In this document: in pieces, positions 1 through 32,000 of the stretch | Layout of the letters: every line of letters begins with the position of its first letter | How positions within the stretch are numbered: the first letter of the stretch is position 1 | NCBI RefSeq assembly: GCF_014736495.1 | Contig: NZ_MDUX01000009.1 | Location: forward strand, 1 to 32,000 | Source: Candidatus Dactylopiibacterium carminicum | GTDB taxonomy: Bacteria > Pseudomonadota > Gammaproteobacteria > Burkholderiales > Rhodocyclaceae | Direction of reading: 5' to 3' | Length of the DNA stretch: 32,000 bases | Notes under the pieces: model-generated | Databases searched by the model: none | Told to the model about the DNA's origin: nothing | The model's input: the letters and a program-made list of their open reading frames with translations, nothing else | Translations under genes and position numbers: made by a program

Positions 1-50
1 CCGACACCCGACACCCGACACCCGACACCCGACACCCGACACCCGACACC
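1..50. repeat. Perfect tandem heptanucleotide repeat (CCGACAC)x7, cut by the window edge
   Basis: Read directly: seven contiguous CCGACAC units fill bases 1-49. The array ends 3 nt before the ATG at 53. Confidence 0.95.
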
Positions 51-52
51 AA

Positions 53-487
53 ATGTTCAATCCCACCCGAGATCAAGCCCGCCTCTTCTTCATCGAAAGC
101 TGGCGCAAACACCACGCCCGCGAACCCCTCACGGATATGGAGAGCGTGGCCGCAGAGCTGATCGCCCAACACCCGGAATACCACGCATTGCTGGAAAATC
201 CAGAAGCCGTGCACAAGGATTTCCGCCCCGAGGATGGCCAGATCAACCCCTTCCTGCACCTCTCGCTGCACCTGGCCATCCACGAGCAGCTCTCCATCAA
301 CCAGCCGGCTGGCCTGCGCGACGCCTACGACGCCTGCCTCGCCCATCATGCCGGCAATCGCCACGCTGCCTTGCACGACATGCTCGAAGCCCTGGGCGAA
401 ACCCTGTTCAACTCCCAGCGCAATGGCCAACCGCCCGACGCCCAGGCCTACGTGGAAAATGTGATGCGGCGCGCCGGGCGGCCTTAG
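53..487 (+). CDS. DUF1841 family protein
   Basis: 144-aa ORF. Motifs FFIESWRKH, HPEYHALLENPE and NPFLHLSLHLAIHEQLSI match my recollection of DUF1841. TAG stop. Confidence 0.75.
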   Translation: MFNPTRDQARLFFIESWRKHHAREPLTDMESVAAELIAQHPEYHALLENPEAVHKDFRPEDGQINPFLHLSLHLAIHEQLSINQPAGLRDAYDACLAHHAGNRHAALHDMLEALGETLFNSQRNGQPPDAQAYVENVMRRAGRP

Positions 488-560
488 GGGACACGCCACC
501 GAACGACCCGAATCGAACGACTCACCTAAAGTTCAGGCGTGCCCGCCTGGAGGAAACACC

Positions 561-812
561 ATGCAGACCTTCACCGCCAACGAAGCCAAGACCCGCTTTG
601 GCGAATTCATCGATCTGGCCCCAAAGGAACCCGTCCGTGTGATGCGCCGGGATCGCGTGGCAGGCGTCATGGTCTCGGCCAACGATTACGAAGCCATGCG
701 CGCTTTCTACGCTAATCGGCTGCAACACAGCCTCGTCAGCAGCGCCGAGCAGGCGCGCGCCCAGGGGCTGACGGCAGAATTGCTCACCGCGTTGCTTGCC
801 GATGAGAGCTGA
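561..812 (+). CDS. Phd/YefM-type type II antitoxin
   Basis: 83-aa ORF. The N-terminus MQTFTANEAKTRFGEFIDLA..PVRVMRRDRVAGVMVSANDYEAM is typical of Phd/YefM antitoxins. A ggagga SD lies 6 nt upstream of the ATG. Confidence 0.8.
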   Translation: MQTFTANEAKTRFGEFIDLAPKEPVRVMRRDRVAGVMVSANDYEAMRAFYANRLQHSLVSSAEQARAQGLTAELLTALLADES

Positions 813-1097
813 GCCGCTCGCCGTCATAGACACCAATTGCTGATCAGCGCGGCCCTAGCGGGCGACACGCCCCCGCTGAAGCCGTTACATGGCTTCTGGC
901 CCGACAGGAACGGTTACCCGCCTGAGCGACCACTTCCGAACGGAGCGCAATGCGCACGCTACCCACCCGGGCTTGTCCCTCTTCGCACCAAGCCCGTAGC
1001 GTGCGCACTGCGCACCACGACCCGGCCCCATAGCAGACCGACAGACTGGAATCCAAACTTGCCAAGGAAGGAAAATGGTGCCAAATTGGCACCATGA
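802..1097 (+). pseudogene. Decayed PIN-domain toxin partner of the Phd antitoxin
   Basis: The ATG at 802 overlaps the antitoxin stop (gATGAGAGCTGA). It encodes MRAEPLAVIDTNC then TGA at 841-843. The next frame continues LLISAALAGDTPP (ORF 837..1097). VIDTN-LLISA is the PIN N-terminal acidic motif split by a frameshift. The downstream part is not recognisable, so the 3' limit is approximate. Confidence 0.45.
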
Positions 1098-1203
1098 TTT
1101 TCAACCCCAGCAAGCCATCCGGAAAATGCGCCTGATCCGGCCATTTTCGACACGCGGGACGCATGGACGCTGCTGGCCCCATGCCCCCCTGGAGGTACCG
1201 ACC

Positions 1204-1548
1204 ATGTCCATTTCGCGCAGGAGTGCGAATCATCCCGAGAAGGGCCGGATTACGGCCAGGGTTCCTTTGAACGTACAGGAAACGATACAACGAGCAGCCG
1301 AACTGACGGGCGTCCCCGTGAACGCGTACATCGTTCAGGTGGTACATCAGCATGCGCAGGATTTCATCGACCGTCATGAGATGAAAAACATCGTCCTCTC
1401 CGAACGGGACTCGGAGTGGTTTCTGGAACAACTGGCCAAGCCGCGTTCGCCGAACGCAAAGCTGAAAAACGCCCTGGCCGCGTACCGCGAGGCTGTTGAT
1501 GACGACGAAGATCCGCCCGCTCTCCCAACTGCCGAAGGCGTTGCTTGA
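1204..1548 (+). CDS. tacA: TacA-like (DUF1778, RHH) antitoxin
   Basis: Internal ATG at 1204 of ORF 1075..1548, preceded by GGAGG. MSISRRSANHPEKGRITARVPLNVQETIQRAAELTGVPVNAYIVQ is typical of DUF1778. Its 3' end overlaps the GNAT toxin gene. Confidence 0.8.
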   Translation: MSISRRSANHPEKGRITARVPLNVQETIQRAAELTGVPVNAYIVQVVHQHAQDFIDRHEMKNIVLSERDSEWFLEQLAKPRSPNAKLKNALAAYREAVDDDEDPPALPTAEGVA

Positions 1549-2020
1549 TGCGCGCGCAAGTTTCGATTGCGGCACGCCCGTGCTGAACCGGTATCTCGCC
1601 CAGAATGCCTCGCAGCACGAAGCAAGGAACATCAACCGCACGTTCTGCGGGATAAGGGACGGCGCACTGGCAGGGTTCTACTCGCTGACCAACGCAACAG
1701 TTGATGTCAGTGCGATATCGCCCGGTGTGATCAAAAAGTACAAACTGCCAACCCATCTGCTGCCCGCGGTTCGCCTGAGCCGCCTGGCAGTGGATGTGCG
1801 TTTCCAGCGCAAGGGCCTGGGGAAATGTCTGATGATCGATGCGATGTCACGAGTGATACGCGTGGCGGATCTGTCGGGCTGCATCGGCCTGGTCGTTGAT
1901 GCGAAGGACGACAAAGCCGCGAAATTTTACGAAGGGTTCGGCTTTCGCCAGACGCCGGAACACGAACTGCTGCTGTTCATGCCGCTGCCGGAAATCCAGA
2001 CTCTGTTTGCAACCGGCTGA
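1499..2020 (+). CDS. tacT: TacT-like GNAT acetyltransferase toxin
   Basis: Contains the FDCG motif about 22 aa from the start and the acetyl-CoA motif RLAVDVRFQRKGLGKCLM. Directly coupled to the DUF1778 gene. Start is ATG 1499 (or TTG 1496). Confidence 0.8.
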   Translation: MTTKIRPLSQLPKALLDARASFDCGTPVLNRYLAQNASQHEARNINRTFCGIRDGALAGFYSLTNATVDVSAISPGVIKKYKLPTHLLPAVRLSRLAVDVRFQRKGLGKCLMIDAMSRVIRVADLSGCIGLVVDAKDDKAAKFYEGFGFRQTPEHELLLFMPLPEIQTLFATG

Positions 2021-2061
2021 CCTGGGCGAATCCGACCACGCCCCCAACCCAAACACCCGCC

Positions 2062-2675
2062 ATGCCACAGACCATCAACACCGTCATCTTCGATCTCGGC
2101 AACGTGCTCATCCCCTGGGACCCACGCTGGCTGTTCCGTCAGCTATTGCCGGACGAAGCCGCCATCGACCGCTTCCTGACCGAAGTCGACTTCCACGCCT
2201 GGAACCTCCAGCATGACGCCGGCCAGCCCTTTGCCGTCGGCATCGCCCAGGCCAGCGCCCGGCATCCGCACTACAGCCACCTCTTCCAGGCCTATTTCGA
2301 CCGCTGGGACGACACCGTCGCCGAAGCCTTCCCGGAGTCCGTCGCCTGCCTGCATGCGCTGAAAGCGGCAGGGCTGCGCGTACTCGCACTCACCAACTTC
2401 TCGGCCGAAACCTTCGCCCGCGCCCGCCGCCGCTACGCCTTTCTCGCGGAGTTCGAAGGCATCGTCGTCTCCGGCGAGGAAGGCCTGATCAAACCCGACC
2501 CCGCCCTCTATCAATGCCTGTCACCCGCTACGCAGTCGACCCCGCCACAGCCCTGTTCATCGACGACAGCGCAGCCAATGTCGCCACCGCGCGCCAGCTC
2601 GATCTGCGCGCCATTCACCTGACAGACCCGGCACGCATCCGGGAGTGCTTCCGCGCGCACAACCTACCGGTATGA
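2062..2675 (+). pseudogene. HAD-superfamily hydrolase, frameshifted
   Basis: Frame 1 gives VIFDLGNVLI, LTNFS and GLIKPDPALYQCL, then turns Pro/Ser/Thr-rich. From about 2523 the neighbouring frame reads TRYAVDPATALFIDDSAANVATARQLDLRAIHLTDPARIRECFRAHNLPV and stops at 2673-2675. This fits an apparent 1-nt loss near 2521-2522. Confidence 0.8.
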
Positions 2676-2688
2676 CCAGGCTTCACCT

Positions 2689-2813
2689 GTAGATCCGGCT
2701 TCAGCCGGATGGGCAACAACCCGTAGGGTGCGCCGCGCGCACCATTCATCCGTCGCAGCCGTGCATCCCGGAGGATCAAGGCCCGCAAAAACGGTGCGCA
2801 TGGCGCACCCTAC
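2689..2813. repeat. REP cluster: GTAG+hairpin (class 2) plus an inverted pair of class 1 REPs
   Basis: 2689-2710 is GTAG+ATCCGGCTTCAGCCGGAT. 2723-2743 is GTAGGGTGCGCCGCGCGCACC. 2793-2813 is its inverted copy GGTGCGCATGGCGCACCCTAC. Confidence 0.85.
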
Positions 2814-3026
2814 TCACAGCACAAATCACCTCTCCACAAATCACTACGCCTCAAGGAATAAGGGTTACCCCTATTCCTTGGGCATGACCCAATCGGGCAG
2901 ACACTGACCAAAATCGTCAGCCCAAAGGTCCACACTCAGGCAGTCAAGTCCGGGACAAAAGGGCTTGCAAACCGCAACAAACTGAAAAATAAGAATTTTT
3001 CGCCAACGACGAACGGCCCCCTCGCT

Positions 3027-3042
3027 TGGCACACCATTGGCT
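3027..3042 (+). promoter_or_regulatory. Sigma54 (RpoN) -24/-12 promoter candidate for the pilin gene
   Basis: TGGCACaccatTGGCT, with GG at 3028-3029 and GC at 3040-3041. This is the canonical 12-nt GG-to-GC register of TGGCAC-N5-TTGCW, about 55 nt upstream of the pilin ATG. Type IVa pilin genes of pseudomonads are RpoN/PilR dependent. Confidence 0.6.
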
Positions 3043-3096
3043 ACATATGCAGCACACGGATTTCTTCCGTTTTTCGTATCCCCAAGGAGATTCACT

Positions 3097-3528
3097 ATGA
3101 AGCGTGTTCAACAAGGTTTCACCCTCATCGAACTGATGATCGTCGTGGCGATCATCGGCATCCTGGCTGCCATCGCGCTGCCGGCGTATCAGGACTACAC
3201 CGTACGCAGCCGCGTTTCTGAGCTGGCTGTTATGGCTTCCGGTGCCAAGACTACCGTTAGCGAAAACATTGCCAATAATGGTGGGGTACTTGCCACAGAT
3301 AACTGCGTTGGGGTAAATGTATTCTCTACCCCGACAAAGAATACGGCGAGCCTCGCCTGCACAGCCGATTCAGGCGCCATCGTTGTTACTGGAACGGCCG
3401 CAGCCAAAGATGTGGTACTGACCTATACGCCCACAGCGTCAACTGAACGTGTATCTTGGACTTGTACCACTGCTCCAACGAACTTCAAGTACGTTCCTGC
3501 TGAATGCCGTAATGCTTCCGAAACCTAA
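3097..3528 (+). CDS. pilA: Type IVa major pilin (PilA/PilE family)
   Basis: Starts at internal ATG 3097, after an AAGGAGA SD. Class III leader MKRVQQG followed by [27 protein letters not shown] (Phe+1, Glu+5). C-terminal disulfide loop [15 protein letters not shown]. Ends ..CRNASET. Confidence 0.93.
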
Positions 3529-3582
3529 TGCTGCTTGAGGAAAGCACCTCGCGCACGCGACCACGCTTTCCTTTTGCTTCTG

Positions 3583-3612
3583 ACGCCCTTCTTCGGAAGG
3601 GCGTTTGTTTTT
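3583..3612 (+). terminator. Rho-independent terminator after pilA
   Basis: ACGCCCTTC-ttcg-GAAGGGCGT stem-loop followed by TTTGTTTTT. Confidence 0.7.
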
Positions 3613-3637
3613 ATGTTTTCAGCAAAGCATCGTGACT

Positions 3638-5008
3638 ATGCCTCCCCCTTTTCTTTGGATTAGCGGCCTATTGTTATTTGCCTGCGTGCACTGGAACCCT
3701 TGGGGTTGGCACTGGAATGATCTCCAGCGCTGGGCATTTATTCTTCTGACCATATTGGCATGGCTGCATCTGACCTACCTAGAAACGAAGCCTGTCGTAT
3801 TCAAATTCTCTTTTTCCTCGAAAATCCTCCTGGCGCTGATCGGACTTACTGGAATAGCCAGCATCCTAAGCAGCCAATACCCTGCCTGGGCCTGGATCGA
3901 GGTTTCGGTTTTCGTGGGTATGGCCCTGATTGCGCTAGCGATACGCCAAGTCTTTTCAAACAATCCTGAAGTGATGCCTCAATATGTACTTGCACTGTGC
4001 GCATTCGTGGCTTTCATGATGGTACCTCGCCTAGGGATTTTCAGCTTCGCTCTTACCAAAGACCCGAAGAATGCGATGGATGTTTTACATAGTGGATTTT
4101 TCAATGTACGTTTTCTAGGCCAATTCCAAAGTGCAACGATTCCGATAGTCGCTGCGGGTTGCCTATTACTGACAGGCTGGAAAAAAGCGGCCTGCGCAAT
4201 ACTGTTATTGGGGTGGTGCTGGATCGCTGTTTATACGCACACACGAGGAACCCTATTGGCATGCTTGGCTATGTTATGTGTGGCAGCCCTTGCAAACACC
4301 TCAACAGCACGCCGCCTGGCCAGTTTTGTTTTGATTTCTTTCGCTGCAGCGTGGTTGCTTGACACTGTACTTTATGCACTTCCAAACAGCCCCTTTACGC
4401 TGGCTGGTGACACTTCAAGCCTTCGTCATCCCGCGGGGGTGACAAGCCTTGCAGGCCGGGAGATTATCTGGAGTCAAGCTTGGGCCATGTTCAAAGAAAA
4501 CCCATTGCTCGGCGTCGGCCCAATGCACTTCGCCTCTCTTCATTCGAAAGCAGGGGCACACCCACACAATATCCTGTTGCAATTACTAGCAGAATGGGGG
4601 TTAATTTTCTCTTTGTGCACAATCTATTTTGGTTGGCTAATGACGCGCCAAATATTGAAAATCATACGCACCTATGATCTGTCTGCAGAAAAACTGGCTC
4701 CCATCCTTGCTCTGAGCAGCTTGCTTGCACAAGGACTGGTTGACGGGATATTCGTGGTCCCAAACACTCAAGTTTGGCTAGCTATCATGGCAGGTTGGAC
4801 ATGGGCCGTTTGCAATCAAACCGTCACAACAGTCACTCAGAATGCAACACAAACATGGAAACGTCATTTTGCGCTAGCCACTACGGCAATACTACTTATG
4901 TATATGGCTGTCTTCTCCTTCCTAGACTTTAATCAGGCATATAGCGCGCGTACCCAAACAAATGAGGTCTATTGGCCACGCTACTGGTCTATGGGATTCA
5001 TCCCCTAA
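3638..5008 (+). CDS. tfpO: O-antigen ligase (Wzy_C) family membrane protein, TfpO/PilO-like pilin O-oligosaccharyltransferase candidate
   Basis: Polytopic membrane protein of about 456 aa (ATG 3638; the ORF opens at TTG 3605). Has the Wzy_C-like block GVGPMHFASLHSKAGAHPHNILLQLLAEWGL. Lies immediately downstream of pilA, as in group I P. aeruginosa pilin loci. Lower GC than the flanks. Confidence 0.7.
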   Translation: MPPPFLWISGLLLFACVHWNPWGWHWNDLQRWAFILLTILAWLHLTYLETKPVVFKFSFSSKILLALIGLTGIASILSSQYPAWAWIEVSVFVGMALIALAIRQVFSNNPEVMPQYVLALCAFVAFMMVPRLGIFSFALTKDPKNAMDVLHSGFFNVRFLGQFQSATIPIVAAGCLLLTGWKKAACAILLLGWCWIAVYTHTRGTLLACLAMLCVAALANTSTARRLASFVLISFAAAWLLDTVLYALPNSPFTLAGDTSSLRHPAGVTSLAGREIIWSQAWAMFKENPLLGVGPMHFASLHSKAGAHPHNILLQLLAEWGLIFSLCTIYFGWLMTRQILKIIRTYDLSAEKLAPILALSSLLAQGLVDGIFVVPNTQVWLAIMAGWTWAVCNQTVTTVTQNATQTWKRHFALATTAILLMYMAVFSFLDFNQAYSARTQTNEVYWPRYWSMGFIP

Positions 5009-5047
5009 AAATCGTTTCACCATGTGGTAACCACCACCGCACATCCA

Positions 5048-5079
5048 ACGCCCCTCCCCGCGAGGGGCGTTTTCTTTTC
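5048..5079 (+). terminator. Rho-independent terminator after the tfpO-like gene
   Basis: ACGCCCCTC-cccgc-GAGGGGCGT (9-bp GC-rich stem) followed by TTTTCTTTTCT. Confidence 0.75.
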
Positions 5080-5121
5080 TACCCCCGCATTGTTCGCCCG
5101 CCCCGGCCTCAACGATCCAAC

Positions 5122-5142
5122 GGTGCGCATGGCGCACCCTAC
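5122..5142 (-). repeat. Class 1 REP element upstream of the RAYT gene
   Basis: GGTGCGCATGGCGCACCCTAC, the reverse complement of GTAGGGTGCGCCATGCGCACC. Confidence 0.85.
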
Positions 5143-5246
5143 AGCCGGTTTTCTTTGCCGGCATGGACGCTCGCTTCCCCTTCCGGACGCTGTGACGATT
5201 CCCGGATGGCATGGATGATCGTCGCTTTGGTTTCGATCCTCTCGCC

Positions 5247-5792
5247 ATGCCCCGCTATCGCCGTTCACTCACACCTGGCGCAACTTTCTTTTTCACTGTG
5301 GTGACCCACCGCCGCCAACGGATTCTGACGGACGAGCCCGTGCGCATCGCCCTACGCGAGGCCATCGGCCATGCGCGCACACGCCTGCCGTTTCACATCG
5401 ATGCCTGGGTGCTGCTGCCGGATCATCTGCACTGCATCTGGACGCTGCCGCCCGGCGATGCTGCTTTCGGCCACCGATGGGGCTGGATCAAACGTCGGGT
5501 GACACATGCATTGGCGGCACGATACGAGCGCGCGGAATGGCGCAATGCTTCCCGCATCGCACGGCGGGAATCCACGATCTGGCAACGCCGCTTCTGGGAG
5601 CACCAGATCCGTGATGATGCGGATTACGCCGCGCACATGGATTACCTGCATTTCAACCCTGTGAAGCATGGCCACGCCAAACGGGTGGCGGACTGGCCTT
5701 ACTCGACCTTTCACCGCCTGGTCCTCAAAGGCGAGTACCCGGCGGACTGGGGCGGCGGCACGGATGTGGCCTTGTTCAGCGGGGATGATTGA
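5247..5792 (+). CDS. REP-associated tyrosine transposase (RAYT, IS200/IS605-like Y1 HUH transposase)
   Basis: Starts at ATG 5247 (MPRYRRSL..). HUH motif [10 protein letters not shown] and catalytic Tyr block [14 protein letters not shown] elements lie on both sides. Confidence 0.88.
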
Positions 5793-5797
5793 GCCGG

Positions 5798-5911
5798 CTG
5801 GTGCGCGTGGCGCACCCTACGTGTGATCCAAACCCAAACCGTAGGGTGCGCCATGCGCACCGCCATTCCTCAAATCTCCACCTGCGTCCCGAACTCCACG
5901 ACACGGTTCGG
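5798..5911. repeat. Direct repeat copy A: REP inverted pair plus a remnant of a kup 3' end
   Basis: Near-identical to 6663-6774 apart from a few substitutions and 1-nt indels. Contains REPs at 5800-5820 and 5841-5861. Its minus strand encodes ..FFRIPNRVVEFGTQVEI-stop (stop at 5870-5872), with no gene body upstream. Confidence 0.9.
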
Positions 5912-6001
5912 AATGCGGAAGAAGCCCCCTCGTTCGACGATGCTTGAAAGCAGATATCCGATTACCTACTATCTCAGCGAATCTTGAAAGGAAGGGCACG
6001 C

Positions 6002-6292
6002 ATGCGGCCATCTGCTGTTCTCGACATGAAGCGAAATGCCGTGCGCGAAGTGGTAAGCCGCTTCCGCACCACGAATCCGCGCGTGTTCGGCTCGATACTG
6101 CGAGGTACCGATCAGGACGACAGCGACCTTGATCTGCTCGTCGATACCCTCCCGGGCGCTACGCTCCTGGATCTGGGTGATCTGCAATACGAGCTAGAAT
6201 CATTGCTCGGGATTCAGGTGGATGTGTTGACGCCAGGTGATCTCCCGTCTGGATTCCGGGCAAAGGTCCTTGCCGAGGCGAAACCGGTCTGA
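6002..6292 (+). CDS. mntA: MntA-type nucleotidyltransferase antitoxin
   Basis: Starts at ATG 6002, after an aaggaagg SD. Minimal NTase motif FGSILRGTDQDDSDLDLLV. Its stop overlaps the next start (ATGA). Confidence 0.85.
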   Translation: MRPSAVLDMKRNAVREVVSRFRTTNPRVFGSILRGTDQDDSDLDLLVDTLPGATLLDLGDLQYELESLLGIQVDVLTPGDLPSGFRAKVLAEAKPV

Positions 6293-6660
6293 TGGAAAAT
6301 CGTCTCCCTGATTACATCGATCATATCCAGCAGGCGGCAACCGATGCCCGCAGCTTTGTCGAAGGGCTGTCCAGAAACGATTTCCTGGCCGACAGGCGCA
6401 CCCAGCAAGCCGTCCTCATGAGCTTGATAGTGATTGGTGAAGCCGCCACAAAAGTGATGGACGCCTACGGAGAGTTCTCCCGGATGCACACCAACGTTCC
6501 CTGGCGAAGCATGCGCAACATGCGTAACCGGATGGCTCACGGCTATTTCGATATCAACCTGGAGGTGGTGTGGGAGACCGTGCAGGAATGGTTGCCCGAG
6601 CTGCTTGAGCAACTGCCCGCCGTGCGCCAGAGCGCGGAGATGTCGCAGAAGACAGAATAG
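6292..6660 (+). CDS. hepT: HepT-type HEPN (DUF86) toxin
   Basis: 122 aa. R-X4-H HEPN motif RNRMAHGY. Translationally coupled to the NTase gene. Confidence 0.85.
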   Translation: MENRLPDYIDHIQQAATDARSFVEGLSRNDFLADRRTQQAVLMSLIVIGEAATKVMDAYGEFSRMHTNVPWRSMRNMRNRMAHGYFDINLEVVWETVQEWLPELLEQLPAVRQSAEMSQKTE

Positions 6661-6662
6661 CG

Positions 6663-6774
6663 CTGGTGCGCACGGCGCACCTACGCGTGATCCAAACCCA
6701 AACCGTAGGGTGCGCCATGCGCACCGCCATTCTCAAATCTCCACCTGCGTCCCGAACTCCACGACACGGTTCGG
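6663..6774. repeat. Direct repeat copy B: REP inverted pair plus the genuine kup 3' end
   Basis: Matches 5798-5911. REPs at 6665-6684 (1-nt deletion variant) and 6705-6725. Overlaps the last 14 codons of kup. Confidence 0.9.
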
Positions 6775-8622
6775 CGGGATGTGGAAGAAATCCGCCGCGC
6801 TGCTGGCGTTGCGGAACATGAAGAAGAACAGGCGCTCGCGCCACATCGCCATGCCGGGCTTGCGGTGCGGCACCAGGCGTTCGCGGCCGAGGAAGAAGGT
6901 GGTCTCCATCAACGCGAAGGAAAATTTGCCCTCGCTGGAGAGCTGCTGCAGCGCAGCGGGGATGTCCGGCGCTTCCTTGAAACCGTAGCGCACCAGGATG
7001 CGGTGGAAACCGTAATCCAGCGATTCACACTCCACGCGGTCGATCTCCGGCACGGTGGGAACATCTTCGGTAACCACGGTCAGCAGCACGATGCGCTCGT
7101 GCAGCACCTTGTTGTGCAGCAGATTGTGCAGCAGGCGCGGCACGCCCTCCGGGTTGGAGGTCATGAATACGCCGGTACCGGCCACGCGATGGGGCGGCGA
7201 GTGAAACAAAGACTGGATGAAGAGATCCAGTGGCATGGTTTCGACGCGGGTGCGCTCACCGAGCAGATCCCGCCCGCGTCGCCATGTGGCCATCAGCGTG
7301 AAGATGGCCGCGCCCAAGCCGAGCGGAAACCAGCCGCCATCCAGGATCTTCACCGCACAGGCGATCACGAAGGCGAGATCGACCACGAGGAATCCCACCA
7401 GGAAAACGAAGCCTTTGCTCAGCGACCATCGCCACAGGTGACGCACCACTACGAAAGCCAGCAGCGTATCGATGAGCATGGTGAGCGTGACGGCAATGCC
7501 ATAGGCCGACGCGAGGTTGCTCGATGAGCGGAAGCCCAGCACTACGGCCACCACAGCCACCAGCAGCGCCCAGTTCACGCCCGGCACATAGACCTGGCCG
7601 ATCTCGTGACTGGAGGTATGGATGAAGGCGATGCGCGGGCAATAGCCCAGCTGCGTGGCCTGCCGTGTGAGCGAGAAAGCGCCCGAAATCACCGCTTGTG
7701 AGGCGATGATGGTCGCCGCCGTGGCCAGCCCGATCAGTGGATACAGCAGCCAGCCTGGTGCCAGAAGGTAGAAGGGGTTGCGCACGGCAGCCGGATCAGA
7801 CAGCAGCAGCGCACCCTGCCCCAGATAATTGAGGTAGATGCAGGGCAGCACCAGGCCGAACCAGGCCAGCTTGATCGGGCGCCGGCCAAAGTGCCCCATG
7901 TCGGCATACAGGGCTTCCCCACCGGTAACGGCGAGCACCACGGAGCCCAGCGCGAGGAAGCCCAGAATGCGATGCTCGGCAAAGAAACTCAGCCCATACC
8001 AGGGATTCAGTGCCAGCAATACCCGAGGCTGTTCGACCACCTGCAGCACGCCCAGGGCGCCCAGCGTGAGGAACCAGAACACCATCACCGGGCCGAACAG
8101 CGTGCCCACCTGGCCAGTCCCCCGGCTCTGCATCCAGAACAGCGAAAGCAGCACGCCGATGGCGATGGGTACGACGAAACCATCGAACGCCGGTGTGGCG
8201 ATGTGCAGCCCTTCGACGGCGGAGAGCACCGACATTGCCGGTGTGATCACGCCATCGCCGTAGAACAGCGCGGCACCGAAGAGCCCCAGGATGGTGAGCA
8301 GCCACATCTTGCGCGGCGAGCCCTGCACGGCACGGTTGGCCAGTGCGGTGAGCGCCATGATGCCGCCCTCGCCGCGGTTGTCCGCACGCATGATGAAGAG
8401 TACGTACTTGAGCGATACCACCAGCATCAGCGCCCAGAACACCAGCGAGAGGATGCCCAGCACATTGGGCATGTTCGGCGGAATGCCATGCCCGCCGAAG
8501 ATTTCCTTCATCGTGTAGAGCGGGCTGGTTCCGATATCGCCATACACCACGCCCGTAGCGGCCAGCGTAAGCGCGGCCAGACGTTTACGCGAGGCTGACA
8601 TGCCGCTTTCTGTGCTGCTCAT
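6733..8622 (-). CDS. kup: Kup/HAK/KT family potassium uptake transporter
   Basis: N-terminal signature LTLAATGVVYGDIGTSPLYT, polytopic body and C-terminal ..PNRVVEFGTQVEI. I prefer the start at ATG 8622 (GGGGGAAG SD); the ORF opens at 8673. Confidence 0.92.
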   Translation of the reverse strand: MSSTESGMSASRKRLAALTLAATGVVYGDIGTSPLYTMKEIFGGHGIPPNMPNVLGILSLVFWALMLVVSLKYVLFIMRADNRGEGGIMALTALANRAVQGSPRKMWLLTILGLFGAALFYGDGVITPAMSVLSAVEGLHIATPAFDGFVVPIAIGVLLSLFWMQSRGTGQVGTLFGPVMVFWFLTLGALGVLQVVEQPRVLLALNPWYGLSFFAEHRILGFLALGSVVLAVTGGEALYADMGHFGRRPIKLAWFGLVLPCIYLNYLGQGALLLSDPAAVRNPFYLLAPGWLLYPLIGLATAATIIASQAVISGAFSLTRQATQLGYCPRIAFIHTSSHEIGQVYVPGVNWALLVAVVAVVLGFRSSSNLASAYGIAVTLTMLIDTLLAFVVVRHLWRWSLSKGFVFLVGFLVVDLAFVIACAVKILDGGWFPLGLGAAIFTLMATWRRGRDLLGERTRVETMPLDLFIQSLFHSPPHRVAGTGVFMTSNPEGVPRLLHNLLHNKVLHERIVLLTVVTEDVPTVPEIDRVECESLDYGFHRILVRYGFKEAPDIPAALQQLSSEGKFSFALMETTFFLGRERLVPHRKPGMAMWRERLFFFMFRNASSAADFFHIPPNRVVEFGTQVEI

Positions 8623-8759
8623 GCGATCTTCCCCCGAAGGCCGCTGGCGGCGGGTTCTAAGAGTATCCGCCACGGCAAAGTGCGCGGAGCGTACGCGCCT
8701 TGATCATGTGCCGCAATAAGGGGAGAAGACCGATGGTGAGGCACAACCGGGCACGAACG

Positions 8760-8881
8760 GTAGGGTGCGCCGTACGCACGCGGGAGGAATGGTGCGCACG
8801 GCGCACCACCCTGCACAGGAATGCAAGCCCGTAGGTCAGGCTTCAGCCTGACTCCCATCACCCTATCCGGCTGAAGCCGGA
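8760..8881. repeat. REP cluster (class 1 pair plus two class 2 hairpins)
   Basis: 8760-8779 is GTAGGGTGCGCCGTACGCAC. 8791-8814 is a degenerate inverted copy. 8831-8852 is GTAG+GTCAGGCTTCAGCCTGAC. 8866-8881 is TCCGGCTGAAGCCGGA. Confidence 0.8.
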
Positions 8882-8908
8882 CCCACGGGCTTATACGCGT
8901 CTCCGCCC

Positions 8909-10000
8909 TTATTCCTCGGCGTGATTGCGCGCACGCGCAACACGCCGCTGGCGCACGCCTTCGGCGAGAAGATCGAGCAGTTGCACGCTGTCTTCCCAGC
9001 CGATGCAGGCATCAGTGATGCTCTTGCCGTATTCGAGCGGCTTGCCCGGCGCGAGATCCTGGCGGCCGGCGACGAGATGGGATTCGCACATCACGCCAAA
9101 CAGGCGGTCATCACCCGCCGAGAGCTGTTCGGCCACATCGCGCGCCACATCCATCTGCAACTGATACTGCTTGCGGCTGTTCGAATGCGAGAAATCGACC
9201 ATTACGCGCGAGGAAACGCTGGCCGCAGCCAGCTCCTTGCAGGCCTTGTCCACATTGGCGGCGTCATAGTTCGGCTCCTTGCCGCCACGCAGGATGAGGT
9301 GACAATCTTCATTGCCGCTGGTAGAGACGATGGCCGAATGGCCAGCCTTGGTCACCGAGAGGAAGTGGTGCGGCGAAGCTGCCGCCTTGATCGCGTCGAT
9401 GGCGATGCGCACATTGCCATCGGTGCCGTTCTTGAAACCGACCGGACAGGAAAGACCGGAAGCCAGCTCGCGGTGCACCTGGCTCTCGGTGGTGCGTGCG
9501 CCAATGGCGCCCCAGGCGATCAGGTCCGCAATGTATTGCGGCGTGATCATGTCGAGGAATTCGGTGGCGGCCGGCAGCCCCATGCCATTGATCTCCCACA
9601 GCAGTTTGCGCGCGATGCGCAGGCCGTCGTTGATGCGGTAGGAGCCATCCAGCCCCGGATCGTTGATCAGCCCCTTCCAGCCGACAGTGGTGCGCGGCTT
9701 CTCGAAATACACCCGCATGACCACCAGCAGGTCGTCCTTCAGGCGATCCGCCTCCGGCTTCAGGCGGCGTGCGTATTCGAGTGCGGCGGCGGTGTCATGC
9801 ACCGAACAGGGGCCGATCACCACCAGCAGGCGGTCATCCGCGCCATGCAGGATGCGGTGGATGCCATGGCGGGCAGTAAAGGCCGTCTGGGCAGAGGCTT
9901 CTGTGGCGGGAAACTCGCGCAGCACATGGGCCGGGGGGGAGAGTTCCTTGATTTCGCGGATACGGACGTCGTCGATATGCAGGTGGGTGGAGGCGGTCAT
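8909..10000 (-). CDS. aroG: Class I 3-deoxy-7-phosphoheptulonate (DAHP) synthase
   Basis: 363 aa. Motifs DDVRIREIKEL, VVIGPCSVHD and KPRTTVGWKGLINDP. The isoenzyme (F/G/H) cannot be assigned from sequence alone. Confidence 0.9.
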   Translation of the reverse strand: MTASTHLHIDDVRIREIKELSPPAHVLREFPATEASAQTAFTARHGIHRILHGADDRLLVVIGPCSVHDTAAALEYARRLKPEADRLKDDLLVVMRVYFEKPRTTVGWKGLINDPGLDGSYRINDGLRIARKLLWEINGMGLPAATEFLDMITPQYIADLIAWGAIGARTTESQVHRELASGLSCPVGFKNGTDGNVRIAIDAIKAAASPHHFLSVTKAGHSAIVSTSGNEDCHLILRGGKEPNYDAANVDKACKELAAASVSSRVMVDFSHSNSRKQYQLQMDVARDVAEQLSAGDDRLFGVMCESHLVAGRQDLAPGKPLEYGKSITDACIGWEDSVQLLDLLAEGVRQRRVARARNHAEE

Positions 10001-10028
10001 GGCAGAAGACGTTTCAGCAACAAGGCCT

Positions 10029-11178
10029 GCATTCTAGATTCTATGTACAAGTACAAGGAAATTTTATGTCTGGGTGCGAGGTTGTCCGATGAGTGTGGGG
10101 TCAAAAGGAGTCTCGGAGTTCCACACGGCGAACGCGACGCGCAGGATCTTCCTCGCGATGATGCAGTAGATAGCGGTGCGTGGCAGTCCCCTGCTCAGCA
10201 AAGCGTCACGCATGGTACGCCAAGGCGTATTGCGGCAAGCACTGATTGCCGCCATGTATAGCAACCGCCGTTCTTCCGGATTGCCACGCTTCGATAGCTG
10301 CCGGGTGCCGACATATCTACCTGACTCCCGAGGTCGAGGGTCGAGCCCCACGGCAGCCACCAGCGCATCACTGTTCGCATAGTGGATGCGGCTCATGCGT
10401 AAGGCCAGAGTTGTGCTAACCAAGGGTCCCACACCGTGAATCCCCATCAGAAGCTTGCATTTGCGCTGCATGACGGCATCAGCAGCCATCAGATCCTGTA
10501 AGCGTTGATCGATCTGAGCAATCAGCGCTTCAAAGGCCTTCATGAGCGTAGAAAGCGCTGATAGACATGATGCGTCACCTTGAGAGAAGCTCATGGACAG
10601 ACTGGCACGCTGCTTGACGACCTGATGTCTCCGCTGGATCAACGTCGTAAGCGCAAGGTGATCTTCACTCAAGGGTGCATAAGGATGGCACTGAGCGGAT
10701 TCATTGTGCGTGTAACGTGCAATGCCAGCGGCATCAAAAAGGTCGGTTTTGCCTCGCACCCTCAGGCTCTTGAGATAAAACGCAACATCCTTGGGGTTGA
10801 ACACATAAACCCGATGCCCTGCCGAAAAGGCCAGATCAGCCAAAGTTCGATGCAGCGTCCCCGTCGCTTCCATTCCCAATGTGCATTGCACCGGCAAATT
10901 CGCGAGCCAGCGCTTGATTGCAGCAGGTTTGTTCGGGATGCGAATGAGCGGCTGGATGTCATCAAAGGTAGCAATGACTAGTTCATCCATGCTGACATCG
11001 ATTCCGATAGACAGGGGCTGAGTATTCACGCGTGCGAATCCTTATGAATAAGTTGATACAGGTATCGTTTTTTGCGTGAGCTTGCAGCTATCGGCGGTCA
11101 TGCCATCCAGGCACGCCGCTGCATTCCTCATCGACGCTGACAAAAACGAAATGGGAGCATTTCTAGAATCGTCTGTCC
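10029..11178 (-). mobile_element. IS110-like unit (recombinase plus non-coding ends); limits inferred from direct copies of a TCTAGA core
   Basis: The core GCATTCTAGATTCTATGTAC (10029-10048) and GCATTTCTAGAATCGTCTGTCC (11157-11178) flank the gene in direct orientation, with the TCTAGA centres 1129 bp apart. The exact ends are not determinable by eye. Confidence 0.5.
10064..11029 (-). CDS. IS110-family (DEDD/Piv-like) transposase/recombinase
   Basis: N-terminal SIGIDVSMDELVIA (DEDD_Tnp_IS110-like). C-terminal Transposase_20-like block GIHGVGPLVSTTLA...VGLDPRPRESGRYVGTRQLSKRGNPEERRLLYMAA. GTG start, TAA stop. Confidence 0.9.
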   Translation of the reverse strand: MNTQPLSIGIDVSMDELVIATFDDIQPLIRIPNKPAAIKRWLANLPVQCTLGMEATGTLHRTLADLAFSAGHRVYVFNPKDVAFYLKSLRVRGKTDLFDAAGIARYTHNESAQCHPYAPLSEDHLALTTLIQRRHQVVKQRASLSMSFSQGDASCLSALSTLMKAFEALIAQIDQRLQDLMAADAVMQRKCKLLMGIHGVGPLVSTTLALRMSRIHYANSDALVAAVGLDPRPRESGRYVGTRQLSKRGNPEERRLLYMAAISACRNTPWRTMRDALLSRGLPRTAIYCIIARKILRVAFAVWNSETPFDPTLIGQPRTQT

Positions 11179-11197
11179 GTTGAAACGGCAGATAGCC
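11074..11197. repeat. Long direct repeat X-L (non-coding region 5' of the IS110 recombinase)
   Basis: Aligns with 17196-17328 at roughly 88 percent identity by eye. Long perfect blocks (for example GCACGCCGCTGCATTCCTCATCGACGCTGAC) are interrupted by short variable patches and one 9-nt indel. Confidence 0.9.
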
Positions 11198-11236
11198 CGA
11201 ACCGCCCTTGCCCTCGAAAATATCGCAACGTCACGT

Positions 11237-12355
11237 TTAAAGGCGGGGCTTGGCGGCCAAGCCACCAATGCCGAGCGCAGGCGCGGCAATGGCCAGGTCA
11301 CCACTGGTGACGACGTTGCCCGAGGTCACTGGCTGATTGCTGACGGGAAAGGGCTGTTGTGTGCCCTGCCCTTGATCCCAGGCGACGAAGTAGCCACGTT
11401 CGACGATGGATTCGCAGAGGTTCTGCGGCACATCGATCCGCGTGGCCTGCTGGCTGTAGCAGCGGCATCCCTTTGACTTGAGCGTGACGCAGGCAGCGGG
11501 ATACGGCGCAACGGTTGGCTTGGTCACGTCGTCGTAGATAGGCGCCGTATTGGGCAGGCCGGGAATGCGTGCCTGGTGCGCTTCGAGATACGCGAACGTC
11601 GTGAGCTTGCCCGTCACAGGGTTCTGGCCAGGTGTGGCCGGTGCGCCTGTGGCCTGGATGCTCGGGTTCTTGAACCGATCCACAGCCTGCTTTTCGTCCA
11701 TCCGTGGTGCCAGCCAGCGCCAGACACCGAAGATCAGGACAGCGAGCAGAGCCGGCATCAGAAACAGGAACAGCAGCCGCCACGGCATGCGCCCTTTGAC
11801 GACATGCAGCTCGGCGCTCTGGTAGAGGTCAAAGACGTTCTTCGGGTACGGAAATGGCGTCTTCTCGGAGTCATCACGGTTCTTGTCGCACTGCTCCTTG
11901 CACTTGTCCCAGGCATGCACCGTCGCGTAGTGCTTGCCGAAGGCGCGGACCATGTGGCGGTGCTTGGTCACCAGGCGCCGGATGTTGTTGTCGATCAGCA
12001 TCGGGTGTTGCGTGATCAAGAAGATGCTGTAGCCGCGGTGCCGGTGCTTCTCCATCTGCGCGACGTGATCGGGCACCTGTGAGCCTGTGCCGCGAGGCCG
12101 GAAGATGTCCTGCGCTTCGTCGATCACGATGATCGCGCCGACCGGCAGCTCGAACCACTTGCGCGGGTCTTCCATCTCGATCCAGCCAGGCACCTTGCAG
12201 CCCCGGATATTGTGGAAATAGACCTGCCGTTCGTACGGTTTGCCTTGCCTCTCGGCTTCCTTCCGTTCGGCTTCGGTGAGGTCCATAACGTGATTGATGG
12301 TGTAGAGCGTCTTTGACGCGCCAGGCAGGCCAGTGTGCAGATTCAGTGTGCTCAT
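11237..12355 (-). CDS. zot: Zot/pI-family phage assembly ATPase
   Basis: N-terminal Walker A HTGLPGASKTLYT, central TM segment LLFLFLMPALLAVLIFGVW, 372 aa. Last gene of the phage morphogenesis block. Confidence 0.88.
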   Translation of the reverse strand: MSTLNLHTGLPGASKTLYTINHVMDLTEAERKEAERQGKPYERQVYFHNIRGCKVPGWIEMEDPRKWFELPVGAIIVIDEAQDIFRPRGTGSQVPDHVAQMEKHRHRGYSIFLITQHPMLIDNNIRRLVTKHRHMVRAFGKHYATVHAWDKCKEQCDKNRDDSEKTPFPYPKNVFDLYQSAELHVVKGRMPWRLLFLFLMPALLAVLIFGVWRWLAPRMDEKQAVDRFKNPSIQATGAPATPGQNPVTGKLTTFAYLEAHQARIPGLPNTAPIYDDVTKPTVAPYPAACVTLKSKGCRCYSQQATRIDVPQNLCESIVERGYFVAWDQGQGTQQPFPVSNQPVTSGNVVTSGDLAIAAPALGIGGLAAKPRL

Positions 12356-12362
12356 CGCGGGC

Positions 12363-12719
12363 TCACTTGTTCAGTCGCTTGAGCGTGAAGGAGAGCGAGG
12401 AGAGCGAGGCGAACGCCATCCAGCCACTGATGAGGATGTTCAGCGCGTCGAACAGTCCGGCGTAGGCCGCAAACTGGATCATGACTGCGCCGAGACCTGC
12501 CGCGCTGCCACCGCCACTGCCGCCACCTGCGGACTGGACGTAGGCAACCATCTGCGTAAAGTCGGAGACGATGTAGCCGATGAGGATCTCGAAGCCCTTC
12601 ACCATCGTGAAGGTGAGGCCGAGACCGACCAGGATCATGCCGATCCGCTTCGAGAAGAATTGCGTGAGTCCGGCAACGATGCCGCCCACAAGCGATGCTG
12701 CGATTACCGGGAGTGCCAT
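12363..12719 (-). CDS. Small hydrophobic virion/assembly protein (DUF2523 / pVI-like position)
   Basis: 118 aa. Hydrophobic segments separated by a GGGSGGGS stretch. Lies directly upstream of zot, as in many inoviruses. Confidence 0.6.
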   Translation of the reverse strand: MALPVIAASLVGGIVAGLTQFFSKRIGMILVGLGLTFTMVKGFEILIGYIVSDFTQMVAYVQSAGGGSGGGSAAGLGAVMIQFAAYAGLFDALNILISGWMAFASLSSLSFTLKRLNK

Positions 12720-12720
12720 G

Positions 12721-13119
12721 TCATGCCCTTTCTGTAACGTTGCGACTATTGCCGGAAGGCGTCAGCGCAATTCCTCTGGAATCTTCGATTCCTGCCGGAA
12801 TTCTCCTGCCCCCTTCCTGACCGGTGTCCGTGTCTGTGTAGTACGTGTGAATCGTCGGCGGACGGAGCGCCAGGCGCCTGGCGCTCGCCGTGGTGAGGGC
12901 AGACCGGCAGGGCACTCGAAAAAAGGTGAACCTCTTTTTTTCGGTGTCCTGCACGTCCCCGTAAAGCCTGTCTTTCAATTCCTGATAAAGCGTCGGAATC
13001 GAAAGCCATTTACGGGGCGCCTGCGGCGTCTGCATGCGTTCCTGGACGGTTGTATGGTTCTGCTGCCAGGGTGAAGTGTTGTCTGGGCCTTGCTGGCCAG
13101 GCTGGCGGTTTTGGGTCAT
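12721..13119 (-). CDS. Hypothetical phage protein (orf132)
   Basis: Its start overlaps the pIII-like stop (ATGA at 13116-13119) and its stop abuts the next ATG. Third-position GC is moderately high by hand count. No family recognised. The region also holds strong DNA palindromes, so coding status is uncertain. Confidence 0.4.
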   Translation of the reverse strand: MTQNRQPGQQGPDNTSPWQQNHTTVQERMQTPQAPRKWLSIPTLYQELKDRLYGDVQDTEKKRFTFFRVPCRSALTTASARRLALRPPTIHTYYTDTDTGQEGGRRIPAGIEDSRGIALTPSGNSRNVTERA

Positions 13120-14657
13120 GTCGGCACCGTCCGCGACAGCAGATGGACCACGCCGATGTAGGCAATGATGTGCATGATCAGCCGCAGGAACTTGCCCAGT
13201 TCGCAGAGGATGGAGAGGTCGAACTTGTACTCACGGCCCTTGTAGGTGAAGCCTTTCTCCGCGATGCAGCTGCCGGAGAAGGTGAGGTAGTCCTTCCGCT
13301 TCTCCTGGAAGGTGGCCCATATATCGAGATCGCCGGAGCCATCCTTGTTGAGCGCAGCATCGATCTCGGCCTGAGTCGGCAGGTTCTGCGAGGTCTCGTC
13401 GTGAATCGCGCTCAGGTCGTTGGCTTCTTCGGCCCAGGCCCACTGGCATCTGATCTGCCAGAGCTGTGTCGCCTGGGCGCACTGGACGGCATCACCGTCA
13501 CAGCTCGGCGCGGTCTGGCAGTAGGTGCCAGTGAAGCTGCCGTTCTTGCAGATCGAGAGCTGCGGCATCTGCTGGCAGAGGTTGAGCTGCTCGGAGTCGC
13601 CACGGCTGGCCCCAGTCGTGGTGGTACTGGTGCTGGAACCATCACTGCCAGTTGTGGTGGTGGTCGTGGTGCAGCTGCCGCCGCTGCAGGTGGTTTCCTG
13701 CGTTGTCGTGCCACCGCCGACGGAGTTGCCGTTGGAGTCCGTCGTGTTGCTGCCTGATCCGGTGTTGAACTCGACAGGGTCCGTGCTCTGTTCGGGAGGA
13801 ACGCAGACCACAGATCCGTTGACGGTGCCGTAGCCCTGCCCGGCTTCCAGGCATTTACAGATCTCGCAGCTCGGCAGACTGGAGCCGCTGCCACTGGATG
13901 ATCCGCTCGAAGAACTGGAGCCACTCGAGCTAGAGCTTCCGGAGCCAGAACTGGAACCGCTTGAAGAGCTAGAGCCACCGGAATCACCACCATTGAGATT
14001 GCCGGGAATCGGCGTTTCAGCGCCACCGCTGGAAGAGCCTTGTGGGCACGTGATCGACGATTCGGAAACCGTGCAGTATTCCAGGGCCGCGCCGGCGGAA
14101 TTGACGACGCTTTTACCAGTCGTGCCCTGGCATGAGATTTTGGTCAGCAGGCAACCATTCGAGCAGAGGTAATAGTCGTTCGTGTCGCCGACGGTGCCAG
14201 AGCCGAATCGGTTGGCGGTTTTAGCGCCCTTCGGAAACCAGCCGCGAGAGGTGGCGTTGCTGACGGGGCAGGATTGTTGTGAGGACGAAGAGGAGGATGC
14301 CGCACCGCAGGACCACGCGCCCCACTGATTAGGGCCAACTGGAACCTGCCCATCAGCGCAAGACAACACAGAAAAAAGATTACCGCCAGCGCCAGCGCAC
14401 GTAAAAGAAGAATCGCGATACGTGTCCGTGTATTTTTTATTTATTGAGCCACACGAACGGCCATACATGCTCTGACAAGCAGACTGACATGCCTGTTGCG
14501 CGTCGATAGTCCAAACAGCATTTTTACCAGAACCGCCAGAGCCATTAAGCCATTCAACTGCATTTGCAGGAGAGAAGAAAAATAAAATTATCAGGGCGCA
14601 AACAATATCCAGCCAGCGCCGAGCATTGCGATTAGCAGCCACAGTCCCATTTTTCAT
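13116..14657 (-). CDS. pIII-like minor coat / host-attachment protein
   Basis: 513 aa. N-terminal signal/anchor LDIVCALIILFFFSPANA and Cys-rich domains. Ser/Gly linker (DNA 13880-13992), Thr-rich linker (about 13612-13672) and C-terminal hydrophobic anchor LRLIMHIIAYIGVVHLL. Lies immediately after the major coat gene. Confidence 0.75.
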   Translation of the reverse strand: MKNGTVAANRNARRWLDIVCALIILFFFSPANAVEWLNGSGGSGKNAVWTIDAQQACQSACQSMYGRSCGSINKKYTDTYRDSSFTCAGAGGNLFSVLSCADGQVPVGPNQWGAWSCGAASSSSSSQQSCPVSNATSRGWFPKGAKTANRFGSGTVGDTNDYYLCSNGCLLTKISCQGTTGKSVVNSAGAALEYCTVSESSITCPQGSSSGGAETPIPGNLNGGDSGGSSSSSGSSSGSGSSSSSGSSSSSGSSSGSGSSLPSCEICKCLEAGQGYGTVNGSVVCVPPEQSTDPVEFNTGSGSNTTDSNGNSVGGGTTTQETTCSGGSCTTTTTTTGSDGSSTSTTTTGASRGDSEQLNLCQQMPQLSICKNGSFTGTYCQTAPSCDGDAVQCAQATQLWQIRCQWAWAEEANDLSAIHDETSQNLPTQAEIDAALNKDGSGDLDIWATFQEKRKDYLTFSGSCIAEKGFTYKGREYKFDLSILCELGKFLRLIMHIIAYIGVVHLLSRTVPT

Positions 14658-14672
14658 TCCCCCGCCCCCGTT

Positions 14673-14699
14673 AAATAAAAAGGGAGGCCGAAGCCTCCC
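14673..14699 (-). terminator. Rho-independent terminator between the major coat and pIII-like genes
   Basis: The minus strand reads GGGAGGC-ttcg-GCCTCCC followed by TTTTTATTT. Ff phages have a terminator at the same position, after gene VIII. Confidence 0.8.
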
Positions 14700-14724
14700 C
14701 CGGCCTTTTTTAAATCACCGCGAT

Positions 14725-14922
14725 TTACATCGCGCGGCGAACCCACTTGTAGGCCTTGATGGCGACCGCAACGAGCAGCACGGCGCCACCGATGAGACCG
14801 ATCGGCGTCAAGGTGCCGTCGATCTCATCAACCACTGCGGACACATCGATGGCGGCTTGTGCACCGGTCGTGAGAGCCAGCGAGAACACGCCAGCCACAA
14901 CTGCGAGGATTTGCTTCTTCAT
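14725..14922 (-). CDS. Major coat protein (pVIII-like)
   Basis: 65 aa. Signal peptide MKKQILAVVAGVFSLALTTGAQA. The mature part has an acidic N-terminus (DVSAVVDEID), a hydrophobic core and a basic C-terminus KAYKWVRRAM. Confidence 0.85.
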   Translation of the reverse strand: MKKQILAVVAGVFSLALTTGAQAAIDVSAVVDEIDGTLTPIGLIGGAVLLVAVAIKAYKWVRRAM

Positions 14923-15158
14923 GCTTCAGGCTCCTTGTCTGGAGAGTTGAGAAAATTAGCGAGGGTGCGAAGCCCCCACGCCGCGCCCCAAACCAGCCAG
15001 ATCACACCGCCGATCTGTGCTGCTTCAGAGATGGAGAGGTTCCACGGGCTGTTGGCCATGCTGACGGCTTCCGCGCCCGTGAAAACCACATAGGGACACT
15101 CCGCAACGCTCGCGGGCTCGCTTTGAATCGCCTGGAGGTCAGCGGAGAGGCAGAGCAT
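14919..15158 (-). CDS. Small phage membrane protein (pVII/pIX position)
   Basis: 79 aa. Hydrophobic segment IGGVIWLVWGAAWGL. Overlapping start/stop codons with both neighbours. Confidence 0.55.
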   Translation of the reverse strand: MLCLSADLQAIQSEPASVAECPYVVFTGAEAVSMANSPWNLSISEAAQIGGVIWLVWGAAWGLRTLANFLNSPDKEPEA

Positions 15159-15490
15159 CAGGCGGCAGCCTTGTTCTGTGCCGGATGCGGTTGGCCGGGC
15201 ACCGGCTTGATCGGAACAATCTCGACCACGGTGATCTTCTGGTCACGCTTGCCGGTCACCAGCTCGAAATGCACCTCGGCCGAAATCGGGAATTGCATCT
15301 CCATCAGGTTCTTGACGATCTGCGAGGAAGCGCAGCGGTATTCGACGGTGCGCCAGCCTTTAGAGGTGCCACGGCTTTCGTCCAGCGGCTCTTCGATCCA
15401 GATGGCGCCGGAATCCATCTGCTTGCCGTCGATCTCGCCTGTAAAGAAGTTGGCGCCCTTGATGATGTCATTACGCTTGAAGCCACTCAT
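15158..15490 (-). CDS. Putative ssDNA-binding protein (pV position)
   Basis: 110 aa. Its start ATG overlaps the Rep stop (ATGA). Assigned from size and position after Rep only; no motif recognised. Confidence 0.5.
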   Translation of the reverse strand: MSGFKRNDIIKGANFFTGEIDGKQMDSGAIWIEEPLDESRGTSKGWRTVEYRCASSQIVKNLMEMQFPISAEVHFELVTGKRDQKITVVEIVPIKPVPGQPHPAQNKAAA

Positions 15491-24648: not shown

Positions 24649-25106
24649 GGTGTCCGCTGAGCGGGCAGGCCGTTGCGTTCGATGCGGTCCTCCAGCTCGC
24701 CGATGGCCGCAGCCAGCGAATTGCCGGTTTCCTCGATGCGCTTGTGCAGCTCGGCCCGTGCCTCGGCATCGCGTTGCGCGAGCATCACGAGTTCGGAAGC
24801 CAGGTAGCTGCGCAGTTCGGTGAAGCGTGAGGCTTCGGCCTGGTCGGCCAGCTCGCGGCTCGCACGGGTGTCGCGGATCTGGCGGCGGGTTTCCAGCAAC
24901 ACGCCGGTCTGCAGGTAGAGGATGAACACCAGGAAGGCCGCCGAAACCAGCAGCAGCAAGCCCAGCATGATCAGGCCCAGTGGTGCGTTGATGGTGGCGA
25001 CGGCGAGCGAGAGCGTGGTGGGCGCCATGATGGCGATCCAGTTCAGGACGACGAACAGGCCCGCGAAAAGCAGGACGACGAGCAGGACGGCTGAACGCAG
25101 GGTCAT
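24645..25106 (-). CDS. LapA-domain (DUF1049-like) inner membrane protein with coiled-coil tail
   Basis: Two N-terminal TM helices, then a charged helical C-terminus. Its stop overlaps the zupT start (ATGA). Confidence 0.45.
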   Translation of the reverse strand: MTLRSAVLLVVLLFAGLFVVLNWIAIMAPTTLSLAVATINAPLGLIMLGLLLLVSAAFLVFILYLQTGVLLETRRQIRDTRASRELADQAEASRFTELRSYLASELVMLAQRDAEARAELHKRIEETGNSLAAAIGELEDRIERNGLPAQRTP

Positions 25107-25159
25107 GGCTGAAGTCTCCGCAAAAGTGGAGCTCGCATCATACCCGCGCGCCCGGGCGT

Positions 25160-26362
25160 TCAGGCAGCGCCGGGGCCGTGGTTGGCGTACTCCCAGAGGC
25201 GGTTGCAGTGCGGATCCGCGTCGACCTGGGCCAGTGTGTCGCAGCCGCGGAAAGGGCGCGCGCTGGTGGCCGCTGGTGCCCAGGGCGCCTCACGCCGGAA
25301 ATGCGCATCGATGAAGGATTCGCGGATCAGCAACTGACCGTTGGCCGTGATGCCGGGGCGGTAACCCTCGCGTGCGCCCTCATCCCAGGCCCGGCCGAGG
25401 CTGGCTCCGTCAGGCGTTACGCCGGCGTCGCAGCGGAAACGGCAGTCTTGCGCCAGGAAGCCCCAGGGATGGCTTGCCGGCGTGCTGGGTGCAAAGACGA
25501 TGCCGGTCGGGCGGCGCGCGCTACGCATCAGGAATTCGCACTGCTCGAACACCGCGCTGGCCGCGCCGAAGAGGAAATCCACGTCACCGGCGATGCGGCA
25601 GTCACGTGCCAGCACGCGCACGATGCGTTCGCGCGCATTGAGGAAAAGCGTGTCGTGCAGGCTGTCCAGATCCAGCCCCAGCAACTGGGTACGGTCACCG
25701 TCGACGCGCAGGGCTACGGCCTGGGCCTGGCGTGCTTCGGGTGCGGGCGGGAAATCGTTGCAGAGGCTCAGGTTGGCGATCACCAGATCCGTTGCCTGGC
25801 TCCATACCGTGGCGGTGCCGAAGGTGCCCAGTGCGTCACCTTCCGGCCGATCCGCCTGAGACTGGTACATCGCCCAGGCCGGATCTCCCGGCTGGAAGCG
25901 GCCATCGGCATTGACCCGGGCGCGATACTCGCCGATCGACACTGTCGCCACCAGATCCAGGCACAGGCGAACCTCTCCGCGCTGCTGCCCGAGGCCGATG
26001 ATGCTCAGTGGCGGCGTGCCGGCCGGGATGTAGACCGCGCCCCGGTATTCGCCCGGCAGCACATGGATGGTCTGCCGTTCGCGCCGGCCGCTGGCGATGG
26101 CCGCATTGACGGCCGCCTGCACGCTGGCGTGATGCCCGGCGCCGACCAGATGGTCCGCCACAGTATGTGGCTCAAGTATCTGCGGCAGCCAGGGCTCGGT
26201 GTCAGGGCTGGCGAAACTGCCGGCAAGACGGAAATAGGCTGCGGAGGTGAAGTGTTCTGCTTCGTGGGGAGGAAGCTGGGGGCGGTCGGAGGGCAAGATG
26301 CTGCACCCGTGATTGGTAGCGGTAACACTAGCATTCAGCCACAGCCGACTCAAGCCGGGCAA
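25160..26362 (-). CDS. Pectinesterase-family (CE8, YbhC-like) protein
   Basis: Motifs QAVALRVDGDR, HDTLFLN, DVDFLFGAASAVF and LGRAWDE correspond to the QAVAL / QDTL / DFIFG / LGRPW blocks of the family. The start is uncertain. Confidence 0.7.
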   Translation of the reverse strand: MPGLSRLWLNASVTATNHGCSILPSDRPQLPPHEAEHFTSAAYFRLAGSFASPDTEPWLPQILEPHTVADHLVGAGHHASVQAAVNAAIASGRRERQTIHVLPGEYRGAVYIPAGTPPLSIIGLGQQRGEVRLCLDLVATVSIGEYRARVNADGRFQPGDPAWAMYQSQADRPEGDALGTFGTATVWSQATDLVIANLSLCNDFPPAPEARQAQAVALRVDGDRTQLLGLDLDSLHDTLFLNARERIVRVLARDCRIAGDVDFLFGAASAVFEQCEFLMRSARRPTGIVFAPSTPASHPWGFLAQDCRFRCDAGVTPDGASLGRAWDEGAREGYRPGITANGQLLIRESFIDAHFRREAPWAPAATSARPFRGCDTLAQVDADPHCNRLWEYANHGPGAA

Positions 26363-26379
26363 TGCCTGCGGGCTTCTTT

Positions 26380-27606
26380 CTATTCGGAGCGCTGCCGCAG
26401 CGCGGCGTCACGGCGGAAGCCACGGTCGGCCTGCCAGCTGGCGATACCGGCGACGCTGCCGATGATCACGAATACTGGCACGGCGCCGAATAGTGCCGCT
26501 ATCGCGCCATACGCCGAGGGCGCGGTCAGCCCTATAGCGTTGCCCATCATCGAGCGCAGGCCTTCGCCTTCACCGGCCTTGCTGGGCGGCATGGCGCGGT
26601 AGACCAGGCTGAGGATGTTGGGTTGCCCCACGCCGCCCGCCAGCCCGAAGCAGAAGCCCAGTACGGCATGGATCGCGCCATGGCTGGCGAAGGGCAGCAG
26701 CAGGAATACCGTGGCGGTGAGACCGAAGGCCATGGTCATCATGCGCCACTCGTTGAAGCGGCGGGACAGCCAGGGCATCAGTGCGCGTACGGCGAAGGTG
26801 CCCATGGCGAAGGCGGAGAGGATCATGCCGATGGTGGTGGCGGAGAAGCCGCGTTCATGGCCCAGCACCGGCGTCATGAAGGCAAAGCCGTCGTAGGCCA
26901 TGGAAACCACCATGGCCAGTAGATAGATGCGCAGCAATCCCGGATCGGAAAACACCATGCGCACCACGCTTTCGCCCTTGGCCTTTTCCTCGCGCGGCGG
27001 GCGGTTGCCGCCGGGCAGGGGAACGAAGCGGGCCAGCACCAGGCTGGCGAGCACACACACCGCCAGCACGCCGTAGGCGGCGGAGAAGTCCCAGTGGTCC
27101 AGCACGAAACCGCTCATGGCCGGTGCGCTGACCGACGACACCGAGCCACCCATCGCCAGCCAGCCGAGCATGCCGACCCGCTCACCCTCGTGCTTCACCG
27201 GCATCAGGCTCACCGCGACGTTGGCTGCGAGCATGAAGCTGGCGAAGCCGAAACCGCAGACCACGGCGGACATCAGCACCGTCGGCGCCCAGGGAAGTGC
27301 GGCGGCCAGCACCAGGCCGCCGAGCATGATCAGTTGTGCGGTATGCATCACGCGCCGTGTACCGACGCGGTCTATCCAGCGCCCCATCAGCAGTGAGAGC
27401 AGCGCGGGCAGCAGGCTGTAGCCGCTGTAGGCGATGCCGGCCATGGCCTTCGAGCCGGTGTGTTCGAGCATGAACAGGGAAGCGGTCACCCGCCCCCCGC
27501 CCATGGTGACGTTGGCGAGGATGGAAACGGCGATCAGGGCGATCACCTGGATCTGGTTACGGCTGAGTGACATAGCCGATATTGTAACCAGTTCGCACAA
27601 AGTCAT
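26380..27606 (-). CDS. MFS transporter
   Basis: 408 aa with about 12 hydrophobic segments. The MFS loop motif GRWIDRVGTRR lies between TM2 and TM3. Alternative start at 27573. Confidence 0.8.
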   Translation of the reverse strand: MTLCELVTISAMSLSRNQIQVIALIAVSILANVTMGGGRVTASLFMLEHTGSKAMAGIAYSGYSLLPALLSLLMGRWIDRVGTRRVMHTAQLIMLGGLVLAAALPWAPTVLMSAVVCGFGFASFMLAANVAVSLMPVKHEGERVGMLGWLAMGGSVSSVSAPAMSGFVLDHWDFSAAYGVLAVCVLASLVLARFVPLPGGNRPPREEKAKGESVVRMVFSDPGLLRIYLLAMVVSMAYDGFAFMTPVLGHERGFSATTIGMILSAFAMGTFAVRALMPWLSRRFNEWRMMTMAFGLTATVFLLLPFASHGAIHAVLGFCFGLAGGVGQPNILSLVYRAMPPSKAGEGEGLRSMMGNAIGLTAPSAYGAIAALFGAVPVFVIIGSVAGIASWQADRGFRRDAALRQRSE

Positions 27607-27682
27607 CCGTCAGGGGAAATGCGGCACGAGACGGGGCGGGGCGCCATCCCGGCCGTTGCCGCCGCACGACCCCGGAAGCTGT

Positions 27683-28378
27683 TCAGGCCTCGAAGTCGCG
27701 CAGGTGAGCCACGTCCGGGATATGGATGGTCTTGCCGTCCAGTTGCACCAGGCCTGCGTCGGCCAGGCCGTGCAGGATGCGCGATAAGGTTTCGGGAGTG
27801 ACCGACAGCCGCGAGGCGAGCACCTGTTTGCTGGTGGGCAGGTCGACCGAGAGTGAGCCCTGTGCTTCATCGGCAGCGCCGCCGGCGCTGAGCAGGAAGC
27901 CGATCAGGCGCTGCGTGGAAGAACGCAGCGCATAGCCTTCCACGTCGCGCACCAGCGAGTGCAGGCGCAAGGACATGCCGGCGAGCAGGCGGCGCGCGAA
28001 ATGCGGATCATTGTCCAGCACCGAGAGCACCGCTTCGCGCCGCACGCCAAGCACCAGCGATTCGGTCAGGGCCGAGGCTGTGACCGGGAAGGGGCGGTCG
28101 AGGAACATCATCGCTTCGCCGAAGCTCATGTGTGGCGGAATGATCTCCAGCACCTTCTCGTTGCCGTTCGGGGCGCTCACCGCCAGCTTGATTTGGCCGT
28201 GCGCCACCATGAAAAAGCCGGTGCAGGGCGAATGTTGGCGGAACAATACCTCGCCGCGCGCCAAGCGGTGTTCGGTGGTATCCGCGGCGATGCGGTCCAG
28301 TTCGTGCGGCGCCAGCGCGGAGAACAGCGGCAAGCGACCAAGCAGGCCGCGCACGTCGGCTTTGGGAGGAGTCTGCAT
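27683..28378 (-). CDS. Crp/Fnr-family transcriptional regulator
   Basis: Only the last 231 codons of the 707-aa ORF (from ATG 28378, MQTPPKADV..) are used. cNMP-binding fold LFSALAPHELDRIA..GEVLFRQ..FGEAMMF and C-terminal HTH SKQVLASRLSVTPETLSRILHGL. No FNR-type N-terminal Cys cluster. Confidence 0.85.
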   Translation of the reverse strand: MQTPPKADVRGLLGRLPLFSALAPHELDRIAADTTEHRLARGEVLFRQHSPCTGFFMVAHGQIKLAVSAPNGNEKVLEIIPPHMSFGEAMMFLDRPFPVTASALTESLVLGVRREAVLSVLDNDPHFARRLLAGMSLRLHSLVRDVEGYALRSSTQRLIGFLLSAGGAADEAQGSLSVDLPTSKQVLASRLSVTPETLSRILHGLADAGLVQLDGKTIHIPDVAHLRDFEA

Positions 28379-28507
28379 CGGGGATACCTCGTGGGTGGCG
28401 TGTCCGCATGTTAGCCGGGCGGGCGCTGGCGTGAAACTGCGCCGCCTGCAGGGTTGTCCCAACCCCGTCTGTATAGAATGCGGTTTCCAGCGTTCACTAT
28501 GGCGCTC

Positions 28508-29662
28508 ATGACAACAAGGCCTGACATGCAATCTCTGTTCGACAATCCGCCCGACCGTCTCCAGTCCGACAGCATCAAGTGGCAGCGCTATGCCGGCCGT
28601 GAGGTGTTGCCGATGTGGGTCGCCGACATGGACTTCGCCGCACCCGAGCCGGTGCTTGCCGCGTTGCGCGCGCGCATCGACCACGGTGTGTTCGGCTACG
28701 CCCACCCTTCCGCACAACTGGCGCAGACCGTGGCCGAGGCCATCGCGCGTGACCATGACTGGCAGATCGAGCCGGACTAGATCGTCTGGCTGCCCGGCGT
28801 GGTCCCCGGCTTCAATCTCGCCTGCCGTCTGGCCGGTGAGCCCGGCGCCGGTGTACTCACCTTCCCGCCCATCTACCCGCCCATGCTCACGGCACCGGGC
28901 AATGCTTCGCGGGGGCTGTTGCGCAGCGCGCTCAAGCTCGTCGGCAGCCGCTGGGAATACGATTGGGACGGGCTGGACGCCCTGCACAAGGAGGATGCCC
29001 GCCTGCTGCTTCTGTGCAATCCGCACAACCCTGTCGGCCGTGCCTGGACGCGCGATGAACTCACGCGCATGGCCTGGCAGGCGGAAAAGCACGACTGGCT
29101 GATCTGTTCCGATGACATCCACTGCGGTCTGGTCATCGACCCCGCCGCGCGTTACACACCGATCGCCGCGTTGGATGAAGCCGTGGCCCAGCGCACCATC
29201 ACGCTGATGGCGCCTTCCAAGACCTGGAACATCCCTGCCCTCGGCTGCGCCTTCGCGGTGATTCCCAACGCCCACCTGCGTCGGCAGTATCAGATCCTCG
29301 CGCGTGGCCTGATGGCCGATGTGAACGTGCTCGGCCTCACCGCCTGCGAGGCGGCCTATCGTGACGGTGGCCCCTGGCGTGCAGCGTTGCTCGACTACCT
29401 GCATGGCAACGCCCAGCGCCTGCATGCTGCAGTCAATGCCATTCCGGGTCTGCATATGACGCCGGTGGAAGCCACCTACCTCGCCTGGATCGACTGCCGT
29501 GCACTGGATCTGCCCAGTCCGCAGAAGCATTTCGAGGCCCACGGCCTGGGCCTTTCGGATGGCCGCGATTTCGGCCTGGAGGGCTTCGTGCGCCTGAATT
29601 TCGGCTGCAGCCGCGGCCTGCTGGACGAAGCCATCGTCAGGCTGCAGGCGGCATTGACCTGA
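28508..29662 (+). pseudogene. PatB/MalY-type PLP aminotransferase / C-S lyase with an in-frame TAG
   Basis: ORF 28454..28780 ends ..DHDWQIEPD-TAG. The same frame continues IVWLPGVVPGF into ORF 28799..29662 (NPHNPVGRAW; PLP-lysine block APSKTWNIPAL). The stop sits where this family has the Trp of E-W-I-V-F/W. Confidence 0.85.
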
Positions 29663-29746
29663 TACAGCCGGTGGCCCGTACGCGCACGGTGTGGCAGTAC
29701 CTCGCCGCGCGCGAATGGATGCATGTGTCACCCATGAGGGATACGT

Positions 29747-29795
29747 AAAGATATATCTTTTCTCTTGGCTGTCACCAGTAAAAGATATATCTTTT
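29747..29795. promoter_or_regulatory. Two copies of the palindrome AAAGATATATCTTT upstream of the PadR gene (operator candidates)
   Basis: The copies lie at 29747-29760 and 29781-29794 (the second with an extra flanking A/T). Both are preceded by GTA. The centres are 34 bp apart, 50-100 nt upstream of ATG 29846. Confidence 0.45.
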
Positions 29796-29845
29796 TCGTG
29801 GGCCATCCATTCTGGATGAGCTCAAGACCCCCTTGGGAGATTGAC

Positions 29846-30400
29846 ATGCGAGACATGCACAAGGGCCATGGCGGCCCACACCACGACAGACACCATCACC
29901 ACGGCAAGGCCGGCATCGAGAAGGAATTCCGGGGCGGCATGGGCCGGCGGATGTTCGAGCAAGGCCATCTCCGGCTGCTGATCCTGAGCCTGCTGGAAGA
30001 ACGGGCACGCCATGGTTACGAAATCATCAAGGCCATCGAAGAGCTTGCCGGTGGCGATTACACCCCCAGCCCCGGCGTGATCTACCCGACGCTGACCTTG
30101 CTGGAGGAAACCGGCCTGGCGAGCGTGAGCGAACTTGCCGGCAAGAAGCAATACGCCATCACCCCGGATGGTGCGGCGCTGGTCGCCAGCGAAGCCGAAG
30201 CGCTTGCCCGTGTGCGTGCCCGCCTTGGCGCTGCGGAATCGGTGGCCGAGGCCCGTCGTTCCCCCGAACTGCAGCAGGCCATGCACAAGTTCAAGGCGGC
30301 GCTGCATCAACGCCTGAGCCAGGGCGAGGCGGATACAGAACTCACCCGGAAGATCGCGACCGTGATCGAACGCGCGGCACAGGACATCGGGCAGGCTTGA
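29846..30400 (+). CDS. PadR-family transcriptional regulator with a His-rich N-terminal extension
   Basis: Starts at ATG 29846. The winged-HTH block LLILSLLEERARHGYEIIKAIEELAGGDYTPSPGVIYPTLTLLEETGL is preceded by MRDMHKGHGGPHHDRHHHHGK. Confidence 0.85.
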   Translation: MRDMHKGHGGPHHDRHHHHGKAGIEKEFRGGMGRRMFEQGHLRLLILSLLEERARHGYEIIKAIEELAGGDYTPSPGVIYPTLTLLEETGLASVSELAGKKQYAITPDGAALVASEAEALARVRARLGAAESVAEARRSPELQQAMHKFKAALHQRLSQGEADTELTRKIATVIERAAQDIGQA

Positions 30401-30428
30401 GCCCGGTCGCTTCACGAAAGGACAGAAC

Positions 30429-30716
30429 ATGCAGAAACATCATTACCGCGTCACCCTGGATGCCGTGGATGCCGAAGGTACAGTGCTGGCGGACAGTGCG
30501 CCGCTCCGTTTCGTGGCGCGCTGCCATGACGACATCTTCGCCATCGTCGAGCGTTCGCGTCAGCGCGGCCAACTGAGCGCTGACGATGCCGCAGCCATGG
30601 CCGTCGGCCTCAAGCTTTTCGGCGAGATCGCGCTGGAAAATCGCAAGGATCCTCTGTTCAGCCAGATCTCGCAGGATCTGGGCGCTTTCATCGGCAAGCT
30701 CAAAGGCACCCGTTGA
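30429..30716 (+). CDS. DUF3861-like small protein
   Basis: 95 aa. HHYRVTL.., HDDIFAIVER and AMAVGLKLFGEIALENRKDPLF resemble my recollection of DUF3861. Confidence 0.55.
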   Translation: MQKHHYRVTLDAVDAEGTVLADSAPLRFVARCHDDIFAIVERSRQRGQLSADDAAAMAVGLKLFGEIALENRKDPLFSQISQDLGAFIGKLKGTR

Positions 30717-31014
30717 GGAGGCGTCATGCGTTCCTTGCCTGCGGGTGTATCGACTCCCGTTCCTTCAGTCTCAGGCGGGGCGCATGCAGGCTGCCGCTCC
30801 GTGGCGATGCCGTGCATTAAGGAAAGGTGGAAATTCGTCGCCCTGTGAATGTCATGGGCCCATCCTTGATATTCCATCGTGCTGAATTCGCGCGCCGCCT
30901 GTTTTTGCCCGGATACGTGTTTGGTCAATGGCCTTCGATGTTCAGGGCACGCAGGGCTTGGCATGGAGGATAATTCCGTGTGCCTGAGCTTTCAGGCGAT
31001 ACATCGATGAGGCC

Positions 31015-31356
31015 GTGGGAGTGATGATGGAGGAGCGCGGACAATCTCTGCGCAAGGGATTTCGTACGCTGGCGACGGTGCGTGTGGCCCAGCATGTTTT
31101 TCAGGTGCGTACGCTGGAGATCAATCCGAGCGGCATAGCACTGGCCGTCGCCGCCAACCCGCCCGTTGGAATGCTGCTGGAGCTGGATCTGTCGATTCCC
31201 GTGCGCGGTGGCCCGGCCCGAGTCCACGCCAAGGGGCAGGTGACACACAGTGTGCTTTCAAGTGCAGAGGGCGGCTTTCGTGTCGGCGTGAAGTTCGTGG
31301 CGCTGGATGAAGCCGCCAGGAACGCAATCGACACCTATCTGCATCCTGCCGGCTGA
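31015..31356 (+). CDS. PilZ-domain protein
   Basis: 113 aa. An RxxxR-like N-terminal stretch (RGQSLRKGFR) and an N-x-S-x-x-G block (INPSGIAL). Start is GTG 31015 or ATG 31024. Confidence 0.6.
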   Translation: MGVMMEERGQSLRKGFRTLATVRVAQHVFQVRTLEINPSGIALAVAANPPVGMLLELDLSIPVRGGPARVHAKGQVTHSVLSSAEGGFRVGVKFVALDEAARNAIDTYLHPAG

Positions 31357-31393
31357 CCAGGCCGGCGGAATCCCTGAAAGCAGCCTTTTCTGT

Positions 31394-31912
31394 CTAACGG
31401 GCCCTCCTGGCCTTGCGCGCGGCGGCAATCATGCCCTTGAGCCACTGGTCGTGACCGTTGATCATCGGATTGGGCTCGGCCGAGGCCAGAGCCCGCGCCG
31501 GCTCGCCGCGCTGGGTTTCCTGTGTGAGGATGCGCAGCCTGCCGCCTGGCAGATCTTCCAGCAACCAGGCGTGATGAACATCCAGACGGTCTGCCGGCGT
31601 GCTGCCAGCCCACCCGTGCCATGCCACACGCGCCGGTTTTCCGCTGGCGGGGGCGACATGTTCGACCACTTCTGCCTCCACCGGGAAGCCAAAGGTTTCG
31701 AAGTGGAAACGTACGCCCTCCGCCAGTTCCGGGCCTTTGCCATCATGAAAGCGGACGTTGGCCGAGTTGGCGTAATAGGTCGGCCAGCGCGACGGGGTGT
31801 TCAGGAAAGGCCAGACGCCTGCCACGTCGAGACCTGCGACGATCATTTCGTTGGAGGCGAAGTTGTCGGTGAAGCCGGGGACATAGCCTTCCGGCCAGAT
31901 GATTGTGTTCAT
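31394..31912 (-). CDS. SRPBCC-superfamily (polyketide cyclase/dehydrase-like) protein
   Basis: About 172 aa from the internal Met (MNTIIWPEGY..). Pattern WPFLNTPSRWPTYY..VRFHFETFGFPVEAEV. Start computed from the ORF-track offset. Confidence 0.5.
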   Translation of the reverse strand: MNTIIWPEGYVPGFTDNFASNEMIVAGLDVAGVWPFLNTPSRWPTYYANSANVRFHDGKGPELAEGVRFHFETFGFPVEAEVVEHVAPASGKPARVAWHGWAGSTPADRLDVHHAWLLEDLPGGRLRILTQETQRGEPARALASAEPNPMINGHDQWLKGMIAAARKARRAR

Positions 31913-32000
31913 TGAGTACTCCTTGTGATCCGAGGATGCCGTGGCGCTTCCGGCAGGAAGCACGTTGGCGCGTGATCACAGGATGCATATCGTCCGGATA

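What the first reader, a model, noticed from the sequence alone, without database searches (positions are those of the whole stretch)
11030..11197. Candidate bridge (guide) RNA region 5' of the IS110 recombinase, present in two diverged copies
**Established knowledge**
- IS110-family recombinases are guided by a structured non-coding bridge RNA.
- That RNA is encoded in the non-coding end next to the recombinase gene. Conserved scaffold stems alternate with programmable loops.

**Seen in the sequence**
- The roughly 170 nt between the recombinase GTG (11029) and the end of X-L has no credible ORF.
- The second copy (17196-17328) keeps long perfect blocks of 31, 16 and 12 nt. The substitutions cluster in five short patches, with one indel.
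- X-L contains an imperfect hairpin at 11085-11121: CAGC/GCTG, GGCG/CGCC and TGCC/GGCA around the loop ATCCA.
- In X-R the apical stem change gives a C-A mismatch in plus-sense RNA but a G-U wobble in minus-sense RNA. That is the sense of the recombinase gene.
- The 5' variable patch (GCTATC in X-L, TATCT in X-R) is complementary to the conserved distal GCAGATAGCC in both copies.

**Inference**
- This is a bridge-RNA-like element, and X-R may be a second guide with altered specificity.
- The evidence is thin: a single covariation-like event.
Basis: partly seen in the sequence, partly recalled or inferred. Interest (0 to 1): 0.8.

Follow-up and report, generated by a model that had tools for sequence, protein, structure and literature searches.

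The report
Bridge RNA genes flanking filamentous prophage
The flagged stretch is a real guide ("bridge") RNA gene of an IS110-type RNA-guided recombinase, a kind of element known since 2024. The unusual part is that a second, more complete copy lies 6 kb away, with a filamentous prophage sitting between the two.

Summary

**Identity of the two copies**
- A covariance model built only from 43 homologous loci, with no window sequence, finds exactly two strong full-length matches in the window.
- Both are on the recombinase strand: X-L at 11052-11217 (108 bits) and X-R at 17174-17350 (117 bits).

**Family-level evidence**
- The same RNA lies upstream of the recombinase gene in about 80 related loci.
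- 83% of pair cells are paired and 29 of 35 pairs show compensatory changes.
- The two internal loops match the flanks. The left target guide equals the left flank and the right target guide complements CT plus 5 nt of right flank (both 0 of 10000 permutations).
- The left donor guide co-varies with the right-end terminus. This is the IS621 architecture.

- The TCTAGA motifs at 11162 and 17284 are right-target guides, not element ends.
- The true termini are the CT cores at 10036-10037 (right end) and 17392-17393 (left end, next to X-R).
- X-R is the complete copy. X-L lacks the first ~67 nt.

**What lies between**
- Positions 11237-17171 hold an inovirus prophage (Zot, coat, Rep).
- The locus is therefore an expanded IS110 locus, or a filamentous prophage with an IS110-type integration module.
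- Whether the 7.36-kb unit moves as one piece is unproven.

The parts
11052..11217 (-). X-L: bridge-RNA core (target-binding loop plus donor-binding loop) directly upstream of the recombinase gene. It lacks the left-end start and the 5' stem-loop.
   Evidence: Model R1 gives 108.2 bits, E 6e-21, full length 1-170. Homology to other left ends stops at about 11216-11220.
11194..11202 (-). X-L left target guide, GUUCGGGCU
   Evidence: Position in the R1 alignment. It matches the left flank at X-R in 6 of 9 positions.
11163..11169 (-). X-L right target guide, AUUCUAG.
   Evidence: Its reverse complement CTAGAAT equals core plus right flank at 10031-10037, 7 of 7.
11123..11127 (-). X-L left donor guide, GGAAU
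   Evidence: It matches the right-end terminus AGAAT before the CT core. Family covariation holds in 30-31 of 33 loop/terminus combinations.
11081..11084 (-). X-L right donor guide, CAAG
   Evidence: It is complementary to CTTG (core plus left-end start). It is invariant in the family.
11094..11119 (-). Distal stem and apical hairpin of the donor-binding loop.
   Evidence: Helix P5 is 94% paired with compensatory changes. X-L and X-R share almost the same apical hairpin.
10064..11029 (-). IS110-family recombinase (321 aa, GTG start). The family-invariant DEDD residues and the serine are present.
   Evidence: Pfam PF01548 plus PF02371. IS621 recombinase 8wt6, E 1.5e-25. Invariant columns D11, E54, D96, D99, S246.
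10036..10063 (-). Right end. CATAGAAT is at 10038-10045, the CT core at 10036-10037, and the right-target flank AGAAT at 10031-10035.
   Evidence: It aligns with the ...ACATAGAATCT| right ends of L002, L006 and about 70 other loci.
17174..17391 (-). X-R: complete bridge-RNA gene. [quoted passage not shown] No recombinase gene is adjacent.
   Evidence: R1 gives 117 bits, E 1e-22. It is homologous to L002 left-end positions 20-242. MFE -75.2 kcal/mol, z -2.27.
17392..17400 (-). Left target flank ATACAGG (17394-17400) plus CT core (17392-17393)
   Evidence: It is identical, 9 of 9, to the X-R left target guide at 17325-17333.
17325..17333 (-). X-R left target guide, AUACAGGCU
17285..17291 (-). 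X-R right target guide, UCUCUAG.
   Evidence: It predicts the right target CTAGAGA. That matches 10031-10037 in 5 of 7 positions.
11237..17171 (-). Filamentous (inovirus) prophage between X-L and X-R.
- Zot at 11237-12355
- DUF2523 at 12363-12719
- major coat protein (Phage_Coat_B)
- Rep_trans at 15856-16527
- DUF2726 on the + strand, ending at 17171
   Evidence: Pfam hits. Gene calls in two other assemblies.

Best explanation
**What the two copies are**
- X-L (11052-11217) and X-R (17174-17391) are sister copies of the bridge-RNA gene of an IS621-like element of the IS110 group. Both are read on the minus strand, the strand of the recombinase gene at 10064-11029.
- Each encodes a target-binding loop. 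Its scaffold is GGGAC - left target guide - AUCUG hairpin CAGAC - right target guide - GUCCC.
- Each also encodes a donor-binding loop. Its scaffold is GCGU - left donor guide - hairpin - right donor guide - ACGC.

**How the guides pair**
[quoted passage not shown] - The left donor guide GGAAU pairs with the right-end terminus ...AGAAT.
- The right donor guide CAAG pairs with CT plus TG of the left-end start.
- By homology to IS621, a tetramer of the DEDD/serine recombinase then exchanges strands at the CT core.

**Where the element ends**
- The true termini are the right end at 10036-10045 and the left-end start at 17386-17393.
- These termini enclose a 7.36-kb unit. In recombinase-sense order it reads: left end with complete bridge RNA (X-R), inovirus prophage, 5'-truncated bridge RNA (X-L), recombinase, right end.

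**Shown**
- Family membership, conserved structure, guide-flank complementarity and the termini.

**Inferred**
- Transcription of either copy.
- Activity of either copy. X-L is probably co-transcribed with the prophage operon ending in zot.
- A weak hybrid promoter (TTGTAC, 17 nt, TATGTT) forming at a right-end/left-end circle junction.
- Movement of the whole 7.36 kb as one piece.
For: **Independent model**
- Model R1 was built from 43 homologues without any window sequence.
- It hits only X-R and X-L in 32 kb, both on the minus strand and both full length.
- It hits upstream of the recombinase gene in about 80 loci.

**Structure**
- On the model alignment, 83.3% of cells are paired against 36-44% for slid controls.
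- 29 of 35 pairs carry changes on both sides.
- 273 compensatory cells are seen against 81 in shuffles (0 of 500).
- The unfitted MAFFT alignment already gives 80% against about 41%.

**Guides against flanks**
- Right side: own flank scores 3.47 of 5 against 1.59 for other loci. 19 of 64 are perfect; 0 of 10000 permutations reach this.
- Left side: own flank scores 6.22 of 7 against 3.65. 26 of 46 are perfect; 0 of 10000 permutations reach this.
- Distant relatives with quite different guides also match their own flanks.
- The left donor guide and the right-end terminus co-vary in 30-31 of 33 combinations.

**In the window itself**
- X-R left target guide equals the left flank, 9 of 9.
- X-L right target guide complements the right flank, 7 of 7.
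- X-L and X-R keep helix P3 through two compensatory changes: CGUUUUU/AAAAACG against CGUUUGC/GUAAAC.

**Agreement with IS621**
- The recombinase is homologous to IS621 and ISCro4, E 1e-25 and 1e-23.
- IS621 in E. coli has the same junction logic...ATCAGGCCT|TGTAT... and ...ACAGTATCT|ACGCA.
- The guide definitions used here are those of PMC11208160.

**Prophage**
- Pfam Zot, DUF2523, Rep_trans and Phage_Coat_B.
Against: **No direct evidence of function**
- There is no expression or activity data.
- Rfam has no model, so no published model could be applied.
- Only one recombinase copy and one genomic context are on record. Mobility of this element is therefore not demonstrated.

**Signs of decay**
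- X-L has lost the 5' stem-loop.
- X-L has lost the long-range helix P0. That helix is only 66% paired family-wide, and RNAalifold prefers another partner for its 5' strand.
- X-L has a weakened stem at the base of its target-binding loop.
- The prophage Rep ORF looks truncated, so the unit may be decaying.

**Imperfect fit to the present site**
- Neither target-binding loop matches both flanks perfectly. X-R scores 9/9 and 5/7; X-L scores 6/9 and 7/7.

**The phage link is not conserved**
- Relatives of the phage (Zot 67% and 48% identical) carry no IS110 gene.

**Weak promoter**
- The proposed hybrid promoter matches the sigma-70 consensus at only 7 of 12 positions.
Confidence: 0.85

Rival explanations
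1. Fossil reading. Both copies derive from bridge-RNA genes, but nothing works any more. X-R would be a solo left end left behind by deletion of its recombinase gene. X-L would be a truncated left end. The prophage and the insertion sequence would simply be decaying side by side.
For: - X-L lacks its first ~67 nt and helix P0.
- X-R lacks the last ~25 nt of the left end and has no recombinase gene.
- Rep_trans is 223 aa against 369 aa in a homologue, and only residues 37-258 of that homologue align.
- There is one copy in one context, identical in three assemblies.
- A close recombinase homologue (L003) also lacks any bridge RNA.
Against: - The recombinase ORF is full length with all family-invariant residues.
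- X-R keeps every helix and both termini are intact.
- The two copies differ by compensatory changes in P3 and mostly in guide loops, which suggests selection at the RNA level after they diverged.
- In IS621, deleting the 5' stem-loop only slightly reduces activity (PMC11208158).
Confidence: 0.3
2. Two-event origin rather than one unit. Two sister insertion-sequence copies would have inserted separately at neighbouring targets, one at ATACAGG-CT-... and one at ...-CT-AGAAT. Phage DNA would later have replaced the segment from the end of the first left end to position ~68 of the second left end. On this reading the 7.36 kb was never inserted as one piece.
For: - Each retained flank matches the guide of its nearest copy perfectly: X-R left target guide 9/9 and X-L right target guide 7/7. 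The cross-combinations score 6/9 and 5/7.
- Tandem or abutting copies occur in this family, with the right end directly followed by a left-end start in L050 and L053.
- Phage relatives lack IS110 genes.
Against: - It needs two illegitimate junctions.
- Mismatches in the distal right-target positions are common in the family: 1-3 of 5 in most members that target palindromic repeats. A single insertion guided by X-R at 12 of 14 positions is therefore also plausible.
- Filamentous phages carrying IS110-family transposases at one prophage end are known (PMC11437467).
Confidence: 0.35
3. The insertion sequence would run from the TCTAGA at 10034 to the TCTAGA at 11167. X-L would be its whole left end and X-R a second end sharing the same TCTAGA core.
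For: TCTAGA occurs at all three places.
Against: - Homology of X-L and X-R to the left ends of other elements continues well beyond TCTAGA. In X-R it reaches 17391.
- In relatives the motif is NNNGTAGA and varies with the right flank, which is how a guide behaves.
- Left ends in the family start with TGTATG after a CT core.
Confidence: 0.02
4. Not a guide RNA at all. The sequence would be a host repeat of the extragenic palindromic type, a terminator, or a cis-acting leader that regulates translation of the recombinase.
For: - A single-sequence fold of X-L is not exceptional (z -1.05).
- There is no Rfam hit.
Against: - The sequence family is found specifically upstream of IS110 recombinase genes in about 80 unrelated contigs.
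- A leader or a host repeat would not have loops that track the flanking DNA on both sides and the element's own ends.
- The Rfam negative is uninformative.
Confidence: 0.03

Closest known systems
IS621 / IS622 bridge RNA and bridge recombinase (IS110 group; Durrant et al. 2024, PMC11208160; Hiraizumi et al. 2024, PMC11208158)
   Same: - The RNA is encoded in the left end, upstream of and on the same strand as a DEDD/serine recombinase.
- The order is 5' stem-loop, target-binding loop, donor-binding loop.
- The left target guide has the same sense as the left flank. The right target guide is complementary to CT plus the right flank.
- The core is CT and the left end starts TGTAT.
- The target resembles a palindromic repeat: family consensus ATCCGGG-CT-AC against IS621 ATCAGGC-CT-AC.
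- The -35/-10 halves sit at equivalent positions across the right-end/left-end junction.
   Different: - The recombinase match to IS621 is only E 1.5e-25 over residues 41-312.
- The scaffold sequence is unrelated. R1 does not hit the IS621 left end.
- Extra helices are present: P3 extends the donor-loop base, and a possible long-range P0 exists.
- In this subclade the left donor guide pairs with only 4-5 nt and is followed by GC where the core would pair.
- Here there are two diverged copies with a prophage between them.
Expanded, cargo-bearing IS110 loci (Hu et al. 2026, bioRxiv 10.64898/2026.08.14.744561)
   Same: - Cargo of several kb lies inside authentic IS110 termini.
- Non-coding (bridge-RNA) units are partly duplicated next to the recombinase gene.
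- Guides match the outer flanks.
   Different: - That study reports mostly plasmid-derived and resistance cargo and does not mention inoviruses.
- Here the cargo is a near-complete filamentous prophage lying between a complete and a truncated bridge-RNA copy.
- No donor half-match was seen at the internal boundaries.
Filamentous phages carrying an IS110-family transposase: Neisseria Nf/MDA, Thermus phiOH16/Zuza8/Zuza27, human-gut 'Inovirus D_HF' genomes
   Same: An inovirus gene set with an IS110-family transposase at one end of the prophage, thought to mediate integration and excision (PMC11437467).
   Different: - Those transposases are only 24-29% identical to this one.
- No paper in the held library links them to bridge RNAs.
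- The closest relatives of this prophage lack the transposase, so the association here looks recent rather than characteristic of the lineage.
ISPpu9/ssr9 modular IS110 elements of Pseudomonas putida (PMC12288879)
   Same: Non-coding RNA modules of an IS110 element that also occur on their own, away from a transposase gene, in targets of the extragenic palindromic repeat type (abstract).
   Different: - ssr9 lies downstream of the transposase gene and is not needed for transposition.
- X-R is a left-end bridge RNA carrying target and donor guides.

Membership tests
IS110-group bridge RNA | Non-coding RNA gene in the left end, upstream of and co-oriented with a DEDD_Tnp_IS110/Transposase_20 recombinase gene | tested here: met
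   - X-L ends 22 nt upstream of the GTG start of the recombinase gene, on the same strand.
- About 80 homologous loci have the same arrangement.
- X-R has the same sequence but no adjacent recombinase gene.
IS110-group bridge RNA | Conserved secondary structure with two internal loops, supported by covariation | tested here: met
   - 83% paired against about 40% for slid controls.
- 29 of 35 pairs have compensatory changes; 0 of 500 shuffles reach the observed value.
- The unfitted alignment gives 80% against 41%.
IS110-group bridge RNA | Target-binding loop: left target guide matches the left flank plus core, and right target guide complements the core plus right flank | tested here: met
   - Family-wide permutation tests give 0 of 10000 on both sides.
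- In the window, X-R left target guide 9/9 and X-L right target guide 7/7.
IS110-group bridge RNA | Donor-binding loop: left donor guide matches the right-end terminus, and right donor guide complements the core plus left-end start | tested here: met
   - The left donor guide and right-end terminus co-vary (GGAAT/AGAAT, GGGAT/AGGAT, GGAAA/AGAAA, GGAAC/AGAAC) in 30-31 of 33 combinations.
- The right donor guide CAAG against CTTG is invariant, so it is consistent but gives no covariation.
IS110-group bridge RNA | Match to a published or curated bridge-RNA covariance model | not testable with these tools
   - Rfam 15 gives no hit.
- It also gives none on the canonical IS621 bridge RNA.
- The models of Durrant et al. 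are not available here.
IS110-group bridge RNA | The RNA is transcribed and directs recombination | not testable with these tools
   No RNA-seq data or assay. No sigma-70-like promoter passes the scan near either copy in the integrated state.
IS110-family bridge recombinase | RuvC-like DEDD domain plus Tnp domain with catalytic serine; homology to IS621 | tested here: met
   - Pfam hits.
- 8wt6 at E 1.5e-25 and 9t56 at E 1.1e-23.
- Invariant D11, E54, D96, D99 and S246 in 33 homologues, including this protein.
Inovirus (filamentous) prophage | Zot/pI-like assembly ATPase, major coat protein, rolling-circle Rep and minor coat genes in one ~6-kb co-oriented block | tested here: met
   - Zot, DUF2523, Rep_trans and Phage_Coat_B.
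- Rep may be truncated.
Expanded (cargo-bearing) IS110 element moving as one unit | Cargo enclosed by authentic left-end and right-end termini, with flanks matching one target-binding loop; a circle junction or a second genomic context | tested here: inconclusive
   - The termini are authentic.
- Flank matches are split between the two copies: 9/9 with 5/7, or 6/9 with 7/7.
- No second context exists.
- Circle junctions cannot be tested here.

The most novel reading that the evidence does not exclude
The 7.36-kb segment 10036-17393 would be a single mobile unit: a filamentous phage that integrates and excises by RNA-guided bridge recombination.
- Its replicative circle would carry the right-end/CT/left-end donor junction.
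- It would express the complete bridge RNA (X-R) from the junction promoter.
- It would express the recombinase, together with a second truncated bridge RNA (X-L) of different target specificity, from the phage late operon.
[quoted passage not shown] Two bridge RNAs could therefore broaden or switch the attachment sites of the phage.
Probability: 0.25. Interest if true: 0.7.

Novelty: new member of a known kind. Interest (0 to 1): 0.5.

Why it matters
**What this adds**
- Bridge RNAs are a recently discovered class (2024) with value for genome engineering. This work documents a well-populated subfamily of about 80 loci. Its scaffold sequence differs from IS621, but it has the same CT core and a similar class of palindromic-repeat target.
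- The model built here fills a gap, because Rfam does not recognise even IS621.

**What is specific to this locus**
- It shows directly how a reader can mistake a guide for an element end. The right target guide is complementary to the right-end junction, and here it is palindromic.
- It is a concrete case in which a filamentous prophage sits inside IS110 termini, between two bridge-RNA copies with different guides.
- If the unit is mobile, it would link the long-known IS110-type "integrases" of inoviruses to RNA-guided recombination. It would also give a natural two-guide system to test.

Tried and rejected
**Searches that found nothing useful**
- **Rfam.** No relevant hit with gathering thresholds or with E up to 10. 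A control on the canonical IS621 locus was also negative.
- **Genome-contig scan with the recombinase.** It returned only one distant relative.
- **Single-sequence folds of X-L and X-R.** z was only -1.05 and -1.57. RNAalifold on the MAFFT alignment recovered only part of the structure and preferred an alternative partner for the 5' strand of P0, so P0 is left uncertain.
- **IMG/VR scan for the target-binding-loop scaffold.** No hits.
- **BLAST of X-R against the phage and plasmid collections.** No match.
- **Unoccupied target sites.** Neither predicted target occurs elsewhere in the window above chance.
- **Sigma-70 scans.** No convincing promoter for either copy in the integrated state.

**Ideas tested and dropped**
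- **R1 on other loci.** It does not detect IS621, the related inoviruses L090 and L093, or the bridge-RNA-less relative L003.
- **IS110 as a lineage trait of this phage.** Contexts of Zot homologues show no IS110 gene.
- **TCTAGA as the core.** Rejected.
- **X-R as a miniature left-end-plus-right-end element.** An ATAGCCTCT|AC motif at 17100-17116 resembles a right end. It lies inside the region homologous to DUF2726, so it was judged coincidental.
- **Donor half-matches at the internal phage/insertion-sequence boundaries.** None were seen by eye.
Full report
**1. The observation**

The window comes from Candidatus Dactylopiibacterium carminicum, because the recombinase is 100% identical to a protein of that organism. 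The minus-strand ORF at 10064-11029 carries the DEDD_Tnp_IS110 and Transposase_20 domains. The GTG at 11029 is the likely start. The family-conserved IGIDVS motif lies upstream of the ATG used in the public annotation, and homologues are about 320 aa long.

- The repeat is real.
- The hairpin, the C-A against G-U observation and the patch complementarity are all present in the sequence.
- Only short or antisense ORFs overlap the region.

**2. Where the element really ends**

Two homologous copies from other genera are 81% identical to each other over 1256 nt and unrelated outside that stretch. They are L002 (Vogesella) and L006 (Uliginosibacterium). Together they define a ~1.25-kb element with a ~283-nt left end and a right end reading ...ACATAGAATCT|.

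- Both X-L and X-R remain homologous to these left ends well beyond the TCTAGA motifs.
- X-R extends to a left-end start TGTATG at 17386-17391. A CT core precedes it at 17392-17393.
- X-L stops at about 11217 and so lacks the first ~67 nt.
- The right end of the window copy is CATAGAAT (10038-10045) followed by CT (10036-10037).

**3. A conserved, structured RNA**

A metagenome scan returned 80 related loci. The region upstream of the recombinase gene is alignable in the closer relatives (72-98% identity to the L002 left end in about 28 loci). The target-binding-loop scaffold is recognisable in 57 loci.

I aligned 43 bridge-RNA cores, leaving out the window sequences. [quoted passage not shown]

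- On the plain MAFFT alignment, 80% of cells pair against about 41% when partners are slid.
- The covariance model R1 finds only two real matches in the 32-kb window. Both are on the minus strand and both are full length. X-R is at 17174-17350 (117 bits, E about 1e-22) and X-L at 11052-11217 (108 bits, E about 6e-21).
- R1 also hits once upstream of the recombinase gene in about 80 loci.
- On that alignment, 83.3% of cells pair against 36-44% when slid. 29 of 35 pairs have changes on both sides. 273 compensatory cells are seen against 81 in shuffles, with 0 of 500 shuffles reaching the observed value.
- This alignment is fitted to the model, which inflates pairing somewhat. The unfitted result points the same way.
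- P2, P4 and P5 are the best-supported helices (94-97% paired).
- P0 is weak (66%) and RNAalifold suggests a different partner for its 5' strand, so I treat P0 as uncertain.

**4. The loops are guides**

The test that separates a bridge RNA from any other structured leader is whether the loops follow the flanking DNA.

- **Left target guide.**
  - The 9 nt before AUCUG in the target-binding loop equal the 9 nt of left flank plus core.
  - That flank lies at a fixed distance upstream and is followed by TGTATG.
  - Loop and flank change together: ATCCGACCT in L009, ACCCGGGCT in L015, ATCCAGGCT in L006 and ATACAGGCT in X-R.
- **Right target guide.**
  - Its reverse complement equals CT plus 5 nt of right flank.
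  - This includes distant relatives with unrelated guides, such as CTCAGCA, CTTATGG, CTCCTCA, CTATTGG and CTGCCCC.
- **Statistics.**
  - Right side: own flank 3.47 of 5 identical against 1.59 for other loci, with 19 of 64 perfect.
  - Left side: 6.22 of 7 against 3.65, with 26 of 46 perfect.
  - In both cases 0 of 10000 permutations reach the observed sum.
- **Left donor guide.** The 5' side of the donor-binding loop follows the last bases of the right end. The pairs are GGAAT/AGAAT, GGGAT/AGGAT, GGAAA/AGAAA, GGAAC/AGAAC and AGAAC/AGAAC, agreeing in 30-31 of 33 combinations. In distant members the match includes the CT core.
- **Right donor guide.** The 3' side carries an invariant CAAG, complementary to CT plus TG of the left-end start.

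This is the IS621 arrangement as its authors define it (PMC11208160). The canonical IS621 copy I fetched shows the same junction grammar...ATCAGGCCT|TGTAT... on the left and ...ACAGTATCT|ACGCA on the right. The recombinase is a moderately distant homologue of IS621 and ISCro4.

**5. The two window copies compared**

| Feature | X-R | X-L |
|---|---|---|
| Left-end start | present | absent |
| 5' stem-loop | present (GCGUCCU.../...AGGACGC, co-varying in the family) | absent |
| Long-range helix P0 | present | lost |
| P1 (base of target-binding loop) | intact | 4-bp shifted version |
| P2, P3, P4, P5 and all four guides | present | present |
| Left target guide | AUACAGGCU | GUUCGGGCU |
| Predicted right target | CTAGAGA | CTAGAAT |

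- The copies are sisters. They share an almost identical apical hairpin in a region that is hypervariable in the family, and they share the unusual CTAG right-target specificity (one search compared).
- Their differences fall in the guide loops, in hairpin loops and in P3.
- The left flank at 17392-17400 matches the X-R left target guide 9 of 9, against 6 of 9 for X-L.
- The right flank at 10031-10037 matches the X-L right target guide 7 of 7, against 5 of 7 for X-R.
- In IS621, deleting the 5' stem-loop only slightly lowers activity. [quoted passage not shown] X-L could therefore still work, but that is inference.

**6. What lies between the copies**

Positions 11237-17171 encode Zot, DUF2523, a major coat protein, Rep_trans and further small proteins, all co-oriented with the recombinase gene. 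A DUF2726 gene lies on the other strand. This is a filamentous (inovirus) prophage. The same layout occurs in two other assemblies of the organism.

In recombinase-sense order the locus reads:
1. chemotaxis-receptor gene
2. ATACAGG-CT
3. left end with complete bridge RNA (X-R)
4. prophage
5. truncated bridge RNA (X-L)
6. recombinase
7. right end, then CT-AGAAT
8. DAHP-synthase gene

Both outer termini are authentic, so the 7.36 kb has the form of an expanded IS110 element.

- Such loci, with cargo and partial duplication of non-coding units, were described in a 2026 preprint, which does not mention inoviruses.
- Filamentous phages with IS110-family transposases at one prophage end are also known. 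Examples are Neisseria Nf, Thermus phiOH16 and the Zuza phages, and ten human-gut inovirus genomes in the phage collection.
- The closest relatives of this prophage (Zot 67% and 48% identical) have no IS110 gene, and one has a tyrosine integrase.
- Only one recombinase copy and one context are on record.
- Rep appears truncated.

Whether the unit ever moved as one piece is therefore open. The alternative is that two sister insertions and a phage came together through illegitimate events. The split pattern of perfect guide-flank matches slightly favours two events. The frequent distal right-target mismatches in the family mean that a single insertion guided by X-R (12 of 14 positions) is also plausible.

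**7. Expression (inferred)**

No sigma-70-like site passes the scan near either copy in the integrated state. Joining the right end to the left-end start would place TTGTAC (right end) 17 nt from TATGTT (left end). L002 has the same geometry (TTGTGC, 17 nt, TATGTT), and so does IS621 (TTGCAG, 17 nt, TATTAT) (read). The match to consensus is weak at 7 of 12. X-L and the recombinase gene follow zot by 20 nt on the same strand. They are probably read through from the phage operon.

**8. Comparison and verdict**

The flagged region is a bridge-RNA gene, a known kind of element. It belongs to a subfamily whose scaffold neither Rfam nor my model relates to IS621. The locus-level architecture is the more interesting part, and it rests on inference.

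I score interest at 0.5. The more novel reading is an inovirus that integrates by RNA-guided bridge recombination using two guides. I give it probability 0.25.

Noticed in passing
window 15491-16527: The prophage Rep_trans ORF is only 223 aa. A 369-aa homologue (L093) aligns over its residues 37-258, and that alignment runs past the ORF's stop codon. About 365 nt with no called gene follow. Rep may be truncated or frameshifted, so the prophage may be defective.
   Followed up: partly
window 17100-17116 (minus sense TGTATAGCCTCTACGTC): This motif looks like a right-end junction (ATAGCCT-CT-ACGTC) and is identical over 11 nt to the real right-end junction of L037. It lies inside the region homologous to DUF2726, about 60 nt from the inner end of X-R. 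I judged it coincidental, but it could be a donor-like half-site.
   Followed up: partly
window 10046-10057: There is a tandem duplication of CTTGTA (minus sense ...CCTTGTACTTGTACATAG...) just inside the right end. It lies where relatives have the -35-like TTGTGC. It also places the recombinase stop codon (10064-10066) 28 nt before the core, whereas in relatives the stop is the TAG inside CATAGAATCT.
   Followed up: no
L096 (E. coli 20KM0223N, IS621 locus) 1480-1762: This IS621 copy carries a partial tandem duplication of the first ~85 nt of its left end. The second left-end start follows the CT inside the target-binding-loop hairpin (...GGGTTCTAAC-CT|TGTATTATCC...). It is a natural example of a partly duplicated bridge-RNA unit next to the recombinase gene.
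   Followed up: no
L050 (1-162 and 1291-1467) and L053: In these metagenome contigs the right end is followed directly by a left-end start (CATAGAATCT|TGTATG), and a second bridge-RNA hit lies downstream of the recombinase gene. These are tandem copies or assembled circle junctions. They support the inferred donor junction.
   Followed up: partly
L003, L004, L005: A recombinase 63% identical to the window protein has no bridge-RNA sequence upstream. Only the last ~45 nt before the start codon resemble the family left end, and R1 gives no hit. This is a recombinase-only copy that would need a bridge RNA supplied in trans.
   Followed up: partly
window about 5247-5792 (L087 14209-14754): A 181-aa gene here has a weak Y1_Tnp hit. 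It may be a tyrosine transposase of the kind associated with repetitive extragenic palindromes. HepT/MNT and other toxin-antitoxin pairs are nearby. This matters because the family's consensus target looks like such a palindromic repeat.
   Followed up: no
Rfam 15, tested on L096: Rfam release 15 returns no match for the canonical 177-nt IS621 bridge RNA. It gives only a weak naRNA4 hit on the downstream flank. Rfam-based screens therefore cannot detect this RNA class.
   Followed up: yes
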